Positions 1 through 53,668 of a stretch of 53,668 bases of DNA are shown one piece after another; position 1 is the stretch's first letter; every line of letters starts with the position of its first letter. The stretch is from a virus. Taxonomy: Duplodnaviria > Caudoviricetes. A model generated the notes under the pieces. That model did not search any database and was not told the DNA's origin. It worked only from the letters and a program-made list of their open reading frames with translations. The DNA lies in IMG/VR virus record IMGVR_UViG_3300036546_000216, positions 1 through 53,668 of that record. One strand, 5' to 3'. A program made the translations under genes and the position numbers.

Positions 1-2
1 CA

Positions 3-137
3 CGATACAATTCTGAGGTTAGGCAAGGATTGACTCCCTCTGATGATATTGTCGCTCTTGACGCTTACATACAGGCATTGAGAGATATCCCAGACCAAGC
101 TGGATTTCCTTGGAACGTGGAGTGGCCTACGTTATGA
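3..137 (+). CDS. Tail fibre assembly chaperone, C-terminal part (5' truncated)
   Basis: Hand translation ...LDAYIQALRDIPDQAGFPWNVEWPTL* matches the typical YRQALRDIP..GFP..V.WP chaperone C-terminus; stop overlaps the next ATG (ATGA). Confidence 0.7.
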   Translation, partial: RYNSEVRQGLTPSDDIVALDAYIQALRDIPDQAGFPWNVEWPTL

Positions 138-718
138 ATTACACAGACCTCTTTTCCATGAGCGGATGGCAAACCATAGGGGATGATACTCAGTATTTGA
201 TTCACGAAACAGAGAACGAGTATGTCATTGCCTTCTATGGTTCAGATTCAAAGGCAGACTGGAAAAACAATTTTGCGTTCAGAAAGAAACCCTACAAAAA
301 CATGCCTGTTCCATTCTCTGTCCATAGAGGTTTCTTGAAAGCATGGAAATTGATTAATGACCATTTCATAAACCTCGTGAAAGACATTGATAAGCCAATC
401 ACGATTATCGGGCATTCATATGGAGGGGCAATAGCTACACTCTGCATGGAAGATTTATGGTTTCATTATCCAGAAAAACGAGGGTCCTTGAAGCTCATTA
501 CGTATGGTTCTCCCAGAATCATAGGGTGGAAGAATTATTGCAAAATCAAGGATAGGTGGGAAAATTCCACCATCTACTCAAACAGGATTGATTTAGTGTC
601 TTGCTTACCACCATTCATGTTTGGATACAGGCATGTGAAAAAGAGGACGTTCCTCAAGAGCAAGCATCCAATGAGATTCAAGGAAAACCATATGATTTGG
701 AATTACGAGAAGGGATGA
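134..718 (+). CDS. Class-3 lipase (alpha/beta hydrolase)
   Basis: IAFYGS oxyanion region, VHRGF, nucleophile elbow GHSYGG, TYGSPR, DLVSCLPP, C-terminal His; ATG 134 is coupled to the upstream stop. Confidence 0.85.
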   Translation: MNYTDLFSMSGWQTIGDDTQYLIHETENEYVIAFYGSDSKADWKNNFAFRKKPYKNMPVPFSVHRGFLKAWKLINDHFINLVKDIDKPITIIGHSYGGAIATLCMEDLWFHYPEKRGSLKLITYGSPRIIGWKNYCKIKDRWENSTIYSNRIDLVSCLPPFMFGYRHVKKRTFLKSKHPMRFKENHMIWNYEKG

Positions 719-797
719 GCCATTTCCAATACCATGGAAGGGATGGTTGTAGGGAGTGGGTTTCTGATAGGTCTTTCGGCTATAGGAGGGTGATGGA

Positions 798-1664
798 TTG
801 GAAATACCGATGCTACGGCAGGTTGAGTTTACAAAAGGGCATTTCGGATTGGCACTGTTCAGTGACATTCATCTGGGTGCCACCGACATCCAGGAGGACA
901 AGCTCAAGGACGACCTGAAACGCTCGTGCGATGAGGGTAGGCGAATCCTGTTCAACGGTGATATTGTCGAGGCAATCCTACCCATGGACAAGAAACGATA
1001 TACCCCCTCAAGGGCGATGAGCCAACGGGATGATGTGCTCAACGAGATGACCTACTATGCTGTGGATTTTCTTGCCCCATACGTTGACTATATAGACCTC
1101 ATTGGCACAGGAAACCATGACGACGCTCCCATCAAATACAACGGATACGACATCGTGGGAGCAATCGTAACCCTGCTCAACACCAAGCGATCAAAGACCT
1201 TGGGCAATATCCACAGGGCTGGTTATCAGGGATATGCACGCTACTGCCTTGCAGACAACTACAAAGGCAGGCGGATGCACCACAGCACGTTCACCATCTA
1301 CCATCACCACGGCGCTGGTGGTTCGGCTCCTGTATCAAAGGGAATGATAGATATAAACCGTATCGTGTATGCCCATGATGCCGACCTCTATTGGATTGGG
1401 CACAAGCATGTGGGGACACACGACCCTTATATCATCCGTGACGGTCTCACCGTACAAGGCAATTACAAGGTGCGCAGGAGTCAGGCGGTGTTCACTCCTG
1501 GATACAAGAACGCAAGGAATATCAGCCCGAAAGAGGGTGGGTACAACTATGACTACTCAGACCATTTCTACAACATGCAGGCTTGTGGATATGCTGTTGT
1601 GGATATTTTTCAAGATACAAAGTCCAAGATGCTGAAAGAGGACTTCGAGGTGGTTTCCCGATAG
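798..1664 (+). CDS. Calcineurin-like metallophosphoesterase
   Basis: Motifs SDIHLG, NGDIVE, GNHD, HHHG, GHKH; GGAGG 8 nt before the TTG start. Confidence 0.85.
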   Translation: MEIPMLRQVEFTKGHFGLALFSDIHLGATDIQEDKLKDDLKRSCDEGRRILFNGDIVEAILPMDKKRYTPSRAMSQRDDVLNEMTYYAVDFLAPYVDYIDLIGTGNHDDAPIKYNGYDIVGAIVTLLNTKRSKTLGNIHRAGYQGYARYCLADNYKGRRMHHSTFTIYHHHGAGGSAPVSKGMIDINRIVYAHDADLYWIGHKHVGTHDPYIIRDGLTVQGNYKVRRSQAVFTPGYKNARNISPKEGGYNYDYSDHFYNMQACGYAVVDIFQDTKSKMLKEDFEVVSR

Positions 1665-1674
1665 GAGGGTAATT

Positions 1675-2076
1675 ATGATTGATTTTCTGATTGCATTGGC
1701 CGTCTCAACCGTTGGGGTGGCTTGTCTCATGGAGATGCTCAAGGCTACGGTCAACAGCATCCGAGTTGCTGTGATACGCAAGAAGGTCGGCTACGGGGCT
1801 GAGAAGGATTTCCCCGTGCCGTCCTACGTCTGGTGGATTGCCGCAGGGTTGCTGTCCATCGGTGCGACCATCCTTGCATGGAAATCGGTGCTTGCATCCG
1901 AGGAACCGGTGACAGCCCTGCTCTCCATTCTCACAAGCGGTTGGTTCCTTTCTGTTTGGATCCCGATTGTCTGGTGGGTGCAGATGCAACTCGACATGCA
2001 AGTAATCAAGAAGTACGCCGTGCCGATTCTCAAGAAGGTGCTGGCGAAGAAGCTGGAGGTGGATTATGATGATTGA
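1675..2076 (+). CDS. Membrane protein, holin candidate
   Basis: About three hydrophobic segments, charged C-terminus, good RBS, upstream of a spanin-like pair. Confidence 0.5.
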   Translation: MIDFLIALAVSTVGVACLMEMLKATVNSIRVAVIRKKVGYGAEKDFPVPSYVWWIAAGLLSIGATILAWKSVLASEEPVTALLSILTSGWFLSVWIPIVWWVQMQLDMQVIKKYAVPILKKVLAKKLEVDYDD

Positions 2077-2440
2077 CACTATATTTTTCCTCATGAGGAA
2101 TCCTTGGGTGCTGACACTGCTCCTTGCCCTCGCTGGGCTGTTGGGCATCTCTGTGCAATCCTCACGGCTGAAGAAGGCCAAGCAGAAGGTTGAGGATGAG
2201 AAAGCCCATGCAGAGTACGAGAAGCGTCTGAGACAGCAACAGCAACAGCTTGTGGCTGACTCCGAGAAAGCGAAGGAGGAATACTCCGATGAGAAGGACG
2301 AGGCGGTCGGCAGTGTCGTCCCCGAGATGGAGAAGGCTAAGGCTGTCCCCAAGGACAAGCAGAAACCCTTGGGTGAGGATATCAAGACGATGGCGAAGGC
2401 GCAGGCCGAGCGTATCGCAAAGCGGAGGGCGAAGAAATGA
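2066..2440 (+). CDS. Inner-membrane spanin (Rz-like) candidate
   Basis: One N-terminal TM helix then a charged coiled-coil; followed by a lipoprotein gene. Confidence 0.5.
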   Translation: MMIDTIFFLMRNPWVLTLLLALAGLLGISVQSSRLKKAKQKVEDEKAHAEYEKRLRQQQQQLVADSEKAKEEYSDEKDEAVGSVVPEMEKAKAVPKDKQKPLGEDIKTMAKAQAERIAKRRAKK

Positions 2441-2715
2441 GGAAAGTACTATTGGCGCTTCTCATGATATGTGCCATGTTGCTTGGCGGGTGCAAGACGG
2501 TCGAACCGGTAGTGCAGCAGAAGGTGGTAATCCCAGACCTGTCCACCATGCGGGTCGATGTCTACGAGCTATTTCCTCTCATCGCCGAACCGCAGACGGA
2601 CGCAGACCTCATGTACAATTCTCTGGTGAACGAGCTGGCAGGTGTCCTTGAGGGGGCGTATGCCGACATGCTTGAGTCACAGATTGAGGGGGTGAGGCTG
2701 ACCTTGGATGAATAG
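2437..2715 (+). CDS. Lipoprotein, outer-membrane spanin (Rz1-like) candidate
   Basis: MRK + hydrophobic core + lipobox LLGGC; ATGA overlap with the previous gene. Confidence 0.55.
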   Translation: MRKVLLALLMICAMLLGGCKTVEPVVQQKVVIPDLSTMRVDVYELFPLIAEPQTDADLMYNSLVNELAGVLEGAYADMLESQIEGVRLTLDE

Positions 2716-2761
2716 GCGTGTCCACTCCTGTCAACTATAGACTTAAAGACTCTCATCTTTT

Positions 2762-2790
2762 TCGGGTCACTTTCGGGTGGCCCGATTTCT
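2762..2790 (+). terminator. Hairpin/terminator after the lysis cassette
   Basis: TCGGGTCACT-TTCG-GGTGGCCCGA then TTTCT. Confidence 0.5.
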
Positions 2791-2937
2791 ACCCCCGAAA
2801 AAACTGATGGCAGGTTTGATGGCAAAACGCTTGACCACTGTGGTCTACACTAGTCACATGTAGACAACAAACAACCCATAAAAAACAGTTCTGTGGCGAG
2901 TCTAGACCACTTTAGTCTGCTACAGGCTAACAGGTGT

Positions 2938-2984
2938 TTACCTTCACACGGTAGAAGTCAGCAGTTCAAAACTGCTCGCGCCCA
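2938..2984 (+). other. attP: attP core: 3' half of tRNA-Val(CAC)
   Basis: Anticodon arm TTACC-TTCACAC-GGTAG, T arm AGCAG-TTCAAAA-CTGCT, acceptor 3' strand CGCGCCC-A; no D arm or 5' acceptor strand upstream; next to the integrase; TGATGGC repeats (about 2805, 2817, 3067) may be arm-type sites. Confidence 0.8.
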
Positions 2985-2985
2985 T

Positions 2986-3026
2986 AGGGTATCTAGTTAC
3001 AGTATAAGTAATTAGATACCCTTTTT
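2986..3026 (+). terminator. Intrinsic terminator downstream of the att tRNA half
   Basis: AGGGTATCTA...TAGATACCCT followed by a T run. Confidence 0.7.
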
Positions 3027-3121
3027 GTATCAAAATGCCCAAAACACGCTTTTTTGGTGAAAATTCTGATGGCTGATTGCCATATTGGAAGAGGGGGTGT
3101 ATACTTCACCTAGGAGGCAAA

Positions 3122-4516
3122 ATGATGCCAAAAAGCACCGCTGATTTTAAGTATACCGTATTCGAGCGTGAAGGGTACGGCTGGTACTTCCAGTACGGTG
3201 TCGGTGACGGCAAGAGAAGCCCCATGCTTTCGGTTAAGCGACTGGTCAAGAAGATGGGACTGGAAGGCGAATACCCGAAGCTCAAGAACAGAAAGATGTG
3301 TGAGCGCATCGTGGTGCTCGCCTACGAGCGTGGGTTCATCCGCATGAAGCGTGGCTCGAAGGAGAAGCTCGCCGACTACCTCACCGACTATTGGGATTTC
3401 AACGGACAGCGTATCAAGCGCAAGAACCGCATGGTCAACGGCAAGGGTCATGAGTCGGTATCCGAGAACTACGCATCCATCATGCAGGGGTACATCAAGA
3501 ACCATGTGGTACCGAGGCTCAAGAAGGATATGACAATCGAGGATGTCACACCTCGCTTCGTGAGGGACTTCATGCACCGTCTGGTGGACAAGGGTGAGCT
3601 TGCGAACGCAACCGTGGACAAGATCATGGTAGCATTCACCAAGCCGCTCAGGGACGCTTGGAAGGATGACATGATCCATGAGAACCCGACCAAGCTGCTT
3701 GACAGTATCGACACCACCCCGGAACGCATGAGGGGTATCCTCACCAGGAGCGAGTTCCAGAAGGTGCTCGTACTGCTCAAGGACAAAGCCACCGAGCACA
3801 CCTACCTAGCAGTCCTCCTTGCAGCCGCCACGGGCATGAGGCTTGGGGAGATTCGCGCCCTGAGAACCACCGACATCACCATCATCAACGAGACGGACTC
3901 CATCGTCACCGTCTCAAGGTCATGGTCGGTGAAGGGTGGCGAGAAAATCACCAAGGGCAAGAAAGAGCGGTTCGTACCCTGCCCCACATGGCTGGCCGAG
4001 AAGCTGGCCACCCTGGGAAGGTTGAACTCCTATGGGACGGACATGGTGTTCTGGTCGATCGTGGAGACGAAGGACAACTCGCCCGTATCATCCAACTACA
4101 TCCGTGAAACATTCTACACGTTCCTTTACGACGTCCTTGAGGAACAGGCTGGCGTGAAGGTCGGGACGATGGTGGAGGACACGGATGCAACGGAACGCGG
4201 CAGGTTCAACAAGGAGGGCAAGCCGTTGATGGTGCGTGCAGGCGAGATGATGAGGCGCGGGCGCAACATCAGCTTCCACAGCTTCCGGCACTTCTTCAAC
4301 ACGGAGGCTCAGGCACTTGGGGCTGACGGGGACAAGCTGAGGCTGACCGTCGGGCATGAGAGCAAGGCAATGACCGACAACTACACCCATGCGGAGAAAC
4401 GGCTTGATATGGTCAAGTCGATTGCGGATATTTCGCACCTCATCGTTGGTGAGGCGGAGATAATAGATGATTCGGAAGAACCTACTGAATGTAAACGTTT
4501 ACAGAAAAAGGAGTAA
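3122..4516 (+). CDS. int: Tyrosine recombinase / phage integrase
   Basis: TGMRLGEI, FHSFRH, VGH, catalytic Y in DNYTH; GGAGG before ATG 3122. Confidence 0.95.
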   Translation: MMPKSTADFKYTVFEREGYGWYFQYGVGDGKRSPMLSVKRLVKKMGLEGEYPKLKNRKMCERIVVLAYERGFIRMKRGSKEKLADYLTDYWDFNGQRIKRKNRMVNGKGHESVSENYASIMQGYIKNHVVPRLKKDMTIEDVTPRFVRDFMHRLVDKGELANATVDKIMVAFTKPLRDAWKDDMIHENPTKLLDSIDTTPERMRGILTRSEFQKVLVLLKDKATEHTYLAVLLAAATGMRLGEIRALRTTDITIINETDSIVTVSRSWSVKGGEKITKGKKERFVPCPTWLAEKLATLGRLNSYGTDMVFWSIVETKDNSPVSSNYIRETFYTFLYDVLEEQAGVKVGTMVEDTDATERGRFNKEGKPLMVRAGEMMRRGRNISFHSFRHFFNTEAQALGADGDKLRLTVGHESKAMTDNYTHAEKRLDMVKSIADISHLIVGEAEIIDDSEEPTECKRLQKKE

Positions 4517-4518
4517 GA

Positions 4519-4950
4519 GTGATGATTAGTGAAATGGTAAAAAATGAGTTGAAGAGAACTGATTTGGAATTTGGGGATTACATCGTATATCGGAAACTTA
4601 TAGCCGATGCTGATAAAATCTCTACCGAGCTTGTTGTGGTTGATGACCAGAAGAAGGCCGACGAGTACATGAAATGGTTGTTTGGTAAAGATGCAGGCAT
4701 TACAATCACGCCGTCTTATGAGCATGACAACTATATGCTCATGGAAGTTCACAGTCAATACAAGGCTGGTTATGGCAAGAGAGAATACATACCCGTTGGG
4801 CTCTTCAAGGAAAACATGTTTTGGAAAGTAATATTCAGAAAGGTTATTAAGGGGTTTATCGTTGCAGAACTTGAGAGTGAATCTGAGAGGATCCCGCTCT
4901 CTGATTTCTATGAACTCATTGCAGGACCAGATGCAGTGCTTATTAGGTGA
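4519..4950 (+). CDS. Hypothetical protein
   Basis: 143-aa ORF with RBS, more AT-rich than int. Confidence 0.6.
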   Translation: MMISEMVKNELKRTDLEFGDYIVYRKLIADADKISTELVVVDDQKKADEYMKWLFGKDAGITITPSYEHDNYMLMEVHSQYKAGYGKREYIPVGLFKENMFWKVIFRKVIKGFIVAELESESERIPLSDFYELIAGPDAVLIR

Positions 4951-4965
4951 AACGGAGGTAGTGGA

Positions 4966-5172
4966 GTGAGTATGTTCATGTGGGTATTGTTTGCATTGGC
5001 TGTTGTTTGTGGAGTGTTGTTTGCTCGTTCATGGAGAGACATGCCGTATATCGGATGGGGGAATTACGTAGGATTGTTCTTCGTAGGGTTCTTGCTGACG
5101 ATTGCGGTGGTAGGGCTAATGGTCATGTTCGGATTATTGTTCTTGTATCTAGGGGATTATACATGTCTATGA
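4966..5172 (+). CDS. Small two-TM membrane protein
   Basis: GGAGG RBS, two hydrophobic segments. Confidence 0.6.
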   Translation: MSMFMWVLFALAVVCGVLFARSWRDMPYIGWGNYVGLFFVGFLLTIAVVGLMVMFGLLFLYLGDYTCL

Positions 5173-5387
5173 CCCTCTTATGGTCTGTTTATGGCGATCA
5201 TCACACAACCTGCGCCTGTGGCTTCTCTGCTGAGGTGATTGAGTCAAAGAGGGGTTGCACGTGGGCTGTGTACGTGAAGAGGGGAATGTTCCTGGAGGAA
5301 GGATCAGCCCATTCACTCAAAGAGGCCAAGGCGATGGCTGAGGCGTCCCTTATGGGATACATATATGAAGCGGAGGGAATCGTATGA
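5169..5387 (+). CDS. Hypothetical protein
   Basis: ATGA overlaps at both ends; SLKEAK motif also seen in 7970..8515. Confidence 0.6.
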   Translation: MTLLWSVYGDHHTTCACGFSAEVIESKRGCTWAVYVKRGMFLEEGSAHSLKEAKAMAEASLMGYIYEAEGIV

Positions 5388-5776
5388 CCGAGTTGATGAA
5401 GCAATATGAAGCGGAAATGGATGAAGTGTCAACATGGACTTGGCACAATAAAGAGTTCGTAACTGACGATGTGCTTGATTGGGCATGGGAGAAAATACAA
5501 GAACTCCAAGCCGAAAACGCCCAACTCACAGAGCAAACTGTCGAGAAATTCCAAGAAATCATCCGCAACCAGTGTGATGAAATATCTGCACTGAAAGACC
5601 AACTCCGCTGGAGACCGGTGAGTGAGAAGCCGGAGAAGGATGGGTGGTATCTTTGTAAGGTTCAGTATGTTGATAATGCTATTGGCGAAGAAACGGTCCA
5701 TTTTGACGGTGAGCATTTTGTGTTCAGTAGCGTTGTCAAATGGCTCCCCATCCCACCAACACCAGAAGGAGAATAA
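5384..5776 (+). CDS. Coiled-coil protein with DUF551-like C-terminal domain
   Basis: WRPVSEKPEKDGWYL...VVKWLPIPPTP pattern. Confidence 0.65.
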   Translation: MTELMKQYEAEMDEVSTWTWHNKEFVTDDVLDWAWEKIQELQAENAQLTEQTVEKFQEIIRNQCDEISALKDQLRWRPVSEKPEKDGWYLCKVQYVDNAIGEETVHFDGEHFVFSSVVKWLPIPPTPEGE

Positions 5777-5778
5777 AG

Positions 5779-6033
5779 ATGCTAGTAGATAAAAACGGTA
5801 GGGAGATAACTGCTGGGTGTAAGGTTCTATGGGGTGATACTCTGTGTGACATAGATTGGGTAGGTGAAAGCCACAGGAAGGAGGTGCAAGAGCTTTGTGC
5901 AAAGCATATGGAAGTTGTTGACATTGATACAGAAGGGGAGTGCAACCTAAGACTTGAATGCAAAAGAACAATTCAACCGTCCCAAATTAAAGAATGGTTG
6001 AACATCTCACCACCAGCACCAGAAGGAGAGTAG
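5779..6033 (+). CDS. Hypothetical protein
   Basis: DKNGREI.G motif as in YopX-like C-termini; PPAPEGE end resembles that of the previous gene. Confidence 0.6.
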   Translation: MLVDKNGREITAGCKVLWGDTLCDIDWVGESHRKEVQELCAKHMEVVDIDTEGECNLRLECKRTIQPSQIKEWLNISPPAPEGE

Positions 6034-6036
6034 AAG

Positions 6037-6468
6037 ATGGAAAAGACTGAAATGATGAAGCGGTATGAAGCGGAGACTGGGTTCACCGATGCAATCGTCA
6101 TGGTGAAGATTGGGTTTGCAAAGCTGTATTTCCCATCACTGGCTTATGTTCAGTGGATTGAGGAACGGTTTGCCAAATCCGAAGCCAAAGCCCCAACATA
6201 CGGCAGGCTGATGAGTGGTGGAATAAAAACCCCAAATGATATTGTCAATTTTTTCGGTACACCAGGCTTAATAATCGATGATGGCGATCTGATCCTTTTA
6301 GACGATAGACCGATTGTAGATATAGGTTTTAATGAAGACGGCGAACCATACGATGATATCAGAGGAGCAAACCAGATTGGATACATTGAAGGCAAGTTCG
6401 ATGCTTCTGAGTATGAGGACGGAGTTGTTTTGCCCGATGGATGGGAGGAAGACAATGGAAAAGACTGA
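6037..6468 (+). CDS. MEKTEMMK...LPDGWEE family paralog 1
   Basis: Shares N-terminal, middle and C-terminal blocks with 6455 and 7369. Confidence 0.75.
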   Translation: MEKTEMMKRYEAETGFTDAIVMVKIGFAKLYFPSLAYVQWIEERFAKSEAKAPTYGRLMSGGIKTPNDIVNFFGTPGLIIDDGDLILLDDRPIVDIGFNEDGEPYDDIRGANQIGYIEGKFDASEYEDGVVLPDGWEEDNGKD

Positions 6469-6973
6469 AATGATGAAACAATTTGAAAAGGAAATGATTT
6501 GGTCACTAGAGCAAGCTAAAAAGGATTACAAGGAGGGAGTATTTAGAACTGCTTACATAGAATGGCTAGAGTCAAAACTAATTCAAGAAGAAACTGTAAC
6601 AATTCCAATAAATTATTACAATGAATTGCAATCGATGTTAGAAGAGCTATACAATGTAAATGATAAACTTACATTCCTTGAAGCTAAATTTTTGCAAGTA
6701 CAAGAAAAAGCTGAAGCCTATGACAGACTTATGAGTGGTGGGAAGAAAACGCTCAAGGAGTTGGCGAACATCTTCGGCATGGTTGTGGCTGTGGATATGG
6801 ATGGCGAGGCTTGGGCGTTCTCTGGGGTGCCTGTGATAGACAGGGAGATTTGGAGAAACAATGAGGCTCATTATGGGCAAGGCGCGTTTGAGATACCCAA
6901 AAAGCTGGTGGAGTTTGATGGCAACTGGAAAGATAGTCTCACACTGCCTGACGGATGGGAGGAAAAACAATGA
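6455..6973 (+). CDS. MEKTEMMK...LPDGWEE family paralog 2
   Basis: AEAYDRLMSGGKKTLKELANIFG and GNWKDSLTLPDGWEE blocks. Confidence 0.75.
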   Translation: MEKTEMMKQFEKEMIWSLEQAKKDYKEGVFRTAYIEWLESKLIQEETVTIPINYYNELQSMLEELYNVNDKLTFLEAKFLQVQEKAEAYDRLMSGGKKTLKELANIFGMVVAVDMDGEAWAFSGVPVIDREIWRNNEAHYGQGAFEIPKKLVEFDGNWKDSLTLPDGWEEKQ

Positions 6974-7203
6974 AAGAATTTAACTGTGCTGATTGTGAGT
7001 TATGTGGGAATTTGGACTCAGAAAAAGGGTGTTTGGTAGAGGCTCAATCCATCCCTTGGGGTTACGAGTGTCCAGATTTATGCGGTGATGCTGTACTACT
7101 TGATCCAAAAACACACCCGATGGAAGCACAAGCACTGATTGAAAAGATTTCGACAGCGACCAGATACCGTTCTAAGGAGGAACAGCATGGAAGAAACCAA
7201 TGA
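6970..7203 (+). CDS. Cys-rich small protein, copy 1
   Basis: MKEFNCADCELCGN...ECPDLCG; paralog at 8754. Confidence 0.65.
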   Translation: MKEFNCADCELCGNLDSEKGCLVEAQSIPWGYECPDLCGDAVLLDPKTHPMEAQALIEKISTATRYRSKEEQHGRNQ

Positions 7204-7369
7204 GATTTATGAAAAGGTTGTCTCAATTCTTGAAGAAGGTGTGAAGCCGTTGGAACAACTCTACACAGGGATGGGAGCAAAATTTAGTGTTGAGGATGTG
7301 GGAACAATAGCGGAGACGTTCTTTGCCATCTATAACAAAATGATTGATTATTACAAGGAGTTGAAGTGA
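7187..7369 (+). CDS. Hypothetical protein
   Basis: AAGGAGG RBS, coupled to the next gene. Confidence 0.6.
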   Translation: MEETNEIYEKVVSILEEGVKPLEQLYTGMGAKFSVEDVGTIAETFFAIYNKMIDYYKELK

Positions 7370-7764
7370 TGGAAAAGACTGAGATGATGAAGCGGTTTGA
7401 GGAAGAGACGGGAGGAAGAAGCACTGGAGGTTTCACCGATGGATTTCATTGTGTCGGGATTGAGGTCTGGCACTTTGAGTACATCGCATGGCTTGAAGCC
7501 AAGGCAGAAGCCTATGACAGGCTAATGAGTGATGGGAAGAAAACGCTCAAGGAACTTGCAAACATTCTCGGTAAACCTGTTGCAATCGATATAGAAAACA
7601 GGTTGTGGTGGTTTCCAAAGAAGCCGGAAATTGGGTGGACTACATGGATTTGGTACGACAATCAGTTCGGGAGTTTTGGAGAAGAACTTCCAAACGGACT
7701 CATAGCCTACACAGGCAACTGGAAAGACTCACTCACCCTGCCCGACGTATGGGAGGAAAGATGA
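7369..7764 (+). CDS. MEKTEMMK...LPDVWEE family paralog 3
   Basis: Same three conserved blocks. Confidence 0.75.
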   Translation: MEKTEMMKRFEEETGGRSTGGFTDGFHCVGIEVWHFEYIAWLEAKAEAYDRLMSDGKKTLKELANILGKPVAIDIENRLWWFPKKPEIGWTTWIWYDNQFGSFGEELPNGLIAYTGNWKDSLTLPDVWEER

Positions 7765-7973
7765 TGGACTGGGAAAGAAAATATTACAGACTCTTAGAAG
7801 ATTACAGGGACTTGGAAAGGACTGTTGAAAAACTACAAAGCTCAAACGCAAAGCTAGAAGATAAGCTATACGACTGTGAATGGAAAATTAGAAAAGAGCT
7901 TGAGCCACGAATAAAAAGAGAAGAAAGAAATTATGATGTATTCGTAACAAGTCCAGAGAGGGAGGAAGCATGA
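7761..7973 (+). CDS. Coiled-coil hypothetical protein
   Basis: ATGA overlaps at both ends. Confidence 0.6.
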   Translation: MMDWERKYYRLLEDYRDLERTVEKLQSSNAKLEDKLYDCEWKIRKELEPRIKREERNYDVFVTSPEREEA

Positions 7974-8515
7974 AAACAAAAAAACTTGACTGGGGTAAGA
8001 AGCAAGATGATGGATGTATCTATGCCGATTGTCCCCAAGGCTATTTTTGCATTGAAGTTGACGATGGATACTCGTATCAGCTTTTTAACGATGATGGGTA
8101 TCCAACAACTGATGCTGAGGGTGCGGATTCTCTCAAGGAAGCGAAGCAGCTCTGTCAGAATTGGTTGCAAGAGATGGTGGACAAAGCGATGGAGTTTGTT
8201 GAGGATCAGCCAGAGAAGCATTGTGATATAGGGACGTTTGAGCACTCAGTACAGGTTGAGTGTCCAGATTGGCTATACGAAGACAAGAGACCTTATGTTG
8301 GGATAGACCGTTGCATTATGGATGAAATAAAATACTTATGGTCTAAGGGAATTAGAACATATGGCTCATGTTGCGGTCATGGTAAATTAGTTCCTATGGT
8401 TAATGTACATGATGATGATATTCCAAAGATGCTTGAAATGGATTACATAGGTGGACTCAATAAACACGGTGCGGCGACATTTGCCCTAAAAAGTCTAAAC
8501 GGATGGGAGGGGTAA
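7970..8515 (+). CDS. Two-domain hypothetical protein with SCCGHG motif
   Basis: C-terminal IDRCIMDEIKYLWSKGIRTYGSCCGHG; ends in the GWEG linker. Confidence 0.65.
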   Translation: MKTKKLDWGKKQDDGCIYADCPQGYFCIEVDDGYSYQLFNDDGYPTTDAEGADSLKEAKQLCQNWLQEMVDKAMEFVEDQPEKHCDIGTFEHSVQVECPDWLYEDKRPYVGIDRCIMDEIKYLWSKGIRTYGSCCGHGKLVPMVNVHDDDIPKMLEMDYIGGLNKHGAATFALKSLNGWEG

Positions 8516-8757
8516 TGCGTAAAAGAACAATGCAAGAGATAGCGGATTTCTTCGGATGTGCGGTAGCGCAGGACAAAGGTGCTCCACGCAGAAGGGGTGA
8601 TGTGCACCTATATAAACCTGATGAACCGATTGTGCGGAAAGTGCGTGGTAGGTTTATTGGTTCAGAATACGGAAGGCTGAACCCAGACCTGGTGGACAGC
8701 AAGAGTGTTTGGAGCAATAGCCTCACCCTGCCGGATGGATGGGAGGAAGCAAAGTGA
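8515..8757 (+). CDS. LPDGWEE family member (C-terminal module only)
   Basis: TMQEIADFFG resembles TLKELANIFG; ends SLTLPDGWEE. Confidence 0.7.
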   Translation: MRKRTMQEIADFFGCAVAQDKGAPRRRGDVHLYKPDEPIVRKVRGRFIGSEYGRLNPDLVDSKSVWSNSLTLPDGWEEAK

Positions 8758-8903
8758 AAGAGTTCTGTTGCGCAGATTGCGAGTTATGCGGGAATTGGGA
8801 TCCAGAGAGGGGGTGTTTGGTAGGGGCGCAATCCATTCCTTGGGACTATGAGTGCCCAGATTTTTGTGGTCATGATTCGACCGATGGATGGGAGGACAAG
8901 TAA
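8754..8903 (+). CDS. Cys-rich small protein, copy 2 (49 aa, not in ORF track)
   Basis: Hand translation MKEFCCADCELCGNWDPERGCLVGAQSIPWDYECPDFCGHDSTDGWEDK. Confidence 0.65.
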   Translation: MKEFCCADCELCGNWDPERGCLVGAQSIPWDYECPDFCGHDSTDGWEDK

Positions 8904-9094
8904 TGAAAATGGACGATGAACTAAGGGTATACCGAGTCAAGGCAAATATCCGTGGAAAGGAAATGTATCTTGGTGAAGATGGAACCTTCTATCATGAGGG
9001 TGATAAGGACATCATTTACTTCACTAAATACCAAGCAACGAGTATTGCACTCTGCCTCAACCAGATAACCAAGACAGCGGATTTCTCGAGATAG
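8903..9094 (+). CDS. Hypothetical protein
   Basis: TAATG coupling and RBS. Confidence 0.55.
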   Translation: MKMDDELRVYRVKANIRGKEMYLGEDGTFYHEGDKDIIYFTKYQATSIALCLNQITKTADFSR

Positions 9095-9105
9095 TAGGAG
9101 GAAGC

Positions 9106-9354
9106 ATGAGTGAACCAATAATTCTCACCGTATTCCATGCCTATGTAAACAACAACGACGACATTCTTGAAGCTATTCGGCTCAAGAGGATTGGCTACAA
9201 GTTCCACGTCGATAGGATTGATTTTGAGGGAACCGACAGGATGGCATTGTCGGAATCAGACCGCAAGGAATGGGACGACATCTCATTGGAAGCGTGGAAT
9301 AACCATGGATATATCAATGGGAAGCCCGATGGCTTGCAGCAGAACAACGGTTGA
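9106..9354 (+). CDS. Hypothetical protein
   Basis: GGAGGAAGCATG start. Confidence 0.6.
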   Translation: MSEPIILTVFHAYVNNNDDILEAIRLKRIGYKFHVDRIDFEGTDRMALSESDRKEWDDISLEAWNNHGYINGKPDGLQQNNG

Positions 9355-9398
9355 TGCCACGGTGGTATATTTTTTTACCCAATGTGGTGTCAAACTGG

Positions 9399-9427
9399 TT
9401 GCAAAATGGAATATACCGTGATAGTAT
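9399..9427 (+). promoter_or_regulatory. Sigma70-type promoter for the RNA cluster
   Basis: TTGCAA-17 nt-TAGTAT with extended -10 TG. Confidence 0.65.
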
Positions 9428-9471
9428 GAATTATCAAGATCTTTTTCAATCTCCCTTTAAGGAGGTGCATC

Positions 9472-9522
9472 ATGAAAGCGCGTCGGGGAAAGCCCGACAC
9501 CCCACACGGAAGGAGTTCGTGA
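9472..9522 (+). CDS. 16-aa peptide MKARRGKPDTPHGRSS
   Basis: Perfect SD TAAGGAGGT upstream; first element after the promoter. Confidence 0.4.
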   Translation: MKARRGKPDTPHGRSS

Positions 9523-9568
9523 AGGCAAAAAGGCTCCGGCTGGGCCAATGTGCAAACCAGCCGATCAT

Positions 9569-9639
9569 CGCAGGGTAGTGTAAAGGCAACATGTCGGCCT
9601 CATAAACCGACGCTCCAGGTCCGAGTCCTGGCCCTGCTA
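9569..9639 (+). tRNA. tRNA with CAU anticodon (fMet-like, atypical)
   Basis: Acceptor CGCAGGG/CCCTGCT with 1:72 mismatch, loop CTCATAA, T arm CCAGG-TCCGAGT-CCTGG; no encoded CCA. Confidence 0.75.
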
Positions 9640-9714
9640 TATGCGGAGCGATTACCCGCAGAAAAATATAGTAATACCTGGACGATTTAGCCTGTGCGGT
9701 CGTCTGGGAGTTTC

Positions 9715-9887
9715 GGGACTGTGGCGGAATTGGTAGACGTACGTCGGCATGAGGCTAGTGTCGATAGGGGGCGGTCTGGAAAGGCTGGCCGCTGGATAAG
9801 GGAAAGCGAGCTAGAGTAGCGATCCTGATGCCATCACCGAGCAAGCGTAGAAGTGACCTTGTGCCCGTCCGAATCGGGCCAGTCCCA
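9715..9887 (+). ncRNA. 173-nt tRNA-like RNA with greatly expanded anticodon domain
   Basis: Perfect acceptor GGGACTG/CAGTCCC-A, Leu-type D arm TGGCGGAATTGGTAGACGT, T arm GCCCG-TCCGAAT-CGGGC, about 105-nt structured insert. Confidence 0.7.
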
Positions 9888-10026
9888 ACAAGCGCACCTT
9901 GTATTTGCTACGGTAGAGCAAGGCGGGAGTAATCCACCATAGAAGGATTCGGGCTGTGTATTCGTGGCCTAGTCAATGTTTGAGAACGGATACTTCCTAG
10001 AGGCTCTAGGTGCTTGGCAAAGAGCT

Positions 10027-10059
10027 ATGGTGGGGAGGTAGCACTCCCCGACCATTTTT
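10027..10059 (+). terminator. Intrinsic terminator ending the RNA cluster
   Basis: ATGGTGGGGAG...CTCCCCGACCAT followed by TTTT. Confidence 0.65.
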
Positions 10060-10076
10060 CTATACAAGGAGGAATC

Positions 10077-10556
10077 ATGAAAGATAAATTTGAAAAAATC
10101 TTTAGACAGATACAGGAAATGGAGCATAAGACAGAAACCAAGCTAGGGTTTACTGCAGTTCTCCAGCCAATACCGTCAAGTTGCTGCGGCCAGGCTTGTG
10201 TGGCAACGCTGGCAAACAAGACGCTTGAGGAATCGATTGCTGTTTTTGGCAAGGCGTCTGGAACGAGCGGTACTGAAGTTATTGAGGCATTGAACAAATT
10301 TGGTGTACGGTGTGGCACCTTTCTCAAGAGGGTAAGCAGCCATAACCAGAAATCAGATGTATGTATTGTTCGTCAGCATTTCAAGGGAGAGAAGCATACC
10401 CATTGGGTGGTATTCATAAGAGCAACAGGAGAAAACGGTCTATTGTATGATATTTATCTTGACCCTTCTTTGGGTGTTATAAAGGGATACCATGAAGAGT
10501 ATGTCATAGAGACATCATTTCTCCCTGTTTATCTCAGATTCAAGGAGCAATCATGA
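10077..10556 (+). CDS. Papain-like/C39-like cysteine peptidase fold protein
   Basis: Q..SSCCGQACVA, HWVV and YLDP motifs. Confidence 0.6.
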   Translation: MKDKFEKIFRQIQEMEHKTETKLGFTAVLQPIPSSCCGQACVATLANKTLEESIAVFGKASGTSGTEVIEALNKFGVRCGTFLKRVSSHNQKSDVCIVRQHFKGEKHTHWVVFIRATGENGLLYDIYLDPSLGVIKGYHEEYVIETSFLPVYLRFKEQS

Positions 10557-10690
10557 CCATCAAGAAGATGCAGGACAAAGCGTTTGCGAACGCTCTCAAG
10601 CATGGTTTTCACCACAAAGGACAGAATATCGGGGAAATGCTGATGCTCATTGTCTCGGAGTTAGGGGAAGCGTTGGAAGCTGATAGGAGG
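10553..10690 (+). pseudogene. N-terminal fragment of a MazG-like pyrophosphohydrolase
   Basis: HGFH...LMLIVSELGEALEADRR is present; the second ELAD helix is missing; the frame runs into unrelated sequence up to 10912. Confidence 0.6.
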
Positions 10691-10739
10691 CCAGCGGACA
10701 CCCCACCGAGTAGCCGATTTGCCGGATATGGAGGATCAA

Positions 10740-10823
10740 ATGAAGTGGCTTATACTATACATTGTAGCAGTAGCGGTATTCATCTTCTGGAACTACTGCG
10801 CACACGAGGGAGACGAGGATTGA
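10740..10823 (+). CDS. 27-aa single-TM peptide
   Basis: GGAGG RBS; MKWLILYIVAVAVFIFWNYCAHEGDED. Confidence 0.5.
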   Translation: MKWLILYIVAVAVFIFWNYCAHEGDED

Positions 10824-10872
10824 TTCTAGACCACTCTACGCTTCGCTGTGAGGCTGTTGGAGGGGTTTATAC

Positions 10873-11325
10873 ATGGAGGAAGTTATGGAATTTGACAAGA
10901 ACAAGATTTTGACCAGTGTAACAGCAGACCAAGCAAAGGTCGGACAGAAGGGCTGGATAGGCTTGACATTATCCGACTTGAAATACTGTTTTGGAAAAGA
11001 AGACAAAAAGATAACACTATTGTCCATTCGTGGGGAAAATGTAACCACTAGATTTGTAAGCGACAAATATGGTGCAGAGTTACTTTTCTACCCTGCGCCG
11101 GAACCATCCTACCGCCCTTTCACCAATGACGAGTTGAATGACATCGTAGGGAAGGTAGTTACCAGTAAGCACACAGGAAACGCCATGCTCGTTATCAAGG
11201 TTGTTGACGGAGAGACAGGTAAGATGGTCTCATTGGGAGGAAGCCAGAAGCGCAACGCACAGCAGTTGTTGGAAGGCTGGACATTCAAGGATGGAAATCC
11301 TTGCGGTGTGAAGGAGGAAGCATGA
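10873..11325 (+). CDS. Hypothetical protein
   Basis: RBS present (start may be 10885); YRPFT and DGNPCG motifs. Confidence 0.7.
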   Translation: MEEVMEFDKNKILTSVTADQAKVGQKGWIGLTLSDLKYCFGKEDKKITLLSIRGENVTTRFVSDKYGAELLFYPAPEPSYRPFTNDELNDIVGKVVTSKHTGNAMLVIKVVDGETGKMVSLGGSQKRNAQQLLEGWTFKDGNPCGVKEEA

Positions 11326-11555
11326 AACACATTAGATTATTTTTTTGGAGACTAAGGTATGTATTTTTCTTGTTTTGGTATTTGGTTAAAGACTATAACA
11401 GGACATTGAAAGAAGCGTTCGCTTTAGCAAAAAGCGAGTTTGGGTGCTTTGGAATAGAAGATGTTTATGGTCATGGTATATCATTATTCGCCTCATGTTT
11501 AGCTGAAAGTGAAGCAGAGGAATTATACTATTCAGCATGGGAGGAGCAATCATGA
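11322..11555 (+). CDS. Hypothetical protein
   Basis: GGAGGAAGCATGA junction; AT-rich. Confidence 0.55.
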   Translation: MKHIRLFFWRLRYVFFLFWYLVKDYNRTLKEAFALAKSEFGCFGIEDVYGHGISLFASCLAESEAEELYYSAWEEQS

Positions 11556-11782
11556 GTAAAGCATACAGAGCATGGAAAGAGAGAGGGGAATGGGGATTGC
11601 TGCATAGGACGGGAAAGCCAAAGAGATTCTTTACAATGCGTAATTATCGTAGGTGGAGACGTTACAAGAAGCAATGGAGGGATGGGAACACGAGAATTGC
11701 AATGAATCTGAGAAGCAGCATCATGCCCAATGAATGGGCTGAATACTGTGGGAATACCTGGGACAAGAAGGAGGGATCATGA
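11552..11782 (+). CDS. Basic Trp/Arg-rich hypothetical protein
   Basis: GGAGCAATCATGA junction. Confidence 0.55.
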   Translation: MSKAYRAWKERGEWGLLHRTGKPKRFFTMRNYRRWRRYKKQWRDGNTRIAMNLRSSIMPNEWAEYCGNTWDKKEGS

Positions 11783-11940
11783 GAGACATTCTGTTCCGTG
11801 GCAAGCCCACAGCATCCGTGATGAAAAGACTATGGTATAAGTTTGTTCTCTTGCTTTGCAAGCCCTATGGGTGGTTCTTGAATGGCACAGGTAGGTTGAT
11901 TGACAGGATGATGGTATGGTGCGAGAGACACGGAGCTTGA
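11779..11940 (+). CDS. 53-aa chimeric ORF with YopX-like start
   Basis: MRDILFRGK then unrelated sequence; ATGA coupling. Confidence 0.45.
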   Translation: MRDILFRGKPTASVMKRLWYKFVLLLCKPYGWFLNGTGRLIDRMMVWCERHGA

Positions 11941-11950
11941 AAGGAGGGCT

Positions 11951-12334
11951 GTGATGGTAGAGTTTGACCAATACCCGAAGAAATGCAACCTTTGCGGAGG
12001 GTATGTGAAATTGGTGACTTGCTCAGACCGCCCCTACTACAAGTGCTACAGGTGCGGAGCGAAGGTCTACACCCACCCCTATTCAGCGACAAACAAGGCT
12101 ATCGGGCCTTTGGCGAATGAGGAGACTAGGAAGCTCAGAAGCGAGTGCCACGTGCTGCTTGAGGGTGCTTGCCACTCAAGGGAAGAGCGGACACAGGTGA
12201 GGATGTGGCTCGCCTCAAAACTGAAAATGAAGTACGAGAAGATGCACTTCGCTTATATGACCGACAGGGAGCTGAGAAAGGCTATACGGGTCATCAAGCA
12301 AGGCATCAGAGAAGGTGAATTGAGGGAGGCGTGA
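11951..12334 (+). CDS. Zinc-finger protein (DUF3268-like)
   Basis: CNLCGG, CYRCGA.V.THP, GPLAN.E.RKLR..CH. Confidence 0.7.
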   Translation: MMVEFDQYPKKCNLCGGYVKLVTCSDRPYYKCYRCGAKVYTHPYSATNKAIGPLANEETRKLRSECHVLLEGACHSREERTQVRMWLASKLKMKYEKMHFAYMTDRELRKAIRVIKQGIREGELREA

Positions 12335-12525
12335 TGAACAAGCGTCAGAAGAAGAAGTATTACAAGAGCGGAAGGCTTATCCTTGAAGGCAGGGTGTACT
12401 CAAGGAAACTGCGTGGGATAAGGGTGATGCTTGGAAGTGATATTACCCTCGACGACTACATCAAGCATAGGAAGTACATGATAAATTGTGCCCTACAGGT
12501 TGTGAAGCAATCATGGGGGCCGTAA
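12331..12525 (+). CDS. Small basic hypothetical protein
   Basis: MNKRQKKK start, GGAGG RBS. Confidence 0.6.
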   Translation: MMNKRQKKKYYKSGRLILEGRVYSRKLRGIRVMLGSDITLDDYIKHRKYMINCALQVVKQSWGP

Positions 12526-12535
12526 TACAACAACC

Positions 12536-12561
12536 AAGGCTACCATACGGTAGCCTTTTTT
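12536..12561 (+). terminator. Intrinsic terminator of the rightward accessory operon
   Basis: AAGGCTACC-ATAC-GGTAGCCTT followed by a T run. Confidence 0.8.
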
Positions 12562-12570
12562 ATGTCCCAC

Positions 12571-12615
12571 CGCAAAAGTGACCGGAAAAATAACGCAAAA
12601 GTGACCGGAAAAATA
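12571..12615. repeat. Perfect 22-bp direct repeat, two copies
   Basis: CGCAAAAGTGACCGGAAAAATA at 12571 and 12594. Confidence 0.9.
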
Positions 12616-12741
12616 GGCGTCCTACCTCCACTAAGTTCAATAATATCGTACTTATCGTACATATTGTATGAATATTCAAACATTAATGAACCAGCTCAGT
12701 GGAAATATGAAAAAACTTTTTGGGTCCTATTTAAAGACCCA

Positions 12742-13380
12742 CTACTTGGTCAGGAATCCAGTAGGCTTGCAGACCTCATCCACAGCCTCCCTGGTCGCTT
12801 TTGCTGTCTCTGTCGTACTCCTTGACCCCAGAGCCATCCTGGACCCGCCAGCAGCCGCCCTGTACTCTCTCAGGGCCCTGCGGTACTTGCGCCCCCACTC
12901 CTCCCACTTGGGAACCGGTATATCCTTTGTGACATGGAAGGCATGCAGCATGGCAGGGTCGTCCGTGAACTCCCTGAAGCTCTCGAAGGCGTACACAGAG
13001 CGCTCCTTGATCTTCATGAGATGGGCCATTGTTGCCATGTCGATCCCGAACTTCTCCCTGGTGTCGCTCACCCAGAAATTCCTCTGGATCTGCCTGAACA
13101 TGCGGTGGTAGAAATGGTCGCACCGGCGCACGTCCATACGGCCCGTGACGTCCAGGAGCTCCTCATAGTTGACCTTGCGCCAGAACTCGCGGTGCATGTT
13201 GCGCACCCTTTCATTCTCCTGCCCGATGATTGCCACTGGTGCAAACGCCTGGGCCACCGTTACACGGTCGTACAGCGTCCAGTCGATCCCTTGCCGTTCC
13301 CCTACATCCGTAGCCCAATCGTGGATGGCAACGGCAGACGCCATAAGCTGCTCCCTGCATGAAATCTTGAAATTACCCAT
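12742..13380 (-). CDS. Hypothetical protein with possible XRE-type HTH
   Basis: TREKFGIDMATMAHLMKIKERSVYAFES resembles an HTH; AGGGGG RBS. Confidence 0.6.
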   Translation of the reverse strand: MGNFKISCREQLMASAVAIHDWATDVGERQGIDWTLYDRVTVAQAFAPVAIIGQENERVRNMHREFWRKVNYEELLDVTGRMDVRRCDHFYHRMFRQIQRNFWVSDTREKFGIDMATMAHLMKIKERSVYAFESFREFTDDPAMLHAFHVTKDIPVPKWEEWGRKYRRALREYRAAAGGSRMALGSRSTTETAKATREAVDEVCKPTGFLTK

Positions 13381-13468
13381 GGATCCCCCTTGTAAAAAAC
13401 TTTTTGACGCCCATTTAGGGCTATGAAATGCTATCCGATAAAAGGATGAAAACTTTTGGCATGCCTAT

Positions 13469-13600
13469 TTAGAGGGTCGGAAGCTGGTCGCGTTTTCGGG
13501 CAACTTCCATCCAGGCGCGCCTGACCACCACCCAACGGCGGAAAAGTACCCGGCTGCACCCCGTGAAAATGCCCGGATCGCCCCTAGTTGATATTGCCAT
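13469..13600 (-). CDS. Possible 43-aa protein
   Basis: AAAGGGGGGCGATC-ATG start like neighbouring genes. Confidence 0.35.
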   Translation of the reverse strand: MAISTRGDPGIFTGCSRVLFRRWVVVRRAWMEVARKRDQLPTL

Positions 13601-13697
13601 GATCGCCCCCCTTTGGGCATAACGCCCCGAACGGCCCGAAAGCCGTTTAATCAAGAAAGCCCCTATACTGTACCGCGCCCCCTGTCAGGGCAACGGC

Positions 13698-13940
13698 TTA
13701 CATACCGTTTTCGGGTGGACTTGTCGCCACCATGAGCGCCGGACTGGTTGCCCCTGGCATGACCGCCCCTAATACGCGTTTTGCCTTGCCTACCGCTTCA
13801 GGTGTGATTGTGTCGTCGTCAGAGAAAACCATGAGCGCCGCGTTGTATATGCGGTCCCTTGTCTGCTGCTCGGTCAGACCCTTACGCTTGCAATCAGCCT
13901 TTATGTTTTTGGCCCATCCTACCACTGTCTTATGATCCAT
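13698..13940 (-). CDS. Hypothetical early protein
   Basis: AGGGGG RBS; in the leftward array. Confidence 0.65.
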   Translation of the reverse strand: MDHKTVVGWAKNIKADCKRKGLTEQQTRDRIYNAALMVFSDDDTITPEAVGKAKRVLGAVMPGATSPALMVATSPPENGM

Positions 13941-14013
13941 AGTAACCCCCTAGTGAAATATGATTGCTAAGCAATCCACAAGGCCCCCTGGATACAAGAG
14001 GCCCTAGCATAGC

Positions 14014-14103
14014 TTAGCTTGCCGCCTTGATAGCTGCGCGCGTTTTGTAGATCGAATAGCACCAGTTACCGGCCTTGTCCTGGTAATGGTAAAGGCAATT
14101 CAT
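14014..14103 (-). CDS. 29-aa peptide
   Basis: MNCLYHYQDKAGNWCYSIYKTRAAIKAAS; ATGA overlap with 14100..14291. Confidence 0.4.
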   Translation of the reverse strand: MNCLYHYQDKAGNWCYSIYKTRAAIKAAS

Positions 14104-14291
14104 CTATTAATGCTTTTTGTCTGCTTAAATATCCAACGATTGCAAGCGTTCAGATTTTTGAAGCTCTTGCACTCATCCCCAATCTGCCCGCGGACCTCCT
14201 CTTTCCCTGTTGTTCTATTTTGACAAATGTGTACAAACGCACCGTGATACGAAAGAGTGATGAAAGAGTCTCTTGTGTCCATGATTGACAT
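14100..14291 (-). CDS. Hypothetical early protein
   Basis: G-rich RBS after a structured repeat. Confidence 0.6.
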   Translation of the reverse strand: MSIMDTRDSFITLSYHGAFVHICQNRTTGKEEVRGQIGDECKSFKNLNACNRWIFKQTKSINR

Positions 14292-14386
14292 ATATAGCCC
14301 CCCTTGGAAATATTAGAGCATACGCCCTTGTAAAGGCCCTGAAGGCCCTTACAACGGCGGGCCGACAACGCCGGCCGCCCTGGTGG

Positions 14387-14686
14387 TTATAATTGCCCCC
14401 TGAAACGTATTTTTCTTGTTATGCCTGTTGACCGTACAAGGCCAGACAATGTTGTCAATGTAACTTGCGTATGATAGCGCTTTTCATAGAAGTCACAAAA
14501 CGCAAGCGCGGCCGGATCGTTGGCCTTTACCGGTTTTGTTTCTTTGGTTAAATATAAAAGCTCTAAATCACAGTGTCCCCCGCCGTCAAAACATACATAG
14601 AACGGTATAGTCCCCTTGCTATTCTTGAAAACTAGCAATAAATCGCCGTTATCCTCTTTTCTTACTGTTGCCTTTATAGTTGCCAT
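14387..14686 (-). CDS. Hypothetical early protein
   Basis: G-rich RBS after a structured repeat. Confidence 0.65.
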   Translation of the reverse strand: MATIKATVRKEDNGDLLLVFKNSKGTIPFYVCFDGGGHCDLELLYLTKETKPVKANDPAALAFCDFYEKRYHTQVTLTTLSGLVRSTGITRKIRFRGQL

Positions 14687-14782
14687 AATAGCCCCCCATA
14701 GTTTTATTAGAGCATACGCCCTTGTAACGCCCCTTTAGAACGTTACAACGGCGGGCAAGGCTAGCTTGCCACGTCCCTGGTG

Positions 14783-15463
14783 TTATGCGGTATGTTCCGC
14801 TGCCTTGTCGCTTTCTTGCTTTGTATCGCAACTGTAAAAATCGGGGTAAAAGGCGGGCGGGCGTACAGGCATTACAACGACTTTCACCAAGTCGTTGAAA
14901 AATACAACGGCTTTTTCCTTTCTGGTGTTTTCGTTGGAATTTACTTTCACTTGATAAATCATTCCGTAAAGATCTTTTATAAAATCCAAATTGATCATAA
15001 TCCCGTCATGATCTCGGAAAAACCGCGGGACGGAAAAGGCGGCCGCTTCTTCAGCAAGAAAACTACTGTTTTTTGTGTGCTTCTCAATGAAAGCATATTC
15101 AAGTCCGTTTGTTACCATGATGCTGTCATCGGGGATAACGCGCTTGTACTCGGGGTATCTGTTACCCAATGATGAAACATCATACACCGACAAAAGCCCT
15201 TTTCCATAGGATAACCAAGCGTCATTATTTGGGATGTTTGCCATGATCGACGGTGGCAGCTTCTCACAATCGACAACAACAAGCCGTCTACCATCGGTTA
15301 CAACGAAAGTTCTTTCTTCTGGAAAGTATCGGATTGCGCGGGAATATGGCCGCATAGGGTCATTTGTTATCACACGTGACAGAATTTCAAAGATGGTTTG
15401 ACTTCCTTTTTCCACTTGTACGGTAGTAACTAGGTCTTTTGGATTAAAAATAGATTTTTTCAT
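14783..15463 (-). CDS. Sliding-clamp (DnaN central domain)-like protein
   Basis: DPMRPYSRAI, VVTDGRRL and GNRYPEYKRVIP match DnaN D..R..L.GV, ATDGHRL and G.FPDY.RVIP. Confidence 0.65.
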   Translation of the reverse strand: MKKSIFNPKDLVTTVQVEKGSQTIFEILSRVITNDPMRPYSRAIRYFPEERTFVVTDGRRLVVVDCEKLPPSIMANIPNNDAWLSYGKGLLSVYDVSSLGNRYPEYKRVIPDDSIMVTNGLEYAFIEKHTKNSSFLAEEAAAFSVPRFFRDHDGIMINLDFIKDLYGMIYQVKVNSNENTRKEKAVVFFNDLVKVVVMPVRPPAFYPDFYSCDTKQESDKAAEHTA

Positions 15464-15558
15464 AATAGCCCCCTTGTTTTATTGCGCCCCATACGGGCCG
15501 CCGTCTATCCGCTCAGTAAGCGGATGGATAGCGGGGCAAGTTGCCTTGCCCGCACGGA

Positions 15559-15747
15559 TTAGGCTTTCTTTACGCGCCTTTTCTTGATCTTTATATCAAG
15601 GGCGGCCGTGTCATTTTCCCGATATTCCCGGGCGCGCTGCTTTGCCTCTTTCAAGGTTGTTTCGGTGGTCACTACCTCATAGCCGTAGCCGTAGCCATAA
15701 TTGGCTAAAATCTCATATTCATCGGTTGTTTTTCTTGTGTATGCCAT
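15559..15747 (-). CDS. Small hypothetical early protein
   Basis: RKT.DEYEI..NYGYG pattern; TAATG coupling. Confidence 0.7.
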   Translation of the reverse strand: MAYTRKTTDEYEILANYGYGYGYEVVTTETTLKEAKQRAREYRENDTAALDIKIKKRRVKKA

Positions 15748-16181
15748 TACATAGCCTCTCTTGCATTGATCGTTTTAATTGCCTTATTGAGCGCACCGGA
15801 AAGCCTCTTGTCGGCTTGTACTTCTTGCCAGGAAAGGCCTAGGGCCTCTAATGTTTCCGTCGCGTCGCCCGTGTAGCAATATTCGTGATTATCCAATTCA
15901 TACAAGAACATGTCAAAGGTAAAGCCTTTAGCTTTCTTGTCGGCTGCCCTTGCCGCTTTCAATTCGGCCTTATGCCTTAGAAACATTTCTTTCATTGCGG
16001 GCGCGTCGGTTTTGCGGATATAACCGCCAGCCCCGATGGAATAGATCTTGTCCGTGTCCGTCGGATCAAGTCCAAGTTCTTTCATGCCAGCGTTGAATTG
16101 TTCCGTTGAAAATGCCCACATAAACGGAAACGCGTTCAATTCCTTTTCTTGCTTTGCTTTAATTTCTTGATACTTTGTCAT
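15747..16181 (-). CDS. Conserved phage/MGE protein (DUF7659-like)
   Basis: AFSTEQF, GAGGYIRK and MFLYELDNHEY motifs; family name recalled, not searched. Confidence 0.65.
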   Translation of the reverse strand: MTKYQEIKAKQEKELNAFPFMWAFSTEQFNAGMKELGLDPTDTDKIYSIGAGGYIRKTDAPAMKEMFLRHKAELKAARAADKKAKGFTFDMFLYELDNHEYCYTGDATETLEALGLSWQEVQADKRLSGALNKAIKTINAREAM

Positions 16182-16279
16182 AATATCCCCCTAAAAATGT
16201 ATTGCCCATACGGGCTACACCGCGCCCGGCACTTGAAAGCCGGAGGCCGCCTTGTTACGGCGCGCGGTAATGGTTAACG

Positions 16280-16972
16280 CTATTCGTCGCGATATGCAAC
16301 GGCAAGATCAAAAGCGCCTGTCAGGGTCCACCCCTCACTGTTTGCTGTTGCTTCCCATTCATCCACAAGCGCGCTTATTTCGTCGTCAGTAGTGCTTTGT
16401 GTAACAGAGTCCACCAAAGAACCATAGATGAAATTGCCAGTTTCCTCTTTGCAAAGCGGCTCATATTTGCCTGGTTTGTAGACCGCTTTTATAGTGCCGC
16501 CATCGTCGTAAAAATCATCAATTTCGCGCGCGTCTTTGTAGTTGGCATTGATGAAAGCCCTTGCAGCCTCAAGGTCTGGAAACTCACCTCGAGCATACAC
16601 GGCCCAATCATTGGTAGTGCCGCACCAGCCGTCAAGACATACCTCATTGTTCATGTTCTTGCGCGCGGGTTCGGTGGTAATTTTGATTGTATCCGCGTCA
16701 ATGTTTTGGTCTTGGTCAGGCCCTACATAGTTTTCTTCAATGATGAAAACTTTTTCCTCATACTTAGAGGCTACGCGCTTGGTCCACGTGTCCCCTTCTT
16801 GATTTATGAGGGTCAGGTCAAGGATTGCCCGCGGGTATTGATCCGCAGCAACGACGGCTACCAGGTCAATCTTTTTGATCTCATGACCGCGCCAGGTGTT
16901 TCCTACCTGGAAAGTGTCCAGAAATTCAGGGATATGTTGCCCTGAATAGTAAAAAGTGCCGTTTTTTAACAT
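16280..16972 (-). CDS. Acidic hypothetical early protein
   Basis: Start MLKNG after AAAGGGGG, downstream of a promoter; D/E-rich C-terminal half. Confidence 0.7.
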   Translation of the reverse strand: MLKNGTFYYSGQHIPEFLDTFQVGNTWRGHEIKKIDLVAVVAADQYPRAILDLTLINQEGDTWTKRVASKYEEKVFIIEENYVGPDQDQNIDADTIKITTEPARKNMNNEVCLDGWCGTTNDWAVYARGEFPDLEAARAFINANYKDAREIDDFYDDGGTIKAVYKPGKYEPLCKEETGNFIYGSLVDSVTQSTTDDEISALVDEWEATANSEGWTLTGAFDLAVAYRDE

Positions 16973-17015
16973 TTTACGCCCCCTTTGGAATATACGTACC
17001 ATACAGTACGCTTTA

Positions 17016-17044
17016 ATCATAGCACCAATATGACACCACTGCAA
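17016..17044 (-). promoter_or_regulatory. Sigma70-type leftward early promoter 2
   Basis: TTGCAG-17 nt-TATGAT with TG extension. Confidence 0.65.
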
Positions 17045-17143
17045 TACTAAATAGCAAAAAACTTTTTACAGGCTATTTAAAGGCTTGTAAGTTAGTCGCG
17101 TTTTCGGTAGCTTGGAACAGCTGCCGACGCCCGACGCCTGGCG

Positions 17144-17539
17144 CTACCATTCCAGCGCATGGATTTTACCCCACATTTCACTTTCAAGGCTTTGTTCTTC
17201 TCTTTTCAATTCCCAATAAATAGTTTCACTTTCTGGTAAAAACCCTATTGGATAATTGTTCGCTTTGCGATATTCCCGCATGATAAAATCGCTTTTCTCG
17301 GATAAGGCATATATTTTACTATTGTATTCATGCCTTATCTGTTTGATCTTTTCGTTTGCCATTGCCTTTACTTCTGGCATTGTTATAGATAAAGCCTTAA
17401 CAATGCACGTTGATCCAAAACGCAAGGTTTTTCCCGTTTCGTTGTCGAATACCACAAAACACCTTGAAATGTGTTTTTTTCCGCAAAAGTCGCAGATATA
17501 TTCTAGGTTTTCAATTCCCTGAAATTCATACCGTTTCAT
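17144..17539 (-). CDS. Hypothetical protein with CxxC...FGSTC zinc site
   Basis: CDFCGKKHI and FGSTC; AGGAGG RBS. Confidence 0.7.
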   Translation of the reverse strand: MKRYEFQGIENLEYICDFCGKKHISRCFVVFDNETGKTLRFGSTCIVKALSITMPEVKAMANEKIKQIRHEYNSKIYALSEKSDFIMREYRKANNYPIGFLPESETIYWELKREEQSLESEMWGKIHALEW

Positions 17540-17654
17540 AGAACCTCCTTTGCAAAAAACTTTTTAGGCCTATTTAAAGCCTTGATACCAGGTCGATTAA
17601 TCGGCCTAGGCAATCCATAAGCTACCCTATATATATAAGGTAGCCTAGCATGGT

Positions 17655-17915
17655 CTACGCGGTAAACCTTACAAGCCGACGTGCTGCGCGCCGTGCCATA
17701 TCCTGGTAGCGCGCGTTGGGATCAATAGAGCGGGCAATAACAACGCTGGAAAGTGTAGAAAAATCCGAGTCTATGCGCTTTTCAATGTGCCATTTATAGG
17801 CAAGGGAAGCGGTAAAATGTTTTGCGTCGGATAGCCGATCGAACATCCTGAAATCGCGGTAGATACCATCGGAGCAAGTAGCAAAATGGACAAAATAAGA
17901 TTTTTTCGTTTTCAT
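17655..17915 (-). CDS. Hypothetical early protein
   Basis: AAGGGG RBS. Confidence 0.6.
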   Translation of the reverse strand: MKTKKSYFVHFATCSDGIYRDFRMFDRLSDAKHFTASLAYKWHIEKRIDSDFSTLSSVVIARSIDPNARYQDMARRAARRLVRFTA

Positions 17916-17993
17916 GATAAACCCCTTTTATTTTAGACTTATTACATAAGCCGTTTATATAGCTAGCCCAAAAAGAGCTAGCCGATAAAAAGC

Positions 17994-18278
17994 CTATGCG
18001 CGCATTTCTTCCCATTTATCAAGCGCGCGTTTCGCATTACTGGAAAGGATCAACGCTTGTGCAGCCAACTTTCCACAAAGCTCTATAACGTCCTCATTGT
18101 AATAGGTAGCGGAAAAATTGACATTGTGTATAGCAGTTTCAAGCGCCGTCAAAATGTTGCGCATTTCATACGGTACGATTGAATTGATCGTTGCGTCGTA
18201 GTTGCCTACCTTTATCATTTCTGTTTTTACCAGCTCCTGAAAAGCCTTAAGATCTTTTGATTTTTCTTTTACTGTCAT
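17994..18278 (-). CDS. Hypothetical early protein
   Basis: AAGGGG RBS, ATGA overlap. Confidence 0.65.
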   Translation of the reverse strand: MTVKEKSKDLKAFQELVKTEMIKVGNYDATINSIVPYEMRNILTALETAIHNVNFSATYYNEDVIELCGKLAAQALILSSNAKRALDKWEEMRA

Positions 18279-18532
18279 TTTGATCCCCTTGTGAAATTGA
18301 TAACGTCGGCCAAAACTTGGCCGATCGGCCGATGAAAAGCCGCCCGCTGCATAGCGTTGGCCTTTCCAGGATTGACAAGCGCGATTGTATCAATAATTGC
18401 AAGCGCGCCCCAATAGTCTTTTTTCTGTACGTACTCTTTACAAAGTAGCGTTAATGGATCCATGTTTTTCATTTTGTGCCACCTATACGATAGATATGTT
18501 TTTTCCATACGGAAAAACTTTTTTAAGGCCAT
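18275..18532 (-). CDS. Hypothetical early protein (start uncertain)
   Basis: Coupled to the downstream gene; 5' end overlaps a motif copy. Confidence 0.5.
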   Translation of the reverse strand: MALKKFFRMEKTYLSYRWHKMKNMDPLTLLCKEYVQKKDYWGALAIIDTIALVNPGKANAMQRAAFHRPIGQVLADVINFTRGSK

Positions 18533-18679
18533 TTAAAGCCATAAAACCCAATATCAAAAAACTTTTTAAGGCTCATTTAAAGCCTTGTACGTCGGTTGCG
18601 ATCCCTATCAGGATAATGCAGCCGTCGGGCTAAAACTATCCAATAGCTAGCATACAATGGTAGGCTAGCCATGCATGGC

Positions 18680-19105
18680 TTACAAGCTATGTTTTTCTAC
18701 TAGCAAGTCATAAAGAGTATCAAAACTCTTGCCTTGCCTTGCGTACTCTATAGCTAGCTCAAACTCTTGCTTATCAAGAGTAGCCATGTTTAAGCAAAAC
18801 TTGTAAGCCTTTGCTACATGTTCGTCGTTGCCGAATAGTTCGTACAAGTCCAAGAGTGAATACATGGAAAAAACGCCGTCTATGTCTAGCTCTATTTTAC
18901 GCTCCAATAACTTATCCAAGCCGTCGGCATTGTAGAACATAAAATTCATATCATAGTCATTGCCCAAAATAAATCCTTTTGCAAAGTCGCAAGACTTGCA
19001 TGTATGCCTACCATCAGTAGTTTTTTCCAACTTGCGAAAAGCCTTGATGGTATACGTCGTTTCACACTGAGTACAAGTAATGATTTTTCTGTTTCTCAAT
19101 TTCAT
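18680..19105 (-). CDS. Zinc-ribbon hypothetical protein
   Basis: CTQC...CKSC; AAGGAG RBS. Confidence 0.65.
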   Translation of the reverse strand: MKLRNRKIITCTQCETTYTIKAFRKLEKTTDGRHTCKSCDFAKGFILGNDYDMNFMFYNADGLDKLLERKIELDIDGVFSMYSLLDLYELFGNDEHVAKAYKFCLNMATLDKQEFELAIEYARQGKSFDTLYDLLVEKHSL

Positions 19106-19302
19106 TTTACGCTCCTTAATACTCTTGAAATGTTGATAGTATCCGACAAGTCCGATACCTTGCTATTCATTGCATTCTGGATAGCTTCAGTCAATTCTAC
19201 ACCAACCAAACCACTAGCAGACAAAGAACGTTTAACGGCTTTGTATACTTTGTTCTGTAAAGTTTCTGGTAAACAACAAACATCGTAAGCTTTGTAATTC
19301 AT
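19102..19302 (-). CDS. Hypothetical early protein
   Basis: AAGAGG RBS. Confidence 0.65.
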   Translation of the reverse strand: MNYKAYDVCCLPETLQNKVYKAVKRSLSASGLVGVELTEAIQNAMNSKVSDLSDTINISRVLRSVK

Positions 19303-19387
19303 GATAAAACCTCTTTAATAAGAATTTAAGACTTTATACAAAGCCTTTTGTCTAGCTAGCCGAAAGTCGGCTAGCCGATAAAAAGCC

Positions 19388-19558
19388 TTATTGATAACTA
19401 GGTTTGTTTCCGTTGAATATTTTGCCATTGTTCATATCATCGTAACGATTCAATAAATCTATCATTGCCTTTAAACCGTCGCTATCATTAGAGAACCAAA
19501 ATGTAATACCAGAATTAAGTGAAAAACCAATACGGTCAGCTTTTTTTTCTTTTTTCAT
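19388..19558 (-). CDS. 56-aa first gene of the leftward early operon (not in ORF track)
   Basis: MKKEKKADRIGFSLNSGITFWFSND...; AAGAGG RBS directly after the promoter. Confidence 0.6.
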   Translation of the reverse strand: MKKEKKADRIGFSLNSGITFWFSNDSDGLKAMIDLLNRYDDMNNGKIFNGNKPSYQ

Positions 19559-19608
19559 AATAGAACCTCTTTATAAAGAATAGTTAACGTACCATACAGT
19601 ACATGTAT

Positions 19609-19637
19609 AAGATAGCATGGTATCAAAGTGATGTCAA
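19609..19637 (-). promoter_or_regulatory. Sigma70-type leftward early promoter 1
   Basis: TTGACA-17 nt-TATCTT with TG extension. Confidence 0.75.
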
Positions 19638-19700
19638 TATAAATCGTACTATTATAGATAGCGCGCGCGTACGCGTTGCTATAACCGTGCCAACTTTGAT

Positions 19701-19729
19701 ATGGTAGCCGATGGTAGCCGATGGTAGCC
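19701..19729. repeat. Tandem repeat ATGGTAGCC(G), three copies, period 10
   Basis: Copies at 19701, 19711 and 19721; degenerate copies near 19761 and 19809. Confidence 0.9.
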
Positions 19730-19860
19730 TACATGCAATCGCTGCAGTACCAGGCACTACTGGTAGCGTTGCCAGGAGGATCAGGGCGCTATGGATAGGG
19801 TACTAGATATGGTGCCGTTTCCAGGGCGATCGCCAGGACAGCGCTACATGTAGCGGGAAA

Positions 19861-19937
19861 AGGTACTGTGGAGGGGGATCGACAGACTTGCCAAACCGTG
19901 CGCGCCCCGTCTTTTCTCACCTAGCTGGTAAAATTTT
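19861..19937 (+). other. Putative cos packaging site
   Basis: AGGTACT...GATCGACAG...GC-rich...TTTTC...AAAATTTT parallels lambda GGGTCCT(cosQ)...GATCCGACAG...cosN...TTTTC...AAAATTTT; the phage has a gpA-type terminase. Confidence 0.55.
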
Positions 19938-19987
19938 GACGCAACAGGTGTTTCTCAGTCATTTTCTGTCGCTTTCTGGCGTTAATT

Positions 19988-20557
19988 CTAGAAATTTGCC
20001 GAATATTCGCTGTATTTCAACCTGTTTTCGGCCTCTCGATTCGCCTCAGCTTCGGCTTCCATTGCGGTGCTGGTGATGATGATAAACAACCCCATGTCAT
20101 GCTTGAATAAATGGTCGTCGAGCACGACCTCGATCGTCTTACCGCCGAAGTCCCAGGTGTCTCTTGATGCGATACCGCTCATGGCTATTGACTTGCTGGT
20201 CTGGTCTCCGTACTTTTCGGTGAACATTTCTACGACCGCCTTGCGCAGCTCGATGATCTGGGGTGTGGTGTACCCTCCAAAAAGCGGGCTACCCATAACG
20301 AGCCTGTAGAGCCTGCCGCCGAGGTACTTGGTTTCGATGGTGAACTTATGCCCGAACATGGTGGTGGAGTATGATGCCCATGCGTGGCTGGTGCTATCCA
20401 CATTGACCACTGCGTCCTTGCGCATGCAATCCTCAAACTCCTGCTTGCTCATACCGAAGCTGGTTGCCCTGTACGCATCACCTACCGCTGGGTACTTGGG
20501 TTTCGATTCGCTCTGCATTGCTGTCCGCATGCTCTCTGCATGTCTCTTAAACCACAT
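19988..20557 (-). CDS. Hypothetical protein downstream of the repressor-like gene
   Basis: GGAGG RBS; co-oriented with the Arc-like gene, possibly expressed in the lysogen. Confidence 0.7.
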   Translation of the reverse strand: MWFKRHAESMRTAMQSESKPKYPAVGDAYRATSFGMSKQEFEDCMRKDAVVNVDSTSHAWASYSTTMFGHKFTIETKYLGGRLYRLVMGSPLFGGYTTPQIIELRKAVVEMFTEKYGDQTSKSIAMSGIASRDTWDFGGKTIEVVLDDHLFKHDMGLFIIITSTAMEAEAEANREAENRLKYSEYSANF

Positions 20558-20650
20558 GGCTATCCTCCTAATATAACTTCTTTTTGTTATGCTGTAAGTT
20601 TTTCTTTTGTACCAGTGGAAACTGTAGTATGATACTCTGGGTGCCTTTTC

Positions 20651-20950
20651 CTATGCCATCTCCCGAGCTTTCCCTTTTTTGTCCGAACCAGATTCGGCAT
20701 CGGGAGCGTCACGGTGTTTTGGTGAATCGTCCTCATCAATTTGCGAAGCGGACCGTACAATGTGTACAGGCTCCACGTGCTTCAGAAACCTTCTTTCAGA
20801 TTCCATCAATTCTATACCTTTCTTGATGAGCTCAATGGCCTCGCTGTTGAATGAACGTCCGTTCATTTGTGACATTCTATCCACTTCTTTCGCCAGCCTC
20901 TCGTTTATCCGAAGCGATAGCTTGCGTATGTTGTCTGAACCATTATCCAT
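20651..20950 (-). CDS. Arc-family ribbon-helix-helix repressor (CI position)
   Basis: LSLRINERL...NGRSFNSEAIELI; GGAGG RBS. Confidence 0.8.
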   Translation of the reverse strand: MDNGSDNIRKLSLRINERLAKEVDRMSQMNGRSFNSEAIELIKKGIELMESERRFLKHVEPVHIVRSASQIDEDDSPKHRDAPDAESGSDKKGKAREMA

Positions 20951-20978
20951 AATCGCCTCCTGTCTGTAATACACCACC

Positions 20979-21007
20979 AATATACTGTGGTATCAGTGTG
21001 ATGTCAA
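20979..21007 (-). promoter_or_regulatory. Leftward switch promoter
   Basis: TTGACA-17 nt-TATATT. Confidence 0.7.
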
Positions 21008-21083
21008 TATAGTCACACCCAGCAAAAATCAATATATCCCTCAAAATAAAACCAAAATGGTGGCAGATTGGTGAAAAAACTGC

Positions 21084-21112
21084 TTGACTAGCGTGAAAAG
21101 TGGTGTTACGAT
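21084..21112 (+). promoter_or_regulatory. Rightward lytic promoter
   Basis: TTGACT-17 nt-TACGAT with TG extension. Confidence 0.7.
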
Positions 21113-21118
21113 GACACC

Positions 21119-21304
21119 ATGAATAAACCAAACACTGTAAAAACCACACGTAAGACATCTCTACGAATGTCTGAGGAACTCGCCAAGAGGGTCGAGAGAC
21201 TGGCAAAGGCTGACAGCCGCTCGTTCAACCAGATGATCAACATCCTGGTTGACAAGGCTGTATCGCAAAGTGACAAGGAGCAGTCCAATGGAGCAAACAC
21301 ATGA
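21119..21304 (+). CDS. Arc-family ribbon-helix-helix protein (Cro position)
   Basis: TSLRMSEEL...DSRSFNQMINILV. Confidence 0.8.
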   Translation: MNKPNTVKTTRKTSLRMSEELAKRVERLAKADSRSFNQMINILVDKAVSQSDKEQSNGANT

Positions 21305-21500
21305 GGATGGCTCAGGGAAGCTCACATGGGACCGCACTGAGTGCGCCAAGCAAATCGGGGTGTCAGTAAGGACACTAGACCGCATGGTTGCTGAGGGCAG
21401 GATACCTGTGCTGAAGGTGAGAGCCAAGAAGCTGTTCCTGCCTGACTCAATTCGTGAGTGGATGCAGGAATCGCAGGAAAACAAGGAAGGAAAAGGATGA
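21288..21500 (+). CDS. Excisionase-like HTH protein
   Basis: ECAKQIGVSVRTLDRMVAEGRIP. Confidence 0.8.
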   Translation: MEQTHEDGSGKLTWDRTECAKQIGVSVRTLDRMVAEGRIPVLKVRAKKLFLPDSIREWMQESQENKEGKG

Positions 21501-21853
21501 TGAATGGATTGAGTGACGGGATGATGAAGGTGCTTGAGGTACTCGGGGAAAGGGTTCAGGCAGCAGAGAATATGGAGAGATGGACCCGCAAACAAAAGGA
21601 AGATGCCGAGAAAGAGCTTGCTGATGTCAACGAGCACAATAGGCAGCTGAACATCGAGGTAAGCGACCTCAAGAAGCAGTTGTTCGAGGCAAACGAGAGG
21701 ATCCATGAGTACGAGAGCGCTGTCATCATCGACAACGACGGAAAGCTCATCCAGTTCAAGGATCTGCCCGAGCTTGAGATTCCCGAGGATATGGAGAAGG
21801 AAATCCAAGAATCGCTGGACCGTGGCAAGGCTCCTGATAAGGCTTCAAAGTGA
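21497..21853 (+). CDS. Coiled-coil hypothetical protein
   Basis: ATGA coupling. Confidence 0.65.
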   Translation: MMNGLSDGMMKVLEVLGERVQAAENMERWTRKQKEDAEKELADVNEHNRQLNIEVSDLKKQLFEANERIHEYESAVIIDNDGKLIQFKDLPELEIPEDMEKEIQESLDRGKAPDKASK

Positions 21854-22596
21854 GAACCGTCCACTTCTCCAACCGCCACGACTGGCGTGCTTGGTGTGAT
21901 GCACAGGGCAACGAGTACCACGGTGCCTCCGGTGCAGCCGGGAGGGCTGGACTCAGCCTATACCAGACAGCAATGGACATATATATGGAGTTGGTCGGGC
22001 TGAAGGCCAAGGATGACATCTCTGGTAAGGAAAGGGTTATCTACGGCACAGAGGCAGAGGACCCGATTCGCAGGCTGTTTGAGCTGGACTATCCAAACCG
22101 CTTCAAGGTGACAACGGCTCCCTATGACGTGCTTCTGGACGACCGCTATCCCTACATCGGTGCGACGCTCGACGGCTACCTGGAGTACACATCCGACGAG
22201 CCTTGGGTGCTCACAAGCCCCACCGGCTTCGTAGGAACCATACGAAAGGGTGACAATGGTGTCTACGAGGGCAAGACGGCTCTTGTACGCAGCAGGGACG
22301 ATTTCAACACATGGTCGGTACAAGCCCCAGACTACTATCTCGCACAGGGATGCCAGCAGTTGTATGTGACCAGATGGAGGTATTGGTTCATCAACGCACT
22401 GGTGGAAGTGCCAAGGTTCAGGAAAACAGAGGACGGCTTCGAGCAGTTGCCGTTCAGCGAGCAGAAAATTGTGCGCCACGTGTACTTCATGGACGACCCC
22501 GTGGTTCGCGATTCGATCAACTTCATCATCTCGAAGGTCGTGGAGATGCACAAGCGGGTAGAACTGAGAATCCCGCCTGATACAAGACTCTCATAA
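21850..22596 (+). CDS. YqaJ-like exonuclease
   Basis: GASGAA, YGTEAE, GATLDG, EGKT, PDYYLAQGCQQL. Confidence 0.85.
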   Translation: MRTVHFSNRHDWRAWCDAQGNEYHGASGAAGRAGLSLYQTAMDIYMELVGLKAKDDISGKERVIYGTEAEDPIRRLFELDYPNRFKVTTAPYDVLLDDRYPYIGATLDGYLEYTSDEPWVLTSPTGFVGTIRKGDNGVYEGKTALVRSRDDFNTWSVQAPDYYLAQGCQQLYVTRWRYWFINALVEVPRFRKTEDGFEQLPFSEQKIVRHVYFMDDPVVRDSINFIISKVVEMHKRVELRIPPDTRLS

Positions 22597-22607
22597 GGAG
22601 AAAGAGA

Positions 22608-23279
22608 ATGTTTCACAAAAAGAGAAGATGGACGGACTATAGAGGAATTTCCTATGCAAATGCGGATTCGTATGACACCGCCCAGAGTGATTTCAAGAAA
22701 TTGGTCGATGGCAAAGCGAATTTCGAGACAAGGTGCATTCATGCTGAGGCAAAGGTTGAGTCACTAAGCAAAGAAAAAACAGCGCTGGACAAGCGCCTGA
22801 ATGCCTGCCACAAGGAGCTTGAGCGGTTCTATCTCAAGGCCATCGGCGATTGCAAGACCGTCAAGCAAGTGAATGCCCTCAGCGAGCAATTCGAGAAATC
22901 AGATTTGTATAGGAGCACATTAGATCACATGGCAAACCGCATCTACTCATTGAGTGTCTTTGGCACTGCCATGAATGATGTAAAAACACAGAACGACACC
23001 CCATTGGATATTAGTAGGGTACTCGATGCAATCCACACCAAGATCAAGCGCATCAACACCAGAGACGCACGCCAGCTTTGCACCATGATCAACGCCGCAG
23101 GGGATAGAACCATCTACGCCTCTTCCATGGCAACAACCCTCAAGGGAATCGCTGGAGTCGAGGTTGACCGCACCAAGGTGCTTGCGGCCAAGGACAGCGG
23201 TCTGGACGCGTGGAACGTGCTTCTGAGCATGCTGGTGGCTTACGGAGTCAAGGCCGACAGTGTTCTGGAGGTGAAGTGA
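22608..23279 (+). CDS. Hypothetical protein
   Basis: 223-aa ORF with AAGGAG RBS. Confidence 0.7.
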   Translation: MFHKKRRWTDYRGISYANADSYDTAQSDFKKLVDGKANFETRCIHAEAKVESLSKEKTALDKRLNACHKELERFYLKAIGDCKTVKQVNALSEQFEKSDLYRSTLDHMANRIYSLSVFGTAMNDVKTQNDTPLDISRVLDAIHTKIKRINTRDARQLCTMINAAGDRTIYASSMATTLKGIAGVEVDRTKVLAAKDSGLDAWNVLLSMLVAYGVKADSVLEVK

Positions 23280-23461
23280 TGGGAAAATCTGAAACGGTTA
23301 CGCTCAAGAAAACCAAGGGTGGTACAGAGGTAACAATCAAAGCCGGAAAAGGCGGATACATCGACCATGCCACATTGGCTATGCTCGGGATCAATATACC
23401 AGAACCTAAGAGCCAAGCACAGGTTGTCACGAGAGAAGCGAAAGAACAGGAGGTGAAGTGA
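23279..23461 (+). CDS. Hypothetical protein
   Basis: Flanked at both ends by GGAGGTGAAGTGATGG. Confidence 0.6.
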   Translation: MGKSETVTLKKTKGGTEVTIKAGKGGYIDHATLAMLGINIPEPKSQAQVVTREAKEQEVK

Positions 23462-24564
23462 TGGCGGACGTACAAGCGGAATTTGAGATTGTGGAACCAG
23501 AACTGACCAAACCGACCTTCGAGGTCGTGGACGAGAATGGCGTGCAGAAGGTCGAGATCATCGGATTTTCAGACCCAGAGGTGACACCACAGGACGTGGC
23601 TGGACGCGAGGTGACTGTACGGAAGTCCATCGTACTCGGCAACGGCAAGATCAATATCAACGAGCTTACCGCCTACGTGGAGAACAGGGTGGCTGCGGTC
23701 AAGGCCATGGACATGGAGACCGCTGACGGGAAGGACATCAAAACGGCACAGTCAACGCTCAACAAGACCGCCAAGGAACTCTCCGACGTCCGCATCTCCA
23801 TGCAAAAAGTATGGGCACAGCCGTTCGACGAGAACATCGCCCAGCCCATCAAGAAGCTGGTCGCCTACATCGATGAGCAGAAGAAGGCCGTTGCCGAAAA
23901 GCTCAATGAGATTCAGAGGGCGTTCGAGGACTCCAGGAAGTCTGAGATCACTGAGATCAAGGATGAACGGCTTGCCAAGGAGTCAGAGTCCGTCGACAAG
24001 TACATCCACACCCTTACCTGGCTCGACGACCCAAGATGGCTGAACAAGACTGTCACAGTGAAGAAGATTGCCACTGAGCTTGATTCCAAGGTGACACAGA
24101 TAGTGGCTGACCTCAATGCGATCGGCATGCTCAACGCAGACAATCCGTTCGGCTCACAGCTCATGGAAGTCTACCGAAACAATGAGGGGAATCTTGCACA
24201 GACCCTCATGGAGAGCAAGCGCCTTGAGGAATCCGCCCAGAAATATGCGCAGATGCAGGCTGAACTTGCTGCAAAACAGGAAACTGAGCGTCTTGAGCGT
24301 GAGAAGGCTGAGGCTGAAGCCAAGGCCAAGCGTGAGGCGTTCCAAGAGGGTGGGACAGTCGAGATTGGCACTGCCGAGCCTCCCAAGTTCATGCAGCACG
24401 ATGAGCCTGAAGCAGTGGTTGATCTTCCCCCAGCCAAGGAAGAAGAGAAGAAGATCATTGTGGCATTCGAGGTCAAGGGAACCGTGGGCGACATCGCAAA
24501 GGTCGCAGAGTATATGAAATCAATCGGCTTGGCAAGTCGGTTCTTGAGCAAAAGGGAGGCATAA
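23458..24564 (+). CDS. DUF1351-like coiled-coil protein
   Basis: TLNK, PFD and DPRWLNKT motifs; lies in the recombination module. Confidence 0.7.
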   Translation: MMADVQAEFEIVEPELTKPTFEVVDENGVQKVEIIGFSDPEVTPQDVAGREVTVRKSIVLGNGKININELTAYVENRVAAVKAMDMETADGKDIKTAQSTLNKTAKELSDVRISMQKVWAQPFDENIAQPIKKLVAYIDEQKKAVAEKLNEIQRAFEDSRKSEITEIKDERLAKESESVDKYIHTLTWLDDPRWLNKTVTVKKIATELDSKVTQIVADLNAIGMLNADNPFGSQLMEVYRNNEGNLAQTLMESKRLEESAQKYAQMQAELAAKQETERLEREKAEAEAKAKREAFQEGGTVEIGTAEPPKFMQHDEPEAVVDLPPAKEEEKKIIVAFEVKGTVGDIAKVAEYMKSIGLASRFLSKREA

Positions 24565-25422
24565 ATGTCACAGGAAGCATTGGGAAAGAAGGAACAGGGA
24601 CACGCCATCGAGGCAAGGGTGATGAACAAGAGTGAGGGCAACAACGCCCTTTCCAGGAACTCGCAGAACGCAAGCATCTATCTGCCGGACACCAAGAGCG
24701 ACGCTTACAAGTTCGCCATGTCGTTCGCAAATTCGATGTTCTGCCCGAAGGTGTACCAAGGCAAGCCGGATGATGTGTATCTTGCCATGGCTTATGGCGC
24801 ACAGATTGGGTTGAACCCTCTCCTTGCTGTACAGAACATCGCTGTGGTCAACGGAAGGCCATCCGTGTACGGCGATGCCATGACAGCCATCGTGATGGGC
24901 CATCCAGAGACACAGGCATACGAGGACGGCTACAAGGAAGATGGAACCGCCTACTGCAAGATAACCAGAAAGGGCAAGACCGTCTACCGTGAGTTCTCCG
25001 AGGCCATGGCTCGCAGGGCAGGGTTGTGGGGTAAGGATATCTGGTCGAAATACCCCGAGCGTATGTTGCTTTGGAGAGCAAAGGGCAACGCCATCCGTGA
25101 CCTCTATGCTGATGTGCTCATGGGCATGTGGTCTGTGGAGGAAGCAAGGGATATGCCACAGAGCATCGAGGAAGAGATATTGAATGTCACTCCCATAGAA
25201 GGTGCCCCCGAGAAAAAACAAGAGGACAAGCCCAAGCAAGAAGCTCTTGGAAAGAAGGCTGAGAATACAGAGAATAGCAAGAAGGCTGACAAACCCAAGA
25301 AAGAGCCTAAATCCCCTACAATAGAATCTGACAACAGTCCGAAGTCGGAACAACATAAAGAACCAGAACAAGGTACCGACCTTGCTGGGATGTTCGATTC
25401 AGACGGAGCAGAAGCGTTCTAG
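24565..25422 (+). CDS. RecT-like ssDNA annealing protein
   Basis: PKVYQGKPDD, GLNPLLAVQNIAVVNGRP, WSKYPERML. Confidence 0.8.
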   Translation: MSQEALGKKEQGHAIEARVMNKSEGNNALSRNSQNASIYLPDTKSDAYKFAMSFANSMFCPKVYQGKPDDVYLAMAYGAQIGLNPLLAVQNIAVVNGRPSVYGDAMTAIVMGHPETQAYEDGYKEDGTAYCKITRKGKTVYREFSEAMARRAGLWGKDIWSKYPERMLLWRAKGNAIRDLYADVLMGMWSVEEARDMPQSIEEEILNVTPIEGAPEKKQEDKPKQEALGKKAENTENSKKADKPKKEPKSPTIESDNSPKSEQHKEPEQGTDLAGMFDSDGAEAF

Positions 25423-25431
25423 GAGGTTTGC

Positions 25432-25728
25432 ATGCAACAACAGCAACTCACCTTTGACCTGACGGTGGGGCCATTGCCTGTGGCCCCAAAACAGGAGGTC
25501 TATGCACTGGAGGTCAAGTGGCTTGACAAGGTTCCTGTTGGACGCAAGTTCCATCCGAATGAGATTCGGGAACATATCATGGCGGTTACAGGCCATAAGA
25601 AGCAACCTGATGGGGGAACCATCACCCGTTACATCAGAAAGTACAACGAGCAGGGTGGTCACATTGAGAACACGTCAAGGTCAAGGTCAACCTACGTGAA
25701 AACCGAGGAAAGGAAGGTAAACCAATGA
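25432..25728 (+). CDS. Hypothetical, possibly winged-helix protein
   Basis: GGAGG RBS; PDGGTITRYIR. Confidence 0.65.
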   Translation: MQQQQLTFDLTVGPLPVAPKQEVYALEVKWLDKVPVGRKFHPNEIREHIMAVTGHKKQPDGGTITRYIRKYNEQGGHIENTSRSRSTYVKTEERKVNQ

Positions 25729-26099
25729 GCAGAAAAGCTACATTCGCATTATTCACAAGAAGCAGTGGGGGCACAAGGGCTGAGCGCCGTCGCATGGCAA
25801 GAGCCATCTACAGGGCAGCCAAGTCACCGTTCGGCAACCACCAGAGCCGTTTCGCGGAGTCGAGGGCTATGCGTAGGATGCCCGATGAGAAGTTTGCTGC
25901 AAAGAAAGACAAGTTCACGAACAAGCGCGTATCCATCCGTCAGTACACCAAGGGTTGGCTGTTCAATGACAGCACTCCGTATACCACCCATCTCCCCAAG
26001 TCTGTCCGCAAGGGTAAGACGTACCTGGAAATACAGAGGCTCCGCAAGAAGCAATTCAATGCTGAACGCAAAAGGGCAATGCTCGCCAAGGTCATCTAG
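25725..26099 (+). CDS. Highly basic hypothetical protein
   Basis: ATGA coupling, R/K-rich. Confidence 0.6.
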   Translation: MSRKATFALFTRSSGGTRAERRRMARAIYRAAKSPFGNHQSRFAESRAMRRMPDEKFAAKKDKFTNKRVSIRQYTKGWLFNDSTPYTTHLPKSVRKGKTYLEIQRLRKKQFNAERKRAMLAKVI

Positions 26100-26105
26100 G
26101 CCGGT

Positions 26106-26151
26106 GGGACGGGTGTCAGGCACCTCGGCAGGCTCAATCCCTGCCCGTCCT
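26106..26151 (+). ncRNA. tRNA-like minihelix element
   Basis: GGGACGG/CCGTCCT 7-bp stem stacked on GCAGG-CTCAATC-CCTGC. Confidence 0.4.
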
Positions 26152-26179
26152 GTAAATCAATTTTATTTGGAGGAACATC

Positions 26180-26446
26180 ATGATTGGAGGAACCATTCAT
26201 TTCAGCCAGAGTACCAGTACCGAAAGGCCGTTGCATTGTGGCAAGATTCGCAAGTCACCACGCACAGAGAAATTGCTTGAGCTGGTCAGGTTCTATGGGC
26301 GCATCGAGCTGCGTGACCTTGCAGAGCTCATGGGCATCAGTGTAGAACTCGCCCGCAGTTCTGTGGAACATGCCACGTTTGCAGAAGGCTCACGGATATA
26401 CGACGAGAAGATCAAGGGTGTGACCGTCATCGGGTGGATGGAGTAG
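26180..26446 (+). CDS. Small HTH protein
   Basis: LRDLAELMGISVELAR. Confidence 0.65.
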   Translation: MIGGTIHFSQSTSTERPLHCGKIRKSPRTEKLLELVRFYGRIELRDLAELMGISVELARSSVEHATFAEGSRIYDEKIKGVTVIGWME

Positions 26447-26448
26447 GT

Positions 26449-26529
26449 ATGCGATATTTAAGCCTATTCAGCGGCATAGATGCCGCTATGGTAACACCGA
26501 GTGACGACGGGCAATTAAGCCTGTTTTAG
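26449..26529 (+). pseudogene. Internally deleted C5-cytosine DNA methyltransferase remnant (26 aa)
   Basis: MRYLSLFSGIDAA (motif I) joined in frame to ...GQLSLF*. Confidence 0.65.
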
Positions 26530-26539
26530 GAATGGTAAA

Positions 26540-27358
26540 ATGGCAACAAATGATATGCGTTTGAGCCTTGATTTCGTAGACCATCCGAAGGTACGAAAGC
26601 TCATCCGTAAAGCAGGTTATGAAGGCTTTTTTAGTCTGCTGAAATTGTTCTCTATGGCAGGCAAAATCTACCAGAAAGGGGTGCTCAAGGACCTTGAATC
26701 AGAGGACATTGAAGCTCTCTGTGACTGGCATGGAGAGGATGGAAAATTCGTAGATTCTATGGTAGAGGCAGGGTTCCTTGAAAAATTTGAAAAATGGTAC
26801 AAAATTCACGATTGGGAACAGCATCAACCTTGGATTTACCACTCAGAGGTGCGTAGCGAACAAGCAAAAAACGCCGCTAGAGCACGCTGGAATGCGGTAA
26901 GCATGCCCGACGCATGCGCTGAGCATGCGGAACGCAATGCCCCATCTCCTATTCCTACTCCTATTCCTACTCCTATTCCTAAGAATAAGAAACAACATGT
27001 CGATGATGAATCGGTGAGATTGGCAACCATGCTTCTGGAGAAATCCAGAGTGTATGACCCAAAGATCGCTATCGGGAAAGACAAGCAAACCATCACCTCT
27101 TGGTCGAGGGATATTGAGAAGTTGATCCGTATTGACAAACGAACCCCGGAAGAGGTTGAGGCGGTCATTCTTTGGTGCAAGAGCAAGGGCAATTTCTGGA
27201 TACCGAATATCATGAGCGGGAAGAAGCTGAGAGAGAAGTTCCCGACCCTGTTTGCACAGATGAACACAAGGGGATCCAAGGGTCAGAAATCACTAAGTAG
27301 ATATTCAAGTGAGAGTGGTTCTCTCAACTCATCACCCGACGATTACAACAGCTTGTGA
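26540..27358 (+). CDS. Replication initiator / replisome organiser
   Basis: DHPKV, IHDWEQHQP, C-terminal FW.PNIMS..KLREKF; internal repeats; upstream of a DnaC-like gene. Confidence 0.8.
   Translation: MATNDMRLSLDFVDHPKVRKLIRKAGYEGFFSLLKLFSMAGKIYQKGVLKDLESEDIEALCDWHGEDGKFVDSMVEAGFLEKFEKWYKIHDWEQHQPWIYHSEVRSEQAKNAARARWNAVSMPDACAEHAERNAPSPIPTPIPTPIPKNKKQHVDDESVRLATMLLEKSRVYDPKIAIGKDKQTITSWSRDIEKLIRIDKRTPEEVEAVILWCKSKGNFWIPNIMSGKKLREKFPTLFAQMNTRGSKGQKSLSRYSSESGSLNSSPDDYNSL
26893..26982. repeat. Candidate origin repeats inside the initiator gene
   Basis: GCATGC three times plus GCAATGC at 11-12 bp spacing, then CTCCTATTCCTA three times. Confidence 0.55.
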
Positions 27359-27366
27359 GGGTAGCT

Positions 27367-28041
27367 ATGAACAAAGTCCACTTGATTGACAACATGGAAT
27401 TTATGAAGGGCGTACCAGACAAGTATTATGAGTTGGCGATTGTTGACCCGCCGTATGGGATTGGGGAGGATGGGCTGAAAAACCACTCAAGAGAAAATCT
27501 AGCAAGACCAACCATGTATATTCCAAAAAATTGGGATAGAAAATCACCTGACAAAAAATATTTTGACGAACTAATAAGAGTCTCAGAGAATCAAATCATA
27601 TTTGGAGCAAACCACTTCATAAGCAAAATTCCATATGACTCATCATGTTGGATTGTTTGGGACAAAGAAAACAGCGGTGATTTTGCTGACTGTGAATTGG
27701 CGTGGACGAGTTTTAATACTGCAGTAAGGAAGTTTTCATTTATGTGGAATGGAATGTTGCAGGGTGATATGAAAAATAAAGAACAACGCATCCACCCCAC
27801 CCAAAAACCCGTAGCATTATACAAGTGGCTTCTCAAAAACTACGCTAAACCCAACGACAAGATATTCGACTCTCATGTTGGCTCCGGTTCAATCCGTATT
27901 GCTTGCCACGACATGGGATTTTCATTTGAAGGTTGCGAGATTGACAAGGACTATTGGAAGGCGCAAGAAGAGCGTTTTAATACACACATAAGTCAATTAG
28001 ACCTAATGACTCCAGAGTTTTTGTTTGGGGGTAAAGTATGA
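27367..28041 (+). CDS. N6-adenine/N4-cytosine DNA methyltransferase (beta class)
   Basis: DPPY, HPTQKP, DSHVGSGS. Confidence 0.9.
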   Translation: MNKVHLIDNMEFMKGVPDKYYELAIVDPPYGIGEDGLKNHSRENLARPTMYIPKNWDRKSPDKKYFDELIRVSENQIIFGANHFISKIPYDSSCWIVWDKENSGDFADCELAWTSFNTAVRKFSFMWNGMLQGDMKNKEQRIHPTQKPVALYKWLLKNYAKPNDKIFDSHVGSGSIRIACHDMGFSFEGCEIDKDYWKAQEERFNTHISQLDLMTPEFLFGGKV

Positions 28042-28724
28042 AATCAGACTTCAGAAGCATGATCGACGAATTGAAGCTCAAGTACCAGGAAAACCAAGTC
28101 CCAGAGGACGGGAAACCTGCGACCGTTGCGTCTGTACCCATCACCCTAGAAGAGCTTCGCATCTCCCATTTCCCCGAGCGCTACAAGGATGCCTCATTCG
28201 ATGGCTACCTGTTCTACGGTACTGATGCACAGAAGGCGGCACAGAGAAGGCTTGTCGAGTGTCTGCGCCGTGGGTTGCCTGTGGTGATGTACGGGAACAA
28301 CGGGACGGGTAAGACCCATCTTGCATACGCATCGATGAGAAACCAGATACTTCAGGGCAAAGAAGCGGTGTACGCCTCGCTGACCGACATCATCGAGGAG
28401 ATCAAGCAGGGGTTCGGCAACAACGTACCCACCTCAAGGATCCTCGACAAGTACATCGGCTACGATTATCTGGTAATCGACGAGATGGACAAGGCGTACG
28501 GAAGCCCAACCGAGTTCCTGAACATCTTCAAGATAGTCAACGGGCGTTACATGGCGAAGCTGCCCACAGTCCTCATCTCGAATGCGTCGAAGGAGGATGT
28601 GATGGAGATAGTCGGCAAGAGTTCATTCGAGCGTATCGGTGAGGATGGCATTGCAGTGCATATGGATTGGCCCAGTTTCCGTATACGGAGCGTGGCAAGG
28701 GAAGCTGGAAAGGAGGACAGATGA
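28038..28724 (+). CDS. DnaC/IstB-like helicase loader ATPase
   Basis: GNNGTGKT, LVIDEMD, TVLISN. Confidence 0.88.
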   Translation: MKSDFRSMIDELKLKYQENQVPEDGKPATVASVPITLEELRISHFPERYKDASFDGYLFYGTDAQKAAQRRLVECLRRGLPVVMYGNNGTGKTHLAYASMRNQILQGKEAVYASLTDIIEEIKQGFGNNVPTSRILDKYIGYDYLVIDEMDKAYGSPTEFLNIFKIVNGRYMAKLPTVLISNASKEDVMEIVGKSSFERIGEDGIAVHMDWPSFRIRSVAREAGKEDR

Positions 28725-29116
28725 TTATTGCGGTTGATTTCGATGGGACGCTGGTGAGGCATGACTTCCCGCGTATCGGGGCAGAGGCTCCAGGGGCATT
28801 CGATGTGCTTCGCAGGTTGCAGGCAGACGGGCACCAGCTCATCCTGCTGACGATGAGAAGCGATAAGTATTTGCAGGACGCTGTTGATTTCTGCATGGAG
28901 CGTGGGGTGAGATTCTGGGCGGTGAACAGCAACCCGGAGCAAGGTTCTTGGACATCAAGCCCGAAGGTATACGCACAACTCTACATCGACGACATGGCGC
29001 TCGGTGTCCCAATGAATGACGGGACAGTGGATTGGTATGTGGTTGAGCAATGGCTCTATGGTGGAGCTTTGGATACATCCTACAAGCATGTCATCCACGC
29101 AAAGGGGGAGTGCTGA
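28721..29116 (+). CDS. HAD-family phosphatase
   Basis: IIAVDFDGTL, SPKVYA.LYIDD. Confidence 0.85.
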   Translation: MIIAVDFDGTLVRHDFPRIGAEAPGAFDVLRRLQADGHQLILLTMRSDKYLQDAVDFCMERGVRFWAVNSNPEQGSWTSSPKVYAQLYIDDMALGVPMNDGTVDWYVVEQWLYGGALDTSYKHVIHAKGEC

Positions 29117-29424
29117 TGGCGAAACCGATCAACAGCGGGTATGTGGGCCACAAGATGAGCAAACGGGCCTACAGCGCGATACAGCATGGCGAGATACCGC
29201 TTTCCATGCTTACAAACAGGAAGTTGCAGAGGGCGGGCGTATACCATAGCCTCAGTTTCGTAAAGTGGATGTGCAAGAAGGGATACATTAGGCCGACAAG
29301 CAGGCACCATCGTGGGAATCCACCGATACTCACAAGGTTCTACCACCCGAAGCGCATAGCGAGGCAGCTTGAGGACCTACCAGTGGAAAGATTGTTGGAG
29401 GAGTGGAAAGCATGTCGGAAGTGA
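29116..29424 (+). CDS. Hypothetical protein
   Basis: GYVGHKMSKRA..A...GEIPLS motif. Confidence 0.65.
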   Translation: MAKPINSGYVGHKMSKRAYSAIQHGEIPLSMLTNRKLQRAGVYHSLSFVKWMCKKGYIRPTSRHHRGNPPILTRFYHPKRIARQLEDLPVERLLEEWKACRK

Positions 29425-29843
29425 TGATTGTGGTACCTGGTGAGCCGATAGCGCAGGGAAGGCCGAAGTTCTCAACCAGAGGTGGAGTATTTCGCGCCTA
29501 TGACCCGCCAGACAGCAGGGACTATAAAGATTACGTCAAAATGCTTGCGATGCAGTGGTGGGGCAGGAAACCACCAATGGAGGGAGCTTTGAGTCTTTCC
29601 GTGAAGGTCTATCGCAGTGTTCCGACCTCATGGAGTGGCAAGCGAAAGCGGATGGCGTATGCAGGGCAGCTTCGGCCTGTGACGAAGCCAGACACAGATA
29701 ACTATGTCAAGGGTGCACTTGATGCACTTGAGGGAATCGTGTTCAAGAATGACAGTCAGGTGGTCGAGTACAAAGAGCCGTTCGGCAAGTGGTACAGCGA
29801 CAATCCGAGAATGGAAATTGAAGTGAAGGAGATTGAAGGATGA
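29412..29843 (+). CDS. rusA: RusA-like Holliday junction resolvase
   Basis: QGRPKF, KPDTDNYVK..LDAL, NDSQVV. Confidence 0.9.
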   Translation: MSEVMIVVPGEPIAQGRPKFSTRGGVFRAYDPPDSRDYKDYVKMLAMQWWGRKPPMEGALSLSVKVYRSVPTSWSGKRKRMAYAGQLRPVTKPDTDNYVKGALDALEGIVFKNDSQVVEYKEPFGKWYSDNPRMEIEVKEIEG

Positions 29844-30532
29844 AAGAACGACCAATAATCATGGGTGCTGAATCGGTTCGGGCGATACTCGAAGAACGCA
29901 AGACGCAGACTAGGCGGGTGATTGATCCACACAAATATAATATTGGTGAATGGGATATGCCTGTATCGAAATCAGACGTAGAAGCAGGATACCCTGTCTA
30001 TCAGGATAATAATGGAGACTTTCACAGTGTTGTGGAGCGATGTCCATACGGCAAGGTTGGCGACCGATTGTGGGTGAGGGAGACTGTTTTTTTTGAGACT
30101 TTCCATCAGCAATCAGATGCAGAGTTGGAGCGTGATGGATTCAATCCGAATATTGGTGTGTGGGTATATCGTGCGGACAATCATGATTATCCGACGATAA
30201 CGGCTAACTGGACTTCCCCAATGTTCATGCCTAGGGAAGCATCCCGTATCACCCTTGAAATCACTGACATCAGGGTCGAGAGGGTGCAGGACATCAGCGA
30301 AGATGATGCGATTGCTGAGGGGACAAGAAAAGACCTTGATGGATGGGCTGATTATAGCAAAAAACATGTAAACAACCCAGATTATCCAAAATTTGGGGGC
30401 ATGTGTAGGAAAATCCTAGAAACTGCAACCGAATCATATCGCACTCTCTGGAACTCCCTCAACTCCAAGCGTGGGTATCCGTGGGAAAAGAATCCGTGGG
30501 TGTGGGTGTTGACTTTCAAGGTGGTGCAGTGA
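29840..30532 (+). CDS. ASCH-like phage protein
   Basis: RKTQTRR, GDRLWVRET, MPREASRI, NPWVWV. Confidence 0.8.
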   Translation: MKERPIIMGAESVRAILEERKTQTRRVIDPHKYNIGEWDMPVSKSDVEAGYPVYQDNNGDFHSVVERCPYGKVGDRLWVRETVFFETFHQQSDAELERDGFNPNIGVWVYRADNHDYPTITANWTSPMFMPREASRITLEITDIRVERVQDISEDDAIAEGTRKDLDGWADYSKKHVNNPDYPKFGGMCRKILETATESYRTLWNSLNSKRGYPWEKNPWVWVLTFKVVQ

Positions 30533-31119
30533 TGCCAGAAGTTTCCTTTGAGGGACAGAAATCCAACTATATCTTCGGGTATTCCCCAAGGGAAGAACCA
30601 ATACCCGAGGGTTGGGTGAAAACGTTAAGGCCATGTGCGGAGTGCCGTTCTGAGTACACGTACATCGACACAAAGAAAGTCTGGCACTGCATGCGGTGCG
30701 GATGGAGGAGTGATACGGATATGAAATATTCAGACGAGGAAGTTGCGTTGATCGTGGAGAAGAAAAGCGAGGGTTGTTCAAACAGGGAGATTGCCTCAAT
30801 GCTTCACAGGGATGTGGATACGGTGAACCAGAAAATATTCCAGTTGCGCAAAAAAGGAATATTGGGCGGTCCTGTGGACAAAGCGAAACAGAAGGATGTT
30901 GTTGAGCAGAAAGCTGTGAGCAAGGTATTCACAGAGATCAAGAACACATTCAAAGCCACTGCGGTCGAGAAAACCGTCAGGCAGGACAATGACCCACTCT
31001 GCAATGCCTTGCTTGCGGCAAAAAGCATCGGCTTGTCCCTTATCTCGGCATGTGTGAGTGAATCCACGGCAACACTGGTGTTCACACTCGACCTGGAAGA
31101 GAAAGGGGGTATCGCATGA
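30532..31119 (+). CDS. Zinc-ribbon plus HTH protein
   Basis: CAEC...CMRC; SNREIASMLHRD. Confidence 0.65.
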   Translation: MPEVSFEGQKSNYIFGYSPREEPIPEGWVKTLRPCAECRSEYTYIDTKKVWHCMRCGWRSDTDMKYSDEEVALIVEKKSEGCSNREIASMLHRDVDTVNQKIFQLRKKGILGGPVDKAKQKDVVEQKAVSKVFTEIKNTFKATAVEKTVRQDNDPLCNALLAAKSIGLSLISACVSESTATLVFTLDLEEKGGIA

Positions 31120-31391
31120 ACAGGAGATTCATGACACAGGAGCAGATTGAGCATGAGTTGCAGACCAATGAGGCGGTGTTTGTGATGCGTCCACTCATGA
31201 TACCGGTCTGCAAGGTGGTGATGACGGTTGCATCTCCGTTTTTGAGCATGGACCAGCTTGAATCACTTGCCATGTGGTTTGCGAAGCGTTCCCATTACCT
31301 CAAGGTTGGCAAGCTGCATTATGGCTGGCGTGATTTCGATTGCGTGAATGAGATTTACAAGCAACAGTTGGAGGGCAATTATGGCGAGTGA
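31116..31391 (+). CDS. Hypothetical protein
   Basis: ATGA coupling. Confidence 0.6.
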   Translation: MNRRFMTQEQIEHELQTNEAVFVMRPLMIPVCKVVMTVASPFLSMDQLESLAMWFAKRSHYLKVGKLHYGWRDFDCVNEIYKQQLEGNYGE

Positions 31392-31836
31392 TTTGAACAT
31401 GGTGGCGTTGACGGGAAGGCTGACGAGGGATTCAGAGCTTCGATACACGAATAACAGCATGGCGATTGCCAAATTCAGCATCGCTGTGAACAGGAGGACC
31501 AAGAAAGGCGACCAGTGGACTGAAGAGGCTTCATTCTTCGATTGCTCCATGTTCGGCAAGAGCGCCGAGGGTGTGAACCAGTACCTCACCAAGGGCACGC
31601 AGGTGGCGATCAACGCAGAGCTCAGGCAGGAGCGTTGGGAGCAGGATGGGCAGAATAGGAGCAAGGTTGCATTGGTAGTAAACTCCCTTACGCTCCTGGG
31701 AAGCCCACAAGGGGCCCAGAATCAAAGCGTGGCGTATCAGAGGGATAATCCTTCACCGAGGCAGACATCGTACAGTGCGAGGCCAGCAGACATCGGTGGA
31801 CCTGAACAGTTCGATGATGATTCTATACCGTTCTAG
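31381..31836 (+). CDS. ssb: Single-stranded DNA-binding protein
   Basis: LTGRLTRD.ELRYT; acidic tail DDDSIPF. Confidence 0.95.
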   Translation: MASDLNMVALTGRLTRDSELRYTNNSMAIAKFSIAVNRRTKKGDQWTEEASFFDCSMFGKSAEGVNQYLTKGTQVAINAELRQERWEQDGQNRSKVALVVNSLTLLGSPQGAQNQSVAYQRDNPSPRQTSYSARPADIGGPEQFDDDSIPF

Positions 31837-31845
31837 GAGAAAAAA

Positions 31846-32076
31846 ATGAAAGGAAAGATTGATAAGTACGGGACTTTGTATATCGAGCGTGCTGGAAAAA
31901 TGAAGGACCAACTTTGCCCTTATGCCTCAGAGTGTGGTTCCCCCATTCCATGTAGCGATACGTGCCCGCTGTTCGGTGAGCCAAGACCAGAGACTGGCAC
32001 AGCAAGTGCCATACTCGATTTGTGCCAAGGGAAGAAGTTGTTCTTTGATAAGTTCACAGATGAAAGGGAGGCTTAA
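31846..32076 (+). CDS. Cys-containing hypothetical protein
   Basis: AGGAG RBS; CP...C...CPLFGEP. Confidence 0.65.
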   Translation: MKGKIDKYGTLYIERAGKMKDQLCPYASECGSPIPCSDTCPLFGEPRPETGTASAILDLCQGKKLFFDKFTDEREA

Positions 32077-32077
32077 T

Positions 32078-32515
32078 TTGGATAGATGTTTAACCAAAGA
32101 TGGCTATGAACAACTACTGGACGACCTCGCAAGTGCAAACGTACCAGTGGAGCAGACAAAGGAGAAGTTGATGAACGCTTTTGATTTGATTAGCAAAGCC
32201 TTGGAAGGTTCCGAGGCAGGCCACGACCCTGTGAAAAAAGGTAAGCTGGAGTACCATCGGTTGCCTCCCGAGCAACTCGCCGGGATGGCGAAAATCATGA
32301 ACGACGGTGAGGCGAGCCATCCCGTCGGGTACATGGACTGTAATCCGTTGGACTATTGGAATGCCCTTGAGAGGCACACCATGGCAATCCGCAGGGGTGA
32401 GCTGGTCGATCCCGACGATGGCATGAGCCACGCACTGCATGTTGCTTGCAACGGCATGATTCTCGACAGGATGTTGGAAGCAGGTAAGAAGTTAGTGTTC
32501 GAGAAGGAGAAATAA
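32078..32515 (+). CDS. dATP/dGTP diphosphohydrolase-like protein (DUF5664-like)
   Basis: NALERH, GELVDPDDGMSHALHVACNGMIL. Confidence 0.7.
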   Translation: MDRCLTKDGYEQLLDDLASANVPVEQTKEKLMNAFDLISKALEGSEAGHDPVKKGKLEYHRLPPEQLAGMAKIMNDGEASHPVGYMDCNPLDYWNALERHTMAIRRGELVDPDDGMSHALHVACNGMILDRMLEAGKKLVFEKEK

Positions 32516-34483
32516 TCACATCCCCAGATTCGATTTGAACGTTTGGCGACCAAGGTAACGCTTGGCCGCTATTTTTTTGCCTGAGATGCCGTTTGCGAGT
32601 GCGTTCAGTTTCGCCTCATGGGCGTCGTAGTCCTCTTTCTTCCATCCCGGAACGCCCGAGTAGTACCACATCGCCATGTTGTACACGTGGACGTCTATTG
32701 CCTCGTTGCGCTTGTTGTGGCTGTCCCAATAACCTTTCCTGCCACGACTGCCTGGCACGTATTCCTCGACGGTGAGCTGGGTGAACACCTCGGGAGGATA
32801 GTCCTCGCAGAACATGCACACAGCACCCTCATCGCTGTAGGCAAGCCTGAAGTTGGAGTACGCCTCCCCCTTGAGCTTGGATACGCCTACATCACGATAC
32901 ATGACATGCTTCACCACACCACCGGGGTAGGTCATCTTGGAAATCTTGAGGTCAGAGATGGCGGCGTTCTGCCTGTCAACACCACGCACGGGTATGACAC
33001 GCTCGCACTTGGGGTCAACCGACTCGGCGAACGCCTGCACAACCTCTGGGATGTACGAGCGGTCGATTGCGTTGAAGGCCACACCAAGTTCCAAGCCATC
33101 CTCCCGAAGATACATCGTATTGAGCACCTTATCGCGGTATTCCTTCCAGCAGTTTGCGTTGAGGTCCTTGGTGGTCTTTCCGGCTTCGCAGGCGAACACA
33201 TAGTGCTCAATGGAGCGTGAGCGCCCATCCCTGCACCAGCCCTTGACCTCTGTTTCCAGTCGGTCGAGCTGCACGTCGGTCCCGCTGGTGAGGAATAGCA
33301 CGTCTTTGGGGAACGAGCCGGCAGAGGTGTACCGCTTGTAGCTGTACTCCCTGCTTCTCGCCCAGAGCATCATCTTCTCTGGGTCAGGACGTGTTGCACT
33401 CTGCTCATACGGCAGTGCGAGGATGTTGTTGTAGAACGAGGTTATCGCCCCGAAGTCACCAAGTTCCTCTGCATCCTGTGCCTTGATGAACGATGAGACG
33501 ATGTTCCGCCATGAGCGGAACGGTGAGTACAGCCCGCTTATCCAGAAGCCCACGGAGGTGGGGTCGGTCTTTTTCGGGTTCGTCGGGATCCATGTCCCAT
33601 TCTCGATGAGCTTGGGCATCATGTACTCGTCGATTCGCTCCCCCGTCTCGGGTATCTCGTACCAGACCTCCTTGACGTCCTGCCCTTCTGCCCTCCAATG
33701 GAATCCCTTCCACTCAAGCTCAAAGAGCGTGCTATTAGGGCTGGTGAGGAAGTAATGCCGTTTGTCTGTGTTCTCGTAGAGTGCCATTATCTGTGACGAG
33801 TTGTTGGAAGGAGTGGAGGATACAACAATCTTCTCACGGCCACGATAGGTTGCGGTACGCTGGTCGGCAAGCTCCTTGCCAGAACCCTTGCCTTGGATGT
33901 TGGGAGGGAAGGCGTCGTACTCATCGAGCCAGACGATGCGGCACATGGTGGACATAAACGATGAGGCGGCCTCGCCGGTGGCACGCTTGAGGAAGCCGCC
34001 GGGGAACTCCTTGAAGTCGGTCGTGCTGCCCGTGGATCCCTTGCGTGCCGTACCGATGAGTTTCTTCAGCCAAGGGTTGTAATCGATCATGGGGTCGATG
34101 CGGGTGCGGACGAACTGCTTGCCCTCTTTCTCGTTCGGGAATCCGATGAGCATGCTGGTTGGGTCGTTCTCAATGTAGTAGCTGATGCCGTTGAGGATAA
34201 TCTGGGTCTTGGACATCTGGGTGCCCGTGACCATGATTATCTCACGTGCAGGGGAGGATGGGGAGCACTCGTCCATCATTTCCTTGGCGTAGGGGGTGAG
34301 GTCGAGACGGTACATGCCTGCGAACTGTGCCGGTGGTGGAATGTAGAGATGGCCGTCCACGAAGTCGCTGATGGTGGACATGGGATTGGGCCGCAACATT
34401 GCCGCGAACGTGGATGCTAGTTCGCTTCTCGCATTGAGGATGCTTTTCTTTGACCTTCTCCCGTTACCGGCTCTTTTCGGCAA
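32516..34483 (-). CDS. terL: Terminase large subunit, lambda gpA family
   Basis: TPYAKEMMD, Walker A-like GTQMSKT, Walker B LDEYD, SSTP, GTDVQ.DRLE, RNEAID. Confidence 0.93.
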   Translation of the reverse strand: MPKRAGNGRRSKKSILNARSELASTFAAMLRPNPMSTISDFVDGHLYIPPPAQFAGMYRLDLTPYAKEMMDECSPSSPAREIIMVTGTQMSKTQIILNGISYYIENDPTSMLIGFPNEKEGKQFVRTRIDPMIDYNPWLKKLIGTARKGSTGSTTDFKEFPGGFLKRATGEAASSFMSTMCRIVWLDEYDAFPPNIQGKGSGKELADQRTATYRGREKIVVSSTPSNNSSQIMALYENTDKRHYFLTSPNSTLFELEWKGFHWRAEGQDVKEVWYEIPETGERIDEYMMPKLIENGTWIPTNPKKTDPTSVGFWISGLYSPFRSWRNIVSSFIKAQDAEELGDFGAITSFYNNILALPYEQSATRPDPEKMMLWARSREYSYKRYTSAGSFPKDVLFLTSGTDVQLDRLETEVKGWCRDGRSRSIEHYVFACEAGKTTKDLNANCWKEYRDKVLNTMYLREDGLELGVAFNAIDRSYIPEVVQAFAESVDPKCERVIPVRGVDRQNAAISDLKISKMTYPGGVVKHVMYRDVGVSKLKGEAYSNFRLAYSDEGAVCMFCEDYPPEVFTQLTVEEYVPGSRGRKGYWDSHNKRNEAIDVHVYNMAMWYYSGVPGWKKEDYDAHEAKLNALANGISGKKIAAKRYLGRQTFKSNLGM

Positions 34484-35186
34484 TCTTGTCAGCCTCCTGC
34501 GTAGGGTTTTCTATCTTGTGTAATATGTCGGTCAGCACAAAATGCGCCTCGCCTATGACCGTCTGTTCGACCTGCTTCTCAAGGAACACGAACTTGTTTG
34601 CATCAATCTGCACGCCGTTGGTGGCAAGCCATTCCTTGAGGTTGCCCATGATTTTCATGGTGGTTCGTTGTGGCAGGGAAAGGATGCCGGTCTTGAGCCC
34701 ATTGAGTGTGGCACCGTAGACGGCGATGACGTCATTGCGCTCCAGGAGCTCGCCCTTCTGCTTGCGCACCCGCATCTCGGCCCACTCAGCCTTGGCTTTC
34801 TTCTCGCGGTAGTCCTCCCACGCCCTTGTGCCTCGCTTGGGAGGCTTGCCTACGTCGTCAGGATCGACGGGCTTCTGTTCCTCACTTTCTGTGATGTCAT
34901 CCATCTCACCCATGTCATCCATCGGCTTTACAGGGGGGATGTGGGGTATGCCTTCCATGTAGAGGCTCTTCCTTTTGGGTTTGGAGTTGTTCGCCCTGCC
35001 TGTGCCCGAGAGATTGTCGCTTCGGTTGTTTTCCCAATCCTCCTGAGCCCGTTTCCAGTCGATGCGCCCACTGGGTGTCTCATTGATGCGCCCGCTCTGT
35101 ACCGCCTTGGTGACTTGGGATTTGTTCACCCCCATGAAATCGGCGAACTCTGTCTTGGTGATGTATCGCTTTTTCGGTTCGGTCAT
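34464..35186 (-). CDS. terS: Terminase small subunit (Nu1-like)
   Basis: N-terminal HTH TEFADFMGVNKSQV, coiled-coil with GELL; directly upstream of terL. Confidence 0.75.
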   Translation of the reverse strand: MTEPKKRYITKTEFADFMGVNKSQVTKAVQSGRINETPSGRIDWKRAQEDWENNRSDNLSGTGRANNSKPKRKSLYMEGIPHIPPVKPMDDMGEMDDITESEEQKPVDPDDVGKPPKRGTRAWEDYREKKAKAEWAEMRVRKQKGELLERNDVIAVYGATLNGLKTGILSLPQRTTMKIMGNLKEWLATNGVQIDANKFVFLEKQVEQTVIGEAHFVLTDILHKIENPTQEADKIAEKSR

Positions 35187-35422
35187 TACATTTCCTCTAC
35201 GCAGATGTCATGGTCGTCGTTGCTGAGCAGGTACAGCTCACCCACGTCCTCATCTTTCAGGTCGGACTTGGTGATGGCCTCTTGGGTGATTTGGGCCAAA
35301 GCATTGTTGTCCACAGTGCAACCGAGTCTCCTGAGATGCTCCAGGAGCCGTTTCTGGCTTCTGAACCGTGTCTGGGTACCTTCTGTCAGGTCATGCACCA
35401 GATACCATATTGTTTTTCTCAT
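35186..35422 (-). CDS. Hypothetical protein
   Basis: TAATG coupling to terS. Confidence 0.6.
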   Translation of the reverse strand: MRKTIWYLVHDLTEGTQTRFRSQKRLLEHLRRLGCTVDNNALAQITQEAITKSDLKDEDVGELYLLSNDDHDICVEEM

Positions 35423-35479
35423 CCTGCCCGCCCCCGTATACATGAAAGATGTGTGCCATATTCATTATGACTTAATATT

Positions 35480-35508
35480 AGTATACGCCACAGATGGTGT
35501 ATAATCAA
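35480..35508 (-). promoter_or_regulatory. Promoter for the terminase operon
   Basis: TTGATT-17 nt-TATACT, overlapped by inverted repeat TATACGCCA-N4-TGGTGTATA. Confidence 0.55.
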
Positions 35509-35558
35509 TCATATAAATCTTTATAACACTACAAGTAGTGTGTCATGCCAAAAACTCA

Positions 35559-35587
35559 TTGACTAGATGCTGTACAGGCCCCATACT
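35559..35587 (+). promoter_or_regulatory. Promoter for the head/tail operon
   Basis: TTGACT-17 nt-CATACT, ATG 7 nt downstream. Confidence 0.55.
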
Positions 35588-35593
35588 TTTATT

Positions 35594-35863
35594 ATGAGCG
35601 TATCCGTTGCGGAGAAACAAATTGAGCTTACACAGGCGCGGGAAAAACTCGCGCTGTTCCTCGATGCGGAGGACCGTGTTGTGCGTGGTGGCCAGACAAT
35701 GACCATCGACGATGGCGACATGAGACGAACCGTGTCACGTGTGGACGTGAAGTGGCTTTCCCAGCGCATTGCGTTCTACAAGGGTGAGATAAACAGGCTC
35801 GTCGAAGAGATAGCCAATGAAGGCGCCCCTAAACGCAAGGGGTTGTATGTGAGGCTCATGTGA
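35594..35863 (+). CDS. gpW-like head completion protein
   Basis: Small ORF just before the portal; GQTMTI...RTVSRVD pattern. Confidence 0.6.
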   Translation: MSVSVAEKQIELTQAREKLALFLDAEDRVVRGGQTMTIDDGDMRRTVSRVDVKWLSQRIAFYKGEINRLVEEIANEGAPKRKGLYVRLM

Positions 35864-37455
35864 TGGAAAAGAAGTCCATCGATACGAACAAGGTCGACAA
35901 GAAGGCAGAGAGTATCTACCGCCAGACAAACGACACCCAGAAAACTGGAAATTATCGTGCAACCTACCCATTGAACCCCGATGCGGTGGTTTCGTCATAT
36001 CTGCTCAAGGCTTCCAAGGACGAGGCTCTCAAGCTCTCCACTGAGAATGCTGTCGGCAGTGGGCTGGTCAACTGTATGGTGGACGGCATGATTGGAAGCG
36101 GTCTGTCCCTCGAATCGGTCGTATCCAGCAACATCCTCAAGACCAGCAAGAAAAAGATTGCCAAGAACAGCCAGCTCATCGAGGAATACTGGAACTTGTG
36201 GGCAAAGACAGCCGAGGCATGTGATGTGCTTGGAGAGAACACATTTGGATCCATGACCCGTGTGGCAGGTTTCAACGCATTCGCCACAGGTGATGTGCTC
36301 CAATTCATCGGCATCCACAAGTGGCACGGCATTTACGTGCCCTATGTCCGGTACTACGATGGCCGTTCGGTCATGAACAAGGATGATGCTGCGAACTCGA
36401 AGAAAATGGTATCCGGCGTGAAGCTCGACGACAACGGCATTGCAATCGGATACACCATCAAGAGTGAGAAAGCACCCTACCAGTACGATTACAAGGATGT
36501 GGGCAGGTTCGCCAAGTATCCTGGAAGCGACATCAGCCGTCTCCAGTACAACCTCATCCTCACAGGCAAGGTGCAACCCAACCAGCGTCGTGGACGCCCC
36601 TTGGTGCTCCCTGCCATGAATGACATCATCATGATGAGCAAATTCAGTGAGGCGGAGCTGGTTAAGGCTGTCATTCATTCATACATCACCGCCTTCGTCG
36701 AACGTGACAAGGATTTGCTTACCACCAATCCGAATCCGTCTGCTACCGATGATGCGTTCCTCGGGACTCTTGACAGGGACAAGCAGGTTGGTGAGACAGG
36801 CTCGAAGGAAGCTCCCATCACCATGGGACCTGGCTACATCCAGACCTTAGCACCCGGCGAGAAGATAACCCTTCCCGAGAGCAAAAGCCCTGTGGCTGAT
36901 TTCTGGAAGTTCATGGAAGGCCAGCTCAAGCTCATCTCCATGGCTGTGGGTATCCCTTATGAAGTCGCCCTCCAAGTGTTCAACTCCAACTACTCCGCAT
37001 CGCAGGCGGCCATACAGGCAGCTGCACGCAAATGGGATATTGAGCGCAAGGCATTCGCCATGCAGGCCATGCAACCGGTTTACGAACTCATGGTCTGGCT
37101 CCTGAATATGCAGGGCCTTATTAACTGCCCCGGATACACCTCAGACCCGTTCATCCGTGCGGCATGGAACAACGCCAACTGGCATGGGCCTGTCGTGCTG
37201 AACATCGACCCGATCAAGAATGCCACAGCCGCCACGCTGAGACTCAACAACATGACTTCGACCTACGAGGACGAGTGCAGGCTTCTGGGCAAGGACTTTG
37301 ATAAGGTGCTTGAACGGCGCAAGCAGGAAGCTGATGCACTCGATGAGCATGGCCTCAAGCCCGACCTTAGTGTGGACAAGAAGAACGTAAATTCAGATGA
37401 CGACGGTGGTGGTGAAGATGGTGGTGAACCAGCAAATGAGGGGGACGACGAATGA
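35860..37455 (+). CDS. Portal protein, lambda family
   Basis: QRRGRP, GIPYE, NYSASQAA, IDPIK motifs. Confidence 0.9.
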   Translation: MMEKKSIDTNKVDKKAESIYRQTNDTQKTGNYRATYPLNPDAVVSSYLLKASKDEALKLSTENAVGSGLVNCMVDGMIGSGLSLESVVSSNILKTSKKKIAKNSQLIEEYWNLWAKTAEACDVLGENTFGSMTRVAGFNAFATGDVLQFIGIHKWHGIYVPYVRYYDGRSVMNKDDAANSKKMVSGVKLDDNGIAIGYTIKSEKAPYQYDYKDVGRFAKYPGSDISRLQYNLILTGKVQPNQRRGRPLVLPAMNDIIMMSKFSEAELVKAVIHSYITAFVERDKDLLTTNPNPSATDDAFLGTLDRDKQVGETGSKEAPITMGPGYIQTLAPGEKITLPESKSPVADFWKFMEGQLKLISMAVGIPYEVALQVFNSNYSASQAAIQAAARKWDIERKAFAMQAMQPVYELMVWLLNMQGLINCPGYTSDPFIRAAWNNANWHGPVVLNIDPIKNATAATLRLNNMTSTYEDECRLLGKDFDKVLERRKQEADALDEHGLKPDLSVDKKNVNSDDDGGGEDGGEPANEGDDE

Positions 37456-38645
37456 ACAAATACGTCATGTGGGCGATTGACCCCAAGAACAAACCGAGCA
37501 TGAGCGATATGCGTATTGCGTTTCTGGCAAGCGATGATAGGCTCCTGAAGAGACGGCAGTCATACGGGTACTACTCGGTGAAAATCGGCTCTGTAGGGGT
37601 AATTCCCATCAAGGACGCATTGTACAACAGTGACTATATCCGCATTTCCTCGATGATTGACGAACTGAATAATGACCCTGAAGTCACAAAAATCCTGCTC
37701 GACATCAACAGCCCCGGCGGCGTGGTCAACGGCGCCATCGAGTGTGCTTCCACCATAAGCAAGAGCCGGAAGCCTGTGTACACCTACATCGAGGGCATGG
37801 GTTGTTCTGCGGCATATTTGCTGGCATCGGCATCCAGGAAAATCCTCATGTCACCCGCCAGTGAGGCTGGTTCTATCGGCGTACAGGCGTCATGGACGAA
37901 CATGGAGGGTTTCTGGTCGAAGCTGGGCATCCAGAAGGTCTATTTCCACTCTAAGTACAGCGACAAGAAGAATCTCTCCCCAGGCACCAAGGAAGGAAAG
38001 GAAGCTGAGCAGAAGCTCCTGGATGAGACATGGGATTTGTTTGCAGGTGCGATTTGCAAGCACCGCGGGATAACCGTGGAGGAGCTGGTTGAGAAATATG
38101 GGCAAGGTGAGGTGTTCTTGGCGAAGGAAGCCTCGGAACGTGGCCTTGTCGATGAGATTGTGGACGATTTCGACGCTTGCGTCGAGTTGATTAAGACCCA
38201 AGGAAATTGGGACGAAGGAGAAGGTATGGCACAGGAACAGATTACTACTGTGGAAGCCCTGACCGCCGCCTATCCAGAGTTGGTTGCGAGTATCAAGCGC
38301 GACGAACGAAAGGCAGGCGTCGAAGAGGGACAGAAGGCTGAACGGGCGAGAGCTGAGGCAATCATGACTCTTTCCGCTCATGTGACAGACATCAGCGTAA
38401 TCGCAGAGGGAATCAAGGGCGGCAAGACCAAGGAAGCCGTGATGAGTGACATTCTCGATGCACAGGCCGCTGAGAAGGAAAAGGCAGCCAAGGATGCACA
38501 GAGTGCCCTTGAGACCGCTGCAAAGGAGTCTGCAAAGAACGTCGTGGCACAGGGAACGCTTGCTGATGATGGGCTTGTTGCGGACGAGGACGAGGCGAAA
38601 AAGACCATCGATGCGATGGCTAAGAACCTGGAGGGTGCAAAATGA
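37452..38645 (+). CDS. S49 head maturation protease with C-terminal scaffold region
   Basis: DINSPGG, CSAAYLLAS, GSIGV. Confidence 0.9.
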   Translation: MNKYVMWAIDPKNKPSMSDMRIAFLASDDRLLKRRQSYGYYSVKIGSVGVIPIKDALYNSDYIRISSMIDELNNDPEVTKILLDINSPGGVVNGAIECASTISKSRKPVYTYIEGMGCSAAYLLASASRKILMSPASEAGSIGVQASWTNMEGFWSKLGIQKVYFHSKYSDKKNLSPGTKEGKEAEQKLLDETWDLFAGAICKHRGITVEELVEKYGQGEVFLAKEASERGLVDEIVDDFDACVELIKTQGNWDEGEGMAQEQITTVEALTAAYPELVASIKRDERKAGVEEGQKAERARAEAIMTLSAHVTDISVIAEGIKGGKTKEAVMSDILDAQAAEKEKAAKDAQSALETAAKESAKNVVAQGTLADDGLVADEDEAKKTIDAMAKNLEGAK

Positions 38646-39376
38646 GTACCACGATCAATCACGAACAGTTTGTCATCGATGGCGACTATCTGACTTCTGT
38701 ACAGAAGTTGGAGATTGTCGAGGCAGCAGTGCCGGCTTTCACCATCCTCGGCAAGAAAACCAATGACGGTGCATTGAGCGCGGCTGATGCCGTAGCTGAT
38801 GGAGCTGGTGAAGCTGGTGCCAATACCGGTACAGGGACGGTGGTACTTGACGAGACAACCCCAGTGCTCGCTGGTGCAAAAATCGGCGATTACACCCTCA
38901 AGTGCATCTCCGCCGCTGTAGCTGACCCTGCCGCTGATGCAGTGTTCGAGGTCTACGACCCCGAAGGCTCTTATATCGGCAAGACCGATGCAGGCATCGC
39001 AGGAGACACATTCTCCAAGCATATCAAGTTTGTCATCACTGACAAGGCGACTGCTGGGGAAGAGGTGGCATTTGCCGCTGGTGATGGATTCATCATCACT
39101 GTCTCGCAGGCCGCCGCATCCGGTGAACTTGCCGCTTGGGACCCCACCGCCTCCGACGGAAGCGAAGTTCCCTACGGCATCCTTGCCGCAGAGGCTCCCA
39201 TCAACGTCGCTGCACAGTACGTCTCTGTCTACATCGCCGGAAAGTTCAACGCCGATGAGGTTGTTGTTCCCGAGGGTGTCGATGTTGACTCTGCGTTCGA
39301 TGCGCTGAGGGAGAAGGGAATCTATCTGATTCATCAGGCCGATACCGAGCGGAACCCCGCCGTTGTTGAGGAATAA
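38642..39376 (+). CDS. Head decoration protein (gpD-like) with insertion
   Basis: DPTASDGSEVPYGIL, G.FN, LREKGI; between protease and capsid genes. Confidence 0.75.
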   Translation: MSTTINHEQFVIDGDYLTSVQKLEIVEAAVPAFTILGKKTNDGALSAADAVADGAGEAGANTGTGTVVLDETTPVLAGAKIGDYTLKCISAAVADPAADAVFEVYDPEGSYIGKTDAGIAGDTFSKHIKFVITDKATAGEEVAFAAGDGFIITVSQAAASGELAAWDPTASDGSEVPYGILAAEAPINVAAQYVSVYIAGKFNADEVVVPEGVDVDSAFDALREKGIYLIHQADTERNPAVVEE

Positions 39377-39387
39377 GGAGAGCTATC

Positions 39388-40473
39388 ATGGCTGATTTCA
39401 CTGACCAGTTCACCTATGGCGTACGCAAGATTCAGGCGACGCTTGAGGCTAAGAAACCTATTGTATCGTTCTTCCGCAACCGCTACTTCAGCGGGCTGTT
39501 GGAAAGTGAGAGCGAAACCGTATCGGTAGAGGTTCGCAGACGGGGCACCGTGTTGCTCCCCAGCGTTCGCAGAACCGATTCACCCCTGAACGTTGGAGCC
39601 GTTGCACCGAACCAGGTCCACACCTATACTCCCCCGTACTTCTTCTATGAAGCCACAGGGACTATCGGTGAGGCATCTAGACGCGTATTCGGCGAGCCTG
39701 TGGAGGCACCATACTCCAAGAGCCAGCGCATGATCCAGATCATGGCCGAGAAGATCGACCTCGGCATCCGTGAGTCCCTCACCATGAACGAGGAAGCACA
39801 ATGCGCACAGATCATCAAGACCGGCAAGGTTTCCCCGAAGGCCGTTGCCTCCGACGGAACCCTGTACCCTGCCGCCGAGATTGACTTCGGTGTCGACTCC
39901 GATTTGGTTGGTGGGGCTGTCAGCACCAAGTGGACCACTTCAAACGACGTCCTTGCAGAGCTTCGTGACTATGCGTTCCTGCTGTTCGGAAAGACCGGCA
40001 GGATGCCCACCGAGATGATTCTCGGCAAGACCGCACTCGCCACCCTGCTCGGCAACTCCAAGTTCCTCGCGGCTCTTGACAATCGCCGCATCGAAGGCAA
40101 CAACGTCCGTGCGCAGGCTTTTGCCGGATTCCCAGGAGTCGCCTACAACGGAACCGTCAATGTCCCGATGGTCGGTGACATCGCCATCCTGTCCTACGTG
40201 AACGGCTATGCCTACAACGGGGATGAGAGCGAGACACCAATGGTTGATGACAAGGGCTGTTTGCTGACCTATCCCGATTGGGGAACCATGGGCTACGCAG
40301 GTCTGTACGATAAGGTGAGCGGAATGCCCGGCATGGTTGCTGGAAAGTCACTGCTTCACGCCATTGAGGGTGATGTGAGAAATCACTTCGCCTACAGTGC
40401 CTACGTGCAGAGTGCTCCTTTGGCAATACCGACCCAGCTCGACGCTTGGTTCTACAAGACCGTAGTGGCGTAA
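39388..40473 (+). CDS. Major capsid protein, lambda gpE family
   Basis: FFRNRYF, EEAQCAQII.TGK, QSAPL. Confidence 0.88.
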   Translation: MADFTDQFTYGVRKIQATLEAKKPIVSFFRNRYFSGLLESESETVSVEVRRRGTVLLPSVRRTDSPLNVGAVAPNQVHTYTPPYFFYEATGTIGEASRRVFGEPVEAPYSKSQRMIQIMAEKIDLGIRESLTMNEEAQCAQIIKTGKVSPKAVASDGTLYPAAEIDFGVDSDLVGGAVSTKWTTSNDVLAELRDYAFLLFGKTGRMPTEMILGKTALATLLGNSKFLAALDNRRIEGNNVRAQAFAGFPGVAYNGTVNVPMVGDIAILSYVNGYAYNGDESETPMVDDKGCLLTYPDWGTMGYAGLYDKVSGMPGMVAGKSLLHAIEGDVRNHFAYSAYVQSAPLAIPTQLDAWFYKTVVA

Positions 40474-40485
40474 GGAAGGTGAACC

Positions 40486-40908
40486 ATGATTGCGCTTGAC
40501 GATTTCAATGCCGAGATGGACTTCAACGTCGCCTCGGCAGAGTTTGGCCAGACTTTCATCGTTGTGTTCAACGGTGCCCGTCTGAGCGTGACTGGAATCG
40601 TCAGCAAGGCATGGAAACGCCTTGAGACGGATGGGCGGCTTGACCCTGGAAGCCCGATGTTGATTCCGAGCGTGGTGGTGCCGATTAGCACACTGCGTTC
40701 CCAAGGCATTACGGCTGACAAGTACAAGTCGCTCAAGGTTGAATACGAGGGTGCCGAGTTCGGCGTCACCAGCTACGAGGATGGCAACCCCGTGCGTCTG
40801 TTCCTCAAGTCGGACAGCGCATCGGAGCCGGAGCCGGAACCTGAGACTGGCGAACCAGAACCCGAACCAGAACCAGAGCCAGAGCCCAGCCCTGAGCCGG
40901 AACTGTGA
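40486..40908 (+). CDS. Head-tail joining protein candidate with Pro-Glu tail
   Basis: Position after the capsid gene; C-terminal (PE)n. Confidence 0.55.
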   Translation: MIALDDFNAEMDFNVASAEFGQTFIVVFNGARLSVTGIVSKAWKRLETDGRLDPGSPMLIPSVVVPISTLRSQGITADKYKSLKVEYEGAEFGVTSYEDGNPVRLFLKSDSASEPEPEPETGEPEPEPEPEPEPSPEPEL

Positions 40909-40916
40909 GGTAAGCG

Positions 40917-41414
40917 ATGAATATTGACACCGAAGTGAAGATACTCGGACTCAATACCATCCAGGTCGCCCTGCAAAAGGCAAACGCTCCTTATGGCGCC
41001 ATCAGCAAGGCTGGAATCCGAATGGTCGGTCATGCTGCAAACGTGGGAAGAGAGATTCTCGCTAAGCAGTTCACCACCAGTTCGGGTCCATCATCCCTTC
41101 ACTACAACAACATGTATTGGCGCAAGATGATGGGCAAGGCTCCGCTGGCAAGCAACAAGGCCGGCTACTACGACCGCCGTGGTGACAAGCACCGCCTGAT
41201 TCACTATTCACTCAAGGGCCGGTTCGGCGTGAAAAGCGCACACCTGTCCTCCTATCCGATGAACCTGTGGGAACGCCGGAAGGATGGGAGGAGCAAGTGG
41301 ATCATGACGGTGAAGCTGGCTCCATTGGTGGCCGCACAGGCACCGAGGTTCGTGGACAAGGCTGAGAGGGAGCTTGAGGCCGACATGGAAAGGCTTATGA
41401 GGGGAGGGAATTGA
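40917..41414 (+). CDS. Neck/tail completion protein candidate
   Basis: Synteny; basic 165-aa protein. Confidence 0.5.
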   Translation: MNIDTEVKILGLNTIQVALQKANAPYGAISKAGIRMVGHAANVGREILAKQFTTSSGPSSLHYNNMYWRKMMGKAPLASNKAGYYDRRGDKHRLIHYSLKGRFGVKSAHLSSYPMNLWERRKDGRSKWIMTVKLAPLVAAQAPRFVDKAERELEADMERLMRGGN

Positions 41415-41415
41415 T

Positions 41416-41886
41416 ATGGCTATAACAGTGAACACCCCCGTCCATTCAGAGGTTGTAAAGCTCTATTACTACCTCAAGGACCAGGCAACCAAGTTGGTGC
41501 ATCCAGACTTCAAGGCATATCTGGAAGCATACAACCTTGATACGGACATCGACAACATCAAGTTCGGACTTACCGACCAGCAGACGCCGGAAGGTACGCT
41601 CAGGAACATTGGTGTCTATGTGCAGGGAGAGAGCATGTACGACGCTGACGAGGAAGGTAATTCCTCCTTTGCTGTCGTGGTGGACTTCCTGCTTCGCAAC
41701 AGTGATTCGGCGGCGTATCTCAAGTACGGTGACTGTCTGGCAAACTACCTTAACAGCCTGCCCCTTGGGTTCTACCGCTGGGTGCAGGGGATGAGTTACT
41801 CCCTTGCGTCAAATGGGACTAACGTGCGTGTGACCGCACTCATGATTATCATGCTCAAGCCTATGTCCGACAGTGACCTGGCTTGA
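41416..41886 (+). CDS. Tail terminator candidate
   Basis: Synteny before the tail tube gene. Confidence 0.5.
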   Translation: MAITVNTPVHSEVVKLYYYLKDQATKLVHPDFKAYLEAYNLDTDIDNIKFGLTDQQTPEGTLRNIGVYVQGESMYDADEEGNSSFAVVVDFLLRNSDSAAYLKYGDCLANYLNSLPLGFYRWVQGMSYSLASNGTNVRVTALMIIMLKPMSDSDLA

Positions 41887-41902
41887 TTTGGAGGAAACAA
41901 GA

Positions 41903-42604
41903 ATGGGTATTAAGACTTTAGGCAATCATGGGTTGGCATATCTGCTGACCAAGGGCACTGAGATGGTGGGGGATGCCTCCACGATAAAAACCACTGAGGG
42001 TGCATGGTATTACGTCACCGCAAAGGCTGAGGCAGGGTCGGTTATGCCGGTTCGTGTCGGGCTCCCGTTCCAATCAGCATCAGAGCTGGTGCTTGCCACC
42101 GGTGACAAGTGTGTACCACTGACCAAGAATATGCTCGGCTTCGCCCGTGGCAAGTCGCTTAGTCAGAGCAAAGCTACCACCGATGCGACCACCGACAGCA
42201 ACAACGGGATTGCACAGCAGCTCTCAGACGGCATCGTGACCACTAGTGGATCAATCTCTGGTCTCAATGAGATTCCGACCCTCAACAGTGCACAGGAGTC
42301 CATCATCAAGATGTTCCAGACCTATGCACGCGACGCGGAAGGAACCGTCTCTGTAACCGAGGTGTCCACTCCGATTTCGTTGCTGATGATTGACTGGACT
42401 GCACGGCGTGTCAGTTCCGCAGGGCCTTCCGATGGCGAGCAGTGCGAAATCGACATCCTGCCTGTCATCTTCACCAGCAAGAATACCGACAGTGACTATG
42501 GTTCTGTCAAGGGCTTCAACTGTGATTTTGTTGGGCAGCAGAGTGATGACGACGGATTCGAGCCGTTGCATTGGGTCGGTGTGTACAATATTGCGGCAGA
42601 GTGA
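41903..42604 (+). CDS. Major tail (tube) protein candidate
   Basis: GGAGG RBS, size, position before chaperones and tape measure. Confidence 0.65.
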   Translation: MGIKTLGNHGLAYLLTKGTEMVGDASTIKTTEGAWYYVTAKAEAGSVMPVRVGLPFQSASELVLATGDKCVPLTKNMLGFARGKSLSQSKATTDATTDSNNGIAQQLSDGIVTTSGSISGLNEIPTLNSAQESIIKMFQTYARDAEGTVSVTEVSTPISLLMIDWTARRVSSAGPSDGEQCEIDILPVIFTSKNTDSDYGSVKGFNCDFVGQQSDDDGFEPLHWVGVYNIAAE

Positions 42605-42692
42605 GGAAACCCGCATTGATCTACGTATGGGTTGGTTTCATAGGTGAGGCCAACCCGAGTATTGCTTACTTCACATAAAACAGGAGAGAAAT

Positions 42693-43112
42693 ATGGCTAA
42701 GATTCAGTTGGGTGCAAGTTTGATCGTGAACGCAGACAAGGCAAATGCAAACCTTGAGTATGAGTTTATCCCAGACATCAATGTACCCGCAGGGCCCAAG
42801 GGCAAGATGGTGAAGAATACCGAACTCGGCAAGGATAATGGCGTGTGGTTGCTCAAGAAGCATTTGACCGCAGGCGACAAGTCGAGGTTGAACATGAGAA
42901 TGAACTCGGACGGCACGCTCAGCATGCCGATGACCGAGGTGTGGAAGGCTTCTGTGCTTGAGGTTCATGGCCTGTACAACGGCGACGAGGAACTCGGCCC
43001 CTTGGACATCATCAACGCAGTCGGCTCGGTGCTTGCAGATGCACTCATCGTGCAGAACTACCACGACTCCATGAGCAATGCAAAGCTGAGTGAGGACGAA
43101 AGAAAAAACTGA
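42693..43112 (+). CDS. Tail assembly chaperone (gpG-like)
   Basis: Ends in the slippery heptamer A AAA AAC (43103-43109). Confidence 0.75.
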   Translation: MAKIQLGASLIVNADKANANLEYEFIPDINVPAGPKGKMVKNTELGKDNGVWLLKKHLTAGDKSRLNMRMNSDGTLSMPMTEVWKASVLEVHGLYNGDEELGPLDIINAVGSVLADALIVQNYHDSMSNAKLSEDERKN

Positions 43113-43480
43113 TATGTGGCTATCAGGCCAGCCGCCAAAAGCTCTTTGGGCGGAAGGCGAGCTGGTTGGATGTGATAGCCATGAAGGAACTTGGAGGAAG
43201 CTCGGTTTCGCTTCCCGGATACAAGGATCCAGCTACCGATGAGATGGTGTTCTTGCACCCGATGCAGGATGAGATCGATGCCATGGAAACCGACTTTCTG
43301 GCGTACTCGATCTCGCTGTGGGTGACATTCAAGCGTTGCGGGCTTCCGCACGGCAAGGGATGGTTCGAGGAACGGGCAACCGTCATCGACATCATAAACA
43401 TCCTGGAGGGCGAGAGCAACCGCTACGAAGCGTGGGCTATGAAACATCGGGATGACGAACCCGAAGATGAGGATGATTGA
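43109..43480 (+). CDS. -1 frameshift extension (gpT-like)
   Basis: The -1 frame is open from the slippery site to 43480; GLPHGKGW.EE motif. Confidence 0.7.
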   Translation: MICGYQASRQKLFGRKASWLDVIAMKELGGSSVSLPGYKDPATDEMVFLHPMQDEIDAMETDFLAYSISLWVTFKRCGLPHGKGWFEERATVIDIINILEGESNRYEAWAMKHRDDEPEDEDD

Positions 43481-43482
43481 CT

Positions 43483-46400
43483 ATGGCCGCCAAGGTACAA
43501 CTCGATATAGAAAGCAAGGCGAATACACAGGCTCTCAAGCAGGCGATTGCAGACCTTGAGAAGCTGGGCATAGCTGGAAAGTCAACGAACCAAGTGTTCC
43601 GTCAGACCAACGACCTTGAGGGTTACAAGGCGGCTCTCGTCAAATCCTATGAGACAGCCCGCACGTTCGGCGACCAGATGAAGGCCACCAGAACCGCATT
43701 TTCCGACACCAGCAAGGCCATCAAGGCCGCCCAAGCCTATCTTGGCGAGAACAAGAATAATATGTTCAGGTTCATCGACGAGAAGGGTGTGCAACAGCAG
43801 ACGCGCGACATGGCCTTGATTGAGAAGCAGATTCGAGGTTTCCTCGGCAATGTTATTTCCGATACAGAGAACTACCAGCAATCCATTACCCGTAATATGG
43901 GTGAGTTTATGGATGCTGACAAATTCACCAAGGGCCTTCAGAAAACCTCTGACGCCTACAAGCTCATGGGTAACGACCTTGGTGCTGTGCAGTACAAGAT
44001 GACTGCCATCCAGCAACAGGTGCTTGACATGACCGCTTCACATGCCGACCCCGAGGAAATACAGAAGCTCGCAACCGAGTACAAGAAACTCACCAAGGAA
44101 CATGAGGAACTGGCCAAAGCGCAGAACGGCACCAGCACACGCATCAAGCACCTAATCAAGAACTTCGTATCTGCCCAGCTCATCGTCTGGGCACTCCGCA
44201 GTGCGTTCTCCGCCCTCACAAACGGGGTAAAGGAATCCTCCAAAGCGGCGGCAGAGGCTGAACAGACCTTCGGGCGTTTCGATGCCGTGTTCGAGGGCCT
44301 TGAGCGTGCAAATACAGCAATAGGAAACATGGTGGACAATTTCGGCGTTGCCAAGTCGTCCGCAGCAGATATTCTTTCATCCATCGGCAACACAGCCCTC
44401 GGGTTCGGAGCTTCCGCCATGGAAGCCGCGCAGTTCTCAGAAACAGTCGCCGCTTCCCTTTCAGACCTCATGGCCTTTCGTGACGTACAGGGTTCAATAT
44501 CCGATTTCGCACAGCGGTTCATGAGTGGTGCATCAGGAAACGTCGAGAACTTCCGCTCGCTCGGATCCATCGTACGCCAGAGTATGGTTGACCTCGAACT
44601 CCAGAAGAACGGCTGGGAGAACCTTACAGGCCAAGCCCTCGAATGGGCCAAGGTGCAGGCACGCGTAAACATCGTGTTCGAGCAACAGCGCAAGGCTATG
44701 GGTGCCACCGAGCGTGAGTGGGATACCTTGTTGTCCATCCAGCGTCGCAACAAGGAACAGACCAAGGAGATGAAAGAGAATATCGGCGAAACGGTCAACC
44801 AATTCTTCAAGCCCATGAGTGAGTGGATCCTCACCCTCAAGGAAAACTGGAATGCGGCCGCCGAGGCAAACGAGAATTATAACAAGGGCGTGTACGATCC
44901 ATCAGCAGACAAATCCTTTGCCAAGACACCTACCGCAAGAGTTCTGCGCCAAGACCTTGTATCCGAACGAAATCTTCAAGCAAATGCTATGTCAAGTGGC
45001 GTAGGTGGAAGCTTTGATCTTGATCAGGTGGATATCGAGGATTTTGCTAGACGTTTTGGTGCCACCCTAAGATATACCGCTGAGATAGCACAAGAAGTAG
45101 GTTTCACCATCACAGATTCAGTCTGGGAACAGATTGACGCATATGACGCATATATCAAAACCCTCAACGACTACAAGAAAGCTGAGGATGATCGCATTGC
45201 CACTTCCCAAGCGGCCGCCGACGCACTCAAGGATTTTTCCGCAGACATTGGTGCCATGATGAACCTTGGGCGCTCTGGAGGAATGCCTGATGTCATGGAT
45301 TATGTGGGGAAGCCCTCCGGTGACTTTGTTTCTCCTCTTGAGCGCCTGCTTGGGTTTGAGGGTGGTGAGGAAGCCGAGCTAGAGGCCAAGATCAAAGGTC
45401 TCTCAAACATGGTAGAGTCATTGTTCAATGCCAGCATCTCCGGCTCCACTGATTACATCCGCACACAAGCATCCGAGATGCTCACTGTGGTTGCCTCAGC
45501 CCTTGGTGAAGCCAAGAAGGCTAAAGCCGCCATGGAGAGTGCCACCAACTACAACAAGGCCAAGAGTGGCATCGAGGACGAGCTTGCCTCCATGCAGAAG
45601 CGCAATGAGCTTGAGGCGCAGTACGGCAAGGACAACGAGGATATCATCAACATCAAGCTCCAGCAGTGGCAGGCGGAGCAGAACGCACTCGAACTCTTCA
45701 AGGAACGCTTGAGTGCCACAGGTGACGGCAAGAAATCCTATCAGGAATATCTCGACCTCATGAAGCTCATCTCCCAGCAATACGGCATCCAGCTCGACCT
45801 TGCTGAGGATTTGGCGAAGGCCGCCAAGGATGCTGCCGCCGAACAAGCCAAGGAATCAGCCTCCGACATGTTCACAGCCGCTTCCAGGGAACTCTCTTAC
45901 CTTGGTTCTGACGGCGACGCCTTGAAGCAACAAGATGAAATCAACGACAAGGTTGAAGAGTATAAGAACCATCTGGTCGAATCCGGCAAATCCTTGGAGG
46001 ATGCAGCAGAGCAGGCAAAGAAATATCGCGCGGTGCTGGTATCGATCAATGAGACAACCGAGTCGAACAAGGACAAGGAACTCGCAGATTCGCTTCTTGA
46101 GTCCTACCAAGACCGCAATGACAGTCTCACTGAAGAACTCGAACTCATGAAGTATCGTGCGGCTCTTGAAGGCCGGTATGCCGAGGATGAGAAAGGCATC
46201 GTAGACCTCTTGGTTCAGCAGAAGCAACAGCAAGCTGCCGCCCTCGCCTTCAGGCAGCAACAAGTCAAGGCTGGTATGGATGCCGCCCTTGCTTTCAGCC
46301 AGTACATCGACAACCTCCTTCTCATCAACCAGATTCACGAGATGAACCTCGACCTGCTTGAGAAACAGATACAAGCCGCCAAAGACCTGAAAGTCGAACA

Positions 46401-48630
46401 AGCCAAGGACAGTGCAACGGACATGTTCACCGTTGCTTCAAGGGAACTCTCCTATCTTGGCCCGAACGGCGACACCTTGAAGGCTCAAGATGACATGAAT
46501 GACAAGGTTGCTGAGTATGAGAAACACCTCAAGCTCTTCATAGCCGATGAGAAAACCCGTACTGATATGGCTCTGGCTTATAAGAAGATTCTTGAGGATA
46601 CAGCCAAAACAGAAGCCGATAATACTTCAGCAGACAAAGCCGATTCCCTGCTCAAGTCATATACCGACCGTAACGCAAGCCTCTCTGAAGAGTTGGGCTT
46701 GATGTTGTATCGTGCCTCCATCGAGGGCCAATTTGCAGAGGATGAACAAGGCATTCTTGACCTCATGGTACAAAGAGAGAAAAAAGAAGCTGACGCTCTG
46801 GCTTTCAGGGACAAGCAGGTTGAGAAAGGCATGGACGCGGTAGAGGCTGAGGTTCAGTACCAGATTGAGCTCAACAAGATTGCAACCATCCACAATATCA
46901 ATCTTGGACTCCTTGAGGACCAGATTGCGGCTGCACGCACCCTAGCTAAGGAACAAGCAGATGCCAGTGCACAGGAGATGTTCACGGCGGCCACAAGGGC
47001 TGTGTCTTATCTTGGCGAGGATGGGGATGCCCTGAGAAAGCAAGATGAAATGAACGACAGGGTTGCCGACTATAACAAGTTGCTGGAGGATGCTGGCTAC
47101 AAGGAAGAGGAACGTGCCCAGATGGCGGCTGACTATGTAGCCCTCCTTGAAGAGGCCGCCCGCATCGAAGGGGAGAACGCCGACAAGAAAACCGCAGAGG
47201 ACTTCACCAAGGGTTTCCAGAGTCGTGTGGACGCCTTGCAGAAAACCTATGACTCCTTGGTGCTTATCAGCAACCTCGAGAAGCAATATGGATCCGAACG
47301 TGCCGCAATCGAGCAGAAGAGCATCGAGGCACAACAGGAAGCATGGCGGTACATGAAACAGCAGACCGACGAGGGTATGAAAGCAGAAGAGGCCATGAGC
47401 TTCTATCTCCAGTCCGTACAGCTCATCACCGCCGAATACCAACTTCAGCTTGACCTCTTGGAAGAGCAGGAGCGTGTCAAGCGTTCCGAGGCGCTGGAGA
47501 GTGCCGCCAAGTCCATCGCAGGGGTCAAGGATGAGCGTGCCCTTATCGGGTCATCCGATGCACAAAAGACCCAAGCAAGAATCGACGAGCAGGTATATGC
47601 CTTCGCCGAAGCAATGGTGCAGGGAAACGCCAAGTTCTCCGATGTCATGGAACAGACCGCCGAGTACCGTAGACAGCTTGAGATGCAAGCCGCCGAGGAA
47701 GCCCGTCAAGCGGTCTGGGACGGCATCAAGAGCCAGTGGGAAGGCACAGGCGACGTCGGCATGATAAGTGGCTGGGTGGATGCGTTCGCAGATGGTGGAC
47801 CGATGGCCGGCATTGCGCAAGTTGCAACCGACCTGCTCACCAGCTTCGAGAGCGTGAACGAACTGCTTTCGATCGTGACCAAGTTCATCGAATATGTGGC
47901 CCCTGCGGTAGACCAGTTCCTTGCCCCGCTTATGCCGGTGCTGGAGATACTTGTGTCCATCATTGCCGACATGATATTGCCATACCTCCAGATTTTGTTC
48001 CCAATCATACAACAGCTATCCGTGGCACTTATATTTGTCACGGCGGTTGTAAAGACCGTTACCAACTCCCTGAGTTGGCTGGTGGATTCGATTGCCACGG
48101 CTGTATACAACATTGCCCATCCGTTCCGTCAGCGCGATTTCCGCGACCTCGGGGATGAAACTGCCGACATCTGGAGAGATTCCAATGAGAAGGTAGCCGA
48201 GATTATGAACATGGAACTGGACACCCGCATGGAGTTTGTTGACCAGCTCACTGAAGCCCAGCAGGGCCAGCTTGACGCCTACAACGAGATGTTCAAGGCT
48301 GGTCTGATCACCCTAACCGAGTACAACGCCATGGTCGGAAAGAACGTCTACGGTAAGAACTACGACAACGTGGACATCAAATCCTTCGCCTCGGGTGGAG
48401 ACTTCGTGACCAACGGGGAGCAAATCATCAGAGTCGGAGAGGCAGGGAGAGAGCGTGTGACCGTCACCCCATTGAACTCCGTGGGCCTTGCAAGCCATGG
48501 GGGAATGCAGGTGAACAATGCGACCTACTCGGTGGTGGTCAATGGCGCAAGCGGAGACCCTGAAGAGATTGCGATGGCTGTACGGCGTGAACTGAAGCGC
48601 ATGGAAAGAAGGGGGGTGAGGTATGCCTGA
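43483..48630 (+). CDS. Tape measure protein
   Basis: About 1715 aa, helical, internal repeats, C-terminal FASGG...VGEAGRE.V.PL. Confidence 0.92.
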   Translation: MAAKVQLDIESKANTQALKQAIADLEKLGIAGKSTNQVFRQTNDLEGYKAALVKSYETARTFGDQMKATRTAFSDTSKAIKAAQAYLGENKNNMFRFIDEKGVQQQTRDMALIEKQIRGFLGNVISDTENYQQSITRNMGEFMDADKFTKGLQKTSDAYKLMGNDLGAVQYKMTAIQQQVLDMTASHADPEEIQKLATEYKKLTKEHEELAKAQNGTSTRIKHLIKNFVSAQLIVWALRSAFSALTNGVKESSKAAAEAEQTFGRFDAVFEGLERANTAIGNMVDNFGVAKSSAADILSSIGNTALGFGASAMEAAQFSETVAASLSDLMAFRDVQGSISDFAQRFMSGASGNVENFRSLGSIVRQSMVDLELQKNGWENLTGQALEWAKVQARVNIVFEQQRKAMGATEREWDTLLSIQRRNKEQTKEMKENIGETVNQFFKPMSEWILTLKENWNAAAEANENYNKGVYDPSADKSFAKTPTARVLRQDLVSERNLQANAMSSGVGGSFDLDQVDIEDFARRFGATLRYTAEIAQEVGFTITDSVWEQIDAYDAYIKTLNDYKKAEDDRIATSQAAADALKDFSADIGAMMNLGRSGGMPDVMDYVGKPSGDFVSPLERLLGFEGGEEAELEAKIKGLSNMVESLFNASISGSTDYIRTQASEMLTVVASALGEAKKAKAAMESATNYNKAKSGIEDELASMQKRNELEAQYGKDNEDIINIKLQQWQAEQNALELFKERLSATGDGKKSYQEYLDLMKLISQQYGIQLDLAEDLAKAAKDAAAEQAKESASDMFTAASRELSYLGSDGDALKQQDEINDKVEEYKNHLVESGKSLEDAAEQAKKYRAVLVSINETTESNKDKELADSLLESYQDRNDSLTEELELMKYRAALEGRYAEDEKGIVDLLVQQKQQQAAALAFRQQQVKAGMDAALAFSQYIDNLLLINQIHEMNLDLLEKQIQAAKDLKVEQAKDSATDMFTVASRELSYLGPNGDTLKAQDDMNDKVAEYEKHLKLFIADEKTRTDMALAYKKILEDTAKTEADNTSADKADSLLKSYTDRNASLSEELGLMLYRASIEGQFAEDEQGILDLMVQREKKEADALAFRDKQVEKGMDAVEAEVQYQIELNKIATIHNINLGLLEDQIAAARTLAKEQADASAQEMFTAATRAVSYLGEDGDALRKQDEMNDRVADYNKLLEDAGYKEEERAQMAADYVALLEEAARIEGENADKKTAEDFTKGFQSRVDALQKTYDSLVLISNLEKQYGSERAAIEQKSIEAQQEAWRYMKQQTDEGMKAEEAMSFYLQSVQLITAEYQLQLDLLEEQERVKRSEALESAAKSIAGVKDERALIGSSDAQKTQARIDEQVYAFAEAMVQGNAKFSDVMEQTAEYRRQLEMQAAEEARQAVWDGIKSQWEGTGDVGMISGWVDAFADGGPMAGIAQVATDLLTSFESVNELLSIVTKFIEYVAPAVDQFLAPLMPVLEILVSIIADMILPYLQILFPIIQQLSVALIFVTAVVKTVTNSLSWLVDSIATAVYNIAHPFRQRDFRDLGDETADIWRDSNEKVAEIMNMELDTRMEFVDQLTEAQQGQLDAYNEMFKAGLITLTEYNAMVGKNVYGKNYDNVDIKSFASGGDFVTNGEQIIRVGEAGRERVTVTPLNSVGLASHGGMQVNNATYSVVVNGASGDPEEIAMAVRRELKRMERRGVRYA

Positions 48631-51600
48631 TGTCGGATATTTCGGACTGACCTACGAGCTGCTCTTTGAGGGCGACCCCGCTTGGACGGACATAACAGCT
48701 CTTGTGGACTCCAGAACCACCAAGATTGACGTGGCCGGTTGCTCGGAGGATTTGAAGAGCGTCATTAATAAATGCTCCTTCGAGATGCGCTATAACACCA
48801 ACCCTTCCAAGGCCGTGCATTCCACGATCGTTGGAAAGATTCTGTCTGCAAAACAGGCCGGCAAGACCGTGCAGTTCCGCATGGGTGGCATAGCTACGTT
48901 TGTAGGCAAGGTTGACATCGGATCATTCTCACAGAAGAACGGGCGCATCCCTGGCTTCCTTACCGTCACCGTCGAGGACAACTCCTACCTCCTGGATAAG
49001 GTCATGGACACCAGCTTCGAGTACCCTGACAACTCAGACCTTGACGACGAGGGTTGGGCGGTGTTCGACAAGGCCAACCTTGCACAGTCTGTAGTCATGC
49101 TCCGATTCTTGGATGCAGGCTACACCATAGACCAGATAGACCTCACCTCTTCCGATTCCATCACCGAGAAAGTAAGGCGTGTCGTGTATGATGCAGATGA
49201 CGAGCGCACGTATAGGGAAGTGCTCGATACTCTCCTGTTCGAGCATTGCGCCGTCATCTACACCACACCCGAAGGCAAGCTGTCGGTCAGACGGTTGTAC
49301 CGTGAGACTCCTACCTCCGAGCGTTCCGTCGAGGAATTTCTCGTAAACGACGGCATTGAGACCGGCAGTGGCGACTATGCCTACGATGGTGTGAAGGTCG
49401 TATGGTCGAACCTCTCAAGGCTCAACGGGGCGGTTGTCTACAATGCCAACATCACCATGAAGCTGGATGACGAGGGCAATCGTGAGGGCGAGGAGATCCA
49501 GCCACATCATTACTGGCCCGAGGATGGCGACATCGAGGAGACATGGCAGGAGTTCAACGCCACTTTCCTTGACCGTCCATACCAGACAAAGGTAAGTCGT
49601 GTAAAGAACAAGGACTTGTCCCTCATCAGCGTCAAGAACGCCTACTACGAGGTAGACAAGGACGCGGAGATACTGCTTGCCAACAACCCCCCGGAGATTG
49701 AGCCTACGAAGGCCAGAGTGCTCTGGTGGAACTCCCACAGCACCGATGTGAAGAAGCTCTACGGCTTCACCATCGTCGGGGATGCACTCTTCAGGAGCAA
49801 ACTGAACGAGGCCACCTATCCGACCGATGCCAAGAAGCTGGACGATGCCTATGAGACCGAGTTTATCTACACCTCAGAAGCGGCCGCAAAGCTCGCCAAC
49901 CATCTCCATCGCTTCCGCAAGTATGGCGACCTCCAGCACAAGTGGTCTGAAATCGGCGTGGAGACTCCCATGTTCCAAGTGGTTACGGTCAGTGCTCCCG
50001 ACACCCTCATATCCTCCTTGGGAATGGTCATCAGCCAAAGCATATCATTCCCCGCCCCGAACAAGATAAAGCGGTCGAACAGTGCAATCGGAATCACCGC
50101 CTTCAACAGCGAACCCGTAAAGACACGTTCCATTCAGCTCGGCGGCGCTCCTGTGAACACAGGGCCTGCGGGATCAAGTGGAACCCGTTCGGTCGTCCAG
50201 TTCATTCTTGGTACGGCAAACGGGCCTTATGCCGATGCGGGAAACGTTGTGGGAACAGACACAGCCATTGTCGGCACATCCTTGGCCCTTCTGGGTGTGG
50301 ATGGGGCACAGTGGGCATATGAGGCCCCAACCCCCGATGCTGGTGAGTATGTGTGGCGGCGTGAGGGCTACTACACTCCCCCAGAGGTGTGGCCGAAGGT
50401 CTGGAATATCACGCGCATGACGGGGGCATCCTCGTTTGGTTTGACCTTGCACCCATCGGCTTTGACCATCCCCGTAAGCAGCCGAGGTGTTCCTTATGGT
50501 GGTGACATCACCATCAGTGCGGTGTTCCAGAACATCCCTTCGACCTACGAGATTACATGGGAAATTGTAGGTGCATCGTTCGTGGATGAGGGGACGAATG
50601 TGTCAAAGGTTGTGGATGTGACAACCCTCACTGGAGATACAGTGCTGGTGACGGCTTCTGTGTTATTTGGCGGAACCACCTACAACGCACCGTATGTAAC
50701 ACTTACCAAAGTAGCTGATGGGAAGCCAGCACCCGTGTATATCGGGAAGAGCCATTCAATTCCACTTGACGTAGGCGGTGAGCCGGTCATTAAAGGTGAC
50801 TTCTTCATTGTGGATGAGGAATTTACGGTTGGCGCAACCACCTACAAAGCAGGAGAGGTTTGGGAGTACAGTGGCACAGTATGGGTACTCAGTGACAGCG
50901 CCATGAAAGCCATTGATGCAATGGATGATTTTGTTGACATCAAATTGCAAGACCCATCGGCAGTTGATGAAGGCATATTCTGTGAGGTTGTAGCCAAGAA
51001 AATCATGGCTCAAGAAGCGGTGATAACCGAAATCGGCACCAAGGAAATAACGCTCAAGACTGGAGGCAAGATACAATCAAAGGTGTATATCCCTGGTGTA
51101 ACTGGTTTTATGTTTAGTGCTGATGGTACATTAAATGCCATCAATGCCGCGCTTGTATCTGGTGTGTTCACAGGAAATCTTGACAGCCCACCGCTGACTA
51201 CAACAAACGAGGGTACGCTTGGGAGTGCGATCACATTCAATGCTTTTTCACACTGGAAGGTCAATGATGTATACAATGCTTTAAGTGCAAGTCTTACACC
51301 AGCTATATGGAACACAATAACAGGCTCATACAATGGCACAAGCCTTGTAAAAGCACTGATTACATCTACTGCTATCAATGTAGTGGAGTATGATACTGGC
51401 GCCGTGAATAGTGAAAGTAATAATTTAATATATACATTTACCACTCAATATGCTGGTAATTATAAGTTTGATGGAGTTTTGAGAGATTTGTATGACGTTC
51501 AAGCAGGAGACTTATACCCTGAGCAATTTAGCTTGTACATAGATGGTTCACTGATTATAGATGGATGGAGAGGAATACCATCTTATACATATGCCATTGC

Positions 51601-52444
51601 AGCTGGCAAAGAGATAAAGGCCATTTTCCATGGAGATTATGGGGAAGGATTTGGCACAACCTTGGAGACTTATTCTCTTCGTTTCAAAGTATTGTCTATA
51701 ATAAGTGCAGGGGTGTCTGTACGTACTTCGAATACATTATATAATTTTCCACCATCATATTATTATTCAAGTGTAAATAGATTGATAATAAATTCCCCAT
51801 CAATAGACACTGCATCGTCAACGTACAAAAAGTATGCAAAAGCAACGGCATTCCTTTCCGGTGTTTCCTCGTATACGTTGAACATGTTCAAAACTGCACA
51901 AGGCACAGTATCGATAGATGGAGCAAATAAAACAATAAACGGTGTAATGAAAACAAGCACAGGGATGACTGTATTCCACAATACTGGTTCAGTAGCATTG
52001 ATAGCGGCTACATCCGACCCAGGTTCTTCTGGCTATTATAACATTTCTGGTTCATACCAAGTGCAGGCCACCATAGAAGGAGCAGACACAAAGAATCTGA
52101 ATGCAAAGGCAGTGGATACATACTCAATAGGTACAATAAAACGTTATCTAAACATAACTGCAAAGACAATGATTGCAGAAACATTCGATGATTCATCATC
52201 GAGAGAAAAGAAAAAAGACATTACCCCATTTTTGGATTCTGCGCTTGAAATACTTGGGCAAGTTCAAGTGGTCAACTATCGGTATAAGAGTGAGACAGAT
52301 GAATATTTGCATACTGGATTTATCGCAGAGGACACTCCACAAGCACTTACCGGTGCTGGGCACAAATCAATGAGCCTTGGAGACAACATCGGCATGCTCA
52401 TAAAAGCAGTGCAGGAATTATATGAATTGGTAAAAGGAGACTAA
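48623..52444 (+). CDS. Tail tip/central fibre protein with C-terminal S74 chaperone domain
   Basis: Follows the tape measure; SSREKKKDI...GFIAED...LIKAVQEL. Confidence 0.8.
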   Translation: MPDVGYFGLTYELLFEGDPAWTDITALVDSRTTKIDVAGCSEDLKSVINKCSFEMRYNTNPSKAVHSTIVGKILSAKQAGKTVQFRMGGIATFVGKVDIGSFSQKNGRIPGFLTVTVEDNSYLLDKVMDTSFEYPDNSDLDDEGWAVFDKANLAQSVVMLRFLDAGYTIDQIDLTSSDSITEKVRRVVYDADDERTYREVLDTLLFEHCAVIYTTPEGKLSVRRLYRETPTSERSVEEFLVNDGIETGSGDYAYDGVKVVWSNLSRLNGAVVYNANITMKLDDEGNREGEEIQPHHYWPEDGDIEETWQEFNATFLDRPYQTKVSRVKNKDLSLISVKNAYYEVDKDAEILLANNPPEIEPTKARVLWWNSHSTDVKKLYGFTIVGDALFRSKLNEATYPTDAKKLDDAYETEFIYTSEAAAKLANHLHRFRKYGDLQHKWSEIGVETPMFQVVTVSAPDTLISSLGMVISQSISFPAPNKIKRSNSAIGITAFNSEPVKTRSIQLGGAPVNTGPAGSSGTRSVVQFILGTANGPYADAGNVVGTDTAIVGTSLALLGVDGAQWAYEAPTPDAGEYVWRREGYYTPPEVWPKVWNITRMTGASSFGLTLHPSALTIPVSSRGVPYGGDITISAVFQNIPSTYEITWEIVGASFVDEGTNVSKVVDVTTLTGDTVLVTASVLFGGTTYNAPYVTLTKVADGKPAPVYIGKSHSIPLDVGGEPVIKGDFFIVDEEFTVGATTYKAGEVWEYSGTVWVLSDSAMKAIDAMDDFVDIKLQDPSAVDEGIFCEVVAKKIMAQEAVITEIGTKEITLKTGGKIQSKVYIPGVTGFMFSADGTLNAINAALVSGVFTGNLDSPPLTTTNEGTLGSAITFNAFSHWKVNDVYNALSASLTPAIWNTITGSYNGTSLVKALITSTAINVVEYDTGAVNSESNNLIYTFTTQYAGNYKFDGVLRDLYDVQAGDLYPEQFSLYIDGSLIIDGWRGIPSYTYAIAAGKEIKAIFHGDYGEGFGTTLETYSLRFKVLSIISAGVSVRTSNTLYNFPPSYYYSSVNRLIINSPSIDTASSTYKKYAKATAFLSGVSSYTLNMFKTAQGTVSIDGANKTINGVMKTSTGMTVFHNTGSVALIAATSDPGSSGYYNISGSYQVQATIEGADTKNLNAKAVDTYSIGTIKRYLNITAKTMIAETFDDSSSREKKKDITPFLDSALEILGQVQVVNYRYKSETDEYLHTGFIAEDTPQALTGAGHKSMSLGDNIGMLIKAVQELYELVKGD

Positions 52445-52445
52445 G

Positions 52446-52739
52446 ATGCGTAAAATAATTATGGTGATTTTGTCAATTTCCCTTCTCACCTCTTGCTATT
52501 ATATCTGGCCTGTATATCCAGAAGAGGAACCGTATGAGGAAGATACCAGACAATATGCGTATGTCACATCTGCCAATCTGTTTGTTTACAAGGGAAGATC
52601 GTGTATTGCATGTAAAGCATTGCTCCCTGCCGAGATTTACAATCCAAACAACTACGCAATCACAGTAACAGCCGACGGCACCGATTACATCATAGCTCCG
52701 CTTGGAACACTGGAACTCAAGGAGGATAAGGCGAAATGA
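52446..52739 (+). CDS. Lipoprotein, possibly receptor-blocking
   Basis: MRK + hydrophobic core + LLTSC; follows the tail tip gene. Confidence 0.6.
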   Translation: MRKIIMVILSISLLTSCYYIWPVYPEEEPYEEDTRQYAYVTSANLFVYKGRSCIACKALLPAEIYNPNNYAITVTADGTDYIIAPLGTLELKEDKAK

Positions 52740-53056
52740 CAGACAGGGTAAAGACATCAATTAGCAAGGTAAGCGTGGCACTCGGCCTCATCATCACCAT
52801 CGTCACCCTTATTGCAGGGGGAGTGCGCATCGTGGACCTCACCAGTCAGACGGCCTCCACGGTGGCGATCTTGAGTGACCGCATAGAGGCCGAGCAGGCT
52901 GAGCGCATCATTCAGGACAGCATTCTCAAGGATGCAATCATGACCGAACGTGAGGAACGCAAAGCCGACAACAACAAGGTACTGGTCAAGCTGGCTGAAA
53001 TCGATACCCGTCTCCTGTATATCCAGCAGGGCGTGGACAACCTCAGCAACCGCTAG
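52736..53056 (+). CDS. Single-TM coiled-coil protein (holin/antiholin-like)
   Basis: N-terminal TM helix, coiled-coil tail. Confidence 0.5.
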   Translation: MTDRVKTSISKVSVALGLIITIVTLIAGGVRIVDLTSQTASTVAILSDRIEAEQAERIIQDSILKDAIMTEREERKADNNKVLVKLAEIDTRLLYIQQGVDNLSNR

Positions 53057-53086
53057 GCCGCATAGAAAGAGCAAAAGGAGCATACC

Positions 53087-53668
53087 ATGGCAGATCCCGC
53101 AATCCAGAGTATAAACCAGCATACGCAGAAAACCAGCCTCGACTGGCTATTAAACATCCTTGTCCAGCCATCCACAGGAACTGGCTCGGGCGTAGCACCT
53201 GCGGCCCATGAGCAGTACGGCCTGTCCCTCGACCTCTTGAGGCAAGCCTTGGTGGAGGTAGGAAATGTCGTGAACAACATCACCACTGAAATACCCGGTA
53301 AGGTGCTGGACGCACGGCAGGGGAATGCCTTGCGCATCCTGATCAACTCTGTTGCGGCCGGGGTGTTGTGGCAGGATCAAGTGATAGCCGTCAGCAATAC
53401 GCCTCCTGCATCTCCATCGGACGGGGACAGGTATATCGTCTCTACCGCTCCTACAGGAGCGTGGGAAGGCCATACAGGGGATGTGGCGGCCTATGAGACT
53501 GACGCATGGGCTTTTGCCACCCCGTCTGACCGGTGGGGAGTGTTCGTATACGACGATGCACAGTTTCTTTTATTCCATGAAGGGGTGTGGACGGTATTTG
53601 CCGACCTCGACCGCATCACAGAGATACTGCACGAAGCAGAGACCGCGAGAGATGCTATCCTTGAGAAT
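53087..53668 (+). CDS. Tail fibre-associated protein with DUF2793-like domain (3' truncated; not in ORF track)
   Basis: Hand translation MADPAIQS...NTPPASPSDGDRYIVSTAPTGAWEGH.GDVA; AAGGAG RBS. Confidence 0.75.
   Translation, partial: MADPAIQSINQHTQKTSLDWLLNILVQPSTGTGSGVAPAAHEQYGLSLDLLRQALVEVGNVVNNITTEIPGKVLDARQGNALRILINSVAAGVLWQDQVIAVSNTPPASPSDGDRYIVSTAPTGAWEGHTGDVAAYETDAWAFATPSDRWGVFVYDDAQFLLFHEGVWTVFADLDRITEILHEAETARDAILEN

Follow-up and report, generated by a model that had tools for sequence, protein, structure and literature searches.

Tailed phages usually lyse their hosts by means of a muralytic endolysin, and the documented exceptions are accessory esterases, such as LysB, and the pathway hypothesized for phage WO. 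In mycobacteriophages, LysB, a mycolylarabinogalactan esterase encoded in a LysA-LysB-holin cassette, is described as a third lysis function (PMC6116005). The locus analyzed here occupies positions 134-2715 of the window, a linear stretch of 53,668 nt that constitutes the whole deposited record IMGVR_UViG_3300036546_000216. Like the cassette with LysB, it features an α/β-hydrolase serine esterase/lipase in a lysis position, which, going by the account of LysB, would be cytoplasmic until holin action and would act on a lipid-linked outer layer rather than on peptidoglycan (PMC6116005). Unlike LysB, which in that account partners the muralytic LysA, the window lipase has no recognizable muralytic partner.

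A second comparison is offered by the Wolbachia phage WO, for which a patatin phospholipase cassette has been hypothesized as an alternative lytic pathway (PMC9203015). Both loci combine a phospholipase-type enzyme with a small holin-like protein by the tail module, and both cassettes are drawn from genomic inference. The likeness is functional only: WO has a patatin where the window has a Lipase_3 enzyme, and no patatin is listed among the Pfam matches of the window cassette ORFs. As presented in that study, the WO phages are without endolysin, holin and spanin genes, feature an ankyrin protein where the window has a spanin-like pair, lack a metallophosphoesterase (MPE) and infect a host reported to be without detectable peptidoglycan (PMC9203015). 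The locus resembles the canonical holin-endolysin-spanin cassettes of phages with Gram-negative hosts (lambda S-R-Rz-Rz1 type) in that it closes a late unit and encodes a small multi-TM protein whose C-terminal tail is charged, as well as a type-II coiled-coil membrane protein followed by an overlapping gene for a small lipoprotein. Unlike the lambda type, it has no recognizable muralytic enzyme and instead places two non-muralytic hydrolases ahead of the holin-like gene. The family scores of its holin- and spanin-like products are unconvincing (best 6e-4).

Gene content and setting of the cassette

Re-reading the ORFs from the sequence bore out the gene order and coordinates given for this region in an earlier note on this DNA. 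A single, tightly packed plus-strand run encodes the lipase, the MPE, a 3-TM protein, a coiled-coil protein and a lipoprotein; its genes, counted from the chaperone preceding the lipase, overlap or nearly abut, and attP and then the integrase gene come next. Given that homologues and conserved synteny are found in other contigs, these ORFs are real genes and not chance readings. Both window ends are cut within genes, no terminal repeat is present in the window and its CheckV completeness is 68%. At one end lie the C-terminal 44 aa of a tail-fibre assembly chaperone (3..137, plus strand; Pfam Phage_tail_APC, 5.8e-12; phrog_8746, 2.1e-8), truncated by the contig end, the stop codon of which overlaps the lipase ATG. 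At the other end lie the N-terminal 194 aa of a tail fibre (53087..53668, plus strand; DUF2793, 1.8e-19, and tail-fibre PHROGs), likewise truncated, the first 82 aa of which are 96% identical to the fibre of the related contig L002. The unassembled gap falls between these two genes and, judging from G409 and L114, most probably contains the remainder of the fibre, a diversity-generating retroelement (DGR) and the chaperone N-terminus.

The first gene of the cassette (134..718, plus strand) encodes a minimal class-3 lipase/esterase of 194 aa, which matches Pfam PF01764 (Lipase_3; 70.9 bits, the curated cut-off being 22; E 1.3e-19) and phrog_21992 (8.6e-22). It displays the nucleophile elbow GHSYGG (GxSxG) and a catalytic triad of S95, D153 and H186, residues that are invariant across 17 aligned family sequences; no signal peptide or TM segment was found in it. 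Among PDB sequences, fungal lipases match it at 2.7e-13. Its structural model (pLDDT 83.9) adopts an α/β-hydrolase fold of the fungal lipase/feruloyl esterase A type, with feruloyl esterase A (1uwc; Z 18.5, rmsd 3.0, 188 aligned), a Rhizopus lipase (6a0w; Z 17.6) and PLA1 (Z 15.6) as neighbors and unrelated hydrolases appearing from about Z 8; neighbors with different substrates fall within about 3 Z units. Lipolytic activity of the protein is putative, with triacylglycerol, phospholipid or carbohydrate ester as candidate substrates. Distant class-3 lipases, about 30% identical, are also found in cultured cyanophages, which we counted against the main reading presented below. LysB itself is a cutinase-like and not a class-3 enzyme.

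The second gene (798..1664, plus strand) encodes a calcineurin-like MPE of 288 aa, recognized by phrog_7339 (1.1e-17), its motifs and its fold. The window protein itself has no Pfam match at E<=0.1; of its 101 homologues many, 33-40% identical to it, have been given a precomputed PF00149 assignment. All five metal motifs of the MPEs (DxH, GDxxD, GNH[D/E], H and GHxH) are present, and the residues D23/H25, G54/D55, G105/N106/H107, H171 and H202/H204 are invariant in 22 sequences. An extra invariant motif of the HHGxGGSAPVxKGMIDxxR type, containing Gly, Lys and Arg, follows motif IV. The clade is mostly viral (91-100% in the three Atlas clusters shown), and its window member is predicted to be cytoplasmic. 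The model (pLDDT 80.4, pTM 0.84) features the β-sandwich phosphoesterase fold, with 67 chains at Z of at least 8 and 175 Foldseek matches at E<=0.001, while the sequences of solved chains gave no match below E 0.65. The fold and the five metal-binding motifs are shared with LpxH, Mre11/SbcD, PolD DP1, MJ0936 and GpdQ, and the protein fits no subfamily of known function specially, as its scores to four unrelated functions illustrate (Z 16.3, the top value, to PolD DP1, 15.6 to MJ0936, 15.2 to LpxH and 14.2 to Mre11). Since it lies as near to nucleases (PolD DP1, Mre11) as to the lipid enzyme LpxH, the fold reveals no substrate. In PHROGs, the family bears the label ‘DNA repair exonuclease’.

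Ten nucleotides past the MPE stop, and preceded by a GGAGG ribosome-binding site, begins a gene for a 133-aa protein with three hydrophobic segments (1675..2076, plus strand; hydropathy). Neither Pfam nor PHROGs assigns it to a family at E<=0.1, and it shows no similarity (E 2.6) to the phrog_1129 holin of L027; it is 100% identical in L002 and 51% in L003, and its third TM segment and tail resemble the product of a 98-aa gene following the lipase in L114 (BLASTP E 5e-5). From its size, TM count, place in the cassette and lysine-rich C-terminal tail with an acidic end, we infer a putative holin. The spanin-like genes come next. The i-spanin-like protein of 124 aa (2066..2440, plus strand) combines one N-terminal TM segment with a highly charged helical/coiled-coil region and weakly matches Rz-like PHROGs (phrog_739, 0.011; phrog_1152, 0.014). 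Its gene shares 11 nt with the holin-like gene, and a homologue (42% over 55 aa) lies directly 3′ of the MPE in G406. Its stop is overlapped by the ATG of the o-spanin-like lipoprotein of 92 aa (2437..2715, plus strand), which has a signal peptide with the lipobox LGGC (Cys19) and a weak match (6e-4) to phrog_456, ‘Rz-like spanin’. This protein is 99% identical in L002 and 76% in L003, and its L005 homologue is likewise a predicted lipoprotein (Cys19). The mature part, of 73 aa, is not rich in proline and contains no additional Cys; no periplasmic cysteine other than that of the lipobox occurs in either spanin-like protein.

The attP core (2939..2984, plus strand; BLAST, ARAGORN) corresponds to the 3′-terminal 46 nt of tRNA-Val(CAC), spanning anticodon stem to discriminator base; it contains no whole tRNA, and an Rfam search gave no match. 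It matches tRNA-Val(CAC) genes in Spirochaetota genomes (BLAST, with ARAGORN on those loci), and an identical core is present in two other phage contigs. The terminator that the earlier note had placed after the lipoprotein gene exists as a hairpin with a 15-pair stem and a T run (2986..3022, plus strand; consensus scan), but it lies past the attP core, about 270 nt beyond the lipoprotein stop, and is weak evidence on its own because five such sites were found in the region against 2.7 expected. The tyrosine integrase of 479 aa follows (3077..4516, plus strand; Phage_integrase, 7.2e-16; Phage_int_SAM_5, 1.1e-7; phrog_1, 2.5e-38). The Sphaerochaeta host suggested earlier was supported by no test, and none of the 401 sampled Spirochaetota genomes gave evidence for it. 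Its depiction as wall-deficient agrees with the published description in that penicillin-binding proteins are missing, but these are all that is reported to be missing, as the peptidoglycan synthesis genes are described as complete and the wall as visible (PMC3372971).

Endolysin searches and the enzyme slot in related phages

A lysis-position cassette with a lipase and a phosphoesterase and without a recognizable endolysin, as originally claimed, is what both gene order and profile searches recover. At the level of Pfam and PHROGs, no lysozyme, amidase, CHAP, M15, M23 or other muralytic domain was detected in the 85 window ORFs (Pfam: 6 ORFs at E<=0.1 and 79 at E<=0.01; PHROGs: 6 at E<=0.1 and 79 at E<=0.001), these scans covering ORFs above about 60-75 aa and the described endolysin families. 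The only ‘endolysin’ label in the window, at 31922-32515 (phrog_2252/5033), was rejected, as Pfam identifies that product as dGTP_diPhyd_N (7.7e-16) and as no muralytic family. Muralytic families are likewise absent from the matches of the 48-kb relative G404 (53 ORFs searched with Pfam and 50 of these also with PHROGs), of G407 (43 ORFs, Pfam only) and of G406 (43 ORFs) and G409 (57 ORFs), both searched at Pfam E<=1e-3 and PHROG E<=1e-4 and both closed by terminal repeats (127 bp in G409).

The closest relatives, L002 and L003 (MPE 98% and 86% identical), keep the MPE-holin-spanin-attP-int order and carry a DGR in place of the lipase, which is found in none of five related records. The MPE, and not the lipase, is the conserved enzyme of this phage lineage. 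The synteny check called for in the earlier note gave a positive result, as the pairing of the lipase with a holin-like gene recurs elsewhere. An unrelated phage backbone, including a closed 46.8-kb genome, displays the order chaperone-lipase-holin-like without an MPE; the chaperone and lipase, overlapping by ATGA, are 90-98% identical to those of the window, with the chaperones upstream of the lipase in L112-L115 at 91-98%. In all four close lipase loci, a 98-aa, 3-TM holin-like gene starts 3-4 nt past the lipase stop, and a 35-37% identical homologue of it lies within 0.6 kb in two of five more distant loci (L131 and L132), where the pairing holds with lipases that are 52-53% identical. A tblastn search with the 44-aa chaperone fragment and the L003 chaperone, a weak test, gave no match in the more distant lipase loci. 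The early genes of the window and G409 show about 89-90% amino-acid identity while their structural modules differ, which points to a shared gene pool. Together, the relatives with a DGR and the backbone with a lipase and no MPE indicate that the slot by the holin-like gene is filled by the MPE, the lipase or both. This slot never holds a recognizable endolysin, as checked across the whole records of two closed genomes.

Linkage of the MPE to lysis genes extends further. It is followed by a PHROG holin in L027 (phrog_1129, 9e-7) and, in L006, by a gene with weak Rz-like similarity, and more distant relatives (33-42% identity) lie at most two genes from Pfam holins in six loci (Phage_holin_4_1 in L010, L011 and L020; Phage_holin_3_3 in L013, L016 and L019). 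By hydropathy, 22/45 neighbors encode TM proteins against 54/159 background ORFs, only a borderline enrichment (Fisher p 0.05), and 14 of 19 loci, which are not phylogenetically independent, have at least one such neighbor. The MPE also adjoins genuine endolysins in other lineages, namely in L008 (phrog_465, 3.5e-11; weak M15_4), L020 (2.2e-4), L021 (phrog_894, 1.9e-10) and L023 (GH108, 2.6e-18, with PG_binding_3), and a relative in the Rhodobacteraceae phage LS06-2018-MD07 lies four genes past an annotated endolysin. Hence, the earlier statement that these enzymes replace the endolysin is too strong as a generalization, and the role of the MPE may be accessory.

Such co-occurrence would be expected if a conventional, unrecognized endolysin resided in the gap or among the hypothetical proteins, with the lipase and MPE assisting it at the outer layer in the manner of LysB, an esterase described as working alongside an endolysin (PMC6116005). 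Both window ends are truncated, many of the window ORFs match no Pfam or PHROGs family at all and library coverage is imperfect, as illustrated by the phrog_894-type endolysin of L021, which Pfam on its own overlooked. Against this stand the closed genomes G406 and G409, with no muralytic family in either library, the probable fibre, DGR and chaperone content of the gap and the finding that no unknown protein, which might be a shared hidden lysin, is common to the window, G406 and G409. We consider this explanation unlikely, though worth serious attention.

A possible lipid- or phosphoester-directed route to lysis

We tentatively favor, at somewhat less than even chances, the explanation that the window phage is a temperate, lambda-headed siphophage whose late operon is closed by a lysis module at 134-2715, in which the lipase and MPE are holin-released effectors acting on ester- or phosphoester-linked envelope components. 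These two cytoplasmic hydrolases would fill the usual endolysin slot ahead of the holin- and spanin-like genes. Late in infection, the holin-like protein would permeabilize the inner membrane, and the lipase and/or the MPE would then gain access to the envelope and attack ester or phosphoester bonds rather than glycan or peptide bonds, such that a wall hydrolase might not be needed. Candidate targets are membrane phospholipids, the acyl chains of lipoproteins or lipid A and pyrophosphate- or phosphodiester-linked lipids, while the spanin-like pair would take care of the outer membrane. The two enzymes would represent separate modules: the MPE as the fixed partner in the window lineage, and the lipase as a newcomer, acquired jointly with the tail-fibre chaperone from a different type of phage that draws on this gene pool, in which type lipase and holin-like protein would make up the entire cassette. 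The membrane-directed lysis in place of an endolysin envisaged in the earlier note is partly supported by the lysis position and by the lack of any recognizable endolysin in the window, G404, G406 and G409, but the lipase on which it centered is not a fixed component.

The two genes could also be late-expressed cargo outside lysis, placed at the operon end next to attP, with the MPE serving, for example, as a nuclease or nucleotide phosphodiesterase in counter-defense or the degradation of host DNA and the lipase as an esterase moron. Accessory genes often gather beside lysis genes and att sites, and the interval between fibre and cassette is subject to swapping, being occupied by the lipase in the window and by a DGR in L002 and L003. 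The solved folds nearest to the MPE include proof-reading and repair nucleases, in line with the PHROGs label; furthermore, distant MPE relatives are found among methylase and HNH genes in Geobacillus phages and between an HNH gene and methylases in L024. We nevertheless regard a cargo role as distinctly improbable. Both genes sit tightly upstream of a holin-like gene, with gaps of at most 10 nt or overlaps and no separate promoter space (MPE-holin in the window, lipase-holin in L112-L115), and this linkage persists over different holin families and phage backbones. Moreover, as neither enzyme has a secretion signal, an extracellular role would still require lysis. Least probable is that the lipase is a tail-fibre module esterase acting on a receptor or acylated glycan at adsorption, last among the tail genes and only incidentally near the holin: the ATGA overlap and joint transfer with the chaperone at 90-98% identity and the top structural match to feruloyl esterase A would fit, yet true lipases rank next within about 1 Z, the protein consists of no more than a 194-aa catalytic domain, without a fibre-attachment part, and the holin-like gene moves with it as faithfully (4/4 close loci, with the pairing holding in L131 and L132).

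Returning to the proposed holin-released effectors, what sets this locus apart is a pair of enzyme families, neither of which cuts peptidoglycan, that both recur beside holin-like genes and are the sole recognizable enzymes there in two closed genomes. It is conceivable, if rather doubtful, that a set of tailed phages of anoxic subsurface, hydrocarbon, landfill and wastewater settings lyse their hosts without any peptidoglycan hydrolase, via a holin-released minimal class-3 lipase and/or virus-specific MPE that would destroy the envelope by way of its lipid or phosphoester-linked constituents; were this true, the MPE clade, whose members occur in the lysis cassettes of phages from many lineages, would be a previously unrecognized class of phage lysis enzymes. 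Should a hidden endolysin exist instead, it would represent a new muralytic family. The cassette is, therefore, a good, if unproven, lead for non-muralytic, holin-dependent lysis enzymes. If the lipase and MPE are indeed lysis effectors, they would constitute a new enzymatic exit route, provide a function for a widespread and mostly viral phosphoesterase clade and could serve as lytic tools directed at lipids or phosphoesters.

A five-gene cassette beside an attachment site

The cassette at positions 134-2715 consists of five genes, all on the plus strand: a class-3 lipase of 194 aa, whose ATG overlaps the stop codon of the tail-fibre assembly chaperone; a calcineurin-type metallophosphoesterase (MPE) of 288 aa; a 133-aa holin-like protein, in which a charged tail follows three hydrophobic segments; a 124-aa i-spanin-like protein, anchored at its N-terminus and highly charged in its helical region; and a 92-aa o-spanin-like lipoprotein with the lipobox LGGC. 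From the MPE onward, neighbouring genes overlap or lie 10 nt apart. Downstream lie a 46-nt 3′ fragment of tRNA-Val(CAC) (2939-2984), a hairpin with a T run (2986-3022) and a tyrosine integrase (3077-4516). With the five genes, tRNA fragment, hairpin and integrase all located, the anatomy described in the earlier note proved real. A tRNA-Met (CAT) is present in the early region (9568-9640).

The window, at 53,668 bp, is an entire IMG/VR virus record; it is linear by its class, carries no terminal repeat, and its ends cut the chaperone (3-137; Phage_tail_APC, 5.8e-12) and a tail-fibre gene (53087-53668; DUF2793). Between these ends is a temperate phage genome. Its head module is of the lambda type, with GpA terminase, lambda portal, S49 protease, gpD-like decoration protein and gpE-like capsid; genes for replication and for RecET-type recombination are present alongside the integrase. 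The small and large terminase subunits (32516-35186) are on the minus strand, divergent from the plus-strand portal and head genes that begin at about 35567, an orientation that is unusual in packaging modules of the lambda type. A PDB search by sequence gave no match for either of the two giant tail proteins, a blank of little weight; nearby Atlas clusters offer a lead, and nothing firmer, that the 1717-aa window protein is the tape measure.

The lipase scores 70.9 bits against Lipase_3 (cut-off 22), has fungal lipases as PDB matches (2.7e-13) and retains S95, D153 and H186, which are invariant in 17 family members. Its structural model (pLDDT 83.9) reaches Z 18.5 against feruloyl esterase A, 17.6 against Rhizopus lipase and 15.6 against a plant phospholipase A1, which makes the fold, but not the substrate, certain. 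The MPE has no Pfam match of its own and no PDB sequence match; it matches phrog_7339 at 1.1e-17 and has 101 homologues, many with PF00149. All five metal-binding motifs are invariant in an alignment of 22 sequences, which also shows an extra invariant Gly/Lys/Arg-rich motif after motif IV. The MPE model (pLDDT 80.4) lies about equally near PolD DP1 (Z 16.3), MJ0936 (15.6), LpxH (15.2) and Mre11 (14.2). A lambda-type protein phosphatase was considered for the MPE and provisionally dropped, no such chain being among the sequence and structure matches listed. Signal peptides and TM segments are absent from both enzymes, and both look active, to judge from their intact catalytic residues. Cultured phages have only distant relatives of either (lipase: 13 records, all below 60% identity; MPE: 15 records, 24-29% identity).

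Muralytic domains and enzyme exchange among relatives

No lysozyme, transglycosylase, amidase, CHAP, NlpC/P60, M15 or M23 family was found in the 85 window ORFs, scanned with Pfam and PHROGs (six ORFs at E ≤ 0.1 with both, the other 79 at E ≤ 0.01 with Pfam and E ≤ 0.001 with PHROGs); across these ORFs, the earlier note's statement that the window displays no recognisable muralytic motif holds. The sole "endolysin" label falls on the protein at 31922-32515 (phrog_2252/phrog_5033), which Pfam names dGTP_diPhyd_N (7.7e-16); as no muralytic Pfam family matched it, we read the label as misleading. Both PHROGs are annotated "endolysin; inhibits RNA polymerase" and also match an ORF of the related record G406 (12591-13100), where Pfam again assigns a dATP/dGTP diphosphohydrolase N-terminal domain; these labels are an annotation trap for endolysin screens by PHROG label. 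Whole records of relatives were scanned with Pfam at E ≤ 1e-3 and PHROGs at E ≤ 1e-4, which returned no muralytic family for G406 (33,444 bp with terminal repeats; 43 ORFs of at least 75 aa, among them an MPE with 52% identity), for G409 (57 ORFs, both databases) or for G404, a 48-kb record (53 ORFs with Pfam, of which 50 also with PHROGs); G407 (43 ORFs), scanned by Pfam only, likewise gave none. Recognisable muralytic domains are absent from whole records, two of them closed. G404 also encodes two PAPS-reductase-like genes (6325-7212 on L109 and 5191-6207 on L110).

The closest relatives are two IMG/VR contigs, L002 and L003 (the latter from G404), whose MPEs are 98% and 86% identical to that of the window. 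Their holin-like (100% and 51%), i-spanin-like (100% and 74%), o-spanin-like (99% and 76%) and integrase (95% and 85%) proteins follow in the same gene order. The lipase is not upstream of the MPE in either contig; that position holds a diversity-generating retroelement (DGR; RVT_1 reverse transcriptase at 1.3e-18 and 1.7e-19, with bAvd at 6.7e-19 in L002) and an 83-87-aa lipoprotein-like gene. The lipase is found in none of five related whole records; the fixed cassette enzyme in this lineage is the MPE, not the lipase. DGRs lie between the tail-fibre and lysis genes of L002 (4007-5748), L003 (4015-5307) and L113, a lipase locus (2943-4633), each with a reverse transcriptase, at exactly the site taken up in the window by the lipase or by the gap in the assembly. 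The 83-87-aa gene, with one TM segment or a lipoprotein-like character, also directly precedes the MPE in L004 (4745-4996), L005 (4704-4967), L006 and L027 (both 4750-5004), and in L004 and L005 it weakly matches phrog_26616 ("lipoprotein"); it is missing from the window and might serve the MPE as another membrane partner.

In four other viral contigs, a chaperone C-terminus 91-98% identical to that of the window is found together with a lipase 90-92% identical. None of their four records has the MPE, and the one record scanned, G409, has structural genes unlike those of the window (an SPP1-type portal with another terminase and capsid). At all four loci, the lipase stop is followed after 3-4 nt by a gene for a 98-aa protein with three hydrophobic segments; the third of these TM segments, with the charged tail, is similar to the holin-like protein of the window (BLASTP E 5e-5). 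Five distant loci (49-66% lipase identity), taken from the 38 lipase loci found, were tested for this gene; two, L131 and L132, have a 35-37% homologue at most 0.6 kb downstream of the lipase. Five unannotated neighbours at the distant loci had no PDB sequence match, and two neighbours in L132 had no match among phage records, results that say little. In the holin-adjacent slot, L002, L003, G406 and G407 have just the MPE and G409, L112, L114 and L115 just the lipase, while the window has the two together. The interpretation in the earlier note is partly supported, with the weight shifted to lipase and MPE as interchangeable holin-linked enzymes of endolysin-less cassettes.

The G409 genome (46,791 bp) has a direct terminal repeat of 127 bp that closes it, and its late operon ends with fibre, DGR, chaperone, lipase and holin-like genes. 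By analogy with G409 and L114, the window gap most likely spans the remainder of the fibre gene, a DGR and the N-terminal part of the chaperone; repeats of such a DGR may explain why the assembly broke there. Since CheckV rates the closed G409 as 57% complete, the 68% that it gives the window is probably too low as well, and its estimates seem too low for this phage group. Early genes of the two phages are about 89-90% identical in amino acids (window 7366-7764 and 8888-9094 against G409 24656-25069 and 24465-24671), with unrelated head and tail modules. As they share early genes, the two draw on one gene pool; this strong mosaicism points to a shared host pool, and their hosts would be related.

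Indications of the host

The earlier note had inferred a wall-deficient host, with Sphaerochaeta in view. Matching the attP core to hosts yielded no specific candidate: in 24 of 401 sampled Spirochaetota genomes, the 81-nt attP region matched only generic tRNA-Val(CAC), at no more than 85% over 46 nt, and its 28-nt T-arm/acceptor part was found, with up to three mismatches, in none of the 401 genomes and none of five other MAGs. Rfam had no match at attP; of two metagenome scans, one was blank and the other gave only two more phage attP copies. The large terminase (TerL) has homologues at E ≤ 1e-20 in 23 of the 401 genomes, at 32% identity or less, and the lipase profile matched eight, the two best being 33-35% identical with no holin-like gene nearby. 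Because these 401 genomes are a fraction of the Spirochaetota, a Sphaerochaeta host is neither backed nor excluded. The premise of wall deficiency was itself too strong, given that one report (PMC3372971) describes all peptidoglycan synthesis genes and a visible wall in Sphaerochaeta, which lacks only the penicillin-binding proteins.

The MPE profile, run against 185,579 species genomes, matched 12 loci in MAGs of many phyla (best identity 40%), and the homologues and clusters of TerL and MPE bear only the organism labels "bacterium" or "Bacilli bacterium". Window DNA was traced to sequencing runs of 16 studies (20 rows), one of which may be the source; all are metagenomes, from shale-gas, subsurface, hydrocarbon, landfill, wastewater, oil-field and sludge samples, with no isolate run among those returned by the search. 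A Bacteroidota host was considered, the integrase having a SAM_5 domain, and dropped, as the genes show strong GGAGG ribosome-binding sites, which Bacteroidota are not known to have. The spanin-like pair points to a diderm host; no such pair is present in G409, however.

Candidate roles of the lipase and metallophosphoesterase

The window cassette is best read as a lysis cassette with non-muralytic hydrolases in its enzyme slot. We tentatively posit, at somewhat below even confidence, that the lipase and/or MPE are holin-released lysis effectors that cut envelope lipids, with no need for a wall hydrolase. The holin-like protein would open the cytoplasmic membrane late in infection, giving the cytoplasmic lipase and/or MPE access to the envelope, where they would hydrolyse ester or phosphoester bonds in lipids of the membrane or linked to the wall; the spanin-like pair, where present, would then remove the outer membrane. 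Of the lysis system proposed in the earlier note, the holin-linked enzymes and the lack of a recognisable endolysin stand, and the replacement of endolysin by lipase on a wall-less Sphaerochaeta is not supported. The nearest known cases are the mycobacteriophage esterase LysB, a third lysis function beside LysA (PMC6116005), and the patatin phospholipase lysis cassette hypothesised for phage WO (PMC9203015); the window enzymes differ from these in family, being a Lipase_3 protein, not a patatin, plus an MPE. In a full-text literature search that returned titles and the beginnings of abstracts, no paper on a phosphoesterase as a lysis enzyme was found, and the phage WO work was the only parallel for a lipase or phospholipase in lysis among the matches listed.

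The MPE profile identified 76 viral loci, and neighbours were annotated for 17 (135 ORFs by Pfam; 40 by PHROGs, two of these from the close relatives L004 and L005). In six loci, with relatives at 33-53% identity, the MPE is at most two genes from a Pfam holin (Phage_holin_4_1 in L010, L011 and L020; Phage_holin_3_3 in L013, L016 and L019), and in L027 it adjoins a PHROG holin (phrog_1129, 9e-7). By hydropathy, 22 of 45 neighbours are TM proteins against 54 of 159 in the background, with at least one in 14 of 19 loci, an enrichment that is borderline (p 0.05) in loci that, being related to one another, are not independent samples. One MPE lineage has a family-2 glycosyltransferase directly upstream and a LydA-type holin downstream (L013 3793-4815; L016 3870-4877; L019 3810-4829); nearby tail proteins of L016 and L019 contain BspA-type leucine-rich repeats, that of L016 also DUF285. 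Real endolysins likewise occur within two genes of the MPE, in L008 (phrog_465, 3.5e-11), L021 (phrog_894, 1.9e-10), L020 (2.2e-4) and L023 (GH108, 2.6e-18, with PG_binding_3), and in a Rhodobacteraceae phage an MPE relative lies four genes downstream of an annotated endolysin. Members of the MPE clade thus recur in lysis cassettes, some of which have a recognisable endolysin and some of which do not. Such co-occurrence with true endolysins speaks for an undescribed endolysin in the window phage, to which lipase and MPE would be LysB-like accessories; set beside the closed records with no muralytic family, we consider this unlikely, if the best of the alternatives.

Both enzymes could also be late cargo or act on nucleic acids, unrelated to lysis, a reading favoured by the structural closeness of the MPE to nucleases and by the exchange of genes at this site; in Geobacillus phages a distant MPE relative does lie among methylase and HNH genes. 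Set beside the repeated linkage of MPE and lipase to holin or holin-like genes, we regard this as improbable. That the lipase is an esterase associated with the tail fibre, whose chaperone it follows, is very doubtful, a holin-like gene being found immediately past the lipase in all four close loci. The three Atlas clusters listed nearest the MPE are 91-100% viral, and the reading of holin-released effectors would provide a possible function for a widespread viral MPE clade.
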